DNA of 64,000 bases from a virus (IMGVR_UViG_3300010376_000032:13173-77172), one strand, 5' to 3'; shown: positions 1 to 64,000, counted from the first letter of the stretch. Notes: generated by a model not told the origin, from the letters alone. A program made the numbers and translations.

Positions 1-1
1 C

Positions 2-334
2 CTCGCCGGACTGCTGAGCCAGGTCCATGGCCACATCGCTGACCTGATAGTTGCTGTGCATCTCCTGCGCCCGAGACATGAGGGGATGGTCCTCCGGCAG
101 GCCGACATGGACGTTGGCCTTGTCGCCCCATACCTGGAAGGCGCGGCCCACATCCTGGTAGCTGGCCAGGCTGGAGTCGCCACGCACCAGGTTCCGCATG
201 TCGGCTCGTAGAGATCCGGCTGCCTTCGTCGCCGCCGCCCTGACCTGCCGCTCGTTGAGCTTGCCGTATTGCTTTGCGGTTCTTTCCAACCTGCTGAGGT
301 CAGATTTATTGACGCAGCTAAATACGGAGGACAT
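2..334 (-). CDS. Partial hypothetical protein running off the window edge (possible tail-completion protein)
   Basis: ATG at 334 preceded by GAGGAG RBS; frame stays open to the edge (MSSVFSCVNKSDLSRLERTAKQYGK...); not in the ORF track. Confidence 0.6.
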   Translation of the reverse strand, partial: MSSVFSCVNKSDLSRLERTAKQYGKLNERQVRAAATKAAGSLRADMRNLVRGDSSLASYQDVGRAFQVWGDKANVHVGLPEDHPLMSRAQEMHSNYQVSDVAMDLAQQSGE

Positions 335-458
335 TTCTCCTCAGATCTGGGCGATTTTTCTGGCGATTACAGCTTGACCGGTGTTAGCGGACCGGATAGT
401 TGCAAGCGTAGGCCGGGGTGTCGCGTCCCCCTTTGTCACCCGAACATAGCCTTGGCTT

Positions 459-1589
459 GTGTCAATGACTGGTCCAGTCTCGGGCCTCCCGAACCCCTAC
501 GACATCACCGCGGGGCAACCTGGGCAGTACCCCGACACCGATCAGGGGCTGCCGTACCCACCCGTCGATCCTTCCTCGACGCAGCGCATCGCCCAGATGG
601 CGCGTCTGCGCCTACGGGATCTACCCCGGCCCTTCATCTGTCGCCAGGTGTGCTCCGGTGTGGCCTGGCGGTTTGAGCTTCCCGTGGAAAATGTGAGCGC
701 CGCCAATCTCCAGGTGGCGCTCACCGACACCACACCGGGGGGTACTACCAGCCCGGTACTGGGCACCGACTTCGTCCTCGATGAGCACGGCGGGGTGCTG
801 GTCTTCACCGAGGCGCCGAAGCAGGGCCTGCTCATGATGGCGCAGGGCACGTACTACCGGGATTTCCTACCCCCCGAGCTTGACCTCTACATCCGCGCCG
901 CCTACCTGCAGCACACCTACGGGACCGATCCGCCCGAGCAGATCGACGGCGGCTACCCCCCGGTCATGCCACCCCAACTCGGGACAACGGGGCAGCCCAT
1001 CACCTACGGCACCCCGGCGCCCATGACGCTCAACGAGGTGGAGGAGTATCCCGTCTCGATCCTGGTGGCGGTCATGGCGCTTTGGGATATCGCCACGGGC
1101 GTTGCCCAGCAACATGATGTGCATACCCCTGACGGCGTGACGATCCCCTTCGGCCAGATTTTCCAGCAACTCATGGCCATGATCAACGCCCTCCAGGCGC
1201 AGTACCAGGCGCTGTCGAGCGCCCTGGGCGTGGGCCTCTACCGGATCACCCAGAGCCGACTGCGGCGGGTGTCGCGGACGACGAAGCGGCTCGTCCCGAT
1301 CTACCGGTCGAAAGAGTATGACGATCTGACTTGGCCCCAGAGATCGCTCCCAGAGGTCGATGCCGTGGAACCGATCTACACCTACCAGGGGGCCTGGGAT
1401 GGAGGGACGGCGAACTGCCCCGCCCGGTCCTATGCCACCAATGACCTGGTCGACTACAAAAACCGGCGCTACGTATGCCTCCAGCCCAACACGAATATTG
1501 AGCCGGATCGCGACGTGGACCCATGTACGGGGTCGGGCTACTACTGGGCCTGGAGCACCATCAACACCGGATGGGTGGGTTGGTGGTGA
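459..1589 (+). CDS. Putative neck/head-tail adaptor with C-terminal CBM5/12-like module
   Basis: EEYPVSIL...PDGVTIP...RRVSRTTKRLVPIY resembles phage neck proteins; C-terminal YATNDLVDYKNRRYVCLQ resembles chitin-binding modules. Confidence 0.5.
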   Translation: MSMTGPVSGLPNPYDITAGQPGQYPDTDQGLPYPPVDPSSTQRIAQMARLRLRDLPRPFICRQVCSGVAWRFELPVENVSAANLQVALTDTTPGGTTSPVLGTDFVLDEHGGVLVFTEAPKQGLLMMAQGTYYRDFLPPELDLYIRAAYLQHTYGTDPPEQIDGGYPPVMPPQLGTTGQPITYGTPAPMTLNEVEEYPVSILVAVMALWDIATGVAQQHDVHTPDGVTIPFGQIFQQLMAMINALQAQYQALSSALGVGLYRITQSRLRRVSRTTKRLVPIYRSKEYDDLTWPQRSLPEVDAVEPIYTYQGAWDGGTANCPARSYATNDLVDYKNRRYVCLQPNTNIEPDRDVDPCTGSGYYWAWSTINTGWVGWW

Positions 1590-1659
1590 CGCGCTGGCAT
1601 TTCCGTTGGCGCTGTGAGGTAGCCGTCGCCATGCGCCGCCGTCGCTGCAGGAGGCTCTG

Positions 1660-2166
1660 ATGCCGATTTACACGCCAGGCTGGGAGCAGAAGAACCAGAT
1701 GATCCGCATGAACGAGGTCATGCGGAACTACCAGCGCTACTGGGGCGAGAACGTGCTGTGGTCGGAGTACGACGCTATGGCCTCCACCAAGAACAACGTC
1801 TACGACGAGGGGCCGAACCGCAACTGGTACGACCCGGTGGTCCTGCCCGTGTTCTTTCTCAGTTTTCGCCAGGACGATCCCATCGACTCCGATCAGGGCT
1901 TCTATGTCCTCTCCACCGCCCAGGTCACCTTCCAGGTCACCGAGGCCATGGACCGGTTCCGGATAAACCCGCTGTACACGGCCTCACACTTCCGTGACCG
2001 ATTTTCCTACGACAACATCGTGTATCGCGTCACCCGTTATGAGAAGCAAGGCTTCGTGCATGGCACCTACCTGACCATCTCGGCGCTGGGCGAGCAGGTC
2101 AAGGGTGAGGAAGTCGTCAACGACGCCCAGCAACAGGACTTCTTCGTTCAGACCCTGGTGTGGTGA
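1660..2166 (+). CDS. Putative head-closure/stopper-like structural protein
   Basis: 168 aa, follows the neck gene, beta-rich; GGAGG RBS upstream. Confidence 0.4.
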   Translation: MPIYTPGWEQKNQMIRMNEVMRNYQRYWGENVLWSEYDAMASTKNNVYDEGPNRNWYDPVVLPVFFLSFRQDDPIDSDQGFYVLSTAQVTFQVTEAMDRFRINPLYTASHFRDRFSYDNIVYRVTRYEKQGFVHGTYLTISALGEQVKGEEVVNDAQQQDFFVQTLVW

Positions 2167-2167
2167 T

Positions 2168-3070
2168 ATGGCTCGACTTCCAGTAACCGGCGGCGACGGC
2201 GAGGCGTGGGGGGACATCCTCAACCAGTATTTGCTCGTCGCTCACAATGCCGATGGCACCCAGGTAAACCCGGTCATCCTGAACCAGACCGTCACGGCCT
2301 CCGGCACCGTCACCGCTCCCTCCTGGGCCACCAAGGCTGAGGTCATCGTTGTCTCGGGGGGCTGTGGTGGAGGCGGTGCTGGAAGCGCTCTCACTTCTGG
2401 TGGCGTAACCGCTCAAGTAGGTGGGACAGGTGGCCTCTCAGGCAACTGCACGATCGCCATGTTCGGTCCTTTCACCGGGGGCCAGACCTTCACCGCGACC
2501 GTGGGAGCAGGGGGAACCGGTGGAGCGGGCGGCACAGCCAACGGCGGCGCCGGACAGGCGGGAAACCAGGGTGGTGACACCCGATTCCAGCAGGGATCGG
2601 GCTTCCTGGTAGATGCCGGTCTTGGAAGCTACGCCGCCGGTCACCCAGCAGGCATTCCTAGCTCTGGCAATAGCACCACCGCACCAACGGTGTACGCCAT
2701 TTGGTCACCATCCAGTGGTTGGACTCTCACCTGGGGTCCACCAATATGGGCTGGTGGATCCGGTGGCTACCCCGGTGGTCCCGCCATGTTGTATGTAGGT
2801 GGCGGCGGCGGTAGTGGTGCAGTTGCTACTGCCACACTTGGTGGAGGTGGTGGAAACGCTGGGTCGCTGGGAGGTGGCGGCGGTAGCAATAGCGGCGGCG
2901 GACATGCTGGGGCTGGCACTGGTCCTACCAGCAGTGGCTTAGCTGGACAGAACGGCACCGACCCCGGTTCCGGTGGAGGTGGTGGGGGCGGGGGCGCCCC
3001 GGGAGGGACGGGTGGCGCAGGTGGGAATGGTGGTCCAGGAATTATCTACATCAGGTGGTTTGCACAATGA
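2168..3070 (+). CDS. Glycine-rich virion/fibre-associated protein
   Basis: Start re-called at ATG 2168 (MARLPVTGGDGEAWGDILN); Gly-rich domain ending GGPGIIYIRW. Confidence 0.6.
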   Translation: MARLPVTGGDGEAWGDILNQYLLVAHNADGTQVNPVILNQTVTASGTVTAPSWATKAEVIVVSGGCGGGGAGSALTSGGVTAQVGGTGGLSGNCTIAMFGPFTGGQTFTATVGAGGTGGAGGTANGGAGQAGNQGGDTRFQQGSGFLVDAGLGSYAAGHPAGIPSSGNSTTAPTVYAIWSPSSGWTLTWGPPIWAGGSGGYPGGPAMLYVGGGGGSGAVATATLGGGGGNAGSLGGGGGSNSGGGHAGAGTGPTSSGLAGQNGTDPGSGGGGGGGGAPGGTGGAGGNGGPGIIYIRWFAQ

Positions 3071-3261
3071 GCCTCAATCACTGGGCAGTAATCGAGAGCG
3101 ACACCATCACCAACGTGGTCATCTGCGAGGACGCCACCTACGGCAACGATCAAGGTTGGATGGAGTTGGAGGGCAAGGATCCCATGCCCTGGATGGGGTG
3201 GACCCTGGTCGATGGCGTCTGGACTCCACCGCCCCCACCTGAAGAACCACCAACGGCGTAG
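3067..3261 (+). CDS. Small partner/chaperone of Gly-rich fibre protein
   Basis: ATGA overlap; HWAVIESDTITNVVIC...GWTLVDGVWTPP resembles small proteins that follow Gly-rich fibre domains. Confidence 0.55.
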   Translation: MSLNHWAVIESDTITNVVICEDATYGNDQGWMELEGKDPMPWMGWTLVDGVWTPPPPPEEPPTA

Positions 3262-3263
3262 AT

Positions 3264-3719
3264 ATGCCTCTCACCCTCTACGACTTCTACCTCGACGCCT
3301 GGGCCGACTGGCAGCGCACCATCCGCCTGCGCGATCCCAATACCAACGAGCTTGTGCCGCTCTCGGCCGCGCTCATGGAGATCCGCAACACCAACGGCGT
3401 GCTGGCCATGCGCCTCGACCAGGTCAGCAGCCGCTGCGTGATCGGGCCGGACGGCGCCTCGATCCTGCTGCACATCCCTGCCGAGGACAGCTATACCACC
3501 TTCCACTACGGCAGCTACCCGGGCGCCGTACAGGCCGTAGGCATCTGGGGCATCGGGCGGGCCTACATGTACGACCTCTTCGCCACCTATACCAGCACGG
3601 GCGCACAGGTCCGGATACTGCGCGGTTGGTTCCATGTAGACCCGAATATCTCCATGCCCGCCGGGGCGGGGCCGGTTACACCGGGAGCGCCATCGCCCTA
3701 CGCGGCTAACACCTCGTAA
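3264..3719 (+). CDS. Beta-sandwich fibre-anchoring protein (LtfC-like)
   Basis: [11 protein letters not shown]...ALMEIR...YMYDL...RILRG pattern, located before fibre genes. Confidence 0.45.
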
Positions 3720-3727
3720 GGAGCCTG

Positions 3728-4783
3728 ATGTCCACCATCTCGACCCCCACCGAAGACATCATCGAGATCCTGGAGTCAGGTATGCCGGGGCCTGCCGGTC
3801 CCGCAGGGCCGCAGGGGCCAGGCGGGGTGCAGGGTCCGGTCGGCCTGCCAGGCCCAGTCGGTCCCAGTGGTCCCCAGGGGCCTCCAGGCGGCTTTGTTAT
3901 CGCCCGGGTGGTACCAGACACCTCGTACCTACCTGCCGTGCCTGCCAACGCCGACATGGGAAAGGTGTGGCTGGTCGGGACCACCACCTATATCGTCCAC
4001 TTCTACGACCCAGTGACCGGCTGGATGACGCTGAACATCGCGGCCGGTCCCCAAGGACCACCAGGCGCCAACGGCGCCATGGGCGGGCAGGGTATCCAGG
4101 GAGCCACCGGGCCAATCGGACCGCAAGGACCGGTCGGGGCTACCGGGGCCACGGGCGGCATGGAGCAACTGATCCCGCCGTCATGGATAGACGCCACTCC
4201 ACTGGTAGTGGCACCTTGGAAAGTGATCCCAGGTTCCAGCGCCGCCTACATGATTGACGGCTGGGGCCGGTGCCAACTGACCGGAGAGATCTACTACCCA
4301 GGCGGCAATCCTCCTGACGGGTCGATCTTCTTCTCCTTGCCCGAGGGCACGAACCCACCCCAGAACGCGGTGCTGCCCGTGGTCGAGGACGTGATCCCGC
4401 CGCGCATGTACCGCGTCGATGTTTGCTACGACGGCAATATCCGCCTGCGCTGGCCAACGCAGAACTCCACCGGACAACTCTTCCTCGACAACATCTCCTG
4501 GATGACACAGCAACAGGGCATCCTGGAGCCACCGCCTCAGCCCCAGCCACCGCCTAACCCGGTCATCTACGGCTTCACACTGGGCAACCCCACCCCGGCA
4601 GGCTCGCCGTACACCATCACCCACAACATCGGCACCACCGATGTCATCGTCCAGGTCTACGACCTCGTGACCTACCACATAGTCGAGGTGGGGGTGATCA
4701 TCGTGAACCAGAACAGCATCCAGATAACCGTCGATGCCCCGGTGCCGCATGCCTTGCGAATCGTAATCAGTGGAGCGCCATAA
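3728..4783 (+). CDS. Collagen-like (GXY) fibre protein
   Basis: Two G-X-Y tracts; C-terminal [16 protein letters not shown] motif. Confidence 0.7.
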
Positions 4784-7700
4784 TGCCGATCGAGCGGTAC
4801 ATCAACACCGAGTACGCCGGAACCAACACCACTGTCCTTCCCTTCGGAACCGAAGTAGTAGGTGATACCAACTTCCGCTTCTCCCTGACTTCGGAGGGTG
4901 ACCTGACCTGGGGAACGGGCACCGCACCAGGTGACACCACTCTGAGCCGCCTGGCAGGAGGCGGACTAACAATCGGGCCGTCGCTCACTGTGGCAGGCCC
5001 CACCACCCTCAACGGGAATGCAAGCATCTCCGGTTCGCTTACCGCGGGGAACACCACAGTCGGCGGGACACTGTCGGCTAGTGGAGCAACATCTCTGGCC
5101 AACACCACGATCACCGGAGCGCTTTCAGTCAGCGGAGCCGTCTCGGTTGGATCGGTCACCCCACCACTCACCATCACGGCTGCCGCTGCCGCCACCACTA
5201 CCTGGCAAACCAAAGTCACCGGAGACACCCAGCAGCGATTCATCATGACCGCTGGCGGCAACCTGTCCTGGGGACCGGGCGGATCCACTGCCCCCAACGC
5301 CCAGATCTATACCGACGCTAGCGGGCTGCTGTACTACCGAGGACCGACTGGGAACATCGGGGGACTGGACATCCAGCGGGGCTATGCAGTTCTGCGCGGC
5401 CAGGCAGCCACCTACGCCACTCTTCAGTTCACCGCTCTCGACAGCACCACCATGGCGGGCTACATCGCCAACGACGGTGGCGTCTTCTACCTGCAGGGCA
5501 ACGCCGCCAACTCCCAGCGATTCATGGTGGCATCCAACAATACGGGTGGATCATTAGTCGAACATCACGCTCCGGCCTCTGTTCCTTTCACCATCCAGGC
5601 TGCGCCCAGCCAGAGCGCCGACACCTTCGACATCAAGAACAGCGCCGGGACCAAGCTCAGTTGGTTCGACAGCACTGGTCAGTACAACCAGCCCGCCGAT
5701 ACTGCTCTCACCGTGGGTCATCTCCAGCTTGGCGACAGCACCACCTACGGCTGGGGGTCCATCAGCACTACCGACAACCGGCGCCTCGTCATCAGCAACG
5801 TCAACGCCGTCCAGATCTACAACCCCGTTTCCATCTTCAACGCTACGGCTGGCAGCAATGCTCTTCTGGTTCAGGGGGCGGCGAGCCAGACGGGTGATCT
5901 GCTCCAGATACAGAACAACAGCAGCAACATCTTGGCAGGCTTCGGCAGCAACGGGCGGCTTTATCTGAACAACACCGTCGCCAGCACCGTCCCCTTCACC
6001 ATCAACCTGGCTGCCAGTCAATCCGGCGATGCCTTCCAGGTGTACAACAGCACCCCCAGCAAAATGACCTGGATCGACAGTGCCGGTGCAATTTGGGGTG
6101 GTGCCCTGAACATCAAGTCAAACGGCATCCTGTCGCTGTGGCCTTACAACAACCAGGCCATCCAGATCATGTACCTCAACAACTGGGTGGACACCCAAGC
6201 TGGCCTCAGTTTCTACCTGGCCGACAAGATCCAGTTCTTCGGAAACCTGGGTGTGCCTATTGGTCGCGTCGGCTGGTCCACCGCTGGCTTTGCCATCTTC
6301 GCCGGAACCTACAGCCTGGCCAACGAGCCGGTCCCGGTGGGCGTTCTCGATGTGATCGGCGGTCCCTCCTACAACAAGATCATGCTCCGAATCGTGGGCA
6401 GCAGCGCCCAGACGACAGATCTGACCCAGTGGCAGAACTCCTCCAACACCGTCCTGGGCGGCATTAACGCCACTGGACAGCAGTATCTGGGCGCAGTCGG
6501 CTCCTTCGGCGGGGGCGTCGGCCCCATGATATTCCTGGGTAATGACGGTACCGATCCCGGTGGCGCGGTGTCAGGTGGCAGCGTTCTCTTCAGCAACGGC
6601 ACTACCGCCCTGACCGTCAAGGCTCCTGCGGACTCTCGCTTCTGGATGAAGCGGGGAGCCACCGGAGACTCGGCGGTATGGCTGGGAGGCGACGGGAACA
6701 ACGGCGACAGCATCATCAACCTGTTCCGTGGCGGTGGTCAGAACGAAGACATGCGACTCGCTGCGGCGGCGGGCGGATCCACCGGCCAGAACAACGTCTA
6801 TCTGATCGACCGCATCAGCGGGTCTGTCGCCACCGGACGGGATCTGCTGTATCGCTACGCCTCTGACGGCGGCACTACCTATACCAACCAGTTGCGTCTG
6901 CAGGGAGCAAACGCGGGTGGCACAATCATCGCCTACCAGCCTGCCAGCGCTGACATCGTCCAATATCAGAACTCGGCTGGCTCTGCCAACCTGGCGGGAA
7001 TAACCAATCTTGGTGGCAGGTATGGGCCGACACTGGTACTGACGAACCTGGTCGCGGCTACGGTCCCGCTCACCATCAACCTCGCCGCCAGCCAAAGCGG
7101 TCACGCCTTTGACATCAAGGACAGCGGCGGGAACAGCCGACTCTACCTGGACAGCAACTGGGTGCTAGGAGGTGGCGACCCTACCTACGGTGCCTTGATC
7201 CTGAATGGCTATGGAGGTGGCGGTGTCTACATGCAGACCTCTGGAACCATGACCGGCAGGGTCTACAACGGAACCGGCTGGAGTGACAGCGTCACAGGCG
7301 CTCATTTGGAACTCGGCGCAGCGGGAGGGTACGCACAAGTCGAGGCTGTATTTGGGGCCGCACTGGCCCGGTTTGGCATCGCCTCAGCCGGAACCACGAT
7401 CTATGACGGTGGCAGCTATAGCTCGATCACACCGCCGACAGCGCTTGTGGACGTGGTACTCAACACGGCCTCCAAGGTAGGGCTGAATATCACGGGGGCA
7501 GCCAGCCCGAGCGCCGATCTCTTCAGGATCCGCAACAACGCTGGTCAGATCATGTACGGCGTCAATAGTGCCGGGACGTTCTACGCATCCGCTCAGCCGA
7601 TGAACATACAGGCGGGCACCGACATCCAGATGTGGAGTCGGAGCAATCAGGTCATGTACTTCAACGGTTCCATCGCAACGTGGTCCGATTCTGTCACTGG

Positions 7701-9834
7701 ATCACGGCTTGATTTGGGTGCCGGTTCTGGACTGGTGCTTGACGCACAATCCGGTGGCTCCATCCCGCGGCTGGGGATCATAACCAACGGGATGATCATC
7801 ACCAGCGGTGTGGCTCCCACCACGATAACCCCACCGGCTGCGTTACTCGATGTAGTCAGTGGCGGCAACGTGGTAACCCTGAGGGCCAAGATGACCGCCG
7901 GTCAGACTGTCGACGCCTTCGACATCGTGAACAGCGCCGGGACTGCCATCACAAAGGTTGGTTCTGCGGGCACGCTCTCCATTCCCAGTGTGGCAGCGCA
8001 ATCTGCTCCCATGTTGACCTTGGGTGATCCGGCTGGACTAGGCAACGGTGGGATCAACTTCTACAGCTACAACGGTGTACTGACCCAGATGTACCCTGGC
8101 CAAAATCTGGCCGGTGCCAACGCTAGTGGCTACTTCACGCTTCAGACCGCAGCAGGCCAAGCATTCGTCATCAACTCCCCTCTAACATATCTGAGTTCAG
8201 GGAATCTCCAGATCAACCCCGCGGCCTCCGGACCCGCCATCTATGTCAACGGCAACAATGCGGTCCAGTTCAATGCCGCGGGACAGGGGCAAGCCTTCAA
8301 CTGGAGCAATGGACAACTACTGCTGACAGCCGCATCGGCCACCACTGTTCCCTTCGCTATCAAGGCCGCGACCAGCCAGACCGCTGATCTCCAGCAGTGG
8401 TACAACAGCGGTAACCAAAACGTAGTGCGAGTCACAGCCGCTGGGGATATCGGCTATGTCATCGCCAACTATTTGAGCTTCGTGGATAACAACGCTGCCA
8501 ACTTGATGCGGTTACAGACCTGGCCCGCCGGGGCCTGGACCGATAATCAGACTGCGACGCTTGTGTCGCTGGGTACCGCCGCCAGTGGGTATGCCTGGAT
8601 AAACGGTACAGGTGGCACCAATCTCACCCGCCTGGGCCTGAACGTCGGTGTAGTGCATATCACCACCGCGCAATACCCATCGGCTGCTCCTCCGACAGCC
8701 GGGTACCGGCTTCAGGTGGACGGCAACATTCTTGCCCAGAGTGAAACCATAATTCCTCCGGCTGCCACCACCATACCCCTCACCCTCCAGGGCGCAGCCA
8801 GCCAGAGCGCTGACCTCTTCGACATCAAGAACAGCGCAGCCGCAGTTCTGGCTGGGTTTGATTCCACGGGCCGTCCCTTCGTGGGAGCTACACCGTCTTG
8901 GGGTGGCGGCACCGGCCCCATGATGTTCGTGGGCAACGACACCGCGGACCCAAGCACCAACCCTACGAGTGGGACGATCCTCTTCTCGTCAGCAGGAGTA
9001 CTCAAGGCCCGCACCCCAGATGGCACGGTGACACAGATCGCACCCGCAGCGCTGCGACTGTCAACGGTCAAGGTCACGGCCACCGGGGCGAACTCAGTTA
9101 CGGTGCCCTCCTGGGCCACCGTGGCCGATGTAATCCTGGTAGGTGGTGGTGGGGGCGGCGGGGGCGGTGGTGCAGCCGCTCTGACCGGTGGCGTGACCAC
9201 ACAGACAGGTGGTGCCGGTGGTGGTGCGGGCGGCGATCTGCATGTGGTTGTCACCGTTGTCCCCAACGACACCTTGACCGTCACCATTGGGGCGGGAGGC
9301 ACGGCTGGCACGGGTGGTGCGGCTAGTTCCGGTTCAACCGGTAACGCGGGCAATCTTGGCGGGGGCGGCGGCAACTCCTCCATCACCGGCAGCGGCGTCA
9401 ACTATTCCGTTTCGGGGGCTGGGCCAGGACGGGCCGGTGGCGCCAACACCACCACCGCCAGCAACGCTGGCGTGAAGGGGACAAACGCCAATGGAGCCAA
9501 CGCCACCATCCTGTACGGACAAGGCACCGGCTCCATATCCGGTGCCGTGCCGATCGCGGGAGGCCCTGGCCCCTACTCCGCAGGCGGGGGTGCCGGTGGT
9601 GTCATCGCCAACGCCACCAACGGCGGTGTCGGCGGCGCCCCTGGCACGTTCGTGGGCCAGACCCAGGTCGGCCAGGCTCAGACTGGAACGGCCACCGGAG
9701 GAAACTCAGTTGATGCTGCTCCTAACACCGGAGCCGGGGGTGGAGGCGGTGGCGGCGGGGCACCAGGAGGTGCTGGCGGTAATGGTGGGGCCGGAGGTTC
9801 CGGCTTCGCAGTTATCACCTTCAGATCGATATGA
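4783..9834 (+). CDS. Large modular tail fibre/receptor-binding protein (1683 aa)
   Basis: About 10 copies of a P[FL]TI-x-AASQSADLFDIKNS-like repeat; C-terminal Gly-rich domain paralogous to 2168..3070. Confidence 0.7.
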   Translation: MPIERYINTEYAGTNTTVLPFGTEVVGDTNFRFSLTSEGDLTWGTGTAPGDTTLSRLAGGGLTIGPSLTVAGPTTLNGNASISGSLTAGNTTVGGTLSASGATSLANTTITGALSVSGAVSVGSVTPPLTITAAAAATTTWQTKVTGDTQQRFIMTAGGNLSWGPGGSTAPNAQIYTDASGLLYYRGPTGNIGGLDIQRGYAVLRGQAATYATLQFTALDSTTMAGYIANDGGVFYLQGNAANSQRFMVASNNTGGSLVEHHAPASVPFTIQAAPSQSADTFDIKNSAGTKLSWFDSTGQYNQPADTALTVGHLQLGDSTTYGWGSISTTDNRRLVISNVNAVQIYNPVSIFNATAGSNALLVQGAASQTGDLLQIQNNSSNILAGFGSNGRLYLNNTVASTVPFTINLAASQSGDAFQVYNSTPSKMTWIDSAGAIWGGALNIKSNGILSLWPYNNQAIQIMYLNNWVDTQAGLSFYLADKIQFFGNLGVPIGRVGWSTAGFAIFAGTYSLANEPVPVGVLDVIGGPSYNKIMLRIVGSSAQTTDLTQWQNSSNTVLGGINATGQQYLGAVGSFGGGVGPMIFLGNDGTDPGGAVSGGSVLFSNGTTALTVKAPADSRFWMKRGATGDSAVWLGGDGNNGDSIINLFRGGGQNEDMRLAAAAGGSTGQNNVYLIDRISGSVATGRDLLYRYASDGGTTYTNQLRLQGANAGGTIIAYQPASADIVQYQNSAGSANLAGITNLGGRYGPTLVLTNLVAATVPLTINLAASQSGHAFDIKDSGGNSRLYLDSNWVLGGGDPTYGALILNGYGGGGVYMQTSGTMTGRVYNGTGWSDSVTGAHLELGAAGGYAQVEAVFGAALARFGIASAGTTIYDGGSYSSITPPTALVDVVLNTASKVGLNITGAASPSADLFRIRNNAGQIMYGVNSAGTFYASAQPMNIQAGTDIQMWSRSNQVMYFNGSIATWSDSVTGSRLDLGAGSGLVLDAQSGGSIPRLGIITNGMIITSGVAPTTITPPAALLDVVSGGNVVTLRAKMTAGQTVDAFDIVNSAGTAITKVGSAGTLSIPSVAAQSAPMLTLGDPAGLGNGGINFYSYNGVLTQMYPGQNLAGANASGYFTLQTAAGQAFVINSPLTYLSSGNLQINPAASGPAIYVNGNNAVQFNAAGQGQAFNWSNGQLLLTAASATTVPFAIKAATSQTADLQQWYNSGNQNVVRVTAAGDIGYVIANYLSFVDNNAANLMRLQTWPAGAWTDNQTATLVSLGTAASGYAWINGTGGTNLTRLGLNVGVVHITTAQYPSAAPPTAGYRLQVDGNILAQSETIIPPAATTIPLTLQGAASQSADLFDIKNSAAAVLAGFDSTGRPFVGATPSWGGGTGPMMFVGNDTADPSTNPTSGTILFSSAGVLKARTPDGTVTQIAPAALRLSTVKVTATGANSVTVPSWATVADVILVGGGGGGGGGGAAALTGGVTTQTGGAGGGAGGDLHVVVTVVPNDTLTVTIGAGGTAGTGGAASSGSTGNAGNLGGGGGNSSITGSGVNYSVSGAGPGRAGGANTTTASNAGVKGTNANGANATILYGQGTGSISGAVPIAGGPGPYSAGGGAGGVIANATNGGVGGAPGTFVGQTQVGQAQTGTATGGNSVDAAPNTGAGGGGGGGGAPGGAGGNGGAGGSGFAVITFRSI

Positions 9835-9847
9835 GCAAAGGAGAACA

Positions 9848-10117
9848 ATGGCAATTGAATATCAAGTCCTGACCGAGGAGCAGCAGCAGCAAGCCCAGAT
9901 CGCCAGACTGGGTCAACTGGAGGCTGAGCATTACTCGGTAGGACTACGCCTGACCGAAGTAGATGCCACCATCAGCGAACTGGAGGCCATCACGGATCCT
10001 AATGACGCCCAGACCGCGGCCCTGGAGGCGTATAAGTCCGAGCAGCAGCAGCTATTAGTATCGCAAAAGGAACTGGAGAGCGCGATCCTGACCAACCAGA
10101 GCCAGACCGCACCGTAG
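9848..10117 (+). CDS. Coiled-coil protein, possible fibre chaperone
   Basis: AAGGAG RBS, ATG 9848; helical Q/E-rich 89 aa directly after the fibre gene. Confidence 0.55.
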   Translation: MAIEYQVLTEEQQQQAQIARLGQLEAEHYSVGLRLTEVDATISELEAITDPNDAQTAALEAYKSEQQQLLVSQKELESAILTNQSQTAP

Positions 10118-10135
10118 CCGGAAAGGAAGATGTAA

Positions 10136-10333
10136 GTGGCTGATACACGAATGCGGGTGGTGGGCTGGAACGTCCAGCCCGTCCTCATGGCCGATGACGG
10201 CGACAACCTGACCCAGGTACCCGTTCAGGCCACCATGATCCCCAACGCCCAGTGGAAGGACTTCAAAGAGGGCGGCGACGAGCAGGCCCTGGAACAACTA
10301 CGTCAAGAGATCGAAGGAGAGATCGCCAAATGA
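10136..10333 (+). CDS. Small acidic hypothetical protein
   Basis: 65 aa, in operon. Confidence 0.55.
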   Translation: MADTRMRVVGWNVQPVLMADDGDNLTQVPVQATMIPNAQWKDFKEGGDEQALEQLRQEIEGEIAK

Positions 10334-10500
10334 GCACCACCGAACCCCCTGCCCCTGAACCCGAACCCCAGAGGGGCATCGAGACTGAGAAGTCCGCTGA
10401 GGTGACCACCGAGGAAGGCACCCAGATCACCCACGCCGAGCAGACCGGAGTCGAGTTCCCATCCGATGAGACGGAGGCGGCGCCTCCCGAAGACGCATGA
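10330..10500 (+). CDS. Small acidic disordered protein
   Basis: ATGA overlaps at both ends; MSTTEPPAPEPE... Confidence 0.5.
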   Translation: MSTTEPPAPEPEPQRGIETEKSAEVTTEEGTQITHAEQTGVEFPSDETEAAPPEDA

Positions 10501-10724
10501 CAGACATAGATCAACCAGAAGGCCCGATCAGCAACGCCCCCCACATGAACCCTGATGATGTGCGGGGGCCAAACGGCGAGGAACTGGAGTGGCCCGAGCC
10601 ACAGGACGATCCTGAGGACTGGGTCGAGCAGGGGGAATCGGACTACAACGACGGCACGCCTGGCGCGCTGGCAGAGGGGGAGGAAGGCAAGAAGTCAGGA
10701 AAAAGATTGAGCCTGGAGGGCTAA
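10497..10724 (+). CDS. Small acidic disordered protein
   Basis: ATGA overlap; stop directly abuts the endolysin ATG. Confidence 0.55.
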   Translation: MTDIDQPEGPISNAPHMNPDDVRGPNGEELEWPEPQDDPEDWVEQGESDYNDGTPGALAEGEEGKKSGKRLSLEG

Positions 10725-11594
10725 ATGGCACTGCAACGAGTCGGGATCCCCAGCCCGAACCAGTCCAGCCGAGGCGGGACAGGTGTGAGGCTCATAGTGC
10801 TGCATACCAGTGAAGGTGCAACGACGTACCAGTCACTCGGAAACTTTTTTGCCAGTTCCAGTTCAGGTGTGTCGAGTCATGTCGGCATTGATAACGCCAG
10901 CAATGGCGTTATTGGCGAGTACGTGGGCCGGTCCAATAAGGCTTGGACAAGCTGCAATGCCAATCCCGTGGCCGTGCAGGCAGAACTCTGTACACCCTCT
11001 GGGGCGGCTATGGGCTGGAGCGCGGCCCAATGGCAGCAGCAATCCATCATGCTCGCCAACACCGCCGCCTGGATCGCGGAGGAGTCGGCGGCTTTCGGCA
11101 TTCCCATCGTCAAGCTCACGGCGGCACAAGCTCAGGGCGGATCTGCCGGTGTGTGCCAGCACACCGATCTCGGCTCCTGGGGCTGTGGTCACTCCGATTG
11201 TGGCCCCAACTTCCCCATCGACCAGGTGATCTCGATGGCGAAAGGCGGCTCGACCCCCGCCCCTACTCCTCCTCCGACCCCCTCGCCCACGCCGCCACCG
11301 GCAGGAAAGGCGCCGCCCTTTCCCTATCCATCCAACCACTACCTGGGGCAGCCATCACCCGACCCATGTTGCCATTCCGGCTACTACGGCGGCGTGGATA
11401 ACCAAAACGTGGCTACCTGGCAACGGCAGATGATTGCCAGGGGCTGGAACCTGGGGTCAAGCGGAGCCGATGGCAAGTTCGGTTCGCAAAGCTCCAGTGT
11501 CGCCAGGCAGTTCCAGCAAGAGAAGGGCCTCTCTGTGGATGGCCTGGTGGGTCCACAGACGTGGTCGACTAGCTGGACCGCACCAGTCACATAG
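10725..11594 (+). CDS. Endolysin: N-acetylmuramoyl-L-alanine amidase (Amidase_2 type) + PG_binding_1
   Basis: IVLHTSEG, SSHVGI and HSDC zinc-ligand motifs; Pro linker; C-terminal ADGKFG...FQQEKGLSVDGLVGPQTW. Confidence 0.85.
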   Translation: MALQRVGIPSPNQSSRGGTGVRLIVLHTSEGATTYQSLGNFFASSSSGVSSHVGIDNASNGVIGEYVGRSNKAWTSCNANPVAVQAELCTPSGAAMGWSAAQWQQQSIMLANTAAWIAEESAAFGIPIVKLTAAQAQGGSAGVCQHTDLGSWGCGHSDCGPNFPIDQVISMAKGGSTPAPTPPPTPSPTPPPAGKAPPFPYPSNHYLGQPSPDPCCHSGYYGGVDNQNVATWQRQMIARGWNLGSSGADGKFGSQSSSVARQFQQEKGLSVDGLVGPQTWSTSWTAPVT

Positions 11595-11596
11595 CC

Positions 11597-11809
11597 ATGC
11601 TCGCCAGCGTCTGGGATTCCGGCTTCGCCATCAGCACCTACATCCTGGTGTTCCTCATCTGGGGCTTCGGGATCTTCTGCGCGCTGATCTGCCTACGGAA
11701 GCGCCACCTCCTGTGGTTCATCCTGGGGTTCTTCTTCGTGTTCTGTTGGTACATCGGGGCCATCTTGCCTGACCGGCGCGAGGTGGTGGTCGTGGAGGAG
11801 CGCCGCTAG
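11597..11809 (+). CDS. Small membrane protein, holin candidate
   Basis: Two hydrophobic segments, directly after the endolysin. Confidence 0.5.
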
Positions 11810-11811
11810 AT

Positions 11812-12654
11812 GTGGCGAATGGTGACGGCGCTCTCATTGCAGCAGCCTGTACGGGAGTCGCCGCCATCATCACGGCCTGGGCTGCCATAATCCGAGCCAA
11901 GAAGACCGCTGCCAAGGACTGCAGGGAGGAACTGGCCGTCGCCAGACAGGAGGCTGAGGACGCTCAGGCCAAGCTCCATCACATACGCATGACACACCCA
12001 GAAGTAATGGAAGAGGACGACTCAGAGAAGGGGGACATTTCCCCGAACGCCTTGCTGTTTCTCGCCATCGTCTTCGTCACAGCATCGATCTTGTTCGCTC
12101 TCCTGGCGGGGCACCAACGATCAGCGAACGGACAGACTGGTGGCATCGGTCCCCCAGGTCCAGCGGGACCAGCGGGACCAAAGGGCGAGAAGGGCGACAC
12201 GGGCGCTCGTGGGCCGATAGGGCAGACGATCGCGCATGTGGTCAATCCAGTAGCGACGGCAGGACAGAGAGGGTCGACAGGTGCAACAGGAGCCACCGGA
12301 GCCACCGGAGGATCAGGAACTGCGGGAGCGACGGGAGGCGTGGGAGCAACGGGAAAGACGGGACCGACCGGCTCGACGGGAGCGACCGGTGCCACGGGCA
12401 GCACCGGAGCGACGGGTAGCGCGGGTGCAACTGGCAAAGCTGGAGGCACCGGACCTGCTGGCCCTGTTGGGCCTACCGGCAGGACAGGAGCGACTGGACC
12501 CACCGGATCTCGTGGTGCTCAGGGTGTACAGGGGCCGGTAGGACCGCCTGGGCCACCAGGCGGCTTCTCCTGTCCTGGAGGCTCGTCGCTTCAGAAACTC
12601 ACCATCAACGGCAAGGGTGGACAGCAAACCATTTGGGCTTGCGTGATCGGCTAA
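11812..12654 (+). CDS. Membrane protein with two TM segments and a long collagen-like ectodomain
   Basis: Two hydrophobic helices, long G-X-Y tract, C-terminal two-Cys domain. Confidence 0.7.
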
Positions 12655-12986
12655 ACGGTATCGCCTATGAGTCGGGTGGTGAATACGTCATCGAGGTAGG
12701 CGGTGGCACCGAGCAGGAGCGGGTCGAGGTTCGCCACCGCCTCAAGCGAGTCAGCCAACTCGGGCGGAATGCGGGTCAGCTTCACCGTCATGCTGGACGT
12801 AGCGGACATGCTGACATGGTCGGTATGAGTGATCCGGCTACCTATCAACAGGGTGGTCGAGGCCCTGAGCGTGATCGAAGCAGTGTTCGTGGGGGCGGCA
12901 CTCAGTACCACGGAGGCGACCGGCCTGCCCAGAGATCCGCCGTAGCTCATGTTGACACCGGGGTCAGACAGTACTTGATGCGGCAC
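12651..12986 (-). CDS. Hypothetical structural protein
   Basis: 111 aa, overlaps the end of the spike gene. Confidence 0.45.
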
Positions 12987-15901
12987 TTCAAGGGCTGGGC
13001 AGTGGTCAGGTTCGCCGCGGGCGTGAGCACCACCGGGTAGACCACCTGGGAGCTTCCGGCGCCAGGCGTGAGTGTCACCAGCGCCGTGAAGCGCGTGGTC
13101 CCGGCCTGCACGTCCTTGCTCTCTCCGGCACCACCCGTGAACAAGCCGGACACTGAGTTGGGAGTCGTGAAGAGGGCGTTCCCACTCAGCGACCAGGAAT
13201 CTGTTGCCGAGGAGCCGCTGCCCGAGACATCAATGATGTAGAGCGTTTGCGAGACATTTGGCTGCTGGTTGACGATGAGATAGCCCGCCGTGTACCCCGC
13301 GGTGGTGATAGGCGTTCCAGCCGGGATGACAAAAGGCTCCTCATGCATGCCCTGCTCATCGAGGACGTAGAGGGTCGCGCCTGGCTCGACCTGATCGTTG
13401 AACCAGTGATTGAGGACGGAGTTGAGGCCCGACGAGATCATCGCCTTGGTCGCCCCGGTCCAGGCGTGGATGCGGGGCAGGCTCATGCCACAACCCGTCA
13501 TGCTGAGCAGGATGATCGGCGTGGTCTGATCACCACGCTGCTTGGCGTAGGTGTTGATGGCCACACCGGGGCAGCCAGAGAAGTGGGCGTGGAAGTTCCC
13601 GGTCAGGTTGAACGTGCCCACACTGTTGGCAATGCCGACGTACGAGCTATTGGTGCCACCGTACATGCGAGTGTTGAGAGACGTGATATTGAAGGGGCCA
13701 CTGCCCGGGATGGCATACCAGTTGGTGATCTTGGCGTCGAAGACGGCGCCGCCGCCTCCGTTATAGGGTTCGGAGACGGGGCAGTCGATGACACCAGACG
13801 GTCCCCAGTCATCGGTCCAGACCTGGTTGATCAGCAGACCGATATTGCCATTGCTGTTTGCACCGGCAGCGCTCAGCGTCCACCACACCGCCGTGCAGCT
13901 ATCCACGAGTAGGGTGTCGATCTCAGGCAGGCCACTGCTGGCGCCCTTGATGCAGGTGCGGTCCGGCGCTCTGGGCAGATCGAGGTTGCCGGAGTACACA
14001 TAGCCAGGATCGCCCTTGAAGTTGTGGAAGACGCATTCGCTGGCCTCTGCATAGACCGCCCAACGGAGCGAGCCAACCCACCATCTCTCTGCCTTGACAC
14101 TGGTGCCAGTGCCCTTGTACCCGATCCATGAATTGCAATCCACGATGTCGGTGACTTCCTGATTGACCTGGCTACCGAGGACGCTGCACGCGAAGGGAAT
14201 GTACGAAGGGCTGCCGTTAGTGGCATCGACGTTGTTGCCTTGCAGCGATCCGTTAGTCTGGTAGGGCCAGAAGAACTGGAGCTTTCGGGCTGCCGTACCC
14301 ATGCCGTGCAGCCACAGCATGGAACCGTTGTTTCCAGGGGTATTGAACGACGTGAAGACGAGCGTCGTACAATACGGGTTGGGCAGCGGGTTGGCGTTCT
14401 GGGAAACTGACTGCGTGATCGTCAGGGGGTAATGCTCACCTTGGACGCTGCCACCATGGTTGACGGTGCCGCTATCCGGTATTTGGAGCGGATAACCGAT
14501 GGGGTAAAAGCCATCCGGCAAGACCACGTTCCTGATCGCAAGCGCGGCAGCACCGATGGCGGCGGTGTCATCATGAGTGACCAGAGCATTGGTCAACTGG
14601 GGGCCGATATTGTTCGCCACAGTGACGGTGGTGGGCGTCACCGCGTTGACCTTTGAGAACAAGCTGGCATTGATGTTGGCGGCGGGAGGAGTGACAGGAA
14701 CCTGTGGCAGGCGACCAGGGCCTCCCCCGGCGTAGCTCCCGGTACCGTTCAGGAAGGGCTGGCCATTGTCCACATAGGTGACCATGGTGGGCGGGTTCTG
14801 CGAGGCGTTGGGAACAATGGCCCCGTAGTCCTGCCATACCCGGTCCGCGATGGGCACCTGCTGCATGAACTGGAGCGGCCCTGCACCGGTCTGCCGGTAG
14901 ATGTTGTAGTACCGGTAGCCCATGGGGATGCCGTAGAAGAAGTCCCAGTAGACGTTGATGCCATAGACCGTGGCCCCGGTGGTAACCGTGGGAGCCGGGT
15001 TGACCAGGGGTGGGCTTTCGTTGCCGTAGTAGTCCACTCCCGTGATGGTGTACCCATAGGTGGTGCTAGGAGCCAGGTTGGACCCCAGGTAGGGCGGCAG
15101 CAAGTTGGAGGCGACCAGGCCGCAGGAGAAATGCGTGGGCGAGTGGAGCCAGTAGGTGCCGATCAATTGCATCGAGCCGCCTATGCGCCCATAGATCGCA
15201 TACCCGTAGACCACTGAAGCGGTCATGGCTACCACCGGAGTGAACTGGATCCGGTTGTAGTTGCTGGCACTCAGCGTGGCGTTTCCCTGGAAGGTGGTTA
15301 TGGGACTCGCCGCTGAGCATCCGTCATAGGTGGCGCTCTGGATACAGGCCACCTGATAGCTGTAGGTCACCGTGCCGCCATTAGTGCCGGTGGATGCGAT
15401 GACCGGCGCGGCAGGCACCTGCATCCCAACGGCGGTGCCGCCGTAGAGCCGGATGCCGTGGCCCACCTGGAAATCGTGGGCGCCCAAGGTAACCACCGTC
15501 TGGTTCGCGCCGCTCGTTGATCCGCTGTAGTAGTTCAGCGAAGCACTGATGCCGTACTGCTGAAGGATGTTTGGCTTCACCGATGCCAACGCCTGAGAGG
15601 TCAGCACCGGTATGGCGACCCAGTTGGACGCGTGCGCGGTGGGCGGGCCACCTTCGGCTCCCCTGAGTACGGTCCAGGTGGTGCCGGAGATGTTGATCAC
15701 CAACATGATCTCCGGTGGCGCATTGGTGTCGTTGACATCAACAATCCGGAACACGGTGGGTGGGCTGGCCGTGTTGGAGGCGGGCGGCGCCCCGGTAGAG
15801 GACGCCACCGTCCACGTCTCCTGCGTGAGGGCGGCAGGAGCGGTTGTCCCACCGGAGGTGACCGTCCAGCGGTAGTACTCGGAGAACAGGTCAAGCGGCA
15901 T
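12947..15901 (-). CDS. Spike/depolymerase-like protein with right-handed beta-helix region
   Basis: N-terminal WTVLRGAEG...AH anchor, Ig/FN3-like segments, DDTAAIGAA...VVLPDGFYPI (pectate-lyase-3-like start). Confidence 0.6.
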   Translation of the reverse strand: MPLDLFSEYYRWTVTSGGTTAPAALTQETWTVASSTGAPPASNTASPPTVFRIVDVNDTNAPPEIMLVINISGTTWTVLRGAEGGPPTAHASNWVAIPVLTSQALASVKPNILQQYGISASLNYYSGSTSGANQTVVTLGAHDFQVGHGIRLYGGTAVGMQVPAAPVIASTGTNGGTVTYSYQVACIQSATYDGCSAASPITTFQGNATLSASNYNRIQFTPVVAMTASVVYGYAIYGRIGGSMQLIGTYWLHSPTHFSCGLVASNLLPPYLGSNLAPSTTYGYTITGVDYYGNESPPLVNPAPTVTTGATVYGINVYWDFFYGIPMGYRYYNIYRQTGAGPLQFMQQVPIADRVWQDYGAIVPNASQNPPTMVTYVDNGQPFLNGTGSYAGGGPGRLPQVPVTPPAANINASLFSKVNAVTPTTVTVANNIGPQLTNALVTHDDTAAIGAAALAIRNVVLPDGFYPIGYPLQIPDSGTVNHGGSVQGEHYPLTITQSVSQNANPLPNPYCTTLVFTSFNTPGNNGSMLWLHGMGTAARKLQFFWPYQTNGSLQGNNVDATNGSPSYIPFACSVLGSQVNQEVTDIVDCNSWIGYKGTGTSVKAERWWVGSLRWAVYAEASECVFHNFKGDPGYVYSGNLDLPRAPDRTCIKGASSGLPEIDTLLVDSCTAVWWTLSAAGANSNGNIGLLINQVWTDDWGPSGVIDCPVSEPYNGGGGAVFDAKITNWYAIPGSGPFNITSLNTRMYGGTNSSYVGIANSVGTFNLTGNFHAHFSGCPGVAINTYAKQRGDQTTPIILLSMTGCGMSLPRIHAWTGATKAMISSGLNSVLNHWFNDQVEPGATLYVLDEQGMHEEPFVIPAGTPITTAGYTAGYLIVNQQPNVSQTLYIIDVSGSGSSATDSWSLSGNALFTTPNSVSGLFTGGAGESKDVQAGTTRFTALVTLTPGAGSSQVVYPVVLTPAANLTTAQPLKCRIKYCLTPVST

Positions 15902-15910
15902 TGGGGCGCC

Positions 15911-16297
15911 CTAACTCAGTTGTTTCGTGAACGACCCCGTACTGATCGAGAAAGTGTCTCCGGCATTGATGGTCTTGGGCGAGGACAGGTTGCCAAACCA
16001 GCGCCGTACCGGAGTAGGCGTTGCCGAGTCGTACTCGTCTATTCCGGTGATGGTGCAGGCGGGAAGGTTCACAAACGTCACCGCCACGTTGGAGGAGATC
16101 GAGCCACCGGCAGGGGCAGCGAAGGTGATGGTCTGACGTACGTAGCCGCCGCCGACAACCTCCGTGCCAGCCGCGGTGGCGGTACCGGTCGCAGTAACCA
16201 GGGCCACCTGGATCGGTGGGACAGGCGCCACATAGGGAGCCTGGCCCGAGCTTGCCGCCAGGATGTTGTTGGCTTCAGTGGTGACGAGATTGGCCAT
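15911..16297 (-). CDS. Conserved actinophage-type structural protein
   Basis: Start re-called by TAATG overlap; VALVTA...EVVGGGYVRQTITF...KTINAGDTFSI. Confidence 0.6.
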   Translation of the reverse strand: MANLVTTEANNILAASSGQAPYVAPVPPIQVALVTATGTATAAGTEVVGGGYVRQTITFAAPAGGSISSNVAVTFVNLPACTITGIDEYDSATPTPVRRWFGNLSSPKTINAGDTFSISTGSFTKQLS

Positions 16298-16479
16298 TAC
16301 ACCTTCTTCAGGGTCTGCTGACAGACCGGGCATCCGGCTTCAGCGCAGCAGGTAATGTGCGCGCTCTCCGACTGCTCCTGGCCCATCTGGATGATGTAGT
16401 GGACATGGTGCGGCTCAGTGTCAGTCTCACCACAGATGGCACAGGTGCGAGCTACCGGGTCAGGGTCAGTGGTAGACAA
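16297..16479 (-). CDS. Small Cys/His zinc-binding protein
   Basis: CxxC...HH...HxxCC...CxxC. Confidence 0.55.
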   Translation of the reverse strand: MSTTDPDPVARTCAICGETDTEPHHVHYIIQMGQEQSESAHITCCAEAGCPVCQQTLKKV

Positions 16480-16996
16480 CGCCCCGGGACTCCAGCCATT
16501 GATAGAGGTGCTTCGGCACCCGGTAGCGACGGCCCCGCAGGAAGGTGTACTCGTTGCCCACGCCGTAGGTCATCTGCTCGATGTCGGTGTTGACGCGGAT
16601 GACCTTCCACTCTTCCTCGACGGTCATCGGCTCCTCGCCCAGGTCCACTACCTCCATGGAGTTCGTCGGCGTGGGCCGAGCCTGCTGCTGCGTTTCGGTG
16701 GGGCGCAGATCCTTCATGGGGTCATACGCTTGTGCCGAAGTGGAGGGATCAAGGATCGGATCCTCATCCACCACCATGGGCTGAGACAGATCTTCGATCC
16801 TGGCCGTTCCTTCCGCGGACATTTCCACCATTGCCCCGGTGGCCGGATCGAAGATCCCCTCTTCCTCCGTCACGATGTCGACCTGGTTGACGAGTCCGAT
16901 CTCCTGCTGACGATCGGCAAGCTCCTGAGCCTTTTCCTCAGCCAGTCGCTGCCGCTGTGCTCCGGTGAAATCGCCTCGTTGCGGTCCTCTGGGCAT
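16466..16996 (-). CDS. Head-associated hypothetical protein
   Basis: Directly after the capsid gene; C-terminal RVNTDIEQMTYG...RYRVP. Confidence 0.6.
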   Translation of the reverse strand: MPRGPQRGDFTGAQRQRLAEEKAQELADRQQEIGLVNQVDIVTEEEGIFDPATGAMVEMSAEGTARIEDLSQPMVVDEDPILDPSTSAQAYDPMKDLRPTETQQQARPTPTNSMEVVDLGEEPMTVEEEWKVIRVNTDIEQMTYGVGNEYTFLRGRRYRVPKHLYQWLESRGVVYH

Positions 16997-16999
16997 CCC

Positions 17000-18016
17000 T
17001 CAGTTGGTCCAGGCGATGACGACGCTTTGATCGGTTATCAGCCCAAATCCCCATATAGCATACCAGCACAACGCGTGCTCTCGTCCGAAGTCCAATACAC
17101 CACCATCACGTAGCTCGACAGGCAATGCAATGGCATGACCGAAGGCATTGTCGCCCAGGTACATGGCGCCATGGACGACACCGGCATTGGTGACCGCGCC
17201 CATGCCACTGGGTCCGGTATTGGGGGCGTACTGACGGACCTGCGTCGTCTCGATATAGACCACATCGTTGAGGCGACCGATTTCCCCGATCATGAAGTTC
17301 CCGGCCGCGGCATATTTGGTGACCTCGATGAACTCGGGGTTGTCACGCAGGCGGCGGGACTGATGCGGGTCCAGGAAGCAGACGTACGTCTCTCCGATGC
17401 GCGGCACGTTCTTGGTGGCCAGCGTCTCGACGGCGTCCTTGGTGACGTTGACGCTCATGTAGAACGTCCCAGCCAGGGCGCTGTAGTTGGCACCCACGGT
17501 GCCCGCGTCATACGGCGACAGCGGGGTACGGGTGGCCGTAGGAGCCGGAAGCTGGTAGCCAAAGATGGCCGAAGACGCCTGGTACAGGGTGTCTCGGGCT
17601 GAGCCGTCGAGGTACTTGGCCATGTTTCTCCCCAAGAGCCTTGAAGAGGAGGCCATCACGTCATCGAAGGAGGCGTTGAGCAGAAGCTCGCTCACCGCGA
17701 CGGCGTAGCCCTGCTCTGCCACGGTGATGGCGTACTGGCTGGCCGTCAATGCCGCCGTCTGCATGCGGACACCTTCAACCAACTGCGTGGCGTCACCCAA
17801 ATTGTTGTAACGCATAAAGTTGATCTGGAGTCCCGGCTGGATGCCCAGTTCTGTCTTCTTGACAGCGAACTGCTCATATCTCAACACGGGCATTGACTGG
17901 AACAAAATTTCCTTGCTCCAGATCACCTGGATGGCCGGGGACAACTGGGAGTTAGTACCCGGGTAGCCGGTGGGGGACGCACTCAGCAAAGGAGTGCCGG
18001 TGATGCTGGAAGGCAT
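17000..18016 (-). CDS. Major capsid protein (N4-gp56 family)
   Basis: 338 aa; GEIGRLNDVVYIETT, DFGREHALCWYAIWG; follows the scaffold; strong RBS (TAGGAGGTAAG). Confidence 0.85.
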   Translation of the reverse strand: MPSSITGTPLLSASPTGYPGTNSQLSPAIQVIWSKEILFQSMPVLRYEQFAVKKTELGIQPGLQINFMRYNNLGDATQLVEGVRMQTAALTASQYAITVAEQGYAVAVSELLLNASFDDVMASSSRLLGRNMAKYLDGSARDTLYQASSAIFGYQLPAPTATRTPLSPYDAGTVGANYSALAGTFYMSVNVTKDAVETLATKNVPRIGETYVCFLDPHQSRRLRDNPEFIEVTKYAAAGNFMIGEIGRLNDVVYIETTQVRQYAPNTGPSGMGAVTNAGVVHGAMYLGDNAFGHAIALPVELRDGGVLDFGREHALCWYAIWGFGLITDQSVVIAWTN

Positions 18017-18048
18017 ATCGCCTTACCTCCTATTTTAGGGTACTACCT

Positions 18049-18855
18049 CTATTGCTGCCTGCGACTTTGGGACGCCGCTCGTAGCAAGTTGTCACGTTCC
18101 GCAGCGTACTCTTCGGGTGTCATCGCCTTGAGTTCATCGGCTGTATACGTCCGTGTAGTCCCGCTGGTTTCCATAGGACCGACTGGGGGCGCGGTGACTC
18201 CTACCGTGGGACGGGCGGCGTTGACCTGACGTAAACCGTTGACAACACCACTTTTGATGTCGTTGGTTTTTTGTACAAGAAGAGAAATCGACTGGTCGAT
18301 CTCTTCAGTGGTATTTCCAGACACCAGATCACGGAGTTCAGGCATGATATTTTCTGCCTCAGTGGCCATCCGCTGGCTCATGTAGGTCTGCAGCGAGGCG
18401 TGGCGGCGCTCCTGCTCCAACATGGCGAAGGCCCGTTCCCGTTCCTGGCGCTCCTCCTGGAGGCGGGTTTCCCACTCCTGATCCTTGCGCTGGATCAGGT
18501 CGCGGAGTTCCATCTCCTCCTCTTCCTTCTTCTTCGCCGCCCGCTGGGCATCACGCTGCGTCTTGGCTTCCGCCGCCTGGCGGTCCTCTTCGGCCTTCCT
18601 GTATGCGGCCAGTTCGTCCTGAAGCTGGTCGGCCCGCTGCTGCTCTGCGGCGTAACGGGCACGCTCCTCCTGACGAATGCGCTCGACATCTTCGGCAGTG
18701 AACGACGAGGGCAGTTCGCTGTTTCGCTGGTTGCGATTGCCGCTCGTGGCCGGGGGCGGTTCCGCGGGCGGGGTGACCGGGACGGTGATGCTGTTCGGGT
18801 CAGGCGGTTCGGGGTCGCCTTGCTGCTGCGTCGGGTCTGGTTCGACGGTGGTCAT
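18049..18855 (-). CDS. Capsid scaffolding protein
   Basis: Coiled-coil E/K/R-rich; lies between portal and capsid; C-terminal MTPEEYAAER. Confidence 0.8.
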   Translation of the reverse strand: MTTVEPDPTQQQGDPEPPDPNSITVPVTPPAEPPPATSGNRNQRNSELPSSFTAEDVERIRQEERARYAAEQQRADQLQDELAAYRKAEEDRQAAEAKTQRDAQRAAKKKEEEEMELRDLIQRKDQEWETRLQEERQERERAFAMLEQERRHASLQTYMSQRMATEAENIMPELRDLVSGNTTEEIDQSISLLVQKTNDIKSGVVNGLRQVNAARPTVGVTAPPVGPMETSGTTRTYTADELKAMTPEEYAAERDNLLRAASQSRRQQ

Positions 18856-18864
18856 CTCCTGGCG

Positions 18865-20643
18865 TTAGCTCCTTATGCTGTCATCTTCTTCGGGGGTACG
18901 GCGTTGTGGAATGGTGGTGCCGTGAGAGAGAGTGACGATCCGCTGGAACATCTTCTTCACGTCCTCGCTGTCTTTCAGGTCAATCCCTGGCAGCATCCCG
19001 ATCTTGGCCTGGGGAGCGCTGTTTACATTTGGGCCACCCGCCGACTTCACGCCTCCCCCGTTGGACGATCCGCCGTTGGAGTTGCCGTCGCCTCCACCGT
19101 TCTGTGGGGGTGGGGGCATTGGTTGTGGGCCTTCGGGTGCGACCATGCCGGTGAGATTGGCCGTGAGGCTGGCGACCTGTGCCTTGAGGAGATCGAGGGC
19201 AGCCTGCTGCTCCGCGTCATCTACCAGTTCCTTGAAGAGTTCCTGCAGCTTCTCGTCGGGGAACTCCTCACCAAGCTCTATGAGAGCGCCCCGCTTGGAC
19301 TCCAGGCCCAACTGCATCTTGACCATTAGCTCGTTGAGCTTGACCAACTGGTCGACCGGCAACGGTGGCTGGAACTGAACGGTGTTCTCATAGGTCACCG
19401 GGTCCATCGGGTCCAACATCGGTAGCTGGTCATCCCTGAGTGGGGGATCCCACTCAGGGTTGTAGACCAATGTCTCCGGCTCTTTCATAAAGAGCGTCTT
19501 CAGTGCCAGCCGATTGACCTCTGCGAAGCCCTCACCATACTGGGTGGCCTTCAAGTGGAAGCGATTCATGAGAGGCTGATACTGAATCGCCAGGGCCACA
19601 CCGGAGGTGTTGGAGATGGCCTGCTCCTCGCCCAGGGCGGTCACCGGGACACCGGTCATCTCGTGCATGGCCCGCTTGAGCACATCCAGCAGCTTGATGG
19701 CCTCCTCGATGCCCCGAGGGTCGAAGAGCAGGTTCTCTACCCGAGCTTCCTTGTTCGGGATACTCCAAGTCTGATGCGTGCCCTTCTCCAGGTTAGAGGC
19801 GCGGGCGCCGATCACCACCGTCACCGGGGCGGCGTGATAGCTGACGATGTCGCAGATATCCGTCGCAGTTTCGTTATACTGCCGGTTGAGCGGTGCGATG
19901 TCCTGTATGTCGGGCATCCCCCAGGGCGATGAAGCGATTGGCATATTGCTGATGTGGACAACGGGGATCTCGCCCAGAGGATTTTCCCGCTGGTCGATGA
20001 GTTCGTCGTTGACGTACTCCTCGATCTGGTTCTCGGTGAGCAACTCGGTGTAGGTGAAGACCTGCCGGGTGCCCTCCTGGGTGGTCCCCCAGAACCGATA
20101 CTTCAGCTTGAACCGGATCAGTCGCTTGCGATCATGGGGATGCCATTCCGGAAAGCAGAACGCCGAGTTCAGCGGCAAGATCCGAACGCGACCGGGATGT
20201 GGCATCCCGGCGGGATCCTGCCACGGCTCCTCGTAGGCCACCTTTACGAAGCAGTCCCCGGTGACAGATCCCATGGACCCCATCTCCCACAGGAGCGAGT
20301 CCTTCTTGTTGTCTGTCTCCCAGATGCGCTGCAGCCGGGTGGGCACGATGGCACCCGTGGCATCCGGTGAGCGAAATCCCACGCCCTTGCCGAACACGAA
20401 GTTGGTGGTGAAGTCGCTCAGCGCCCTGGTGTAGTTGAAGGTGAGTTGCGGCTCACCCAGATCGGGCCGTTGTGCCCAGTGGTAGCCCAGGTAGAAGGCC
20501 CAGTTCATGGCGTAGCGGTTGAGCCTGGGGCCGTGGACCTCAAACTCCTCGTCGGCAAGCTCCACCAGCCCGAGCGGGCTGATCTGGATGGTCAGATCAG
20601 ACGATGCCGCTCGATAGCTGGGGGACTGGAACTGGATGGACAC
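18865..20643 (-). CDS. Portal protein (SPP1-like)
   Basis: 592 aa; GDCFVKV, NPLGEIPVVHISN, WGMPDIQD, SNTSGVAL motifs. Confidence 0.85.
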   Translation of the reverse strand: MSIQFQSPSYRAASSDLTIQISPLGLVELADEEFEVHGPRLNRYAMNWAFYLGYHWAQRPDLGEPQLTFNYTRALSDFTTNFVFGKGVGFRSPDATGAIVPTRLQRIWETDNKKDSLLWEMGSMGSVTGDCFVKVAYEEPWQDPAGMPHPGRVRILPLNSAFCFPEWHPHDRKRLIRFKLKYRFWGTTQEGTRQVFTYTELLTENQIEEYVNDELIDQRENPLGEIPVVHISNMPIASSPWGMPDIQDIAPLNRQYNETATDICDIVSYHAAPVTVVIGARASNLEKGTHQTWSIPNKEARVENLLFDPRGIEEAIKLLDVLKRAMHEMTGVPVTALGEEQAISNTSGVALAIQYQPLMNRFHLKATQYGEGFAEVNRLALKTLFMKEPETLVYNPEWDPPLRDDQLPMLDPMDPVTYENTVQFQPPLPVDQLVKLNELMVKMQLGLESKRGALIELGEEFPDEKLQELFKELVDDAEQQAALDLLKAQVASLTANLTGMVAPEGPQPMPPPPQNGGGDGNSNGGSSNGGGVKSAGGPNVNSAPQAKIGMLPGIDLKDSEDVKKMFQRIVTLSHGTTIPQRRTPEEDDSIRS

Positions 20644-20864
20644 TAGGAGTCGCTCAGGTCCAGGGTGCCTTCAAGGGCATCGTGAAGCTCAGGATCGAAT
20701 CTTCCTGTCCCCTTGCCCTTCGCCAGATTCATACGTCCCCATTTCCCAAGCTGACCGGGGGCAGAAAACCCGGCGGCGAGCGTTAGAGCGGAAGTCGGGG
20801 CATAGCGGCGACCCTCCATACGCCGATCATGAAAAAGATGACCGTCACCATCCCCGTTCGTCAT
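20643..20864 (-). CDS. Small hypothetical protein
   Basis: Start re-called at the ATGA overlap (MTNGDGDG...). Confidence 0.45.
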   Translation of the reverse strand: MTNGDGDGHLFHDRRMEGRRYAPTSALTLAAGFSAPGQLGKWGRMNLAKGKGTGRFDPELHDALEGTLDLSDS

Positions 20865-21040
20865 CGCGATTTCCTCATCTGCTGTTGGTAGTCCCATTGG
20901 GTGCGAGGCAGCTTGCGACGGCTCTGCTGCTTGACGACGCGGTTCACCTGCTGTTGGTGCTTCTGTGCCTGGGTGGTCGCGGCCAACGAAGCGTGCCGGG
21001 GGCGGAATCGCTCCAGGTGCGACGAGTCACCAACGGCCAC
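20861..21040 (-). CDS. Small basic Q-rich protein (not in ORF track)
   Basis: GTG start overlaps the upstream stop; MAVGDSSHLERFRPRH...MRKSR; fits the gap exactly. Confidence 0.55.
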   Translation of the reverse strand: MAVGDSSHLERFRPRHASLAATTQAQKHQQQVNRVVKQQSRRKLPRTQWDYQQQMRKSR

Positions 21041-21243
21041 TACTCATCGCCTGCCCGATGAGTGGGCTGGCCCCGGTAGACCTGCTCGACCATGCCGCCC
21101 AGGGCACTTGGCCCCGCGGCGCGACCGTACATACGCTTGGGGTCCGAGGACATGGGATTGGCATGTGGATCACGCCGGTCGTTCCACAGCGTGTCGATGT
21201 CCATGTACTCGACGGGGACGCCTTTGACCTTGGGCTGGTCCAT
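21040..21243 (-). CDS. Small hypothetical protein
   Basis: TAATG-coupled, 67 aa. Confidence 0.5.
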   Translation of the reverse strand: MDQPKVKGVPVEYMDIDTLWNDRRDPHANPMSSDPKRMYGRAAGPSALGGMVEQVYRGQPTHRAGDE

Positions 21244-22787
21244 CAGAACAACCGTCCTTGCATCTGTCCGAACTGCACTGGGTGCTTAATGGGGGGGTGC
21301 GCCTGCTCCTCGCTGGGGAAGTTCGCGGCCAGCTTGGTCTTCCCGGCAGCCATGGCACTCTCGTGGCGGCGGATGGTTTCCTCACCCCACTGGGTGGCCT
21401 GGGCCTGCTCGACGTGGGTCAGCCCACGCTTTTTCATGGCCTGGCGGGCGGCGTAGTCGGCCAGGGCGTGGAAGCTGGCCCGAGGCACATTGGACTGCCG
21501 GGAGGCGTACTCGATCACATGCTCGCGCCCTGACTTCTGGCGCATGGGCTTGCCGCTCTTCAAGAGCCTGGGGTTGCCCTGCTCGTCAGTCAAGATGGGC
21601 TTCTCGGTACCGAGGTGAGGGAGCATGCCGCCACCACCGGAGTGGATGTCAGAGGTGAAGAACTGGGGCGTGCCACCCAGCCAGGCGTTGTGGTAGGCGC
21701 CGGTCTTGGGACCAAACCCGCCTTTGCCTGAAGTGCCAGCGTCAGTCTCCGCAATGGACTTTCCCTCGTGGATGACCTGGTGGGCGCGCTCCAGGGCCTT
21801 GGCTGTGTTGGCCGGATACCCACTGCGAGCGTGGCCGGTCAGAGGATGCTCAGGATCGTCCTTGCTCCACTCGTCAGGGTTCCTGCCGGAGGCGATGTGG
21901 CGGATGATGTGATCGGCAAGCTCCGCGTTGGGATAGCTCACTTTGCCGGTCTTCTTCGACTCGTACTTGAACTTCATGTTGGGCGAGGTGTCAGCGTTGA
22001 CCGCGGCCACCAGGCCCAGCGACGTGCCGTGCTGCTTGGCCGACTGCTGCAACCGCTGCGCCGCCTCACCGTGGGTGTAGAAGGTCTGGGCGTAGGGATC
22101 CTCAGCCCCGTGGGTACGCGCCCGTAAATAACCCTGATCTAACTGAGCGCCGAATGATTTTTCCATCTCCTTCGGACCCACCCCGCCCAGTCGCTTGACC
22201 TCCTCCAGCGTCCTCTTCTGTTCCTCTGGGGTGTGCTCCTCCCAGCGCTTGGGTACCGGCCGCGCCTGAGGATCCTCCATACCGGGAAGCTGGGGCTGAT
22301 CCATGGTGGATCGGCCTGCGCGATGATGTTCTCCGAACCCGTAGTGTTCGTACGCCTGGGCGTGTGTGAGCTTCAGTCGCTTCTGCTCCTGGAGGCCAAG
22401 CTCTGGACGCTCCCGCGCCAGCTTGTTGTGCTGCTCCGTGGCGTAGTCCACCACGTCCTTCATGCGCTCCTGACCTGCCTTGCTGCGCTCCCAGTTCTTC
22501 CGCTTCTTCACCGACGCCGCCGTCTCGGCCACGTCTGCCTTCTGCTGGGCAGCCTGCTTGGCCTCACGTTCTTGAGCAGCGGCGTGGGCCTTGGTGCCAG
22601 GCCGGGGAGCCTTGGATCTCTGGGCGCCGGTCTGTGACGGCTTGACGGGAGCGGGCTGGTTGGGGGGCGCGCTCTCTGTCGGCACCACAGAGAACTGCCG
22701 TCCCGCGCTGCGACGACGCCTTACTGTCTCTGGCGGTGCCGCCCCCGCATCCCACTCCTCGCTCATCGGGACCGCGGCCATCGTCAA
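21243..22787 (-). CDS. Hypothetical protein with possible glycosylase-like helical C-terminal domain
   Basis: VAAVNADTSPN...GPKTGAY...FTSDIH pattern; disordered N-terminal half. Confidence 0.45.
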   Translation of the reverse strand: MTMAAVPMSEEWDAGAAPPETVRRRRSAGRQFSVVPTESAPPNQPAPVKPSQTGAQRSKAPRPGTKAHAAAQEREAKQAAQQKADVAETAASVKKRKNWERSKAGQERMKDVVDYATEQHNKLARERPELGLQEQKRLKLTHAQAYEHYGFGEHHRAGRSTMDQPQLPGMEDPQARPVPKRWEEHTPEEQKRTLEEVKRLGGVGPKEMEKSFGAQLDQGYLRARTHGAEDPYAQTFYTHGEAAQRLQQSAKQHGTSLGLVAAVNADTSPNMKFKYESKKTGKVSYPNAELADHIIRHIASGRNPDEWSKDDPEHPLTGHARSGYPANTAKALERAHQVIHEGKSIAETDAGTSGKGGFGPKTGAYHNAWLGGTPQFFTSDIHSGGGGMLPHLGTEKPILTDEQGNPRLLKSGKPMRQKSGREHVIEYASRQSNVPRASFHALADYAARQAMKKRGLTHVEQAQATQWGEETIRRHESAMAAGKTKLAANFPSEEQAHPPIKHPVQFGQMQGRLF

Positions 22788-23188
22788 TCAGTGACGACTT
22801 CGGGTGCCCTCCGCTTCTGGATGGCTCCGTTGCGGAACACTTCCTCATACCGGACCTCTGCTTGGTCCGTAAATGAGCCGTGGGCGAACTCGCCCAGCAT
22901 GGTGGGAGCGTCGATCCAGGCCGCAGAGCCGACGTGGGCGCGCTCAGCCATCGTCTCCTCAGGCATCTTGAACTGGGTGTTGGGATCGACATGGTTGATC
23001 CGACCCGGGGCCGACACCATAAATTCCGTCATACCCCGCTGAAAATCGGTCGGAATATCTGTGTCGGTGCTTAACCCTTCCTCAAAACGCAGTGGACCGC
23101 GACCGCCAGGGGCGTTCGGTCCCATGGTGCGGTCGTAGCTGTACTGGCCCCTCTCGGGGAACTGTGGATCAGGGCTAATAGACATGGG
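22784..23188 (-). CDS. Conserved virion-associated protein
   Basis: MSISPDPQFPE...GPLRFEEGLSTDTDIP...AHVGSAAWIDAP; GGGAGG RBS. Confidence 0.6.
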   Translation of the reverse strand, partial: PMSISPDPQFPERGQYSYDRTMGPNAPGGRGPLRFEEGLSTDTDIPTDFQRGMTEFMVSAPGRINHVDPNTQFKMPEETMAERAHVGSAAWIDAPTMLGEFAHGSFTDQAEVRYEEVFRNGAIQKRRAPEVVTD

Positions 23189-23274
23189 CATTCCTCCCAA
23201 TGACGGGTTGTATTGAAGGCTAGTGACGGCCCGATGACGCACCGCGACCACCCAGTACCCCATACCGTCGAGAC

Positions 23275-24024
23275 ATGGCGAAACAGCTTCGTCTGGCCCT
23301 GGGACGGCTGTCGGCTCGTCAGTTCGCCCCGGTGGGGTCAGCGGCGGTACACGCCCGTGCGTTGACCAAGAAGGTCACCGGCAACAGGTACCAGGCGCCA
23401 TCGGCCCAGCTACAGGTGGACCCCATGGTGGGCCACCACCTCATGTCGGAGTACCGGTCACGTCAAAACGAGCCGCCCAGCGACCGGCTGCAGCGCAGCT
23501 ACGCCGCCATGCGGGACGACGTGAACGCCCAGTACGAGCACATGACCAGGCCCCGGGAAGAGGGTGGCATGGGTATCCACCACGAGGTGACCGCCGAGGA
23601 TCCCTACGCCACACCAGGGCAGATGGCCCATGATGTACGGAAGAACAGGACTATAAAAACCCTGTCAACTGAAACCACGGGCGGGCATTCATTTTTTACC
23701 AATGAGGAGAACGACCGGTTCCGAGCCGTTCATGATGTGTTCGGTCACGCCGCTGTGGGCCGGGGCTTCTCTCGTCATGGCGAGGAAGCGGCCTGGCGCA
23801 GCCACGTCCAGATGTTCTCTCCCGAAGCCCGGGAGGCCATGACCTCAGAGACTCGGGGTCAGAACAGCTACCTCAACTACCACCCGGGCGGGGCGAACTT
23901 CCCCGAGCAGGGCATGGTGGGCATGTCCAAGCTGGCCCAGTCACCTGAGGCCGGGGCCATCCTGCGCCGAGCCACGCCAAAGACGGCACGGCCCCAGGGC
24001 GAACAGCTACGGTTGCCACTGTGA
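23275..24024 (+). CDS. Zincin-like domain protein (HDxxGH...GEE)
   Basis: FRAVHDVFGH...GFSRHGEEAAWRSH...ETRGQNS; opposite strand to its module. Confidence 0.55.
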   Translation: MAKQLRLALGRLSARQFAPVGSAAVHARALTKKVTGNRYQAPSAQLQVDPMVGHHLMSEYRSRQNEPPSDRLQRSYAAMRDDVNAQYEHMTRPREEGGMGIHHEVTAEDPYATPGQMAHDVRKNRTIKTLSTETTGGHSFFTNEENDRFRAVHDVFGHAAVGRGFSRHGEEAAWRSHVQMFSPEAREAMTSETRGQNSYLNYHPGGANFPEQGMVGMSKLAQSPEAGAILRRATPKTARPQGEQLRLPL

Positions 24025-24227
24025 GCGCGTCGGACGACTGGGCGCACAACACCTCGATGCAGCGAGCGACTGGGAGTGACGTGGCCTTACCGATCACTCC
24101 CGCCACCGCCCAGATGGGTACACAGTCCGCCCTGTCCCAACTGCAGTCCCAGGCTGAGCCAGCGCTCGCCCAGGGTGCCTCTACGCTGAACGATGTTGCG
24201 GCTGGCGTCTTGGGCGCGCTGACCTAG
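24021..24227 (+). CDS. Small hypothetical protein
   Basis: GTGA-coupled to the upstream gene. Confidence 0.4.
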   Translation: MSASDDWAHNTSMQRATGSDVALPITPATAQMGTQSALSQLQSQAEPALAQGASTLNDVAAGVLGALT

Positions 24228-25824
24228 CTCGCCTCGCCCCCGCCGCCCATGGCGTCGTCTGGATCTCCACCTGGGGCACCATCAGCACCTGGCTCATGAC
24301 GGTGGCGCAGGCCAGGGAGTCGACGTAGTCGTCATGGGCACCGGCCTCGTTCGGAGCTTCTACGAGGAGATGCGCTCCCTTGTAGGTCTTCTCCACGTCG
24401 ATCATCTGCTGGCGGAAGCGCCGCCACACCCGGGTCTTCTTGGCCCTGGGGTGGGCGGGCCAGGACAGTAGGCCCCGTTGGAGTAGCTGCTGGAGGTGCT
24501 TCCACCGGGCCGACTGATCCGCGATCTGTGACGACAGCGGTTCGACCTGGATCTTGGGCAGGAGCCGCTTGAGCCGGTCCGCGGCTACGTCCCCGATGCC
24601 CTGGGCGTCCACGCCCATGGCTACCACTGAATAGTTAGAAACAAAGTCCACGATGCGGAAGAATTGCTCCTCCCAGTTTTCACCATGCATCTCCAACCAG
24701 TTGAGAATCCGGTGATCGTAGAGGCCAAGTTCGTCTGGCCGATCAAAATCTACCCAGCAAATGGTGACGACGGTGGAGTCCATTTTTCTGGCGAAGTCCA
24801 CGCCCGCCACCAGTGGAGAGCGCCAATACGCAGGGACGATAGGCATGGTGGGGTCGCCAAGCTCGTCAAACCTCGACTCAATTATCAGTTGCCCACGTTC
24901 CAATAACCATTCCAGCCGATAGTTGAGCCGGAACTCGTCGCTGTCCTCCCCAATACGCTGGGCCTCGCCCCGAATGTAGGCGGCGTAGTTGCGATTAAAC
25001 TTGGCGCAGTAATGCCAGTCGAATCGGAAGTGATTTTTCTTACCGCCCCGACGCAGTTCCATGCGCCGGTTGTGCTGGATGGTCTTGTAGAAGACGCCCT
25101 TGACGATGTCCGGTGTGCCAGTCATGACCATGGTGGCGAGATAGAACGCACCCATGGGGGAGATGCTCTTGTCCAGCACGTACTGGTCCACCGACTGGCT
25201 CTCGTCCACGAAGATGACGTGGTAGCTCTTGGACTCGATCTTGGCCCGGGGGTTGGCCGTCTGCATGGCGCAGAAGCTCTGGCACTTCTTGAGCTTTACC
25301 TTCCGCGAACCTGGGCGCACCTGGTCATCGATCTCAGGGTCGGCCAGCATCTCGTCGGCCCGCTCCGAGGTCAACCGGTCTACTACCCGCCCAAACAACG
25401 TCTCGACCTGCTGCTCGACCGGGGCGAAGCAGCCGATCATGACCCCCTTGGCGAACTTTTGGAGTGGCTCAAACTCGGGGAAGATCTCAGCCAGGCGAGG
25501 TAAGAGAATCATAAGACTGGCCGCAACATTCGCAACGACTTCGGTCTTGCCGCTCTGACGAGACAATTCGCCCGTAATGGTCGCGCCGTCGCCGGAGATC
25601 ACCGACTCGATGATGCGGCGCCCGATGGCCTCCTGGTAGGGGAACATCTCCACGCCAGAGAACATGACGGTGAAGGCCCACACCTTGTCCACCAACCTGT
25701 GGACAAAGTCCTGATCGGCAGGGTTGAGCGGCTCCGGCGCGTAGCGGGCCAGGTCATCAGATAGACCTTCCTCGTCTAATTCCTCCTGTACCTCGTCCAG
25801 GCCGGGATCCTCGACGTATGTCAC
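24181..25824 (-). CDS. terL: Terminase large subunit
   Basis: Walker A SRQSGKT, Walker B VIFVDESQ, MTGTP, nuclease GVDFA and HDDYVDS. Confidence 0.9.
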   Translation of the reverse strand: MTYVEDPGLDEVQEELDEEGLSDDLARYAPEPLNPADQDFVHRLVDKVWAFTVMFSGVEMFPYQEAIGRRIIESVISGDGATITGELSRQSGKTEVVANVAASLMILLPRLAEIFPEFEPLQKFAKGVMIGCFAPVEQQVETLFGRVVDRLTSERADEMLADPEIDDQVRPGSRKVKLKKCQSFCAMQTANPRAKIESKSYHVIFVDESQSVDQYVLDKSISPMGAFYLATMVMTGTPDIVKGVFYKTIQHNRRMELRRGGKKNHFRFDWHYCAKFNRNYAAYIRGEAQRIGEDSDEFRLNYRLEWLLERGQLIIESRFDELGDPTMPIVPAYWRSPLVAGVDFARKMDSTVVTICWVDFDRPDELGLYDHRILNWLEMHGENWEEQFFRIVDFVSNYSVVAMGVDAQGIGDVAADRLKRLLPKIQVEPLSSQIADQSARWKHLQQLLQRGLLSWPAHPRAKKTRVWRRFRQQMIDVEKTYKGAHLLVEAPNEAGAHDDYVDSLACATVMSQVLMVPQVEIQTTPWAAGARRARSARPRRQPQHRSA

Positions 25825-26034
25825 CCACCAACCGTAGGTGCGGGCCGCTCAGCCGCCTTGACCACCCAGAAGTCCTTGCCAACGTAGCACCGTGTTGATA
25901 GTTTCTGAAAAATACGGCCCGAGTTCACCCACGAGCGAAGAGCCCTTTTTCGAAGAAGAAATCCGACGTGACAACATGCGATGTGACCAGCGGATTTTCG
26001 CCGAGCCAGAACGAGGGGCAGGGAGAGGTGACAG

Positions 26035-26727
26035 ATGAGCCGACTCGCTGCCTACGCAGGCGGAACCGTGGTCAGTGCTGTCGCCCACGTTCTCGACCTG
26101 ATGGAAGATTCCATCAGCCTGAACCCGAGCGTCCTACTGCTGCTGGGAATGGTTGGTTTCGTCACCACTTCGTGCTTGATGACCCCGGGCGGGCATCATC
26201 CGGCACCCCTCGTCACCACGGCTGAGTTGCTGGCCCTCAAGGCCCGCCACGCGGAGCGCTTGGCTTCGTTCATCGACAAGGTTGCACACCCGCCTGGCAT
26301 AGCGTGGCGGGTACGAGCGCTCTCCCGGCTCATCGACACCTACGTGGCGGGCCAAGCTGTCTACGGCGAGCAGGTGGATACCTTCATGACCGACATGATC
26401 GACGCCGGAGTCTGGTGGATCGAGAACAACGGCCAGGATCCCCACGCCACTGAGCGCCAGGAAGACCTGGTTCTGATGGCGCGATGGCGTGACAGCCTGC
26501 CTGACTCTCCAGACGGAAACTGCCCGACGCCCTCGCTGGGCGCCCGCATCCGCATGGCCCGAGAGGCTCAAGGGTGGACCCAGCAGCAGTTGGGGGATCG
26601 AATCGGCAGGAACATCATGACCGTCAACCGGTTGGAGAACGACCAGAGCCGGGAGCCGTCTGTGGAAACCCGGCGCCGACTGGCCAAGGTGCTGGGGGGC
26701 AAGCCTGCCGATTACACCCGGGATTAA
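26035..26727 (+). CDS. XRE-family HTH domain protein
   Basis: C-terminal LGARIRMAREAQGWTQQQLGDRIG...VNRLEN; start uncertain. Confidence 0.75.
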   Translation: MSRLAAYAGGTVVSAVAHVLDLMEDSISLNPSVLLLLGMVGFVTTSCLMTPGGHHPAPLVTTAELLALKARHAERLASFIDKVAHPPGIAWRVRALSRLIDTYVAGQAVYGEQVDTFMTDMIDAGVWWIENNGQDPHATERQEDLVLMARWRDSLPDSPDGNCPTPSLGARIRMAREAQGWTQQQLGDRIGRNIMTVNRLENDQSREPSVETRRRLAKVLGGKPADYTRD

Positions 26728-26766
26728 TCGCTCGTGTACGGCCCTATTCGGCCACAGTCGGTGAAG

Positions 26767-26783
26767 TAGACGAGTCACGTATA
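26767..26783. promoter_or_regulatory. Palindromic site TAGACG-N5-CGTATA
   Basis: TAGACGAGTCACGTATA, variant of a recurrent 17-mer. Confidence 0.55.
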
Positions 26784-26841
26784 TAGCCCCATGGGGGGTA
26801 CATCGATCCGCAGCATTCAGTGCATTGCCCCTGGTCAGCGG

Positions 26842-26858
26842 TAGACGTTCTACGTCTA
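26842..26858. promoter_or_regulatory. Palindromic site TAGACGT-N3-ACGTCTA
   Basis: Perfect 7-bp arms; upstream of the putative promoter. Confidence 0.7.
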
Positions 26859-26891
26859 GTGGGGGAATATCCAACACCCCGGCATTGGCTC

Positions 26892-26920
26892 TTGACAGGC
26901 GCCCCAAACGGGGGCACAGT
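26892..26920 (+). promoter_or_regulatory. Putative sigma70-type promoter for the replication operon
   Basis: TTGACA, 17 bp, CACAGT. Confidence 0.45.
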
Positions 26921-27010
26921 CGCGAGTTACCGCCACCCCTGCGGGGGGGACGGCTGGACGAAGCGGAACCTGCCTTCACAACCAGGGCAGGCCAGGGGAA
27001 GGATCGCGGG

Positions 27011-27829
27011 ATGGGAGACGGTGGGCTACCACCTTGCTCTGACCTGGGTCAGAGCACGGAACACACCCTGTTGGAGTGGCTGGGGCGCAAGGCGAACCGC
27101 CGGGGGATAGTGGCGATGGAGTACGACCGGCTGGAGGATCGGATCTACCGGGAGGTAGGGATCCGGCATCCCCGCGAAGTGCTGGGGTACCTCATCCCGT
27201 ACTACATCGAGAAGGCATACGAGGGCGAACCGATCCGGTTTCGGATCCTGGTCAAGTGTGGTTGCCAAAACTTTTCCCGAGAGGATTGTTCCGCCCCACC
27301 CGCCGCAGGCGGGCGAGGGACTAGTCTAGCGGCCAAGCCGCTGGGTACTAGGCCCGAGCCGAGCGGAGCTTCGGAGGCTGAAAGCCGGAGAGGCGAAGCG
27401 AGTCAGGCGAATAAAACGATAACCTCGTTCTTCACTACGCCGCCCAGCCGGAAAAAATGGCCACCGGACGTGGAGTTGGCCAGAGACTATTTTCCTCAGC
27501 TACTGCTCCAGCACGGACATACCAGGTTCACCTCCTGGACGAACGTGCCAGCCTTTTCCAGGAACCTGCGCCAGTGGCATGACCGGGACGGCATCGATTA
27601 TCCGATGATCCGGTTGATGATGGAGGAGTTCGCCCATCACCCCGAGTGGTGTCGTCGGTCGAAGAACATGCCTTGGAAGGTCTTCCTGGCTCGCCGCACA
27701 CAGTTGACCGAGATACTGCTGGTCCAGCAGCGGAAGGATCCGGCCAACCGCCGGTTCAGCAACGGTGACAGCGGTGAGGGCAGCTACTGGAATCGCCGTC
27801 CCACCTCCGTCGCATCATTGGCGCTATGA
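27011..27829 (+). CDS. Putative replication initiator/organizer
   Basis: Position upstream of a DnaC-like ATPase; helical C-terminus; start uncertain (27011 or 27116). Confidence 0.4.
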   Translation: MGDGGLPPCSDLGQSTEHTLLEWLGRKANRRGIVAMEYDRLEDRIYREVGIRHPREVLGYLIPYYIEKAYEGEPIRFRILVKCGCQNFSREDCSAPPAAGGRGTSLAAKPLGTRPEPSGASEAESRRGEASQANKTITSFFTTPPSRKKWPPDVELARDYFPQLLLQHGHTRFTSWTNVPAFSRNLRQWHDRDGIDYPMIRLMMEEFAHHPEWCRRSKNMPWKVFLARRTQLTEILLVQQRKDPANRRFSNGDSGEGSYWNRRPTSVASLAL

Positions 27830-28341
27830 CTGCCGTCCGTATCCCATTGTGGTACCGGGGCCGCGCCACCCCCGACTTCCTGGACTCGGGCCGGTGCGCC
27901 TGCATCGGCAAGCGAGATCTGTACTTCGATGAGTCGATCGAGGCCCTGGCTGCCTGCCAGGCCATCTGCGTCACCTGCCCGGTGTTCCAAGCCTGCACCC
28001 GCTGGACCATGCAGCAGCACCGCCTGGGCAAGCTGGAGTTCGGCATCTTCGCCGGACTGACCCCGCACGTCCGAGACAAGATCGTGGAGGGCAAGGAGCC
28101 GTACTACGACTGGCGGCGCGAGTGGAACCGACGCAACTACGTCCCCCGCATCGCCGCCGATGTGTCGCGGCGGGCCTACAAGGCGGGCCGGGGCAAGCGC
28201 ATGCAGGCTAAGGCCGAGATGCCGCTCTGCCCGTTCTGTGGCGTTCGGAATCGGGTGTGCCGCTACGGGCGCGACCGGGACCGCCAGCGCTACCGCTGCT
28301 ACACCTGTCGGCTCTCCTTCCTGGGAGAGGAGATGCTGTGA
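27826..28341 (+). CDS. whiB: WhiB-family regulator with C-terminal zinc ribbon
   Basis: C...CxxCPVxxxC and GIFAGLT; extra CPFC...YRCYTC. Confidence 0.75.
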   Translation: MTAVRIPLWYRGRATPDFLDSGRCACIGKRDLYFDESIEALAACQAICVTCPVFQACTRWTMQQHRLGKLEFGIFAGLTPHVRDKIVEGKEPYYDWRREWNRRNYVPRIAADVSRRAYKAGRGKRMQAKAEMPLCPFCGVRNRVCRYGRDRDRQRYRCYTCRLSFLGEEML

Positions 28342-28937
28342 AGCAGGTCTTTCCGTTCTACCGCGACAAGGGCCTCTACGACTTCCAGACCCTGGACAAT
28401 CCCACCCTGGAGATCGCCGTCCGCAGGGTGGAAACCTACATCGATGACCTCAAAGCCATGAAGGATCGAGGCACCGGCCTCACCTTCGTGGGCCAGAACG
28501 GGGTAGGCAAGACGCACCTGGCCTGCAACGTGATGGCGGCGGCGGCAGAGGCCGGGTTCAAGATCGAGTGCATCGAACTCGCCACCTGGATCGATCTGTG
28601 GCAGGAGATGTTCCGCATCAGCGACGAGGAGCGGATCGAGTACCTCAACGACCAGCTTCGCTACATCAAGCGGGTGCAATTCCTGTTGCTGGATGACCTG
28701 GGCCGCGAGCATGAGTCGGCGTCGGGCTGGTCGAACGAGCGTGTCTTCGACCTGCTCCGCTACCGGCACAACCGCAACCTGCCGACACTTATCACCACTA
28801 ACATCCCCGTCGACAATCCCGACGCCGAGACGGACTTGAACCGGCGCTACACCGAGGGCCTCTCCAGTTTCCTGCAGGAGGCCAGCATCATCGTGGTGAT
28901 GGCGGGTGAGGATTACCGGTGGATAAAGGGCAGCTAG
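28338..28937 (+). CDS. dnaC: DnaC/IstB-like helicase-loader ATPase
   Basis: GQNGVGKT, LLLDDLGRE, RHNRNLPTLITTN; GTG start at overlap. Confidence 0.85.
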   Translation: MKQVFPFYRDKGLYDFQTLDNPTLEIAVRRVETYIDDLKAMKDRGTGLTFVGQNGVGKTHLACNVMAAAAEAGFKIECIELATWIDLWQEMFRISDEERIEYLNDQLRYIKRVQFLLLDDLGREHESASGWSNERVFDLLRYRHNRNLPTLITTNIPVDNPDAETDLNRRYTEGLSSFLQEASIIVVMAGEDYRWIKGS

Positions 28938-29365
28938 GCATCGGCGTGGAGCGCCGCATGATCTTCATCTGGGAGGGGGCGGTCGCCACGCTGCCGGACT
29001 ACGTCGGCGTGGCCAAACTGGAGCGGGTCCGGCTGGCCATGCGCCGCTACGACGCCGCCGTCCAACTGTGGGTGATCAACGAGCACGCCATCAAGTGGAT
29101 GTGGACCATGATGGTGCGCTCCAGCTTCCGGATTGACATCTGCGTCACTACACGCTCGCCAAAGTTCGCGCAGGCAGTGGCGCAGAGGTGCGAGCGCCGG
29201 AACTGGCCGGTGCGCTACGTGTTCGCGGCGTCAGCACCTGAACTGGGACGGCAACTACCCACGATGCCCGACGTGGAGCGGGTGGTGTACGGCCTGGAGG
29301 AGCAGCGCTGGTCCTATGGGCCACGGGGGTTGTTGCTCTCGCGTGACTCAGGACAAATCGTCTGA
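28919..29365 (+). CDS. Hypothetical protein
   Basis: 148 aa between dnaC and dnaB. Confidence 0.55.
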   Translation: MDKGQLGIGVERRMIFIWEGAVATLPDYVGVAKLERVRLAMRRYDAAVQLWVINEHAIKWMWTMMVRSSFRIDICVTTRSPKFAQAVAQRCERRNWPVRYVFAASAPELGRQLPTMPDVERVVYGLEEQRWSYGPRGLLLSRDSGQIV

Positions 29366-30621
29366 TGGACACCGAGTGGTCACTCCTCTCCAAGACGGTG
29401 GAGGTACGAGGCTTCCAGGCCCTGGCCGAGGCCCGCATCACCCAGGCGTTCTTCATGGATCCGGACAACGCCGCTGTCTATGGCTGGATGCTCGATCATT
29501 GGACCAGGTACGGGGAATCACCAGGGGAAGAGGCTTTCCATCACGAGTACCCCGCCGACAACCTGATCGAAACCCCCGAGCCGCTGGCCTACTACATCGA
29601 TGAGCTACGCGACGCCTACCGCTACGGGCGCCTGACCGGCGTCATCGACAGCGCCCGCGACGCCCTCAAGAACCATGACACCGAGATCGCCACCAAGCTC
29701 CTGGCGTCGGGGCTGGAGGCCCTGCATGTCGAGGTGGTGGACCTCCAGGACGACCTGCTCACCGACACCATGGAGAACCGGGTGGCCTACTACGACAACC
29801 TCTCCACCCAGCGCGGCCTTCTCGGTTACCCGACCGGATTCCCCACCATGGACCGGGCCACCAACGGCCTACAGAAGGGGCAGTTGGTCACCCTGACTGG
29901 GCTGCAAAAGAAGAAGAAGTCCATGCTGCTCATGGTCATGAACATCGCCGCCCACCGGGCCGGTGCCCGCACCTTGTTCGCCAGCTTTGAGATGTCCAAC
30001 ACCGAGCAGGCCACCCGCCACGATGCCCTCCGCGCCGGGATCAGCCTGACCCGGTTGCAGAAGGGTGAGCACACCCCCGACGAGCGCCAGAAGCTCATCC
30101 GCATGATGCACGAACTCGACGGCATGCAGCCCCTGGTGCTGGTCTACGACCCGGCCAGTTCCACCACGGTGTCGGCCATCGCCGCCAAGATCGCCCAGCA
30201 CAAGCCGGACGTGGTGTTTATCGACGGCACCTACATGATGGACGCCGAGGGGGTGCAGGCCGAACCCGGCTCGCCGCAGGCCCTGACCTCGATCACGCGG
30301 TCGCTCAAGCGACTGGCCCAGCGGTCGAACATCCCGATCTGCCAGACCACCCAGTCCCTGACCTGGAAGGCCAAGCGGGGCCTGACGCTCGACTCCATCG
30401 GCTACTCCTCCAGCTTCGCCCAGGACAGCGACGTGATCTTCGGGGTGGAGGAGATCAAGGAGGACGGCGAGGTCAACGATCGCGAGATGCTGCTGCGGAT
30501 CATCGCCAGCCGGAACTGCCCCCGCACCGACGTACGCCTGGCCGTCGACCTCGACCGGGGCACCATCATCGAGACAGAAGAAGTAGCCACGAACTATGAG
30601 GCGGACGACGGTCTTGATTGA
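29365..30621 (+). CDS. dnaB: DnaB-like replicative helicase
   Basis: GYPTGFPTMD, SFEMS, VFIDGTY, SRNC; Walker A variant GLQKKKKS. Confidence 0.85.
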   Translation: MDTEWSLLSKTVEVRGFQALAEARITQAFFMDPDNAAVYGWMLDHWTRYGESPGEEAFHHEYPADNLIETPEPLAYYIDELRDAYRYGRLTGVIDSARDALKNHDTEIATKLLASGLEALHVEVVDLQDDLLTDTMENRVAYYDNLSTQRGLLGYPTGFPTMDRATNGLQKGQLVTLTGLQKKKKSMLLMVMNIAAHRAGARTLFASFEMSNTEQATRHDALRAGISLTRLQKGEHTPDERQKLIRMMHELDGMQPLVLVYDPASSTTVSAIAAKIAQHKPDVVFIDGTYMMDAEGVQAEPGSPQALTSITRSLKRLAQRSNIPICQTTQSLTWKAKRGLTLDSIGYSSSFAQDSDVIFGVEEIKEDGEVNDREMLLRIIASRNCPRTDVRLAVDLDRGTIIETEEVATNYEADDGLD

Positions 30622-31495
30622 AGATCTGCTTGACGAAATCGGTGTCGAGGACATCCGGCCCCTGGGCGAGGAGGTCCAGGCCCGCTGCCCCCTGCACGAG
30701 AAGCGCACCGGGGAGCGCGAGCACCGGCCCGACCATTGGTCCGTCAACCGGCGCTCCGGCGCCCACCACTGCTTCTCCTGCGAGTACTCCGGCAGCCTGA
30801 CCCGGCTGATCATGGACTTGACCGGCATGGGCCTGTGGGAGGCCCACCAGATGCTGCGGCACTTCGACGTGGAGTTGGGTGGCATCGAGGAGGCGCCCTG
30901 GGAGCCGCCGGTCACGGCCACCGTCGAGCGCCGCCTGGAGGACTTTGATCTACCCCCCACCCGGGTGCTGAAGCGGCGCAAGATCACGGTCGAGTCCGCC
31001 CTGCGCTACCGGCTCAAGTGGGATCACGATGAGTCCGCCTGGGTCATCCCCATCATTTCCCCCACTGGGGAAACCTGGGGCTGGCAGGCCAAGTTCCCCG
31101 ATCGGATCCGCAACTACCCACCCGGCATCAAGAAGGGGCGCACCCTGTTCGGCCTCGACGTGCTTCGCGCCAGCCACGTCGTCCTGGTGGAGAGTCCGCT
31201 CGACTGCGCCTACCTGGACAGCATCGACGTGCCCGCCGTCGCCGCCTTCGGCTGCCAGATCTCCGATCGCCAGATGAAGCTGCTCATCGAGCGTTGCGAT
31301 CAGGTCATCCTGGCCCTGGACAACGACAAGGCCGGGATAGCCGAGACGCGCCGCCTCTTGGACGAGAAGTGGCACCATCGGCTGCCCATCCTGGTCTTCG
31401 ACTACGCCAGTCACAAGGGCAAGGATCCTGGCGAACTGTCTCCCCACCAGGTGGCCAACGGCATCGAGGACGCCGCCTTAGCCTCGTTCTGGTGA
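30596..31495 (+). CDS. dnaG: DNA primase (CHC2 zinc finger + TOPRIM)
   Basis: CPLH...CFSC; VLVESPLD; LALDND. Confidence 0.85.
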   Translation: MRRTTVLIEDLLDEIGVEDIRPLGEEVQARCPLHEKRTGEREHRPDHWSVNRRSGAHHCFSCEYSGSLTRLIMDLTGMGLWEAHQMLRHFDVELGGIEEAPWEPPVTATVERRLEDFDLPPTRVLKRRKITVESALRYRLKWDHDESAWVIPIISPTGETWGWQAKFPDRIRNYPPGIKKGRTLFGLDVLRASHVVLVESPLDCAYLDSIDVPAVAAFGCQISDRQMKLLIERCDQVILALDNDKAGIAETRRLLDEKWHHRLPILVFDYASHKGKDPGELSPHQVANGIEDAALASFW

Positions 31496-31518
31496 GATGA
31501 CCAAGAACGGGGACAGCC

Positions 31519-31707
31519 ATGAACCAACGGACGGCAATGCTGGGACTGGTCGTTATTGGAGTGATCCTGGTCGTTGGCGGGGTCATTGTCGCCATCACTG
31601 GCACTGACGGCCCCGAGTGGCTGGGCAAGGCCATAGCCATCGTCGTCGGGGCGTTGGTAGCACTGGCTGGTGGGTCCACCATCATTCACCACAAGGATTC
31701 AGATTGA
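31519..31707 (+). CDS. Small two-TM membrane protein
   Basis: Two hydrophobic segments; inserted between primase and helicase. Confidence 0.6.
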   Translation: MNQRTAMLGLVVIGVILVVGGVIVAITGTDGPEWLGKAIAIVVGALVALAGGSTIIHHKDSD

Positions 31708-33275
31708 CCTTCAAGGGCAGCCTGTACCCCTTCCAGGAGGAGGCGGTGCAGAAGATGATCGACATGCAGCACCTTTTGGTCGCCTACGAGATGGGCCTGG
31801 GAAAAACGGTGCTGACGATCGCGGCCATCGAGAACCTGATTGATGATGGAAAAATCGGCGGGGGATTCATCGTCTGCCCCGCCTCAATTAAGTTGCAGTG
31901 GCGCCGCATGATCGAGGAGTTCGCGCCAGAGGCCAGCGTGATCGTGGTGAGTGGTGACGCCAACCGGCGTGAGCGCCAGTACCGGGAGTACAACTCGGGC
32001 GGCGCCGAATACCTGGTGGTGAATCCCGAGCAACTCGTCAACGACTGGAACATCGTCCGGAAGCTGCCCCGCGACTTCATCGTGGCTGACGAAGTGCAAT
32101 GGGCCAAGAACTTCAAGCCACAGCGGTCGAAGAAGCTGAAGCGGCTGCGGGCCACCTACCAGTGGGGCCTGACCGGTCAACCCGTCGAGAACCGGGCCGA
32201 AGAGATGTTCTCAATTATGCAGTGGGTTAACCCCGGTGTCCTGGGCGACTTCAAGAACTTCGACACCGCCTTCATCAAGCGCGATAGCTGGGGCCGGGTG
32301 AAGCTGTACCGCAACCTACCCACCCTGCACCGCCTGGTCAGCGACCACATGGTGCGCCGCACCCGGGAAGAGGTCAAGGACCAGCTACCCGCCGTCACCG
32401 AGCAGACCCTGCTGATCGAGATGGACCTGGAAGGCGCCCGCCTCTACCGGCGCATGGTGCATGACCTGACGAACGACCTGCAGGAGGCCATGCAGACCTG
32501 GGGCAACTTCTCGCTCGACGGGTTCTACCGGGGCGAGGAGCAGGGCGAGGTCCGCGGCCGGATCATGTCGAAGCTGGTGTGCATGCGGATGCTGTGCGAC
32601 CACCCCGAGCTACTGCGGATCTCGGCTGCCCACTACCGGGGGGTACTACCCGGCACCCGGCAGGGCAGCCAGTACGCCGACGAGCTTCAGCAGGCGGGCG
32701 TCCTGGAGCGTTGTAAGCGGACCCCCAAGCTGGACGCGGTTGTAGGGACCAAGGACAGTCCCGGTCTTATATGCGACATCCTGGACGCAGATCCGCGCAA
32801 CAAGATCGTTTTCTTCTCCTTCTTCAGGGACATGCTCGACCTGGTCGCCGCCGCCACCGCGAACGTGACCAAGTCGGTGCTCTTCACCGGGGCGGTGTCC
32901 ACCAAGGCCCGCGACGCGGCCAAGCAGCAGTTCGCCACCGACCCCGAGACACGGCTGTTCCTCTCCAGTGACGCCGGGGGCATCGGCCTGGACCTGCCCC
33001 AGGCCAACTACTTGATCTCTTGCGACCTGCCCTGGTCTGCGGGCGCTTATGCCCAGCGCCAGGCCCGAATCATACGTCTATCATCTGATTTCCCTCAGGT
33101 GACGCTCCTGTCCACCCAGATCTCGGGCAGCATCGAGGAGTACCAGGACGGCCTGCTCCGGCAGAAGAAGAAGGTGGCCGACGCCGTGGTGGACGGCAAG
33201 GGCATCTCCCCGAAGGGGCGCCTGACCCTCGATCTACAGTCCCTCTCCGAGTACCTTCGGACTCATACGGTATGA
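31704..33275 (+). CDS. SNF2-family helicase
   Basis: EMGLGKT, ADEV, LTGQPVEN, GGIGLDL, QRQARIIR; TTG start at overlap. Confidence 0.85.
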   Translation: MTFKGSLYPFQEEAVQKMIDMQHLLVAYEMGLGKTVLTIAAIENLIDDGKIGGGFIVCPASIKLQWRRMIEEFAPEASVIVVSGDANRRERQYREYNSGGAEYLVVNPEQLVNDWNIVRKLPRDFIVADEVQWAKNFKPQRSKKLKRLRATYQWGLTGQPVENRAEEMFSIMQWVNPGVLGDFKNFDTAFIKRDSWGRVKLYRNLPTLHRLVSDHMVRRTREEVKDQLPAVTEQTLLIEMDLEGARLYRRMVHDLTNDLQEAMQTWGNFSLDGFYRGEEQGEVRGRIMSKLVCMRMLCDHPELLRISAAHYRGVLPGTRQGSQYADELQQAGVLERCKRTPKLDAVVGTKDSPGLICDILDADPRNKIVFFSFFRDMLDLVAAATANVTKSVLFTGAVSTKARDAAKQQFATDPETRLFLSSDAGGIGLDLPQANYLISCDLPWSAGAYAQRQARIIRLSSDFPQVTLLSTQISGSIEEYQDGLLRQKKKVADAVVDGKGISPKGRLTLDLQSLSEYLRTHTV

Positions 33276-33487
33276 AGACCGTACATCGGGATCCCCGATA
33301 CCCCCCGCCCTCATACGTGACCGACATCCCCTTCCACAGCAAGCCCCTGAAGGAGCTATACGCCATCGTGGATGACATGAACCTCCCAACAACTCGCTAT
33401 CAGGTTCAAGCTGCTCAGGAGTTGACCCGCAGAATGAAGCACTACATGGCGGTGTTGGAGGCACTGGCGGTGTTGGAGGCACTGTGA
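33272..33487 (+). CDS. Hypothetical protein
   Basis: ATGA-coupled; ends in duplicated AVLEAL. Confidence 0.5.
   Translation: MKTVHRDPRYPPPSYVTDIPFHSKPLKELYAIVDDMNLPTTRYQVQAAQELTRRMKHYMAVLEALAVLEAL
33447..33483. repeat. Perfect 18-bp tandem duplication
   Basis: GGCGGTGTTGGAGGCACT x2. Confidence 0.9.
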
Positions 33488-33831
33488 GGTCAGGCCCCCA
33501 GTACCTCATCTGCGGCAGTCACCTGACCGATGACACCCTGGTCCTCCGCATGATCCTGGAGGGCCTCAACACCCAGGCCCGCCACTGGAGCGAGACGATC
33601 ACTATCCAGGACGACGGCAGCCTGAACGGCCTGGAGTTTGAGGTGGAGCAGTTCAAGTACCTCAAGCACCGCCCGGTTGACGGCTGGGAAGACCCCAATA
33701 TCGTGCTGTGTTTCATGGACCATTTGAGCCAGAATCGCGCCTCAGAGCGGCTCCTGTCGGTCGCAGCAACTGAACACCGTCCTGCCTTCATCATCAGCAC
33801 CTACGACGGCAACGAGAGGATTGCTCCGTAG
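33484..33831 (+). CDS. Hypothetical protein (small Rossmann/SLOG-like?)
   Basis: YLICGS...VLCFMD pattern; GTGA-coupled. Confidence 0.45.
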   Translation: MRSGPQYLICGSHLTDDTLVLRMILEGLNTQARHWSETITIQDDGSLNGLEFEVEQFKYLKHRPVDGWEDPNIVLCFMDHLSQNRASERLLSVAATEHRPAFIISTYDGNERIAP

Positions 33832-33868
33832 CCCATAGGGCGTCGCGCCGCCTGGATACCCTGCATGT

Positions 33869-34333
33869 ATGCCCCGGCGTTTGGCCCGAGAAGACCTGGA
33901 CCTGAGCGCACTTCGCAAAGAAGTAGCTGCCTGGTATGCCCTGAAACAAGAAGCCGCTCTGCTCAGCAATGAGTTGGATAAACGGAAGAAGAGACTGCAG
34001 GGCATTCTAGAAAAATACGGAGAGACTGATCCGTCGACTGGTTCCATTTTTCTGGACCTGGGCGAGCCGGTCGGGTCCGAGCGCATCAGCCAACTGAAGA
34101 ACCAGTGCGCCACCCGGCAGGTAATGAACGAGGAGATGGCTGAGGAGGTTCTCTCCAAGAAGGGCCTCTGGGAGGAGATGACCGATCTCATTCGGGTCAT
34201 CGATGACAGCCGGGTGCTGGCCGCGTACTACGACAAGCGGATCACCGACGACGAGTTGGCCAAGATGATCCACGAGAAGGTGGTCTACAGCTTCTTCGTG
34301 CTCGATGACGCCGGGAAGCCGGTGCGGGCGTGA
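33869..34333 (+). CDS. Hypothetical coiled-coil protein
   Basis: 154 aa. Confidence 0.55.
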   Translation: MPRRLAREDLDLSALRKEVAAWYALKQEAALLSNELDKRKKRLQGILEKYGETDPSTGSIFLDLGEPVGSERISQLKNQCATRQVMNEEMAEEVLSKKGLWEEMTDLIRVIDDSRVLAAYYDKRITDDELAKMIHEKVVYSFFVLDDAGKPVRA

Positions 34334-34827
34334 GCGGATCCGGCGCTCTGTGCCGCCCCAACTACGAACACGAACTCATGGCCGCGTTCGGCACGCTGCA
34401 GGATGAGTACTACCCGGGCAGCAAGCAGAAGCGCCGGGAGTCGCGCCAGGCCCGCCGCGAGCGGCTGGTGGATGAGCGCCGTGCCGCCCGGGAGGAGGAG
34501 GGCTGGGACGCCCACCCCAAGAAGGCTGCCATCAACGGGGTCAGCATGGAGTTCTTTCCGGTTGGCGCCCTGGCCAAAGCCCTGGGCCGCGACTCGGTGA
34601 CGATTCGCGCCTGGATGCGGAAGGGCTGGCTGCCCCGCAACACCTTTCAGACCCCGGCAGTGATCGGCTCCCGGGGCAATGCCTCCCGGCGCCTGTGGAG
34701 CCGTACCCAGATCGAGGGCATCGTCGCCATCGCCAGAGAGGAGGGCCTGCTACTCAGTCACCCACCCCGTATCCAGACCACCAACTTCACCCAGCGCGTG
34801 TTCGCAGCGTGGAAGACCTGGCGATGA
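34330..34827 (+). CDS. MerR-like winged-HTH DNA-binding protein
   Basis: VGALAKALGRDSVTIRAWMRKGWLP...RRLWS. Confidence 0.7.
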   Translation: MSGSGALCRPNYEHELMAAFGTLQDEYYPGSKQKRRESRQARRERLVDERRAAREEEGWDAHPKKAAINGVSMEFFPVGALAKALGRDSVTIRAWMRKGWLPRNTFQTPAVIGSRGNASRRLWSRTQIEGIVAIAREEGLLLSHPPRIQTTNFTQRVFAAWKTWR

Positions 34828-35219
34828 AGTTGACCAAACACATCCGCTACCTGGTCCGCGTCCGTGATTACGAGACGGTTCAGGTCGAGGTGGGGGCCGA
34901 GGCTGATCACCATGACCTGGGCTACTCCGATCAGGAGTGGGCGCAGGCCACGCCTCAGCTACGGCACAACGAAACCGATCATCTGGAGCTTGTCGTCATC
35001 TCCGAGGTCGAGAAGCTCGCGCGCACCGAGTTGGAGATCGTTGCCGAATGGAGCGAGATCTCACCCAACCTTGCCGAAGACTTCCTGTCTGAACCCACCA
35101 TTGCCACCATGCAAGAACAAAGGAGCAACCATGCCCGAACCGAGAAGACTGGTCCGCCCCCGACCAGCCGAAGAATACGACCGCGAGGAGGAGGCCCCAC
35201 GTCGCCGTCTGCGGCGTGA
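34824..35219 (+). CDS. Hypothetical protein
   Basis: ATGA-coupled start MKLTKHIRY... Confidence 0.5.
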   Translation: MKLTKHIRYLVRVRDYETVQVEVGAEADHHDLGYSDQEWAQATPQLRHNETDHLELVVISEVEKLARTELEIVAEWSEISPNLAEDFLSEPTIATMQEQRSNHARTEKTGPPPTSRRIRPRGGGPTSPSAA

Positions 35220-35862
35220 GGAGCCGCCAACCCAACTACGCCACTCCCGACCCCAGCGAGAAGAGGCCGACGACGACGCCGGTCTGGCCGTGGCGCCCGT
35301 CGCCAAGGGCTGGGGCGGCTACAAACGCACCAAGGCCAACGCCCCCTCCCAGTTCACCAAGCTCTTCAAGGTCACCGACGACGAGCAACTAATAATGTTC
35401 TGCGAGGACGGACCGTATGCATCATTTTTGATGCACTGGTGCGATTGGGTGCCGCGGGGTGAACGCATGTCCTATGTCTGTCTGCAGGAGCACTGCCCCC
35501 TCGATGAGGTGGACCCCAAGCCCCAGGCCCGGGTGCGCTTCAACATCCTCGACTGCAATGGCGACACCCCCATCCTGGTCACCTTTGAATGTGGTGTCTC
35601 CGTGACCGACACCCTGGACAAGTACGCTAAGGACGATCCGTTGGCTGGGCGGTACTTCGCCGTGCAGATGACGGGCCAGAAGAACAACCGCCGTACACAG
35701 ATCCGTCCCATAAAAATCCGTGACCTCAAAGAGGACTGGGATTTTGCTGCGCTCTCCGAAGAGGACATCGCCAAGTTTGACGATCGCCTCTGGGATGAAA
35801 CCTCGTTGGAAGTCAACACCAGGGTCGAGCTACAGAAAATAGCCGACGCCTTCAACGAATAA
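35131..35862 (+). CDS. Single-stranded DNA-binding protein (gp32-like)
   Basis: AAGGAG RBS; HW...YVC...CPL; acidic tail; upstream of PolA. Confidence 0.6.
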   Translation: MPEPRRLVRPRPAEEYDREEEAPRRRLRREEPPTQLRHSRPQREEADDDAGLAVAPVAKGWGGYKRTKANAPSQFTKLFKVTDDEQLIMFCEDGPYASFLMHWCDWVPRGERMSYVCLQEHCPLDEVDPKPQARVRFNILDCNGDTPILVTFECGVSVTDTLDKYAKDDPLAGRYFAVQMTGQKNNRRTQIRPIKIRDLKEDWDFAALSEEDIAKFDDRLWDETSLEVNTRVELQKIADAFNE

Positions 35863-35876
35863 GGCTCTGGCCGGGG

Positions 35877-38249
35877 GTGCCGTCGCAAGCCGCCACCGTG
35901 ACCAGAAAGGGAGAGAGGCTGGACCCGCCCCCAGCCTCTCTCCTCCATGGGCTGAAGTGTGACATTGCCTGGATAACACCGGGGAGAACAGAGGGCGTCT
36001 GGAACTATGGGCCAGGGGCGCAACATCGGCGCTGCGTCTTGGCCCTGGACCATGCAGGTGACCACGACACCGGAGAAGGGCAACGAGACAGGAACGAGGT
36101 TCGCCGCTCCAGATATAAGTGGGGGAAGCGCACCTTCACCGACGAGCAGGTTGCACGATCCGAAGCCATAAGAGCCAAGTGGAACCGGATGGGGCAGCCC
36201 CAGCCGTCCGATGCCGTCCGCTCCTACGTCGCGTTTGAAGCCTGGGTGGAGGGCCTGGACGAGAAAAATCCTCCACGGGAGCAGGGCGGCAACGCCGTTC
36301 CCACCATCACCACCCTCGACCAGCTAAAAGAAGTGGTGGACATCTACACGAATTTCTCCGAGTTCGCATTCGATGTCGAGACGCGAGGCAACCGGAGAGT
36401 CCACGGGCTGCAACCGGGGCGCCGGGTGCTATCAAGATACGGAGAACAGACCACTCCGTGCCTGGCCTGCGGCACTCCCCTGCCCACCAGGCGGCGGGCC
36501 TACTGCTCCGACCTGTGCCGCAAGGCCGCAGACAAGGACAAGCCCGCCCTTGACGCCAGGACCAACGAGGTCTGGTGTATTTCTCTCGCTGGCCCTGGCC
36601 GTGCTGATGTCATACCCATCGGGCATCCCGACAAACGCCAGCAGCTACGCCGCGCCGATGTCTTCAACGCCCTGGAGCCGTTGTTCTTCTCGGAGCGAAA
36701 GAAGATCGGCCACAACGTGGGGTTCGACCTCCTGTCCGTATCCAAGTACTACGACGGCGGGATCCCACCACCGCCTTATGGCGACGTGATGACCGCCGCC
36801 TTTCTTCTGAACGAGAACCTGGGTAGCTACAAGCTGGGGGTGCTCAGCCAGCGCTACTGGGGCTACACCTACAGCGAGAAGCTGGGTGAAGAGGCGTACA
36901 ACGTGGAGTGGCGGCGGGCCATGCGGTACTCGATGCTCGACGCCCGCAATGCCTGGCTGCTCTGGTACAAACTGGCCCCCAGGTTGAAAGGAAAGCTGTC
37001 GGAGCTTTTCACCCTGGAGATGCAGGTGCTTCGGGTACTACTCGACATGCGGTGTAGTGGGGCCTACGTGGATGTGGAAGGTTTCCGCAGGCTGAGGCCC
37101 ATCCTGGAGGAGCAACTACGTGTCCTGGGCGCGGAGATCCAGACCATGGTCGAACCGGTCTGGGACCAGCCCACCCCGCTCAACCTGAACAGCACCCATC
37201 AACTGGGTCACTATTTCTACGACCTCCTCAAGCTGCACCCTCCCAAGTTCACTGAGTCCGGCCTGCGCTCCACCGACGCCGACACCCTGCGGATCCTGGC
37301 CCGCCGTCACAAGGCCCCGGCCAAGATCCTGTCCCACAAGGACGTGTCCAAGCTGCTGTCCACCTACGTGGTCGGGTTCATCCCCACCATCGATGACGAC
37401 TCGCGGATCCGTGCCTCCTTCAACCAGGCCGTGGCCAAGACCGGGCGCCTCTCGTGCTCGCAGCCCAACCTGCAGAACATCCCGGCCCGCTACCGCGAGA
37501 ACACCGAGGGCACCATGATCCGACGCATGTTCGTGGCGCCGCCAGGCAAGGCGCTCATCGTGGCCGACTACAGCCAGATCGAGCTACGCATCCTGGCCCA
37601 CCAGACCAGGGATCCCCGGCTCCTCTACGCCTACACCCATGGTGAGGATCTCCACACCATGACGGCTTCGTTGATCTGGCGCATCCCCATGGACCAGGTG
37701 GACCCCGAGCGACGGGCCATCGCCAAGAACTCCAACTTCAACTTCGCCTTTGAGGGCGGGCCTGGCCGGGTGGTGGCCATGTCAGGCATCCCCATGAACC
37801 AGGCCCAGGAGGTCTACGACGGCTGGCACCGGGCCTACCCGGGTGTGAAGCGTTGGGGTAGGCAGATCAAGCGGTTCTGTTGGGAGCACGGTTACGTCGA
37901 GACGCTCTACGGGCGCAAGCGGCGCTTGCCCGAGATCTCCTCCTCAGACATGAGGGAACGGTCCTATGCCGAACGGCAGGCCGTCAACCATCCCATCCAG
38001 GGCACCGCCGCCGACATCGCCAAGATCGGCATCGTCCAGGTCCACCGGGCGCTGGCCGAGTTCCACGCCACCCTGACCTTGCAGATCCATGACGAATTTG
38101 TCATCGAGTGCGCCGAGGACGAGGTGGAGGACGCCATACCGTTTATCAAGGCCGCGATGGAAGACATCCGGCTGGGGGACCGTCCGGTCCTGGACGTGCC
38201 CCTGGAGGTGAACATCGGAGTGGGCATGAACTGGGCTGAAGCGAAATGA
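35877..38249 (+). CDS. polA: DNA polymerase family A with 3'-5' exonuclease
   Basis: DVETRG, HNVGFD, YSMLD exo motifs; TGRLSCSQPNLQNIP; ADYSQIELR; IHDE. Confidence 0.92.
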   Translation: MPSQAATVTRKGERLDPPPASLLHGLKCDIAWITPGRTEGVWNYGPGAQHRRCVLALDHAGDHDTGEGQRDRNEVRRSRYKWGKRTFTDEQVARSEAIRAKWNRMGQPQPSDAVRSYVAFEAWVEGLDEKNPPREQGGNAVPTITTLDQLKEVVDIYTNFSEFAFDVETRGNRRVHGLQPGRRVLSRYGEQTTPCLACGTPLPTRRRAYCSDLCRKAADKDKPALDARTNEVWCISLAGPGRADVIPIGHPDKRQQLRRADVFNALEPLFFSERKKIGHNVGFDLLSVSKYYDGGIPPPPYGDVMTAAFLLNENLGSYKLGVLSQRYWGYTYSEKLGEEAYNVEWRRAMRYSMLDARNAWLLWYKLAPRLKGKLSELFTLEMQVLRVLLDMRCSGAYVDVEGFRRLRPILEEQLRVLGAEIQTMVEPVWDQPTPLNLNSTHQLGHYFYDLLKLHPPKFTESGLRSTDADTLRILARRHKAPAKILSHKDVSKLLSTYVVGFIPTIDDDSRIRASFNQAVAKTGRLSCSQPNLQNIPARYRENTEGTMIRRMFVAPPGKALIVADYSQIELRILAHQTRDPRLLYAYTHGEDLHTMTASLIWRIPMDQVDPERRAIAKNSNFNFAFEGGPGRVVAMSGIPMNQAQEVYDGWHRAYPGVKRWGRQIKRFCWEHGYVETLYGRKRRLPEISSSDMRERSYAERQAVNHPIQGTAADIAKIGIVQVHRALAEFHATLTLQIHDEFVIECAEDEVEDAIPFIKAAMEDIRLGDRPVLDVPLEVNIGVGMNWAEAK
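35910..35943 (+). terminator. 13-bp stem-loop at the SSB/PolA junction
   Basis: GGAGAGAGGCTGG-N8-CCAGCCTCTCTCC; no U-tract. Confidence 0.45.
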
Positions 38250-38755
38250 GTGACTGGTGGGCCAGGCAGTTGGGTGGGGTAGTACCTACCGCCCCCAGTC
38301 AACAGGAGCGACCACAACCGACTGGGACCGTCTCGTACCCGCAGAAGGCGGTACGGTGGCAGCCACAGTACCCCCCAACCGGACCACGCCAGGAGGTGAC
38401 GGAAGAGGTCCAGCCGGGGGGCAACGGCGACGATAGCTGGCAGCGGGTCCACCGCCAGGGCTTCCTCTCCAAGGCCCCGGCCAGCCTGGGCAAGGATGGC
38501 AAGTGCCCGGGGTGTGGTGGCTCCAACTACTTCCGCCGCAAGGGACCGATGGGCGTGGAGGCCGCGCCGCTCTGCACCGAGTGCGGCTACAACGGCGAGT
38601 ACTTCACCCAGTCGGGCACCCTGCTCAACGCCGTGGGCATGAAATCGTCCGGTCCGACCCAGTTCGCCCGCACCGACAACCCCGAGGCCCAGGCCCACCT
38701 GTGGTCTGACCCTGGCCTGTCGGGCACCGAGTTCAGTTGGAGCAGTGTGAGATAG
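38246..38755 (+). CDS. Zinc-ribbon protein
   Basis: CPGCG...CTECG; ATGA-coupled. Confidence 0.6.
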   Translation: MSDWWARQLGGVVPTAPSQQERPQPTGTVSYPQKAVRWQPQYPPTGPRQEVTEEVQPGGNGDDSWQRVHRQGFLSKAPASLGKDGKCPGCGGSNYFRRKGPMGVEAAPLCTECGYNGEYFTQSGTLLNAVGMKSSGPTQFARTDNPEAQAHLWSDPGLSGTEFSWSSVR

Positions 38756-38763
38756 GAGGGACC

Positions 38764-39015
38764 ATGCCAGGAGGTAAGGATCCAGGCCCGTCCATTAAAA
38801 AACCCGATAGCTACGAGGCTCTGAAAGAGAAGGGTTTTTCCAAGAGCAAAGCGGCTGCCATCTCCAACGCCCAGGCCCAGGGCAAGGGCCGTCGCCATGC
38901 CATGGGCGTCGAGGGCGCGAAGACGCGTGAGTCCGGTGACAAACCCATGAGCAAGAGGGGCGAGGCCAAGCCACAGAAGGCGACACGCAGCTATAACAAG
39001 AAGGAGAACCGCTGA
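38764..39015 (+). CDS. Small basic protein
   Basis: GGAGGG RBS; YEALKEKGFSKSKAAAISNA. Confidence 0.6.
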   Translation: MPGGKDPGPSIKKPDSYEALKEKGFSKSKAAAISNAQAQGKGRRHAMGVEGAKTRESGDKPMSKRGEAKPQKATRSYNKKENR

Positions 39016-39137
39016 TGGCCACCAAGAAGAAGGAGCCGTTCGGAGGTAAGCAGGCCGCGCCGTTCGGCAAGAAGGATGAGGACAAGGACAAGGACGACAA
39101 GGCCAAGAAGGCCCCGGCCAAGAAGTCCAGAAAATAG
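39015..39137 (+). CDS. Lys-rich micro-protein (40 aa, not in track)
   Basis: TGATG coupling; MATKKKEPFGGKQAAPFGKK...KAPAKKSRK. Confidence 0.55.
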   Translation: MATKKKEPFGGKQAAPFGKKDEDKDKDDKAKKAPAKKSRK

Positions 39138-39304
39138 TGGCCCGCAAGAAGAACCCGGTCCTCCAGAAATATCAGGTGGAGGTGCGGGGCAATCAGTATT
39201 TCGTGGTCAACACGAAGACTCATGTCACCGCGGGCGGTCCGTTCAAGACACGGGAGGCTGCCCAGCACCGGGCAGACCAACTGGAGAGGACTTCCCCCGG
39301 GTGA
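39137..39304 (+). CDS. Small protein (55 aa, not in track)
   Basis: GTG overlaps the upstream stop; MARKKNPVLQKYQVEVRGNQYFVVNTK...GPFKTREAA. Confidence 0.5.
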   Translation: MARKKNPVLQKYQVEVRGNQYFVVNTKTHVTAGGPFKTREAAQHRADQLERTSPG

Positions 39305-40389
39305 CCAATCGCCAGGCCGTCGAGGCCATCATCGCGGAGATCAACAAGGAGCTTGGGCCGGAGACGGTGGTCTGGGGCAGCCAGATCCGTTACTCCGATC
39401 TGCCTCGCATCTCGACGGGATCCTTCGCGCTGGACGTGGCCCTGGGGGGCGGCTGGCAGACCAACGCCTTCCACGAGCTTTACGGCGACGAGTCCTCCGG
39501 CAAGACCACGGTGATCCTCAAGACCATCGCCACCCAGCAGGCTCTCAACCCCGAGCACACCACCTTCTGGGTGGCAGCCGAGGAGTTCGTACCGGCGTGG
39601 GCGCGTGACCTGGGCTGCGACACCGATCGCATCATGGTGATGCAAACCAACATCCTGGAGGAGGCGTGCAACGCCGCCATCAGGGTTCTGGAGAGTAGAA
39701 CCGCCGACGTTCTAGTCATCGACTCCATGCCCGCCCTATCACCGATAAGTGAGGGCGAGGGGACCATGGACGACACCCAGGTGGGCTTGGCGGCGCGGCT
39801 CATCGGCAAGTTCTTCCGGAAGAGCTACACGGCCATGAAGCGCTCCCTGGTGGAGGACGACAGGGCCGTGACCTGCTTCATCGTCAACCAGTGGCGCGAG
39901 AAGATCGGCGTGTTGTTCGGGGATCCCCGCACCACCCCGGGCGGGCGGGCCAAGAACTACTGGTTCACCAGCCGGGTCGAGTTGAAGCGGGATGAGTGGC
40001 TGACCGAGGGGGAGCGCCGCAGCCAGAAGAAGGTGGGCATAACCATCAAGGCCCTGACCAAGAAGAACAAGAGCTTCCCGCCCGAGCGGGTGGCCGTCTT
40101 CGACTTCTACTTCGATCACAACGAGGTGGGCATCTCACCTGGTGCGTATGACACCGCCAAGGAGTTGATCACTCTGGGCCTGGCCCTCGACATCTTCAGG
40201 GTCAAGGGCAGCTACTACCACCTGGGCGAGGACTCCTGGCACGGGCGTTCGGCCCTGGAAGAACAGTGTCGATGGGACTTGACGATGCAACAGAGGTTGC
40301 GAGATGCTGTCCAGTACCAGATAGTCAAGGGAAAGCCAGCAGAGGAGGCCGGTCCCTCCCCCCGCAAGCTGGTCAGGCAGAAGAAGTGA
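39301..40389 (+). CDS. recA: RecA-like recombinase
   Basis: ISTGSFALDVALGGG, GDESSGKT, VIDS, INQ-like VNQWREKIGVLFGDPRTTPGG. Confidence 0.92.
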   Translation: MTNRQAVEAIIAEINKELGPETVVWGSQIRYSDLPRISTGSFALDVALGGGWQTNAFHELYGDESSGKTTVILKTIATQQALNPEHTTFWVAAEEFVPAWARDLGCDTDRIMVMQTNILEEACNAAIRVLESRTADVLVIDSMPALSPISEGEGTMDDTQVGLAARLIGKFFRKSYTAMKRSLVEDDRAVTCFIVNQWREKIGVLFGDPRTTPGGRAKNYWFTSRVELKRDEWLTEGERRSQKKVGITIKALTKKNKSFPPERVAVFDFYFDHNEVGISPGAYDTAKELITLGLALDIFRVKGSYYHLGEDSWHGRSALEEQCRWDLTMQQRLRDAVQYQIVKGKPAEEAGPSPRKLVRQKK

Positions 40390-40991
40390 GTGTCCGTCAG
40401 CGGCTCCTGTTGTCGAAGCAGCAGGAGTCAGAGGGGATGAAGCGCTTTGGCGGTGTCCGGAACCCGCGTTCTGGTGCGCGTTGGGACCGCCGTAACGACG
40501 GTCGCACCGACACAGAACTCATCGAGTTCAAGCGCACAGATAACGCTCGCGGCATCCGCCTCCTCGCTGACGACCTCGACGCTCTCTACCAACACGCCGT
40601 GGCAGAGTGCCGCCTCCCTGTTCTCGGCTTTGAGCTATGTGGAAAACACTGGGTCGTACTCCCTGAACCCGACTATCACGAACTGGCTGCTCTACGACGA
40701 GCACCAGGTACTGGCGGCGATCTACGAGCGGATGAACATCGGGGAATGGAGCCATCGGGCCAAGTGTCACGGCCTGCCAGGAAACCTGTTCTACGCCGAG
40801 TACCAGCACAACAACAGCCAGGTCCAAGAGGCCCGAAGCGTGTGCCTGGGAACCCATCCGGACCACCCCGGTGTGTGCCCGGTGATCCAAGAGTGTCTCG
40901 ACTACGCGATCAACAACGGGGAGAGGTACGGCGTCTGGGGCGGGTGTTCCGAAAGGGAGCGCCGCCGGATCAAGCGCCAGCGGCACCGTGA
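40386..40991 (+). CDS. PD-(D/E)XK nuclease, Hjc-like resolvase
   Basis: QE...SGA...NDG...LIEFKRT...PVLGFE. Confidence 0.6.
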   Translation: MSVRQRLLLSKQQESEGMKRFGGVRNPRSGARWDRRNDGRTDTELIEFKRTDNARGIRLLADDLDALYQHAVAECRLPVLGFELCGKHWVVLPEPDYHELAALRRAPGTGGDLRADEHRGMEPSGQVSRPARKPVLRRVPAQQQPGPRGPKRVPGNPSGPPRCVPGDPRVSRLRDQQRGEVRRLGRVFRKGAPPDQAPAAP

Positions 40992-41172
40992 GGAAGCTCT
41001 CGCGAACGGGAACGTCATCCCGCTCGACACACCGCCCGGTGATCGACAAGAACCTGCGGGCGTTGTTAGAAACGACCAAGCGGGACACCCGACTCCTTGG
41101 CGACGTTCAAAGGCTCTTATTGCAGCCTGGCGAGCACAACGGGCCGAGGAACGATGCGCTGCATCCTTCTGA
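40732..41172 (+). CDS. whiB: WhiB-family regulator (second copy)
   Basis: WSHRAKC...C...CPVIQECLDYAI...GVWGGCSERERR. Confidence 0.85.
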   Translation: MNIGEWSHRAKCHGLPGNLFYAEYQHNNSQVQEARSVCLGTHPDHPGVCPVIQECLDYAINNGERYGVWGGCSERERRRIKRQRHREEALANGNVIPLDTPPGDRQEPAGVVRNDQAGHPTPWRRSKALIAAWRAQRAEERCAASF

Positions 41173-42031
41173 GATCTCCCACTCCGACTGGTGCCCCCGG
41201 GCCAGCTACTACCGCCTGGCGGGGGTAGTACCCCATACCGATCCGCCTGCCACGTACTGGCAGATGCAGATGGTCTTCGATGAGGGCAAGGAGATCCACC
41301 ACAAGTGGCAAAAAAGGATGTGGGATCTAGGCCGGTTGTGGGGCACGTTTTATTGCCAGGATTGTCACTACGCCTGGGGCGCCACCGCCCCCCAGAATTG
41401 CGAGAAGTGCGGAGCCAGGCGGGAGTTCTTGCGCTACCACGAGATCCCACTGGCCAACCGGAACCTCAACATGGCCGGTCACGCCGATGGGGGGTTGGAG
41501 CAGAGCCTGGTGGAGATCAAGTCCATTGGCCTGGGCACCCTTCGGTTTGAGGCCCCAGGGCTGATCAAGGACCACACCTACCGCTTCAACATCAACGGGA
41601 AATCTAGAGAATTTCTAGATTACGACGGGCTGTGGGACGCCATTCGCAGGCCGTTCCCCTCCCACGTTCGACAGGGCGATTTCTACTGCTACCTGAGCCG
41701 CCGCTACGTCGAGGTGATCTTCATCTACGAGTGCAAGTGGAACCAGAGAGTCAAAGAGATGATTGTTCCGCACCGGGTGGAGCGCATCCAAGACCGGCTA
41801 GACATGTGCAGCAGGATCACCAAGGCGCTCCAGGGCGGACGAATCCCGGTATGCCCCTTCGATGGCTGCGCCGACTGTCAACGCTACGAGGAGAAGCATG
41901 CAGACAGAGGCCCCGTCCTCACCAGGCGAGCGGCGTCTGAAGCGCAGGCCCCCACTCGACCTGCACGAGACGCTGCTGAAAATGGTCAACGGCAGTCGCC
42001 GCGCCGTTTATCAAGATCTGGGGATCGATGA
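41039..42031 (+). CDS. Cas4/RecB-like exonuclease with putative Fe-S/Zn ligands
   Basis: HPSEI...WCPRA; GHADG...EIKS; QxxxY; C-terminal CPFDGCADC. Confidence 0.7.
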   Translation: MIDKNLRALLETTKRDTRLLGDVQRLLLQPGEHNGPRNDALHPSEISHSDWCPRASYYRLAGVVPHTDPPATYWQMQMVFDEGKEIHHKWQKRMWDLGRLWGTFYCQDCHYAWGATAPQNCEKCGARREFLRYHEIPLANRNLNMAGHADGGLEQSLVEIKSIGLGTLRFEAPGLIKDHTYRFNINGKSREFLDYDGLWDAIRRPFPSHVRQGDFYCYLSRRYVEVIFIYECKWNQRVKEMIVPHRVERIQDRLDMCSRITKALQGGRIPVCPFDGCADCQRYEEKHADRGPVLTRRAASEAQAPTRPARDAAENGQRQSPRRLSRSGDR

Positions 42032-42461
42032 GCCAACCAGCCCCGACTTTCAACCGCCCAAGCTGGAGCCGGACATCGATGACCTCACCGATAAACAACT
42101 CATGGATCAGTTCGTCAAGTTCACCCGGTGGACCGATTATTTCCAGAACCAACTCGCCATCGAGGAGATCTACGAGCGCTACGCCGATGCGGAGGTGCGC
42201 CGCCTGGAGGGTCTGTACATGGCAGCCAACAAACCCGATCGGGTCACCGAGGCGGTCACCTGGGTGCGGGCGCAGATGGAGTCGGACCGGACCATCCAGG
42301 AGGCCCGCGACGCCCATCGGATCATCTACGCCCGCCGGAAGCTGAAGCAGATGCTGTTTGAGAGCGCCGAACGCGACGCCGCCGTGGTGAGCCGCGAACT
42401 GACCCGGCGCACTGACGCCAAGTCACCCGGGTACCGGCGTGCGGACCGAGGCGCCCCATGA
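41982..42461 (+). CDS. Helical recombination-associated protein (UvsY-like?)
   Basis: Coiled-coil ending VVSRELTRR. Confidence 0.45.
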   Translation: MVNGSRRAVYQDLGIDEPTSPDFQPPKLEPDIDDLTDKQLMDQFVKFTRWTDYFQNQLAIEEIYERYADAEVRRLEGLYMAANKPDRVTEAVTWVRAQMESDRTIQEARDAHRIIYARRKLKQMLFESAERDAAVVSRELTRRTDAKSPGYRRADRGAP

Positions 42462-42616
42462 GTGCCCGCACCTGGGTGGTGGAGGGCAAGGTGCTGGGCC
42501 GATTTTCCTATGAGTGTGAGTACTGCGGGTACTGCGGGGGCAACTACGCCAACCGGGAAGAGGCTGAGGTCTACGCCGAGATCCACGGCAGCATGCAGGT
42601 ACCGGAGCACCGATGA
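42458..42616 (+). CDS. Small Cys protein (52 aa, not in track)
   Basis: ATGA overlaps at both ends; YECEYCG...AEIH. Confidence 0.55.
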   Translation: MSARTWVVEGKVLGRFSYECEYCGYCGGNYANREEAEVYAEIHGSMQVPEHR

Positions 42617-42927
42617 CTGACCTGGTCAACCACCCACCTCACTATGGCAGCCATCCCTCCGGTGTCGAGTGCATCGTCATCACCGAGCACTACAACTTCA
42701 ATGTCGGCAACGCCATCAAGTACCTGTGGCGAGCGGGCCTCAAGGATGGGGTCGACCCGATCGAAGACCTGAGGAAGGCAGCGTGGTACGTCAACCGAGA
42801 GATCGAGCGACTGATGTTGCGGCCCATCTCTTCCGAACCACTGACACCTACCGCTGCGGAGTCTGCGGCGAGTACTGGGAACACCACAACCACCTGGAAG
42901 AACACAAACGAGTATCGACGTTCATGA
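42613..42927 (+). CDS. DUF3310-family protein
   Basis: VNHPPHY...VECI...GNAIKYLWRAGLK...EDLRKAAWY. Confidence 0.85.
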   Translation: MTDLVNHPPHYGSHPSGVECIVITEHYNFNVGNAIKYLWRAGLKDGVDPIEDLRKAAWYVNREIERLMLRPISSEPLTPTAAESAASTGNTTTTWKNTNEYRRS

Positions 42928-43517
42928 CCGACATCTACATAGGCATCGACCCTGGCTCCAAGAACTGCGCCCTGGTGGCCTGGTCACCAACCCGAGGGCT
43001 GATCACCACCTGGAAGCCCAAGCCCCCCATGCCGACAGGTGTGCTGCGCCTCCGCAAGCTGATGGTGGAGATTGACCGGGAACTGAAGAAGCTAGAGGTT
43101 CACGACGGCGTCATCAAGCAGGTGGCCATGGAGTCGTACTCCATGGCCGAGAAGTACGGCCAGCACGCCTCCGGTGAGATCGGCGCCGCCATCAAGCTCA
43201 CCGTCCTGGCCCATTTCGCCAGCGATGACCGGCGGGCCTTCCCGGTACTGGTAGCCCCCCAGCAGTTAAAAAAGTTCGCCACCGGCAATGGAAACACGAA
43301 AAAAGAACTGCTACCGAAGGAAATATTAAAGCGCTGGGATGTAGACTTCAACGACATGAATATTGCTGAAGCGTACGTGCTGGCTCGTCTGGCATATGCT
43401 GTGGAGGCCAGACCCGAGGGCTTGACCCAGTTCCAGTGGGATGTGGTCACTGCCGTGGACGGGCGCACGGAATGGGTGGCCCTCCCGCAACGCCGACTGG
43501 TGCGGGTGGGCAGGTAG
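42924..43517 (+). CDS. ruvC: RuvC-like Holliday junction resolvase
   Basis: YIGIDPG, VAMESY, PQQLKKFATGNGN, DMNIAEA. Confidence 0.8.
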   Translation: MTDIYIGIDPGSKNCALVAWSPTRGLITTWKPKPPMPTGVLRLRKLMVEIDRELKKLEVHDGVIKQVAMESYSMAEKYGQHASGEIGAAIKLTVLAHFASDDRRAFPVLVAPQQLKKFATGNGNTKKELLPKEILKRWDVDFNDMNIAEAYVLARLAYAVEARPEGLTQFQWDVVTAVDGRTEWVALPQRRLVRVGR

Positions 43518-43531
43518 CCCCGCCGTAGGCT

Positions 43532-44053
43532 TTGGGCATGGCAGATCAGCGCAGAGTAGGACACGCGATTCGTCGCCGCATGGGTGCTTCCTCCAGCCAT
43601 CTTGGTCAGGCTGGCGGTCCAGGCGGTTCCTGGAGTCCTCCGTTTGCAGCCTCTCCAGGAGGCGAAGCTGCTCTCTCCCAGGCCGAAGCCACAGCCCGGG
43701 GGAATGTTCAGGTTCCGATAGCAGGAGGTCGGTCTATGGGTACTAGTCATATCAAGGGTGTGCCGGATGAGTATCCGACCGGCACCGACACGGTTGGTCG
43801 AGGCGCCAAGCCGCCCCTGGGCGACAATGCCGCCTTCGCCAGCGGTGTGAGCGCCGGGGTCCAGGCAGAGCCACATCCGCCTCGCACCCGTGGCGGGCCG
43901 GAGTTGGCCAACGCCAGGCTCACGGTGTCGCCGTCGATGAAGGTGCCGCAGGAGTCACCGGTCCCGACGCAGGCCCAGGGCCGCATCGTGCCCTCGACGC
44001 CGAGCCGTCAGGGATCGTTCGGTGTCGGCCAGCAAGAAGCGGGGATGGGATGA
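43532..44053 (+). CDS. Disordered Gly/Pro-rich hypothetical protein
   Basis: 173 aa low complexity. Confidence 0.5.
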   Translation: MGMADQRRVGHAIRRRMGASSSHLGQAGGPGGSWSPPFAASPGGEAALSQAEATARGNVQVPIAGGRSMGTSHIKGVPDEYPTGTDTVGRGAKPPLGDNAAFASGVSAGVQAEPHPPRTRGGPELANARLTVSPSMKVPQESPVPTQAQGRIVPSTPSRQGSFGVGQQEAGMG

Positions 44054-44292
44054 GCGACCGAGGCGTCTTCCAGGGACCAGCGCCGCAGAACATCGGACCC
44101 GGCAGCTACGAGTACGCCCAGCATGTCAACAAGGAACCGCACGGGCCGACGTACGACATGGTTGTGAGTGAAAAAGCCGCTGAGACTAAAGACCCTCAGA
44201 ACCCGCATTTTCTGGGACAGCTTCTTCCGGTGGCACATTCTCGCTCCGATGAGGTGCGTAGTTTTTTTGACGCTACGTCCATAACAGGGTAA
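44050..44292 (+). CDS. Hypothetical protein
   Basis: ATGA-coupled, 80 aa. Confidence 0.5.
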   Translation: MSDRGVFQGPAPQNIGPGSYEYAQHVNKEPHGPTYDMVVSEKAAETKDPQNPHFLGQLLPVAHSRSDEVRSFFDATSITG

Positions 44293-44296
44293 ACCC

Positions 44297-44800
44297 ATGC
44301 CCAGGGGCGTCTTCACCCCGTGGCAATATCTGCCGCCATACAACTTCGGCGCGCCCGGCAATGCCAACACCGTTGGCGGCGGGGGCGGCATGGGGCCGTA
44401 CTTCCGCGATGCCCTCGATGCTCGCCGGTCGATGTACAACCAGACGCCCGAGGCCATGTACCCCGACGGGTATCTGGGCACGATCAACACCAGGCGCCAG
44501 GACCGCCTCCTTGACAGCCTGAAGAACCGGGCCAACCAGCGGTCCTACACGCGCGGCGTCCACAAGGGTGAGCGGATCGATCCGGCTGACTACTTCTTCC
44601 CCCCTGAGCTACAACCCACCGCTGGCTTGACTCGCCAGATGCAGGCCGTGCCGGTGGACACCATGTTCCTGAACGAGCGCTACGCCCCCAAGCAGGAACT
44701 CGTGCCGCAGTTCAGTCCGCGCCAGCAGTCCATGTGGGGGGCCGATCCCGGCATCGGACGTACGACCCAGCTTAAGAAGCTGGCCCCACCCTGGAGGTAA
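44297..44800 (+). CDS. Probable virion protein
   Basis: YPDGYLGTI..RRQDRLLDSLK...RGVHKGERID. Confidence 0.55.
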   Translation: MPRGVFTPWQYLPPYNFGAPGNANTVGGGGGMGPYFRDALDARRSMYNQTPEAMYPDGYLGTINTRRQDRLLDSLKNRANQRSYTRGVHKGERIDPADYFFPPELQPTAGLTRQMQAVPVDTMFLNERYAPKQELVPQFSPRQQSMWGADPGIGRTTQLKKLAPPWR

Positions 44801-44802
44801 TT

Positions 44803-45507
44803 GTGGCCGAGAGCTTCGGACGACGACTGCTGCGTAAGGCACTACCCGGTCTGGGGGAAGAACAGACGACGTTCGCCACCCGCCCGATAGCCGGACCCAC
44901 CTCAGGTCAGGGAGTGGGCGGATTTCTCCGGAACTTGGGTACCCAGTTCAACAACCCAGAGGTGAACCGGCAGGTACAGGGGCACGCCTACAACCTGGAG
45001 TACGCCCGTCATTTTCGCGACGCCGGACTGGGTTCCGCCATCCACTACACGATCACGGGCGAAGTTCCCCACGGCCTGCGGCACACGGCGCGGCAGCGCC
45101 AACAAGTGAACCGGCAGGTACGAGGCGTCAATCCCGGCCACGTCGAGGCCACACCGTGGGAACCCAGTGCAGAGGACTGGCGGCGGTCAGCGGGCGGGGG
45201 ACGGCCCCCGACAGCCGACGAATGGAACCGGCAGCGTCGGGCACAGGCCAGAAATCAGCGTATGAAGAACGCCTGGGGCGCACCGGCTCCCTCTGAGGAG
45301 CAGATGGAAGAAGACGACTGGGCCGAAGGTCATCAGGCCGAGTCGCGGCGTCAGAATCGAGCCGCCTACAAACGCAACATGGGCACCCCGCAGAGGCGCC
45401 CTCCGGATTTCTCCGAAACCGGAGGTACGTCCGACCTCAAGGAGCACATCGAATCGATGAAGAGGTCAGGGCAGGACCGTAGCGATCTGCGTAGGTGGAC
45501 GCCATGA
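44803..45507 (+). CDS. Disordered R/Q-rich hypothetical protein
   Basis: GGAGG RBS, 234 aa. Confidence 0.5.
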   Translation: MAESFGRRLLRKALPGLGEEQTTFATRPIAGPTSGQGVGGFLRNLGTQFNNPEVNRQVQGHAYNLEYARHFRDAGLGSAIHYTITGEVPHGLRHTARQRQQVNRQVRGVNPGHVEATPWEPSAEDWRRSAGGGRPPTADEWNRQRRAQARNQRMKNAWGAPAPSEEQMEEDDWAEGHQAESRRQNRAAYKRNMGTPQRRPPDFSETGGTSDLKEHIESMKRSGQDRSDLRRWTP

Positions 45508-46352
45508 GCTTTGTCTTTGACGAGTTCTTCCCCTTCGATCCCGGCCATGGCGCCAGCGCCAACTCCGCTCGCTGGCGGAAGATGGCCCAGCTATGGGCAT
45601 CGGACGGTGTGCTGAACAACTACCTGAACGAGATGAACGCTACGCAGGCCGGTACCCAGGTCACGGTGCAGACCGGCGCCGTGTTCATCCACGGCTACTA
45701 CGCCGAGCTTGCCACTCAGCAGACCTTCACCGTGGGGACGAACGGCACCATCGTGGCTCAGGTCAATATGGCCATCAACAGCGAGGTCATCAACCTGGTC
45801 TATCGCGACGGCGTGATCGACTACGGCAGCAACCCGGCCAACAGCTACGAGCAAGACGCCAACATCTGGGAGATCCCCATCTGGCTGATCAGCGCCGGGA
45901 GCCTGGTCGACCTCCGCACCAAGATCAACCCAGCCACCGGGTTGCGGTGGTGGGCGCAGTCCGCCGCCGCGGTATCGATCCCGACCTCTACCACCAGTAA
46001 CTTCATTTTCGGTACAGCCCGCATCCCCTACAAGGCCACCGGCTTTCTGCATGGCACTCTGCTGCTGCAGTTCTCGGATCTGAGCATCGCCCAGACGGCC
46101 CCTTGCACCATGGTGTACCAGAACGGAGCCGGGGATCAGCAACTCAGTCCCACGGTCACACCGTCGATCTCGGGGGGCGGACCAGCCGGTCAGAACATTT
46201 GGATGCCGGTTGCTCTGACTGGCTCTATACCGGTCACACAAGGAAAGAAGACCTTCGGATGGAGAGTGACATGCGGGAGCGGGACAGCGGGGATCCAGGT
46301 GGCGTCGATGACGCTGAGCCTGTGGACGGGGGGAGTAACCGCGGCGGCGTAA
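45504..46352 (+). CDS. Minor tail/fibre protein, paralog A
   Basis: N-terminal FPFDPG...RWRKMAQLW..DGV domain. Confidence 0.6.
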   Translation: MSFVFDEFFPFDPGHGASANSARWRKMAQLWASDGVLNNYLNEMNATQAGTQVTVQTGAVFIHGYYAELATQQTFTVGTNGTIVAQVNMAINSEVINLVYRDGVIDYGSNPANSYEQDANIWEIPIWLISAGSLVDLRTKINPATGLRWWAQSAAAVSIPTSTTSNFIFGTARIPYKATGFLHGTLLLQFSDLSIAQTAPCTMVYQNGAGDQQLSPTVTPSISGGGPAGQNIWMPVALTGSIPVTQGKKTFGWRVTCGSGTAGIQVASMTLSLWTGGVTAAA

Positions 46353-46504
46353 TCACTTATGTCCTCGATGAGGATGGCACCCTGATCAACGAAGAGACGG
46401 GCGAACCGGTGCCCGTCCAGGAAGACCTGGTTCCCACCGAGACGCTGCCCGATTGGCTGTGGAAGCAGCACCTGTCCCAACCACCGCAGGAGCCTGAAGA
46501 ATGA
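46352..46504 (+). CDS. Small acidic protein with possible non-AUG start
   Basis: TYVLDEDGTLINEETGEPV...; TAATC where TAATG coupling is expected. Confidence 0.45.
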   Translation: MTYVLDEDGTLINEETGEPVPVQEDLVPTETLPDWLWKQHLSQPPQEPEE

Positions 46505-47337
46505 CCGTAGTTGATAGCTACTTCCCGTTCGACAGTGGCACCGGATCCATTGCCACGCCAGCCCACTGGCGCTCCATGTCGCGAAACTGGCAACCGCCAG
46601 GAGTCATCCCTGGTATCAGCAATCAGTGCAACCCAACCATCGCCGGGTCCGTAGTAACAGTCAACACCGGAGCGATGTGGATCGACGGCTTCTACGGAGA
46701 GATCACCATCGCCAAGACCGTCAGCGTGAGCGGTAACGGCATGGTCGTTGGGCGAGCAGACCCCAATGACAAGACAATCAAGATCTATTTCGTAGCCAAC
46801 CAGACCGTTCCAGCCCAGCCTGCGAACACCACGGGTATCTACGAGATACCTATTGCCCAGATCACTGGCACCACACTCGCGGACATACGTCAGTACAGCT
46901 ACGGGCTTGTCGTCCCGTGCGGTCACGCCGCCGCGAACAACCAGACCATCCAGACTGCTGACGGCACCTGGTTCCAGATCGGATATCTGGGCACGAACTG
47001 GTTCAAAGGCGGAATGGGATTCGCAGGCAGCACCATGACCGTACCCACCGATGGGGTGTACCACGTCGATGCTTTGGTCACCTACCAGGCCAGCAACAAC
47101 GTGGTGCCAGCCGGTCGTTACGTCTGTGGTATCCGCCAGAACAATGTCACCATCGCCCAAGGGGAGGATCATCCTTCCGTCAGTGCCTTCCCGCAGCCGA
47201 AGTGTTCAGTTCTGGCGAACTGCAAGGCGAAGGACACCATCAACATGTGGGGCTGGAAGCAGAACGGAGGCGTAGCCGTAGCTTCTTATGGCATTAACTG
47301 GATGTGCTATCTGTCAGTGGGATTTATATCGCGATGA
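46501..47337 (+). CDS. Minor tail/fibre protein, paralog B (C1q-like C-terminus)
   Basis: YFPFDSG...HWRSMSRNW..PGV; MTVPTDGVYHVDA. Confidence 0.6.
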   Translation: MTVVDSYFPFDSGTGSIATPAHWRSMSRNWQPPGVIPGISNQCNPTIAGSVVTVNTGAMWIDGFYGEITIAKTVSVSGNGMVVGRADPNDKTIKIYFVANQTVPAQPANTTGIYEIPIAQITGTTLADIRQYSYGLVVPCGHAAANNQTIQTADGTWFQIGYLGTNWFKGGMGFAGSTMTVPTDGVYHVDALVTYQASNNVVPAGRYVCGIRQNNVTIAQGEDHPSVSAFPQPKCSVLANCKAKDTINMWGWKQNGGVAVASYGINWMCYLSVGFISR

Positions 47338-47765
47338 CCTTCGTCCTGCCCGCCCAGTTTCGGCAGCTTCCTCCCATCTGGGAGATCGCCCAGCCCTTCA
47401 AGATTGGTGATTCCAACGCCATTGCTTTCGACCAGGATCCATACATGTGGGCACGCAACCACATCCTGGCGCTGCTCTTGACCAACCCGGGCGAGCGGGT
47501 CATGCGACCGAACTACGGCGTCGGCATTTACAGCCTGGTCTTTGAGAACGACAACCCGTTAATGGAGGCCCAGATCATCGCCGCCATCAACTCGGGTCTG
47601 TCTGCCTACGAGCCGAATATCACCGTCAACGAGTGTGTGTTCGTGCCTCAGCCGGATTATTCGGGGGTGATGGAGATTCAGATCGCCTTCACGGTAGGCA
47701 GCGCCCCGAGCATCTACAGCATCGCCTTCACTGTTGGCGGCAACACCGTCGAGGTGAGCCAATGA
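47334..47765 (+). CDS. gp25-like baseplate/sheath-initiator protein
   Basis: LLLTNPGERVMRPNYGVGI...YEPNITV. Confidence 0.85.
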   Translation: MTFVLPAQFRQLPPIWEIAQPFKIGDSNAIAFDQDPYMWARNHILALLLTNPGERVMRPNYGVGIYSLVFENDNPLMEAQIIAAINSGLSAYEPNITVNECVFVPQPDYSGVMEIQIAFTVGSAPSIYSIAFTVGGNTVEVSQ

Positions 47766-49666
47766 GCAACCTGCCAGTCTCCCTGGGCACCGTGTCCGAT
47801 GTGATGACCGGCGACATCGTCGTCCCTCCCATCGACTACACCTCCCGCGACTACGCCTCACTGATCAACGATCTGCTGAACCTCATCCCGAGCTACCTTC
47901 CAGAATGGACCGACCGGTCCCCGGGCGATTTCGGGATCGTCCTCCTGGAGTTGTTCGCCTACGTGGGCGACATCCTCAACTACTACTCGGACCGCATCGC
48001 CAACGAGGCGTTTATCGGCACGGCCCAACAGCGGCAGTCGGTCCTCAACATCGCCAACCTGCTGGACTACACGCCGCACGGCAACGTGGCGGCGACCTGC
48101 ACCCTGCAGTTCAGCATCTCATCACCTGCCCCCGTACCGGTGCTGATCCCAGCCCAGACGCAGGTCGCGACTGCTCTCAGCGGCATCCAGCAGATCATCT
48201 TTCAGACTTCCCAGGATCTGTGGATCTTCGGAGACGGCATCAGCAATACCAAGACCGTCACCAGCAACGGCCAGGCCAATCAACAGATCGTGCTCAGCGA
48301 TCCCGGTGTCGGGTACCCGACTTACTACTTCACCGGGGGGAGCGGCAATCAGAGCGTCACTGTGGGCGGCACGGCCTGGACCCTGGCCCCCAACAACACC
48401 TTCGTAGGCCAGCCGAACACCGCCACCATGTACACCGTCGTCGGCGGTAACCCCAATGCCATACCCCCCGTACCACCCAACATCGTCAAGTTCGGGAACG
48501 GCACCAACGGCGCCATTCCAGCCAACGGCGCTTCCATCGTGGTCACCTACCAGCCCAAGGCGCCCAACACCTACGTCGATTTTGTCAGCGCCACGCACGG
48601 CTCCACCAACGCAGGCGAGGGCATCGGGATCTCGGACGGCACCCCTAACCAGCAGTTCACGCTCTTCAGCACCCCGGTGGTGGATGGCACCATCGTCGTC
48701 TACGTGGACGAAGGCGGGGGGCCGGTGAAATGGACCTACCACCAGCGCATCGTGGATGCCTTCTCTGCCGAAGCGGCCTACACCTACACCACCAACGCCA
48801 ACGGCGTCGTCACCATTGTCTTCGGTGACAACGTGGCCGGTCGCATCCCGGCCCCGGGCGCCTTCATCACCGCTGACTACATGGTGGGCGGCGGTGCTAT
48901 CGGCAATGTGGCGGCAGGCTCGCTAACCCAGTTGATGAGCGGGCCGGACGCCATCACCGGAGTTCTGAACACCACCGCAGCCACGGGTGGCGCCGATGTC
49001 GAGTCGACCGACCACATTCGCATCCATGCGCCTCTGTCGATCTCGGCCATCAACCGGGCGGTATCTCTAGACGACTACGCCGCCCTGGTGCTGAACATCC
49101 CCAGCATCGCCAAGGCGTCGGCCATGTCGACGCAGTACAACGCCGTCAATATCTACATCCATCCGGCGGGCAACTTCATGATGACCGGCCCCAACGACAC
49201 CACCGGCCAGGCCGCGCTGCAAAACCGTGTCAATGCCCTCCTGCCCTCGATCACCAACGTGGGCATGACCGGCTATATGGACGACAAGAAGATGGTGGGC
49301 ATGTCAATCGTCGTTCTGGCTCCGCAGTACAACAACGCCGGGGTGCTCTCCACCGGCTATGTCCCAGTGTGCGCCAGCGTGACCGTGCAGGTGTTGCCGC
49401 AGTACCACGCCTCCACTGTGCAGGCAGCCGTACAAGCCGCGATCTACAACCTCATGCTCTTCTCGGTGGTGGACTTCGGCAGTCGCATCAGCCTGTCGAG
49501 CCTGTACCACGCCATCATGGACCTGGAGGGCATCGACTACGTGAGCGCGGCCAGCATGTGGCGCAACGAAAGCCCGGGTTCCCCAGGAGACATCGTCTGC
49601 GCTCCCTACGAGATCCCCATGGCGTACTCCGTCAGCGTGACGACGACAGGAGGCATCGTCTACTAA
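47762..49666 (+). CDS. Baseplate wedge protein (T4 gp6/baseplate J-like)
   Basis: IDYTSRDYASL...PEWTD...DFGIVLLELFAY; FGDNVAGRIP; RAVSLDDY. Confidence 0.85.
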   Translation: MSNLPVSLGTVSDVMTGDIVVPPIDYTSRDYASLINDLLNLIPSYLPEWTDRSPGDFGIVLLELFAYVGDILNYYSDRIANEAFIGTAQQRQSVLNIANLLDYTPHGNVAATCTLQFSISSPAPVPVLIPAQTQVATALSGIQQIIFQTSQDLWIFGDGISNTKTVTSNGQANQQIVLSDPGVGYPTYYFTGGSGNQSVTVGGTAWTLAPNNTFVGQPNTATMYTVVGGNPNAIPPVPPNIVKFGNGTNGAIPANGASIVVTYQPKAPNTYVDFVSATHGSTNAGEGIGISDGTPNQQFTLFSTPVVDGTIVVYVDEGGGPVKWTYHQRIVDAFSAEAAYTYTTNANGVVTIVFGDNVAGRIPAPGAFITADYMVGGGAIGNVAAGSLTQLMSGPDAITGVLNTTAATGGADVESTDHIRIHAPLSISAINRAVSLDDYAALVLNIPSIAKASAMSTQYNAVNIYIHPAGNFMMTGPNDTTGQAALQNRVNALLPSITNVGMTGYMDDKKMVGMSIVVLAPQYNNAGVLSTGYVPVCASVTVQVLPQYHASTVQAAVQAAIYNLMLFSVVDFGSRISLSSLYHAIMDLEGIDYVSAASMWRNESPGSPGDIVCAPYEIPMAYSVSVTTTGGIVY

Positions 49667-50418
49667 TGCCTGCCGCTTACCCCAACGCCCTCAAGGTCTT
49701 CCAGGTATTCCACGATTACACGGACATCATCTGGGCGCAAAATATCACGGAGATTCAATGGGAGATCGTGGCTCTGGAATCGATGGTAGGGACGAATCCC
49801 TTCACCGGCACGCCCTATTCCACCGTAGGTGGGGCCATCCAGGATCTGTACAACAACAAGGCCCCGATCAACCACACCCATACCCACAAGAACCTGCTGG
49901 ACGACACCAAGGGCAACGATCACCCGCAGTACATGCAGATCACCGGTTACCCCGGCTTCTCCCATCCCGTCACCGGCAAGGCAGGCACCAACTCCAACGA
50001 CCTCGTGCCCCTGGGCCAGCTTCAGGGCATGGGCTACCAGAACTCGGCCCAGGTCCAGGCCGCGGTCAACGCCTCCCTGGGGAACCTGATGGCTGGAGGC
50101 TGGGGAGGAGCGCCGCTGGCGGGCCACGCCATCTCGCCCAACTGGCGCATCCAGGGAGGTCTGTACTCCGGTTGCACTGACGGCTCTGGGCGCATCACTG
50201 TGCCGTTCAACCCTGGCTATCCCCACTGCGTGCAAGGCTTCGCTTCTACGAAGCTGCCACCCCAGGGCGGTGGTCCCTGCCCGCCCTACAACTGGATCGA
50301 GGCCCAGCAGACGTTGGTGGGTGTGTCGGGTACGAGTGCCACGCTGCAGTTCTCTCACGATTACTCCTGGCAGCCCAACATGTGGGTTTCCTTCACCTGG
50401 ATCGTGATAGGGAACTAA
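49666..50418 (+). CDS. Baseplate/fibre protein, paralog C
   Basis: TAATG start; HTHTH...NDHPQYM motif. Confidence 0.6.
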   Translation: MPAAYPNALKVFQVFHDYTDIIWAQNITEIQWEIVALESMVGTNPFTGTPYSTVGGAIQDLYNNKAPINHTHTHKNLLDDTKGNDHPQYMQITGYPGFSHPVTGKAGTNSNDLVPLGQLQGMGYQNSAQVQAAVNASLGNLMAGGWGGAPLAGHAISPNWRIQGGLYSGCTDGSGRITVPFNPGYPHCVQGFASTKLPPQGGGPCPPYNWIEAQQTLVGVSGTSATLQFSHDYSWQPNMWVSFTWIVIGN

Positions 50419-51287
50419 TGCCCACTCCACCGCCGGTACCCGCCGCTCAGCGCTACCCCGTGGCCATTCGGGACTTCGTCACCTACCTGAACCAGCCTTG
50501 GAACACCAGCAAGAACCTGGTCACTACCAACCCCAATCCGCCTCCGGCCACCATCACCACCGATCTCACTCTCTTCCTGGCGGCGGTCAACAGAGATCTG
50601 CAGACCGAGATCCTCAGTCTGGAGAAGACCATCGGGATTCGGCCCTTCACAGTGCCGAGAAATCCCACGCTGGGGAAGTCGATCCAATGGCTGTACAGCC
50701 AAATCTCTCCCGGGTCCATCGACGCTCGTGGCGCTATTAACCCGCTGCCCACGCCCTCGCACACCCACCCCCACAAGCAGTCCGCGGCCCTGGATGCCGA
50801 TGATCACCCGCAGTACATGCGAGTCGACGGCACCCGCGGCTTCACCAAACCAGTGACGGCCCCGCCTGGCTCACATGTCAATAACCTGATCACCCTGTCC
50901 CAGGCCCAAGGGGCGGGCCTGACAGCGGCGCAGGTCCAATCCATCATCAACTCCACCCTGGCCAACACTTCCGACTACCCCATTACCGGCCCGACCGCTG
51001 GTCGCTGGACCATGGCAGGCGGCTATTACTACGGTCCCAGTGACCGCTACGGCAACATCTGGATCGACTTCAACGCCTGCAATTTTCACCAGGTGCTGTC
51101 CTTCGTCTATATGAAGATGCCGTTCCCGGGCGGCAGCATGCTGGGCTGGCCCGCTTATCAGTACATGGAGGATCAACTCATCCTCCTCACCCTTGATAAT
51201 CGGGGAGCCACCATCCAGTTCATTGAGGACATCGTGGTAGACCGCTCAGCCACCGTGGCCATGACTTGGATCGCCTTGGGGCGCTGA
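50418..51287 (+). CDS. Baseplate/fibre protein, paralog D
   Basis: TAATG start; HTHPH...DDHPQYM motif. Confidence 0.6.
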   Translation: MPTPPPVPAAQRYPVAIRDFVTYLNQPWNTSKNLVTTNPNPPPATITTDLTLFLAAVNRDLQTEILSLEKTIGIRPFTVPRNPTLGKSIQWLYSQISPGSIDARGAINPLPTPSHTHPHKQSAALDADDHPQYMRVDGTRGFTKPVTAPPGSHVNNLITLSQAQGAGLTAAQVQSIINSTLANTSDYPITGPTAGRWTMAGGYYYGPSDRYGNIWIDFNACNFHQVLSFVYMKMPFPGGSMLGWPAYQYMEDQLILLTLDNRGATIQFIEDIVVDRSATVAMTWIALGR

Positions 51288-54200
51288 TGGGCGTCTACGG
51301 CATCGACTTCTATGGAGTAGGTCGCTTCGGCCCTGACCCTCAGGTCATCCGTCCGGACTTCTCGGTGGCGCCATTCAAGTCCACACCGCTGGACTACTCC
51401 ACTTTGCACCTGACCTGGCATAAACCTGTCTCGACCGACTGCACCTCGCTGCGCCTGGTTCGCAATGCCCACAACTTGCCCCAGGACGGTGGCCAGCCAC
51501 CTGGCACCACCAATGACAGTGACGATCCTTCGTTGACCGGTGGCGTCGGCCCCCAGGCAGACGGGTTCACGCTCTTCACCGATAGCGTCGACCGTCCTCA
51601 GAGCTTCACTGATCCTGGGCTGGGATCAGGGTTCTTCTACTACACCATGTGGGGCTGGTCCAACACCAACTCGATCTGGGTGCGCTGCTCCGACCTCATC
51701 GGACTGGTGCCCATCAACTGGGGGTACGGGTGGCGGCTCTACGGCCTGCTGCCGATGGCCTACCGCGACGCCGACATCGTGCTAGTCGATCCGTACAACC
51801 CCTGGCCGGTCGACAGCCCGACCCCTCCGCTGCAGCGCTACCTGCAACTCATCGGCTTCCAGTTCGACTTCATCCGCACCGAGCTTGAGTCGCTCATGAG
51901 CATCAACGATCCCCAGAACTGCTCCGGAGCGCTGCTGCCCTTGCTGGCTCAGCAGTTCGCCCTGGTGCATGAGCCGGAGATCGGCATGCAGCAGGAGCGG
52001 CAACTCATTCAGAACGCCGTCCACCTATACAAGTTGAAAGGCAGCCCCCGAGGTCTGACCGAGTTCGCCTCGATCATGACCAGCTACCCAAGCACCTCCC
52101 TGGTCCACCATGGCTACAACGTCATGCTCACCCAGGACGACTCGGTGTTTGCCGATAGCGTGGGCACCTGGCAGCCCTGGCCTCCCGCCCCGTCTGTCGT
52201 ACCGGTACCCACCAATCCGCCTGTACAGGTGAAAACCTTCCCGACCATTACCGGTAGCAACCTGGGCCTGACCATGGCCTACAACCCCAACATGTTGAGC
52301 GGTCCGACATCGATCCCCAACATGACCAATCCGCTGTCGCTCTACCCCAACTTCAATCCTGGCCCGCCGGTTTACAACTACAGCGGGATGGCGATGCAAG
52401 CCGCCGGGACGAACGTCATACCGGCACCCAACTCCTCTTTTGAGGACGGGACCGTGGGCGCCTGGGCTGCTGGGGCCAACACCACCCGGGCCAACTATGC
52501 GGGCCTGGGATCAGTGGGGACACACTCGTTGGGCATCACGTCCACCCACCCGAACAACAACGCCACTGTTACCTACTCGCTGTCAGTGACACCGTCGCCC
52601 GCCCAGGGCACCACCTATCTCGTCACTGCCGACTTTCAGAGTCTGGGCAACAACCGGAACGTCTATCTGACCGCGCAGTTCTTCAACGCCAGCGGGACTT
52701 CTCTGGGGCCTCCCAATAGTGGCCCCCAGCAAACCGAGACAACAGGCGACTGGGTGACCGCCATCGTGGTCGGTACCGTGCCCGCCGCCAACGCCACCAG
52801 CGCCACCATCACCGCCACCATCCTGAACTGTGCCAACAATGAAGAGCACCTCATGGACAACGTGTGGGCCGGTCGCGGTGGTCAAGACATCTACATCACC
52901 ACCGGCCCCATCCCCATCACTGAGTTCATGTCCTCCGGTTACGGTCCCGGCAACATCGCCTTTCGGATCCAGATGTGGTCACCTGTGGCTCGTCAGGTCA
53001 ATCTCTCGTTGTGGGGCGACCCCGGTACTGGCACGCCCGTGCAGATTATGGGCGAGACTTCGTTCAACGAGACGGCCAACACCTGGGTCATGATGACGAT
53101 CAGCCCGCCCAAGGGGACCATCAACCCGTACCCGAGTACCGCGCCACCAGGCGTGTATCCGCCTTACGGTCCGGCCTCGTACTACTGGATCTACCCCCGG
53201 GTCCACATCGTCGGTGTCGGAACCGAGTCGCACTACATGACGCTGTGCGGGGTGTGGAACTGCACCCCGGCGCAGATCGGGGTGGAGACACCCGTCTACG
53301 ACTATCCCCGCGACGTGAAGATCGTCATGTCCCCGCAGCAGTCCAATCTGCTGTCCAACACCCTCACCACCTTTACCCGTGTCAATCCGAATCCGCCGCC
53401 CGCGCAACTCGGTATCGGCTTCGACGGCCTCAGCGCCTCCTCCGATCCGACCGTCCTCCCCGGCACACTCACCGGCACCATGGTCGTTCGTTACCAGACG
53501 GTCGAGGATGTCTTGGGCACCATCGCCCTCAACGGCACCGCCGCCCTGGAGATGGACACCAACGGACCCGGCGCCACAGTGTGGTTCGGCAAGGTGGTCA
53601 CCTTCTCGACCCCACCGGCCAGCCCCAACGGCTGGTTCGCCAGCCCTCGCACCAGTGGACCTACCGTGGCTACCTTGTCCGCCACCCTATCGACGGCTGG
53701 CCCGATCACCTCGTTACCGGTCACTGCGCTGCCAAATAGTATTTCGGCGGGACCGCTGACGATCGCTTCTGGCTCCAATCTCCAGACCTGGAAGACCACA
53801 GGGGCCGCAGCAAATGCCACATCCATCCCGGTCACTTCTCAAACTCCGAATTTCGCCTACCCGTCAACCACGCCAGTCCAGGCGCCGACACCGGTCTATA
53901 CGGATGGGAACACCAACGACTGGTTCTTCGGCGCCGTCATGGGATCAGCCACATCGCGGCCCTGGGTGGATCCTGAACCCGGCATTCCTCCAACCAACTC
54001 CTGGTTCTTCATCAACGGGAATTATTTCGGTCTGGGTACCGGCATCGTCCAGGGCGTGTGGTTCGCCGTGCCGCCCCAGCCTCCTCAGACCAGTAACCCG
54101 CAAGCCTTGCAGCCCTTCAACGTGCAAGCGGGTCAGCCTTTCAACTTCAGTGTTTTTGCCCGGTACCAGTCGGTGATGGACCCCTCCAACGCTCAGATGA

Positions 54201-54670
54201 TCCTGGGGTTCCGCTGGTATTACTCGGACGGCACCTACGTTGAAACGTCCACCACCACCGCCATCACCGATACGTACCAGCGCTACGCCGTGGCCCCCGG
54301 TGCCAGCACGGCCTACCTGGGCGAGCCACCCGCACAAATCAACCCGCCCACCGGTAACCTGCCCATCCAGGTTTTTCCGTTCGTGCGATTCCCGGCGGCG
54401 CAGACGGCCAGCTTCCTGCTCAACTCGGCCATGCTGTCACCGACCGTGCTGCAGCCGCAGAAATATATGGACGCCACGTCGTACTCGTCAGCCACAGGGG
54501 ATTTTATTCAAGACCCCAGCGGAGCCAGCTATCTGTACAAGCAGCGCACCCCACGCATCGCCCGGTTGAACATGGAACTGTATCGTTGGCTACCCATGGG
54601 TAGTACCTACACGATCAACTACATGTCCGGCGCGGTCATGCCCCCGCTGGATCCCACCCTGTGGCCCTAG
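51287..54670 (+). CDS. Large baseplate protein with tail-protein-I-like domain and CBM-like domain
   Basis: LQRYLQLIG...LLPLLAQQF...YKLKGS; PNSSFEDGTVGAW. Confidence 0.7.
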   Translation: MGVYGIDFYGVGRFGPDPQVIRPDFSVAPFKSTPLDYSTLHLTWHKPVSTDCTSLRLVRNAHNLPQDGGQPPGTTNDSDDPSLTGGVGPQADGFTLFTDSVDRPQSFTDPGLGSGFFYYTMWGWSNTNSIWVRCSDLIGLVPINWGYGWRLYGLLPMAYRDADIVLVDPYNPWPVDSPTPPLQRYLQLIGFQFDFIRTELESLMSINDPQNCSGALLPLLAQQFALVHEPEIGMQQERQLIQNAVHLYKLKGSPRGLTEFASIMTSYPSTSLVHHGYNVMLTQDDSVFADSVGTWQPWPPAPSVVPVPTNPPVQVKTFPTITGSNLGLTMAYNPNMLSGPTSIPNMTNPLSLYPNFNPGPPVYNYSGMAMQAAGTNVIPAPNSSFEDGTVGAWAAGANTTRANYAGLGSVGTHSLGITSTHPNNNATVTYSLSVTPSPAQGTTYLVTADFQSLGNNRNVYLTAQFFNASGTSLGPPNSGPQQTETTGDWVTAIVVGTVPAANATSATITATILNCANNEEHLMDNVWAGRGGQDIYITTGPIPITEFMSSGYGPGNIAFRIQMWSPVARQVNLSLWGDPGTGTPVQIMGETSFNETANTWVMMTISPPKGTINPYPSTAPPGVYPPYGPASYYWIYPRVHIVGVGTESHYMTLCGVWNCTPAQIGVETPVYDYPRDVKIVMSPQQSNLLSNTLTTFTRVNPNPPPAQLGIGFDGLSASSDPTVLPGTLTGTMVVRYQTVEDVLGTIALNGTAALEMDTNGPGATVWFGKVVTFSTPPASPNGWFASPRTSGPTVATLSATLSTAGPITSLPVTALPNSISAGPLTIASGSNLQTWKTTGAAANATSIPVTSQTPNFAYPSTTPVQAPTPVYTDGNTNDWFFGAVMGSATSRPWVDPEPGIPPTNSWFFINGNYFGLGTGIVQGVWFAVPPQPPQTSNPQALQPFNVQAGQPFNFSVFARYQSVMDPSNAQMILGFRWYYSDGTYVETSTTTAITDTYQRYAVAPGASTAYLGEPPAQINPPTGNLPIQVFPFVRFPAAQTASFLLNSAMLSPTVLQPQKYMDATSYSSATGDFIQDPSGASYLYKQRTPRIARLNMELYRWLPMGSTYTINYMSGAVMPPLDPTLWP

Positions 54671-54979
54671 ATGCCAGCCGACATCGGGTACGTCTTCCTC
54701 ATCGGCTTCGGCTCCGTACGACTCACCGAGTTGTACAAGGAGATCACGCTGCGTATCGGGCTGCACCAGCCCGCCTGGTGGAAGAGCTTCATCAACATCC
54801 TCATCTGCGCCACCCTGGTCCTCCTGGTGCAACACCGAGTCGCCAGCACCAGGATCCTCATAGCTCTGGCAGCGTCCGGTGTGGCTATGCTGCTGCATGC
54901 CGGTGACACGGTGCTACGTCACTACCGTGACGAGATCGTGAGTGAGGTACTGGCTAAGCGTCAGTCCAGGCGCCGATGA
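54671..54979 (+). CDS. Membrane protein (holin-like)
   Basis: 2-3 hydrophobic segments with a basic tail. Confidence 0.5.
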   Translation: MPADIGYVFLIGFGSVRLTELYKEITLRIGLHQPAWWKSFINILICATLVLLVQHRVASTRILIALAASGVAMLLHAGDTVLRHYRDEIVSEVLAKRQSRRR

Positions 54980-54982
54980 TGC

Positions 54983-55011
54983 TGGACTTGTAGTACCCCA
55001 TCAGGTATGGT
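54983..55011 (+). promoter_or_regulatory. Putative sigma70-type promoter
   Basis: TGGACT, 17 bp, TATGGT. Confidence 0.5.
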
Positions 55012-55049
55012 GCTGGATGTCTCCTAGTCCAGCCGGAGAAAGCGGTACC

Positions 55050-55081
55050 GAGGCCCTCCCTTCCAGTCAGGGGAGGGCCTC
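55050..55081 (+). other. 11-bp stem-loop in the 5' leader
   Basis: GAGGCCCTCCC-N10-GGGAGGGCCTC. Confidence 0.7.
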
Positions 55082-55190
55082 AAACATTCTCCGTTGAAGA
55101 TTGCTCAGGGACCGACTCGGGCCACATACGACCGGCAATAGTGGCTCCATCCCCGTCAACAGCGACAACAGGGGAGAAGGAGCGAACCTC

Positions 55191-56201
55191 ATGCCACGAG
55201 GGTCCAAATCAGCAGAAGGGATCACCATCGGATTCCTGGGGACCGGAGTCAAGGCGGTCGACCCGGCCACCGACCTGATCGAGGAGTACATCAACCAGGC
55301 CGTCAAGCCCGACGAACCGGCCCGGTTCGTCTTCCCACTCACCACCGACGAGTTCTCCGACTCCATGGCCGATCTGGCCCGCATGGCGCGGAAGTCCTCG
55401 ATTACCTACGAGGTCATCAGCCACCAGGGTGACCGCAACCGGCGCCTCTTCACCGAGGTGGCCCAGGGCGCGGCCAAGCAGTACTACGTCACCGACGTGT
55501 GGACCCAGATGGAGGCGATCTTGGCCGACGCCCCCAAGGCGGCACTGTTCGTGCTGCCCGACGAGCAGCGTCAGCAGGAGATCGACAACGTCTGCGCCAA
55601 GTTCCTCGACGCCGACATCCCGGTGCTGAACCTGCTCGACAACCTCATCGCCCTGGAGTTGGACGAGGACGACACGGTGGCAGTAGCGGAGCCGGTCGAG
55701 GAGGTCATGAGCGACGGCGCCCAGGGCGTCGAGGATGAGGACGAAGAGCCGCAGGCAGAGGGGGAGCCTGAGGAGGACGCGGGTGAGCCGCCCCTGATTG
55801 AGAGCGGTCCGGACGACTACACCCGCGTCGAATTGGAGAAGATGAGCCACGCCGAGGTGAAGGACATCGCCGTAGGTATGGGCCTGGCTCCGCGCAAGGC
55901 CCGAGAGAACATGATTCTGGCCATCCTGGAAGCTCAGGGGACGCCTGACAGCGCCCCAGTGGCCTCTGTGCGGTCGCAGGGGGCGCCAGAGACTGCAGTG
56001 GCCTCTGTGGAGCTTCTGGAAGGCTTCGGGAAGGCCCTGGACGACTTCGGCAACCGCTTCTTCACCGGCCTCGATGAGTGGCTCACCAAGTTCAGCCTGG
56101 CGGCTGAGGGCTTCGCCTTCAACACCACCCCCGAACAGCCAATGCCGGTCGAGCAGGATGAGGAGGAGCAGCCACGCCGCCGCCTGATCCGCTCGCGGTG
56201 A
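55191..56201 (+). CDS. Alpha/beta-domain protein with acidic linker and Rho-N/HeH-like helical module
   Basis: AAGGAG RBS; ITIGFLGTG...; ELEKMSHAEVKDIAVGMGL...ENMILAILEAQ. Confidence 0.6.
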   Translation: MPRGSKSAEGITIGFLGTGVKAVDPATDLIEEYINQAVKPDEPARFVFPLTTDEFSDSMADLARMARKSSITYEVISHQGDRNRRLFTEVAQGAAKQYYVTDVWTQMEAILADAPKAALFVLPDEQRQQEIDNVCAKFLDADIPVLNLLDNLIALELDEDDTVAVAEPVEEVMSDGAQGVEDEDEEPQAEGEPEEDAGEPPLIESGPDDYTRVELEKMSHAEVKDIAVGMGLAPRKARENMILAILEAQGTPDSAPVASVRSQGAPETAVASVELLEGFGKALDDFGNRFFTGLDEWLTKFSLAAEGFAFNTTPEQPMPVEQDEEEQPRRRLIRSR

Positions 56202-56413
56202 TGGCCGACGAGGAAACGCCGGACGCCGATGAACCAGAGCCACTGCTCTACGACGCCGACGCCGCCGCCCGCATCCTGGGCGGCATCAGCAAGGCCATGG
56301 TGTACCGCTACGTGCAGTACAAGCAGTTGCACCCGGTGAAGCTGGGCACCCGCACGCTGTTCACCATGGCCGAGCTACAGCGATTCGTCAGGGAGCGCCA
56401 ACAGGCCGGATGA
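56198..56413 (+). CDS. HTH_17/excisionase-like DNA-binding protein
   Basis: LLYDADAAARILGGISKAMVYRYV...PVKLGTRTLF. Confidence 0.8.
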   Translation: MMADEETPDADEPEPLLYDADAAARILGGISKAMVYRYVQYKQLHPVKLGTRTLFTMAELQRFVRERQQAG

Positions 56414-56858
56414 AGTCGCTCTGCAGGTTCAGCCACTGCTCGTGGGTTGGGCTGTCCTGCACGATGGCCCAGCCGTCGCTGGTGATGGCGTTGATCCGCC
56501 CTGACCCAATCTGACTCTGGCTGTGCGGGCCACTGGGGGCGGTGCGGTACTCTACGTATCCCCCCACCTGGAGGACGGGCGACTCCCCCGGCCCGTCCTC
56601 CAGGACTTCCTCTTCTTCATCATTCCCGTCGATGGCGCCCCACACCGCGGGCGGGGTGGGGGAGTGGGTGGCGATCAGGGACAGACCGTGGGACTCCAGC
56701 CAGCGGCGCAGGCCAACCGGCGGATCGAGGTGGTCGAGCAGATCGTCACCCGCCAGGGACAGCGCCGCCAGCATCTGGTCCGCGACCTCCTCAACGCGGT
56801 CGCCCTGGTATTCCTCCAGGACGATGCAAATGGTGTCGAAAGTGACCTCACGGCTCAC
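56388..56858 (-). CDS. Acidic hypothetical protein
   Basis: 156 aa, abuts the upstream stop. Confidence 0.5.
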   Translation of the reverse strand: MSREVTFDTICIVLEEYQGDRVEEVADQMLAALSLAGDDLLDHLDPPVGLRRWLESHGLSLIATHSPTPPAVWGAIDGNDEEEEVLEDGPGESPVLQVGGYVEYRTAPSGPHSQSQIGSGRINAITSDGWAIVQDSPTHEQWLNLQSDFIRPVGAP

Positions 56859-57536
56859 TCACACAAGCGTAGGTAGCGAGCCGCGACGGACGTTCGCCGT
56901 CTGGAGGAAATGGTCCTCGTCATGGCGGATCTCGATCATCTGCATCAGCCAGGCATCGCCCTCCGGCAGCATCTCGTAGAAGCCGTCCCGGCCAGGCGCC
57001 CCACGGGGGTGACAGCAGAGGCGGGCCTGGAGGCTGCCGTCCGGCTTGAGCAGGTCGACGTTTCCACTTTGACCTTCCGCTCTGATGCAATAGCGACGGC
57101 CCCGGCTGCCGGTCACGAAGAAGCGACCGTGGTGTTCCAGTTCGGCCTTCTGCTCGTCATCAAGGAACTCACCCAGGAGCGAACGGGCACGAGCGCGAGC
57201 CGCGCTGCGGCGCTCCATCCGCTCGCGGTTCTGGCGCTCGTAGACCTCCCGGGCGGCACGAAGCTCGTCTGGAGTCTGGACCGTCTGACCGTAGGTGGTG
57301 ATCGTGCCCTGACCCATCTGGATCCACTGGCCCCACACCTCGTTGGAGTAGGTGGGCGTGTAGATCGTGGTGTTGGCGCTGGTGGTGATGGTGGTGGCGG
57401 TGTTCCAGTTCGACCAGGACAGGTCCGTGGTGGTGTAGCTGCAGTTCTGGGTCCAGGGGTAGTTGGTGGTGACGTAGTTCGTGGTGGTGGCCGTGGTGGT
57501 GTAGTACTGCTGCGGCCAGTAGGTCTGGGCGGGCAT
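56859..57536 (-). CDS. Partner protein: Thr/Trp-rich N-terminus + conserved-looking Cys-His domain
   Basis: TGATG coupling; ARARSLL..FL..EQ...GSRGRRY...GNV...LCCHP...DAWLMQ...DEDHFLQTAN. Confidence 0.65.
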   Translation of the reverse strand: MPAQTYWPQQYYTTTATTTNYVTTNYPWTQNCSYTTTDLSWSNWNTATTITTSANTTIYTPTYSNEVWGQWIQMGQGTITTYGQTVQTPDELRAAREVYERQNRERMERRSAARARARSLLGEFLDDEQKAELEHHGRFFVTGSRGRRYCIRAEGQSGNVDLLKPDGSLQARLCCHPRGAPGRDGFYEMLPEGDAWLMQMIEIRHDEDHFLQTANVRRGSLPTLV

Positions 57537-57805
57537 CAGCCCCCCTGCAAAGCAGGGGCAAAAATGATCTTCTCGGCCTGGGGATCGAACTCGGTGATGC
57601 GCTGGTCCTTGTCGCCCTTGCGGGTCACCGACCACGCCTGCATACCTTTCGCCTTCATGCGATCGAACAGCGAGCGGGCCTCTTCGACCTCGACGGTGTT
57701 GTTGCGGTCCCAGATGTGCTTGGTATCGCCCGTCGAGTCGAGGATGACGATGACGCCGCCCTCGTGCTCCTCGATGCGGTTGGCCTCTGCGACCAGTGTT
57801 GTCAT
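57536..57805 (-). CDS. Small protein ending in Gly-Gly
   Basis: LDSTGDTKHIWD...FDPQAEKIIFAPALQGG-stop; AAGGAGAG RBS. Confidence 0.75.
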   Translation of the reverse strand: MTTLVAEANRIEEHEGGVIVILDSTGDTKHIWDRNNTVEVEEARSLFDRMKAKGMQAWSVTRKGDKDQRITEFDPQAEKIIFAPALQGG

Positions 57806-57990
57806 GGTTTCTCTCCTTGGGGTTGTCCTACTGGGATCTCGTTTCCTTGCTCATCGACAGGAGGGAATTTGCCCGACCCGTAGCAAGCTGGGCACACAAT
57901 CTCATTGCCGTCAACCGCGGCGATGACGTGCCCGTGCCCGTGGCAGAAGCCACACTCCCCGGCCCGGTAGTGGTCACTGGGCTTGGGCAT
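57802..57990 (-). CDS. DnaJ-type CxxCxGxG zinc-finger protein
   Basis: CGFCHGHG...CPACYGSG. Confidence 0.6.
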   Translation of the reverse strand: MPKPSDHYRAGECGFCHGHGHVIAAVDGNEIVCPACYGSGKFPPVDEQGNEIPVGQPQGEKP

Positions 57991-58324
57991 CGCAGATCAC
58001 CCGCACCAGCTTGACCGTCTCGGCGTGGCCCTCGCGGGCCTCTTCTTCGGTGGCATAGCGCCACTGCTCCAGATGAAGGTCGCCGCCGAAGATCATGGTT
58101 TCAAAGATCCTGAGCGGGCCACCTGGCATCCACTGGTGGTTCAGCCCCAGCCAGACGGTGGACACCTCCACCGGCTCGTCACCCATGATGAACACGTCCT
58201 TGCAGATGACCTTGTACGCCATGTCGCCCAGCAGCCTCGACCATTCCATCATGGTGATGGGGTTGCCCGCCTTGTCGAAATAGAGGTGCTTGTCACCGAA
58301 GTCGGGCAGGTCGGGCAGGCTCAC
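57974..58324 (-). CDS. Hypothetical protein
   Basis: VSTVWLGLNH...FETMIFGG...RYATEEEA..GH. Confidence 0.6.
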   Translation of the reverse strand: MSLPDLPDFGDKHLYFDKAGNPITMMEWSRLLGDMAYKVICKDVFIMGDEPVEVSTVWLGLNHQWMPGGPLRIFETMIFGGDLHLEQWRYATEEEAREGHAETVKLVRVICDAQAQ

Positions 58325-58641
58325 TCGTCGCCCTCGACCTCGATCTTGACGAAGGAGATGCCGTCCTGCTCAAACTGCGTCTCGATCCACTCGGGAAAGC
58401 TCATCTTCCGCCTTGTGGCCTCAGCCATGGAGTTGAGCATGGCGTGGCGTCCCATCAGCCAGCCATCGCGATAGCCCCGCTTGTACCACAGCGGCATGAA
58501 GCAACTCAGCAGCATCAGCACGGCGAAGGTGGCCGACTGAACGTAAAGGCCCAGGGCCAGGCTGACACCCATCCCGGCCCCGGCCGCGATGGCGAAGATC
58601 ATGTTGGTCAGAACGACCGGGTGGCGTAGGAGCTTCTTCAC
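58321..58641 (-). CDS. Membrane protein
   Basis: Two TM segments. Confidence 0.55.
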   Translation of the reverse strand: MKKLLRHPVVLTNMIFAIAAGAGMGVSLALGLYVQSATFAVLMLLSCFMPLWYKRGYRDGWLMGRHAMLNSMAEATRRKMSFPEWIETQFEQDGISFVKIEVEGDE

Positions 58642-59759
58642 CGCATTAGAGCGCGGACTGTTTCACGTATTACCAGGGGCTTGTCAGCAGGCCCCTTTTG
58701 GTACGCCTCGATGAGCTTGGGCCGGTGGGTCTGCTCCTTGGCATACCACTGGTTGCGCCAGTGCCGTCCCACCAGCCAGCGATGACTCCACTCCACGGCG
58801 CTGCCCCCGCCGGACGGGGTGCGGGTAGTCGGCTCCCGCAAGCGGATCACCCGCACCTCGTCCAGCTTGCGGCCCTCGCGCTGCGCCTGCCGCGCCGCAG
58901 CACGCCCCCCGGGCCGCTCAACGGACTCCACCACGATCCGCTGGCTGCACAGCGCCCAGAAGGTGGCCAGCAGCTTGCGATCCTCCACGATGGACGCCTT
59001 CTGCGTCTCACTCTCGTAGGGCGGAACGAAGTTGAACTCCGAGGTCATGATGTCCAGGGGCCACTCCGACCCGCCCGTGGGCATGAGCCGGTTGGGGTAG
59101 ACCTCCCGAAACCGGTCCTTCATGCCATCGGTGAGGCCCCGGTACAGGCCGACGAGATCCCGCCAGGCGTAGGTTTCGGCGGCGATGACGGGGCCGATGC
59201 GGTAGAGCGTGGCCGCGCCCCAGAGCATGGCCGAGGTGTAGATGGTCTGGCCGTTCTCGGCGTCGGTGCCGGGGACGGACTTGGCGAACATCACGAAGGC
59301 GTCGGGACAGGGCGGCTGGGGCAGGCAGTCGGGGATGGAGGGGGCCAGGGTGGTGATCACGTCGGTCATTTCCGGTGACACCCAGTACAACTCGGCCCGC
59401 CGGAACGTCTCCTCCATCCACCAGCGAGCTTCCTCTGCCTCGCGAGTGCGGTTGCCGGACCAGCCCTCGATCTTGTTGCGGCCCTGCAGGGCGAACTGGT
59501 GCTGCCACTCACCGGGGTGGGACCACCAGCGCACTAACTGCTGGCGCTGATGAGGCACGTCGGTGGGGCGCACGGCCAGGTGGAACTCCTCCGGCTCGTT
59601 GGGCTGCGGCTTGCCGCCGTGGAACAGATCCGCCACGTCCTCAGCCGAACCACCCAGGTGCTTCTTGCCCTTGCGGACCTCCAGGTTCTTGCCCCCCTGG
59701 TACTCATGGCGGATGATCTCCAGGGCCTGGTCGGTCATTTCGTCGCCCTGGAAGGTCAT
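58638..59759 (-). CDS. Hypothetical protein
   Basis: Start re-called at the ATGA overlap; C-terminal HRWLVGRHWRNQWY...YQKGP. Confidence 0.6.
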   Translation of the reverse strand: MTFQGDEMTDQALEIIRHEYQGGKNLEVRKGKKHLGGSAEDVADLFHGGKPQPNEPEEFHLAVRPTDVPHQRQQLVRWWSHPGEWQHQFALQGRNKIEGWSGNRTREAEEARWWMEETFRRAELYWVSPEMTDVITTLAPSIPDCLPQPPCPDAFVMFAKSVPGTDAENGQTIYTSAMLWGAATLYRIGPVIAAETYAWRDLVGLYRGLTDGMKDRFREVYPNRLMPTGGSEWPLDIMTSEFNFVPPYESETQKASIVEDRKLLATFWALCSQRIVVESVERPGGRAAARQAQREGRKLDEVRVIRLREPTTRTPSGGGSAVEWSHRWLVGRHWRNQWYAKEQTHRPKLIEAYQKGPADKPLVIRETVRALMR

Positions 59760-59929
59760 CGCTGTCCAGCCTGCCAGCCACACCAGTCGGAGTGGACCAC
59801 AACCAACTCGGTGCGATCCTTGAGCATCGAGATACTGACCAGCGGAGTGCAGGTGCAGCCCTTCTGTTTGTCCTCCTCCAGGTAACGCTCGATGCGGTCG
59901 GGGTCGGGCCTCAGTGCGGGATCGGCCAT
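59756..59929 (-). CDS. Small Cys/His protein
   Basis: CTC...HSDWC. Confidence 0.45.
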   Translation of the reverse strand: MADPALRPDPDRIERYLEEDKQKGCTCTPLVSISMLKDRTELVVVHSDWCGWQAGQR

Positions 59930-60783
59930 GCCTGCCTCGTGGTAGGGGTGTACACCCATTTGATCTGACGGATCGGCTCACCCTCGCGCCACTTGTTCCA
60001 GGCCGTGATGACGTAGGCGGCGAAGCGGTAGTCGGGCGCCCGCCCCCGAGTGTGGCGCTTGGCCGCGTCGTCCACCGACCACTCCCGCAGCCGCCAGATG
60101 GGGTCGTTGGACTTGAGGCCGGTGCCGTCCTTCCAGGACTCGAAGAAAATCTCCACCTCGTTGTCGATGTTCTCGTCATCGATTTTCCGGAGCCGATGGT
60201 AAAGGGCCAGGGTGGGGCCGGGGCGCACCTTGAGGATGCGGTTGATGGGCTGGATGCGGGGCGCCTCTTCGTTCAGTTCCGCGTTCTCCTCGTAGAGCTT
60301 GAGAAGCTGGCGCAGGGAGGGGCGTTGGGAGGGATCGGCGTAGTGGGCGATGCCGGTGGCTTCGGAGTACTCCAGGCGGTGCAGCCAGAACAGGGCGCCG
60401 GAGATGTAGCTGGCGTACTTGGAGACGCCCCGGCGCTGAAGCTGATCGCCCAAGGTCCGCTTGAGGCCCTGGTCCATCACCTCCTGGGCCTTGGGCGGCA
60501 CGCCTCGCAGCACCAGGAAACGGGCGGACACCCCGGTCACCACCACCGCGCTCAGCCGGTGCTGGCCGTTGAGCAGGGTGTCTTCGGCGTCGAAGACCAG
60601 GGCATCGCCGGTCAACTCCCACTCGCCCCGCTCCAGGATGCCCGACAGGTTGAGCACCCGGGCCTCCCGCAGGTTGCGGTTGTCCACGTTGCCCTGCAAC
60701 CAGTCCTGGGCCATCTTGGGGGTGACGGTGACGATGCTGACCCTCTCCTTGGTCTGGACCCTGCCGTTGGTGGTGGTAGTCAC
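59911..60783 (-). CDS. ParB-like N-terminal domain protein
   Basis: VTPKMAQDWL...NRNL...LLNGQHRLSAV...MDQGLKRT. Confidence 0.7.
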   Translation of the reverse strand: MTTTTNGRVQTKERVSIVTVTPKMAQDWLQGNVDNRNLREARVLNLSGILERGEWELTGDALVFDAEDTLLNGQHRLSAVVVTGVSARFLVLRGVPPKAQEVMDQGLKRTLGDQLQRRGVSKYASYISGALFWLHRLEYSEATGIAHYADPSQRPSLRQLLKLYEENAELNEEAPRIQPINRILKVRPGPTLALYHRLRKIDDENIDNEVEIFFESWKDGTGLKSNDPIWRLREWSVDDAAKRHTRGRAPDYRFAAYVITAWNKWREGEPIRQIKWVYTPTTRQAWPIPH

Positions 60784-61163
60784 GCGGCTGCCTTCTTCCT
60801 GGTCTTCTTGGCCGGGGCGGGAACCTCCCCTCCGACCTGGTGTGCCTTCTCCAGTTTGCCACGAAGAGTGTCAAAAAGTGCCTCACGGAAGACGGTACGT
60901 TGCGGGGCGCCTTTTATTGAGTAGCCCTCTGCGTAAATATACCGCCGCCCCATCACCTGGCCTTTGAAGTCAATATTGTCATGCCGTTCGGTGTGACAGC
61001 GGGTGCAGCGCAGAGATAGACGCCAGCCGTATAGTGGCGCCTCCAGGTCGATGGGGTTGAACTCGTCCCAGGCATGGCCGTAGCTGCGGCACTTCACATG
61101 GGTCGGATCGAGGGGGGCGTCGAGGTAGGGATCGACGGTGATAGAGGCAGTCGCACTTGGCAT
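60780..61163 (-). CDS. Zinc-binding hypothetical protein with basic tail
   Basis: CRSYGHAW...CTRCHTER...KKTRKKAAA. Confidence 0.6.
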   Translation of the reverse strand: MPSATASITVDPYLDAPLDPTHVKCRSYGHAWDEFNPIDLEAPLYGWRLSLRCTRCHTERHDNIDFKGQVMGRRYIYAEGYSIKGAPQRTVFREALFDTLRGKLEKAHQVGGEVPAPAKKTRKKAAA

Positions 61164-61355
61164 ATATAGGTGCCTTCCGGTTCCAGCCTGGTGAGGCGTA
61201 TTTTCGCGGGAGTGTAGCACCGGCCCTGTGGACAACTCGCGGTTGGTTGTGTAAGGCTGCCACATTCGTTGTGACTACGAAAGGAGCGCCCTTGGCCCTC
61301 TAGGGTTCGCAGCGTTGCGTTCCCGCACTTGTCCGCCTAATCATAGGAGTGACCT

Positions 61356-62066
61356 TTGCGTCGAACAACAGTCCTACTGTTTTCCCTCGCCGCCGTCTCC
61401 GGCGGCGTTTTGTTTACCGGTGCCTCTGCCGGGGCACAACCCCGACCAGCTATGGAGCCTGTGGTGGCAGCCAGTGATGCCGTTCCAGTTGCGGCTCCGG
61501 TGGTAGTGAGGGTGCAGGCGCCGTCCCTTCCCAAGGTCACCGTTGTCGCCGGGGACACCCTGTGGGGGATCGGCACCCGCACCCACCGGTCATGGCCAGC
61601 GCTCGCCAGCTACAACCGGATTCCCAATCCGGATCTGATCTACGTGGGCCAAGTGATCACCATCCCGCCCGCGAGCTACCAGGCTCCGGTCTACGTACCC
61701 GCTCCGGCCCCTCGCTACTCACCTCCTGTCGTCTCAGTCCAGCCGAGGCGTACTTATAGCACGTCAACGGCCACTTCGCGTGCAGCCTCCAGTGGGGGTG
61801 GAGGGTACAGCGGAGGGTACAGCGGAGGGTCGGGGGTGTGGGGCTGCATCGCCCAACACGAGTCGGGGGGCAATCCGGCCACCAATACCGGCAACGGTTA
61901 TTACGGTGCATTCCAGGACACGCTGGGTTCCTGGCAGTCGGCAGGAGGAGGCCCGGGACTGCCCTCTGACTACAGCTATAGCGAACAACTCCAGGTGAAC
62001 CAACGCATTCAAGCCCAGCAAGGTTGGGGAGCCTGGCCGGTGACAAGCGCCATGTGCGGTGCTTAA
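61356..62066 (+). CDS. rpf: Secreted LysM + Rpf-type lytic transglycosylase
   Basis: Signal peptide ending AGA; LysM (VVAGDTLWGI...NPDLIYVGQVITIP); WGCIAQHESGGN..NTGNGYYGAFQ...GWGAWP. Confidence 0.85.
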   Translation: MRRTTVLLFSLAAVSGGVLFTGASAGAQPRPAMEPVVAASDAVPVAAPVVVRVQAPSLPKVTVVAGDTLWGIGTRTHRSWPALASYNRIPNPDLIYVGQVITIPPASYQAPVYVPAPAPRYSPPVVSVQPRRTYSTSTATSRAASSGGGGYSGGYSGGSGVWGCIAQHESGGNPATNTGNGYYGAFQDTLGSWQSAGGGPGLPSDYSYSEQLQVNQRIQAQQGWGAWPVTSAMCGA

Positions 62067-62098
62067 ATGACCCCATAACTGCCCCCCGGCAGTCTCAA

Positions 62099-62134
62099 TA
62101 GACGTGGGGCGTCTAACTAGACGTGAAACGTCTA
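62099..62134. promoter_or_regulatory. Two tandem palindromic sites TAGACG-N5-CGTCTA
   Basis: TAGACGTGGGGCGTCTA (62099) and TAGACGTGAAACGTCTA (62118). Confidence 0.65.
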
Positions 62135-62145
62135 ATGAGAGTCGC

Positions 62146-62184
62146 AAAAATCCCCGGTTCCAGGGTGGTGGACCGGGGATTTTT
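62146..62184. terminator. Bidirectional intrinsic terminator
   Basis: AAAAATCCCCGGT...ACCGGGGATTTTT followed by GTTGTT. Confidence 0.8.
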
Positions 62185-62190
62185 GTTGTT

Positions 62191-62301
62191 AGGTGGGACG
62201 GTTAGCCTGAGGGGGTGGCGAGGCATATCAAGACCACCGTGTCCCCGGGACACCCGGGGCGGGCGCAGGCCGATCACTGCCTCGCCGCCCCGCCCCCACC
62301 T
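62191..62301. ncRNA. Candidate structured RNA
   Basis: Nested stems AGGTGGG/CCCACCT, GGGGTGGCGAGGCA/TGCCTCGCCGCCCC, GTGTCC/GGACAC. Confidence 0.35.
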
Positions 62302-62329
62302 CCTGGAAAAAATCGGCTACCCTGGAGGC

Positions 62330-62515
62330 GTGAGCTATGACCGATATATTGCCTGGCGCCGCCTGACCCACAACGGGGAGCGCAGCCGCGAGCAGATGTC
62401 GGCGTCAGAGCAGGCCGAGTGGGATGCCCTGGGCATCCAGGAGAGCGTGCTGCTGGAGGGCAGCTTTGAGGAGGCCAAGCTGGCCTACGAGGCGATCACC
62501 AAGGGTGACGCCTAA
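62330..62515 (+). CDS. Small hypothetical protein
   Basis: GGAGG RBS + GTG. Confidence 0.5.
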   Translation: MSYDRYIAWRRLTHNGERSREQMSASEQAEWDALGIQESVLLEGSFEEAKLAYEAITKGDA

Positions 62516-62524
62516 GCTGGAGAT

Positions 62525-62902
62525 GTGAGCCGGGAAGCACTGGGGCCGCAGTTCGATGACATCGAGATCCGTCATCACCGCGACGCCCTGGACACCCCCG
62601 AGCATCCCCTGCACATTCTGGAGGCGTACCACCAGGGCACCTACCTGGGCGGGCTGGACTATGTCGGGCCGAATCAGCGGGGCGAGGTCAGCATCGGATC
62701 GGTGGTGGTCCAGCCCGAACACCGCCGCAAGGGGGTCGGGTCGCGACTGCTGTCCGAACTAGGCAAGGCTCACCCCGAGAACGAGTTGGTGGCAGGTGGC
62801 ACTCATACCAAGGCCGGGAAATCCCTGCTGGGGGCGAGTGGCTTCAGCCAGACCAAGAGGAAGGGCTGGCGGCGGGCTGCCGAAAATCCCGTAGGCGGCT
62901 AA
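62525..62902 (+). CDS. GNAT-family acetyltransferase domain protein
   Basis: IGSVVVQPEHRRKGVGSRLL acetyl-CoA motif A. Confidence 0.7.
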   Translation: MSREALGPQFDDIEIRHHRDALDTPEHPLHILEAYHQGTYLGGLDYVGPNQRGEVSIGSVVVQPEHRRKGVGSRLLSELGKAHPENELVAGGTHTKAGKSLLGASGFSQTKRKGWRRAAENPVGG

Positions 62903-63336
62903 GCGACGTTCTCCCCGCGCATCCGACGCATAGCCTTCTCCTCCGACACGTCGTAACGCCCCTGGCGGGCCGGGTTGGTGATCTCGGCATCTTGGGTCAG
63001 GTTGTAGGCGGCTTTCTGGCGGTTCGTGACCATGTGGACGTAGGCCCGACTCTCCTCACCTTCCCGGTACCTGGTACTCCTGTCTAAATACGCTGTCCCG
63101 CCCTCCTTCCAGCCCCCCAGGAACCGGTTCTCTCCTCGTAGATGCTGGGCATGGGTGCGGGCGTAGTCCTCGATGTCGGGGCCGTGGGTCTGGGCCAGCG
63201 GGGCCTTCCGCTCGCCCCGAGGGTCGGACACCATGGTGCCGGAGGAGGGCCGCTCCCCGGTGTGGACGTTGACGGAGAATCCGCCCTCCCTGCGGAGTTC
63301 CTGGGCCAGATCACCGAACTGTTGCTTGGAGAGCAC
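62899..63336 (-). CDS. Hypothetical phage protein
   Basis: GGFSV...G..P..GTMVS...FLGGW...YLDRS...RQKAAYNL. Confidence 0.6.
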   Translation of the reverse strand: MLSKQQFGDLAQELRREGGFSVNVHTGERPSSGTMVSDPRGERKAPLAQTHGPDIEDYARTHAQHLRGENRFLGGWKEGGTAYLDRSTRYREGEESRAYVHMVTNRQKAAYNLTQDAEITNPARQGRYDVSEEKAMRRMRGENVA

Positions 63337-63345
63337 ACCCCAAGG

Positions 63346-63696
63346 CTAAGAGTCGCCCCCCTGGCCCTCCGTGTCACCGAGTCCCTCCCGTAGCTCAGCC
63401 AACCTGCGGTCAAAGATCTCGCCCAACTCTCCTTTCATCACCACCAGGACTCGCTCCATCCAACTATCTCTGTAGCTGCCCAGGAGCTTCAGGAACGACT
63501 GTGTCCACTGGTAGTTGGCCTCAAGATCCTCCTCTGGGAGGAACTGGTGGACCTGAGCCAGGCCGAGCAACATGCGAACCATCACCTCGTCCACCTCGTT
63601 GACGTAGCCATTCACCATCGCCTCTTCCAGGGCAGCTTGCATCTCAGGTGGTAAGTCGCTTCCAGGGGGCGGTGTGTTCTCTTCGTCCATCCCCAC
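63346..63696 (-). CDS. Acidic helical hypothetical protein
   Basis: 116 aa; GAGGTAGG RBS. Confidence 0.55.
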   Translation of the reverse strand: MGMDEENTPPPGSDLPPEMQAALEEAMVNGYVNEVDEVMVRMLLGLAQVHQFLPEEDLEANYQWTQSFLKLLGSYRDSWMERVLVVMKGELGEIFDRRLAELREGLGDTEGQGGDS

Positions 63697-64000
63697 AACC
63701 TACCTCACAGGCCAGAAACGTGCTCTGACCTGCACTTTTACCCTTGCAACCCCCTTTGGGGGCTATTGACCCTAAACACTGATTCTACAGGACCGCATAG
63801 AGGTGTAATGCGGTACTACGGCGGGGGTATTTCGCATATTGGCTGTGTGGGGTCGGGTACTATTGCAGTCGGTCGTGTGGAATCGAGTGTGGCACCTGGG
63901 ACCGCCCCCCCGGCCTGGCTGGCTAAGGGTGGGGGGGTCGCAGGGGGTGGTAGAGGGTCGCAGTCGGCCCAGTACGCATAACCAACATTATCGGGAGGAC

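Follow-up and report, generated by a model that had tools for sequence, protein, structure and literature searches.

We describe a two-gene cassette of phages, consisting of a small protein that ends in Gly-Gly and a partner protein with an invariant cysteine, as a candidate for a minimal viral protein-tagging system that may be run by host enzymes. We propose, tentatively and with somewhat less than even confidence, that it is a ubiquitin-like (Ubl) plus E2-like module that would use an E1-like enzyme of the host. It is very likely that the two proteins function together in a way that requires the free GG terminus and Cys174 of the partner. Directly in support are the GG in nearly all diverse members, the invariant Cys, the strict linkage and fusion of the two genes and the finding that no other gene was common to all four phage lineages compared.

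The cassette was noticed in a window of 64,000 nt from an IMG/VR virus record (77 kb, 62.5% GC, 66% complete), and all positions given without a locus label are counted from the first letter of this window. Among the other genes of the window are a family-A DNA polymerase with a 3'-5' exonuclease domain (35877..38249, plus strand) and a LysM protein with an Rpf-type transglycosylase domain (61356..62066, plus strand; PF01476, 1.7e-12; PF06737, 1.7e-16), the latter suggesting an actinobacterial host for this phage.

Conjugation of ubiquitin-like proteins in bacteria (Bil, Bub, CBASS Cap2) has lately come to be recognized as a form of antiviral immunity. A viral counterpart among phages was not found described in the literature searched, nor did we find a paper describing this gene pair. 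The small protein constitutes a large unannotated family under unusually strong constraint, and the cassette has the sequence logic of a Ubl and E2 pair that comes without an E1. If it conjugates, phages would run minimal tagging on E1-like enzymes of their hosts, and this would supply a tagging tool made of two proteins and a fresh approach to the origin of E2-type chemistry. If it is a decoy, it would belong to a new class of proteins for anti-defence or host takeover, with E1-like enzymes as their target. In both cases, the pair merits the definition of protein families.

The small protein and its terminal Gly-Gly

The small gene (57536..57805, minus strand) encodes 89 aa. Its 3' codons read CAG GGG GGC TGA, that is Q87, G88 (57542..57544), G89 (57539..57541) and the stop (57536..57538), so that the GG ending given in a preliminary description of this DNA is borne out at 57536..57544. 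The same holds for the translational coupling to the gene for the 225-aa partner (56859..57536, minus strand): the ATG of the latter (57534..57536) shares base 57536 with the stop of the small gene in a TGATG overlap. A longer 258-aa GTG ORF for the partner is unnecessary.

Neither protein had a significant match in Pfam, PHROGs or NCBIfam. Among GenBank phages, megablast gave no match, and in tblastn searches the small protein matched two records only and the partner none. The ESM Atlas contained unnamed clusters only, which were mostly viral in the case of the small protein. Matches of the two proteins to PPR, terminase and "minor tail" families, as well as the JGI names "metallophosphoesterase" and "pentatricopeptide", were discarded as compositional or spurious.

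When 1.84 billion cluster representatives were searched with a profile, at least 2,159 clusters (at 50% identity) fell in the small-protein family at E<=1e-3, and 697 also passed E<=1e-10. The profile match extends to the final residue of the protein in nearly all family members. Conservation of the terminal GG, proposed earlier as a check on the modifier idea, held at both short and long range. All 79 near homologues (57-96% identity) end in GG. For the best 149 of the 2,159 representatives, which are pairwise <50% identical, an exact GG end was counted in 131; 12 more keep the GG internally, followed either by 1-8 residues (nine cases, e.g. GGR, GGL, GGAA and GGRWPR) or by a long extension or fused partner (three cases). 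Another three end in AG. Judged by these counts, the terminal GG is far beyond chance, and the distribution of tails, with GG ends, short extensions and fusions, reads as the pattern of ubiquitin-type modifiers and their precursors. In the most divergent homologue, from virus Rctr197k, the C-terminus reads IPG in place of GG. The small domain is present twice in tandem in P0297 (140 aa) and P0298 (191 aa), the latter without a terminal GG. Such tandem proteins recall the di-Ubl proteins ISG15 and FAT10.

The AF2 model of the small protein (pLDDT 81, pTM 0.72) has the order strand-strand-helix-strand-strand-strand, in agreement with the alternating beta/alpha character noted at the outset, and a disordered tail (residues 85-89, with pLDDT <50 for residues 87-89). 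Structural matches were protein L/G B1 domains, Ubl domains, PB1, MoaD, TtuB and bacterial Ubl, all with weak scores; the alignments with MoaD (1..81 of 81) and with TtuB run end to end, again with weak scores. In the model the fold looks beta-grasp-like, at these weak scores. As to the beta-grasp fold that had been suggested for checking, the structural matches are compatible with it, but a sequence profile link to ThiS/MoaD was not obtained.

The ThiS/MoaD profile (PF02597) did not match the small protein, searches of Pfam and NCBIfam remained empty even at E<=1, and a profile search against PDB sequences returned nothing. The tails of the small family (IIFAPALQGG, ILVPPMAGG) do fit the h-h-P-[PA]-h-x-G-G form of the last strand and tail of ThiS/MoaD, for which we extracted 18 bacterial domains for comparison (with tails such as FIPPVAGG, FVPALAGG and LLPPIGGG). 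Aligned by hhalign to these 18 domains, the small family matched over the last 14 columns only (P 0.004, probability 8.5%), and its core motifs, GD[TS]K..W and FDP.AE, are unrelated to those of ThiS/MoaD. Since the alignment is confined to the tail, the small protein is, by its profile, outside the ThiS/MoaD family; the tail alone would look familiar to an E1-like adenylating enzyme.

The partner protein and the linkage of the pair

The partner can be divided into three parts. Residues 1-88 (57273..57536, minus strand) are disordered (pLDDT 42-54), rich in T, Y, N, Q and W, and contain W-x-x-W motifs (SWSNWN, VWGQWI). In relatives this region is variable in length and always T/S-rich. Pairs of the W..W form are enriched about 7-fold in partner N-termini, with 39 observed vs 5.4 expected from composition-preserving shuffles of 22 diverse partners. 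Repeats of the form [TVIQA]-W-x-x-W-[NTVC] were seen in the window and in L010, L011, L013, L017, L029-L031 and L035; by analogy, this form recalls short Ubl-docking motifs of the AIM/LIR type (W-x-x-L). Residues 89-136 (57129..57272, minus strand) comprise a long charged helix (89-124) that may be a coiled coil and a further helix (127-136), both predicted with AF2 pLDDT values of 87-96. Coiled-coil matches to the long helix dominate the list of structural matches. The third part, residues 137-225 (56862..57128, minus strand), is a conserved and confidently predicted alpha/beta domain in which four antiparallel strands precede two helices and a last strand.

This C-terminal domain carries the Cys-His motif of the preliminary description, LCCHP, with Cys174 (57015..57017), Cys175, His176 (57009..57011) and Pro177. 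Among 23 partners that are pairwise <60% identical, no change was seen at Cys174, Pro191, Asp194 or Ala214; Asn215 and Glu207 each occur in 22 and Asn159 in 20. The expected invariance of both Cys and His therefore applies to Cys174 only: His176 is kept in 18 of the 23 and replaced by V, L or N in the other five, and no His is invariant anywhere in the domain.

Whole-domain fold matches of the partner were confined to members of the UBC superfamily, with RWD and UEV as the best, at scores too low to establish homology. With the partner model as query, Foldseek found nothing in the PDB at E <0.4, a profile search against PDB sequences gave nothing, and the UQ_con, Prok-E2_A-E, RWD and UEV profiles did not match (Pfam at E<=1 returned a spurious LTXXQ only). 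Alignment by hhalign to one Cap2-type E2 domain likewise yielded nothing; the collection of prokaryotic E2 sequences had produced 1 match in 301 Planctomycetota genomes. The domain looks UBC/RWD-like in the model, with the weak scores just given. Cys174 lies at the end of strand 4, at about the HPN position of canonical E2s, the canonical catalytic site being ~10 residues later. For the idea of an E2-type partner this means that the fold is compatible with a UBC/RWD-like domain, but that no sequence profile connects the partner to E2 families.

Co-occurrence of the two genes had been named as a further check, and it was found in every untruncated locus, from either gene and in the same order. 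Searching with the small gene, we obtained 19 viral loci, one of them on a contig that ends 189 nt after the small gene; in 18/18 untruncated loci the C-terminal domain of the partner is encoded directly downstream. Conversely, the partner search gave 17 viral loci, of which 15 are untruncated, and all 15 have a GG-terminated small gene directly upstream. A scan of 185,579 species with the small gene returned one MAG contig, on which the two genes are adjacent. At least for the patterns used, the family is essentially viral and not prophage-borne. The intergenic gap is usually -4 to +18 nt, and two in-frame fusions, P0305 (359 aa) and P0237 (238 aa), join the small protein with its GG to the partner. 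In one close relative, a 48-aa ORF (L006:8270-8416) lies between the GG gene and the partner gene, coupled at both ends.

The pair loci span 38-66% GC, on contigs of up to 235 kb. In distant loci nothing besides the pair is conserved in the neighbourhood, and the neighbours are varied and non-structural (PD-(D/E)XK nuclease, SPFH, VWA, DHFR, DnaB_2). We compared the ORFs of four unrelated complete or near-complete phages (89-235 kb, 49-64% GC) and of the record containing the window by all-against-all BLAST. At E<=1e-5 the small protein alone was common to all four lineages, and at E<=1e-3 the partner was added; DNA polymerase A, common to three of the four lineages, was the only such family besides the cassette. 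At these thresholds, nothing else that the compared phages share is as conserved as the small protein. As only the cassette families are common to four unrelated lineages, we regard the two-gene cassette, on this sequence comparison, as self-contained and horizontally mobile. In Rctr197k (L020, KX853510.1; 4321-4575 and 11539-12198), the divergent cassette is located between two annotated CRISPR arrays and transposase-like genes.

Proposed mechanism and alternative readings

ThiF (PF00899) and Prok-JAB (PF14464) were absent from the record of the window (66% complete) and from five genomes that are 83-100% complete, while both models were detected in control genomes. The earlier statement that no E1/ThiF or JAB gene is visible in the window is hence borne out for its record and extends to five near-complete relatives. 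The cascade is incomplete on the phage side, and any activation must be host-derived or use other chemistry.

In the reading that we favour, gene 1 would provide a beta-grasp-like protein of ~75-90 aa whose functional element is the flexible tail with a free Gly-Gly carboxylate like that on the tails of MoaD, ThiS and ubiquitin. Gene 2 would provide a disordered, T/S-rich N-terminus with W-x-x-W motifs, a long helix and an alpha/beta domain of UBC/RWD-like topology, in which Cys174 at the end of strand 4 may be flanked, in space or sequence, by the invariant Asp and the near-invariant Asn and Glu. A host E1-like adenylating enzyme of the MoeB/MoeZ/ThiF class would activate the terminal glycine of the small protein, and the acyl group would then pass to Cys174 as a thioester, the partner acting as E2-like carrier. 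The N-terminal region of the partner or its helix might select the target, which could be a host or a phage protein; fused forms would need a protease for release. The fold classes, host activation, the thioester and conjugation are all what we infer. Evidence against the E2-like reading comprises the lack of a phage E1 or JAB, of profile similarity to ThiS, UQ_con or Prok-E2, the non-canonical position of the Cys, the variable His176, the IPG end in Rctr197k and the need of the fused forms for a protease. A wider version of the proposal holds that the phage supplies only the Ubl tag and the E2-like carrier, that the universal sulfur-carrier E1 of the host (MoeB/MoeZ/ThiF) is thereby made to tag host or phage proteins or that Bil, Bub or type II CBASS is jammed, and that this first protein-conjugation system of prokaryotic viruses, made of new families, spreads horizontally; taken as a whole we consider it doubtful.

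Among known systems, type I Bub offers a close parallel. There, a Ubl is fused to an E2 (BubAB) and cleaved after a conserved Gly, and BubB has a compact non-canonical UBC fold with an active site of Ser-x-His plus Asp (S333-x-H335, D299) (bioRxiv 10.1101/2024.11.21.623953). In the phage pair, too, the gene for the Ubl-like protein immediately precedes, or is joined to, that for a small domain, with the fusions P0305 and P0237 paralleling BubAB; C174-x-H176 plus D194 resembles the BubB constellation, the Ubl-like protein likewise terminates at a conserved Gly, and the E2 or candidate E2 domain has ~115-135 aa in both systems. However, Bub operons always encode BubCD (a JAB-E1 fusion) or an E2-E1 fusion, plus the BubE protease, whereas six phage records were devoid of ThiF and Prok-JAB and only the two cassette genes were common to four lineages. 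Moreover, Bub uses Ser and oxyester chemistry, but the phage nucleophile would be Cys. Sequence or profile similarity between Bub and the phage pair was not detected, the phage partner adds the W-x-x-W/T-rich disordered region and the long helix, and the module is viral rather than bacterial. Bacterial E2-like proteins lack the classical HPN His; they have a His C-terminal to the Cys, or a Cys replaces the His of HPN (PMC1779556, Iyer et al.); the Cys-x-His of the phage partner resembles the former arrangement (PMC1779556).

Bil (BilA-D) and type II CBASS Cap2/Cap3 are alike in that a beta-grasp modifier or a substrate with C-terminal Gly is passed to an E2-like Cys. They are host defences with their own E1 and JAB peptidase, in contrast to the phage-encoded pair, which comes without E1 and is unmatched by Prok-E2 or Prok-JAB models. 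With MoaD, ThiS, CysO and TtuB the small protein shares the single domain of ~65-95 aa and the free P-[PA]-h-x-G-G end, but not the PF02597 match or the core motifs, and the pair lacks a partner of the MoaE, ThiG or CysM type. TtuB, SAMP and Urm1 also act as protein modifiers, with an E1 only. In the TAPI proteins of lambda and T1, a phage beta-grasp domain with a conserved C-terminal glycine is predicted to be released by cleavage; this Ubl domain is paired with the gpK JAB-NlpC peptidase in a tail-assembly cluster (PMC1779556), whereas the pair described here resides in variable non-structural neighbourhoods, with a Cys-domain partner and no JAB gene. Finally, RWD and UEV domains have no catalytic Cys, in contrast to the invariant Cys of the phage partner.

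The best-surviving alternative, which we rate as rather unlikely, is that the pair acts non-covalently or as a decoy: the GG tail would mimic a substrate and plug a host E1-like enzyme without acyl transfer. Targets might be the housekeeping enzymes MoeB, ThiF or MoeZ, or the E1-like enzyme of Bil, Bub or type II CBASS; the partner would be a scaffold or E2 mimic, and its W-x-x-W motifs docking sites. This would agree with the lack of a phage E1 or DUB, with the movement of the module among unrelated phages, a behaviour typical of accessory and anti-defence genes, and with the exceptional conservation of the small protein relative to other shared genes, which suggests contact with a conserved host factor. 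The enrichment of W-x-x-W motifs and the fact that RWD and UEV, the best whole-domain matches, are non-catalytic Ubl binders point in the same direction. Binding alone, however, poorly explains an invariant Cys and Asp together with near-invariant Asn and Glu, offers no explanation for a stop exactly after GG in ~88% of diverse members, and an inhibitor of this kind was not found documented in the literature searched.

We consider it improbable that the cassette is a sulfur-carrier pair, in which a host E1-like enzyme would form a thiocarboxylate at the C-terminus of the small protein, as for MoaD, ThiS, CysO and TtuB, and the Cys174 domain would accept or use the sulfur, e.g. for thiolating a nucleic acid or metabolite needed by the phage. 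Size, beta-grasp-like fold and the h-h-P-[PA]-h-x-GG tail do match bacterial MoaD/ThiS, the structural alignments with MoaD and TtuB run end to end, and for known carriers a host-type E1-like enzyme is sufficient, without an E2 (PMC1779556). Yet profile similarity is limited to the last 14 columns, the partner is unlike MoaE, ThiG, CysM and PP-loop thiolases, its disordered W/T-rich N-terminus and long helix would be unusual in a biosynthetic enzyme, and genes of sulfur metabolism are not linked.

Still less probable, to the point of being quite unlikely, is a GG-specific cysteine peptidase that would cleave after Gly-Gly, either to process small-protein precursors that are fused or extended, or to strip host Ubl conjugates from phage proteins. 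Fusions and short extensions after GG exist and need processing, and most partners have a His close to the invariant Cys; but for most small proteins, whose end is GG already, processing is unnecessary, and a peptidase fold or family was not matched. In a protease dyad the His would not lie just two residues beyond the nucleophile, His176 varies as described and the other His positions vary as well, which argues against a protease, and we rejected this reading of the partner. A double-glycine leader or RiPP precursor was also rejected, the two products being normally separate ORFs.

Upstream zinc-finger genes and wider neighbourhood

Directly upstream of the small gene of the window lies a gene for a 62-aa zinc-finger protein with CxxCxGxG motifs (57802..57990, minus strand), which overlaps the ATG of the small gene by 4 nt (ATGA coupling). 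Its Pfam matches are below cut-offs (DUF5351, 1.5e-5; Anti-TRAP, 4e-5; DnaJ_CXXCXGXG, 1.7e-3). The preliminary description had considered this DnaJ-type zinc finger as a possible adaptor. As a conserved third component it was rejected, with homologues found upstream only in the closest relatives (L001 and L004); it is possibly an accessory component that is not conserved.

Elsewhere, though, unrelated zinc-ribbon genes recur at this position. Proteins with at least two CxxC motifs are encoded directly upstream of the small GG gene in ~12 of 26 loci, representing ~5 independent lineages, against a background of ~4% of genes in the pair loci. They are zinc-ribbon or DnaJ-like fingers of several unrelated families, some with TM segments (57802..57990 of the window, L004:7000-7227, L006:7726-8004, L010:7775-7984, L012:7458-7715, L029:2995-3567, L030:2803-3456, L031:2330-2899 and L035:2224-3195). 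In P0294, a Cys-rich N-terminus is fused to the GG domain. These CxxC proteins may be a variable third component of the cassette, e.g. with an adaptor or E3-like role.

Upstream of the zinc finger of the window, a 116-aa protein without family match is encoded at 57974..58324 (minus strand). A homologue of 122 aa is present in an unrelated 190-kb phage (G003), ~22 kb away from the GG cassette of that phage.
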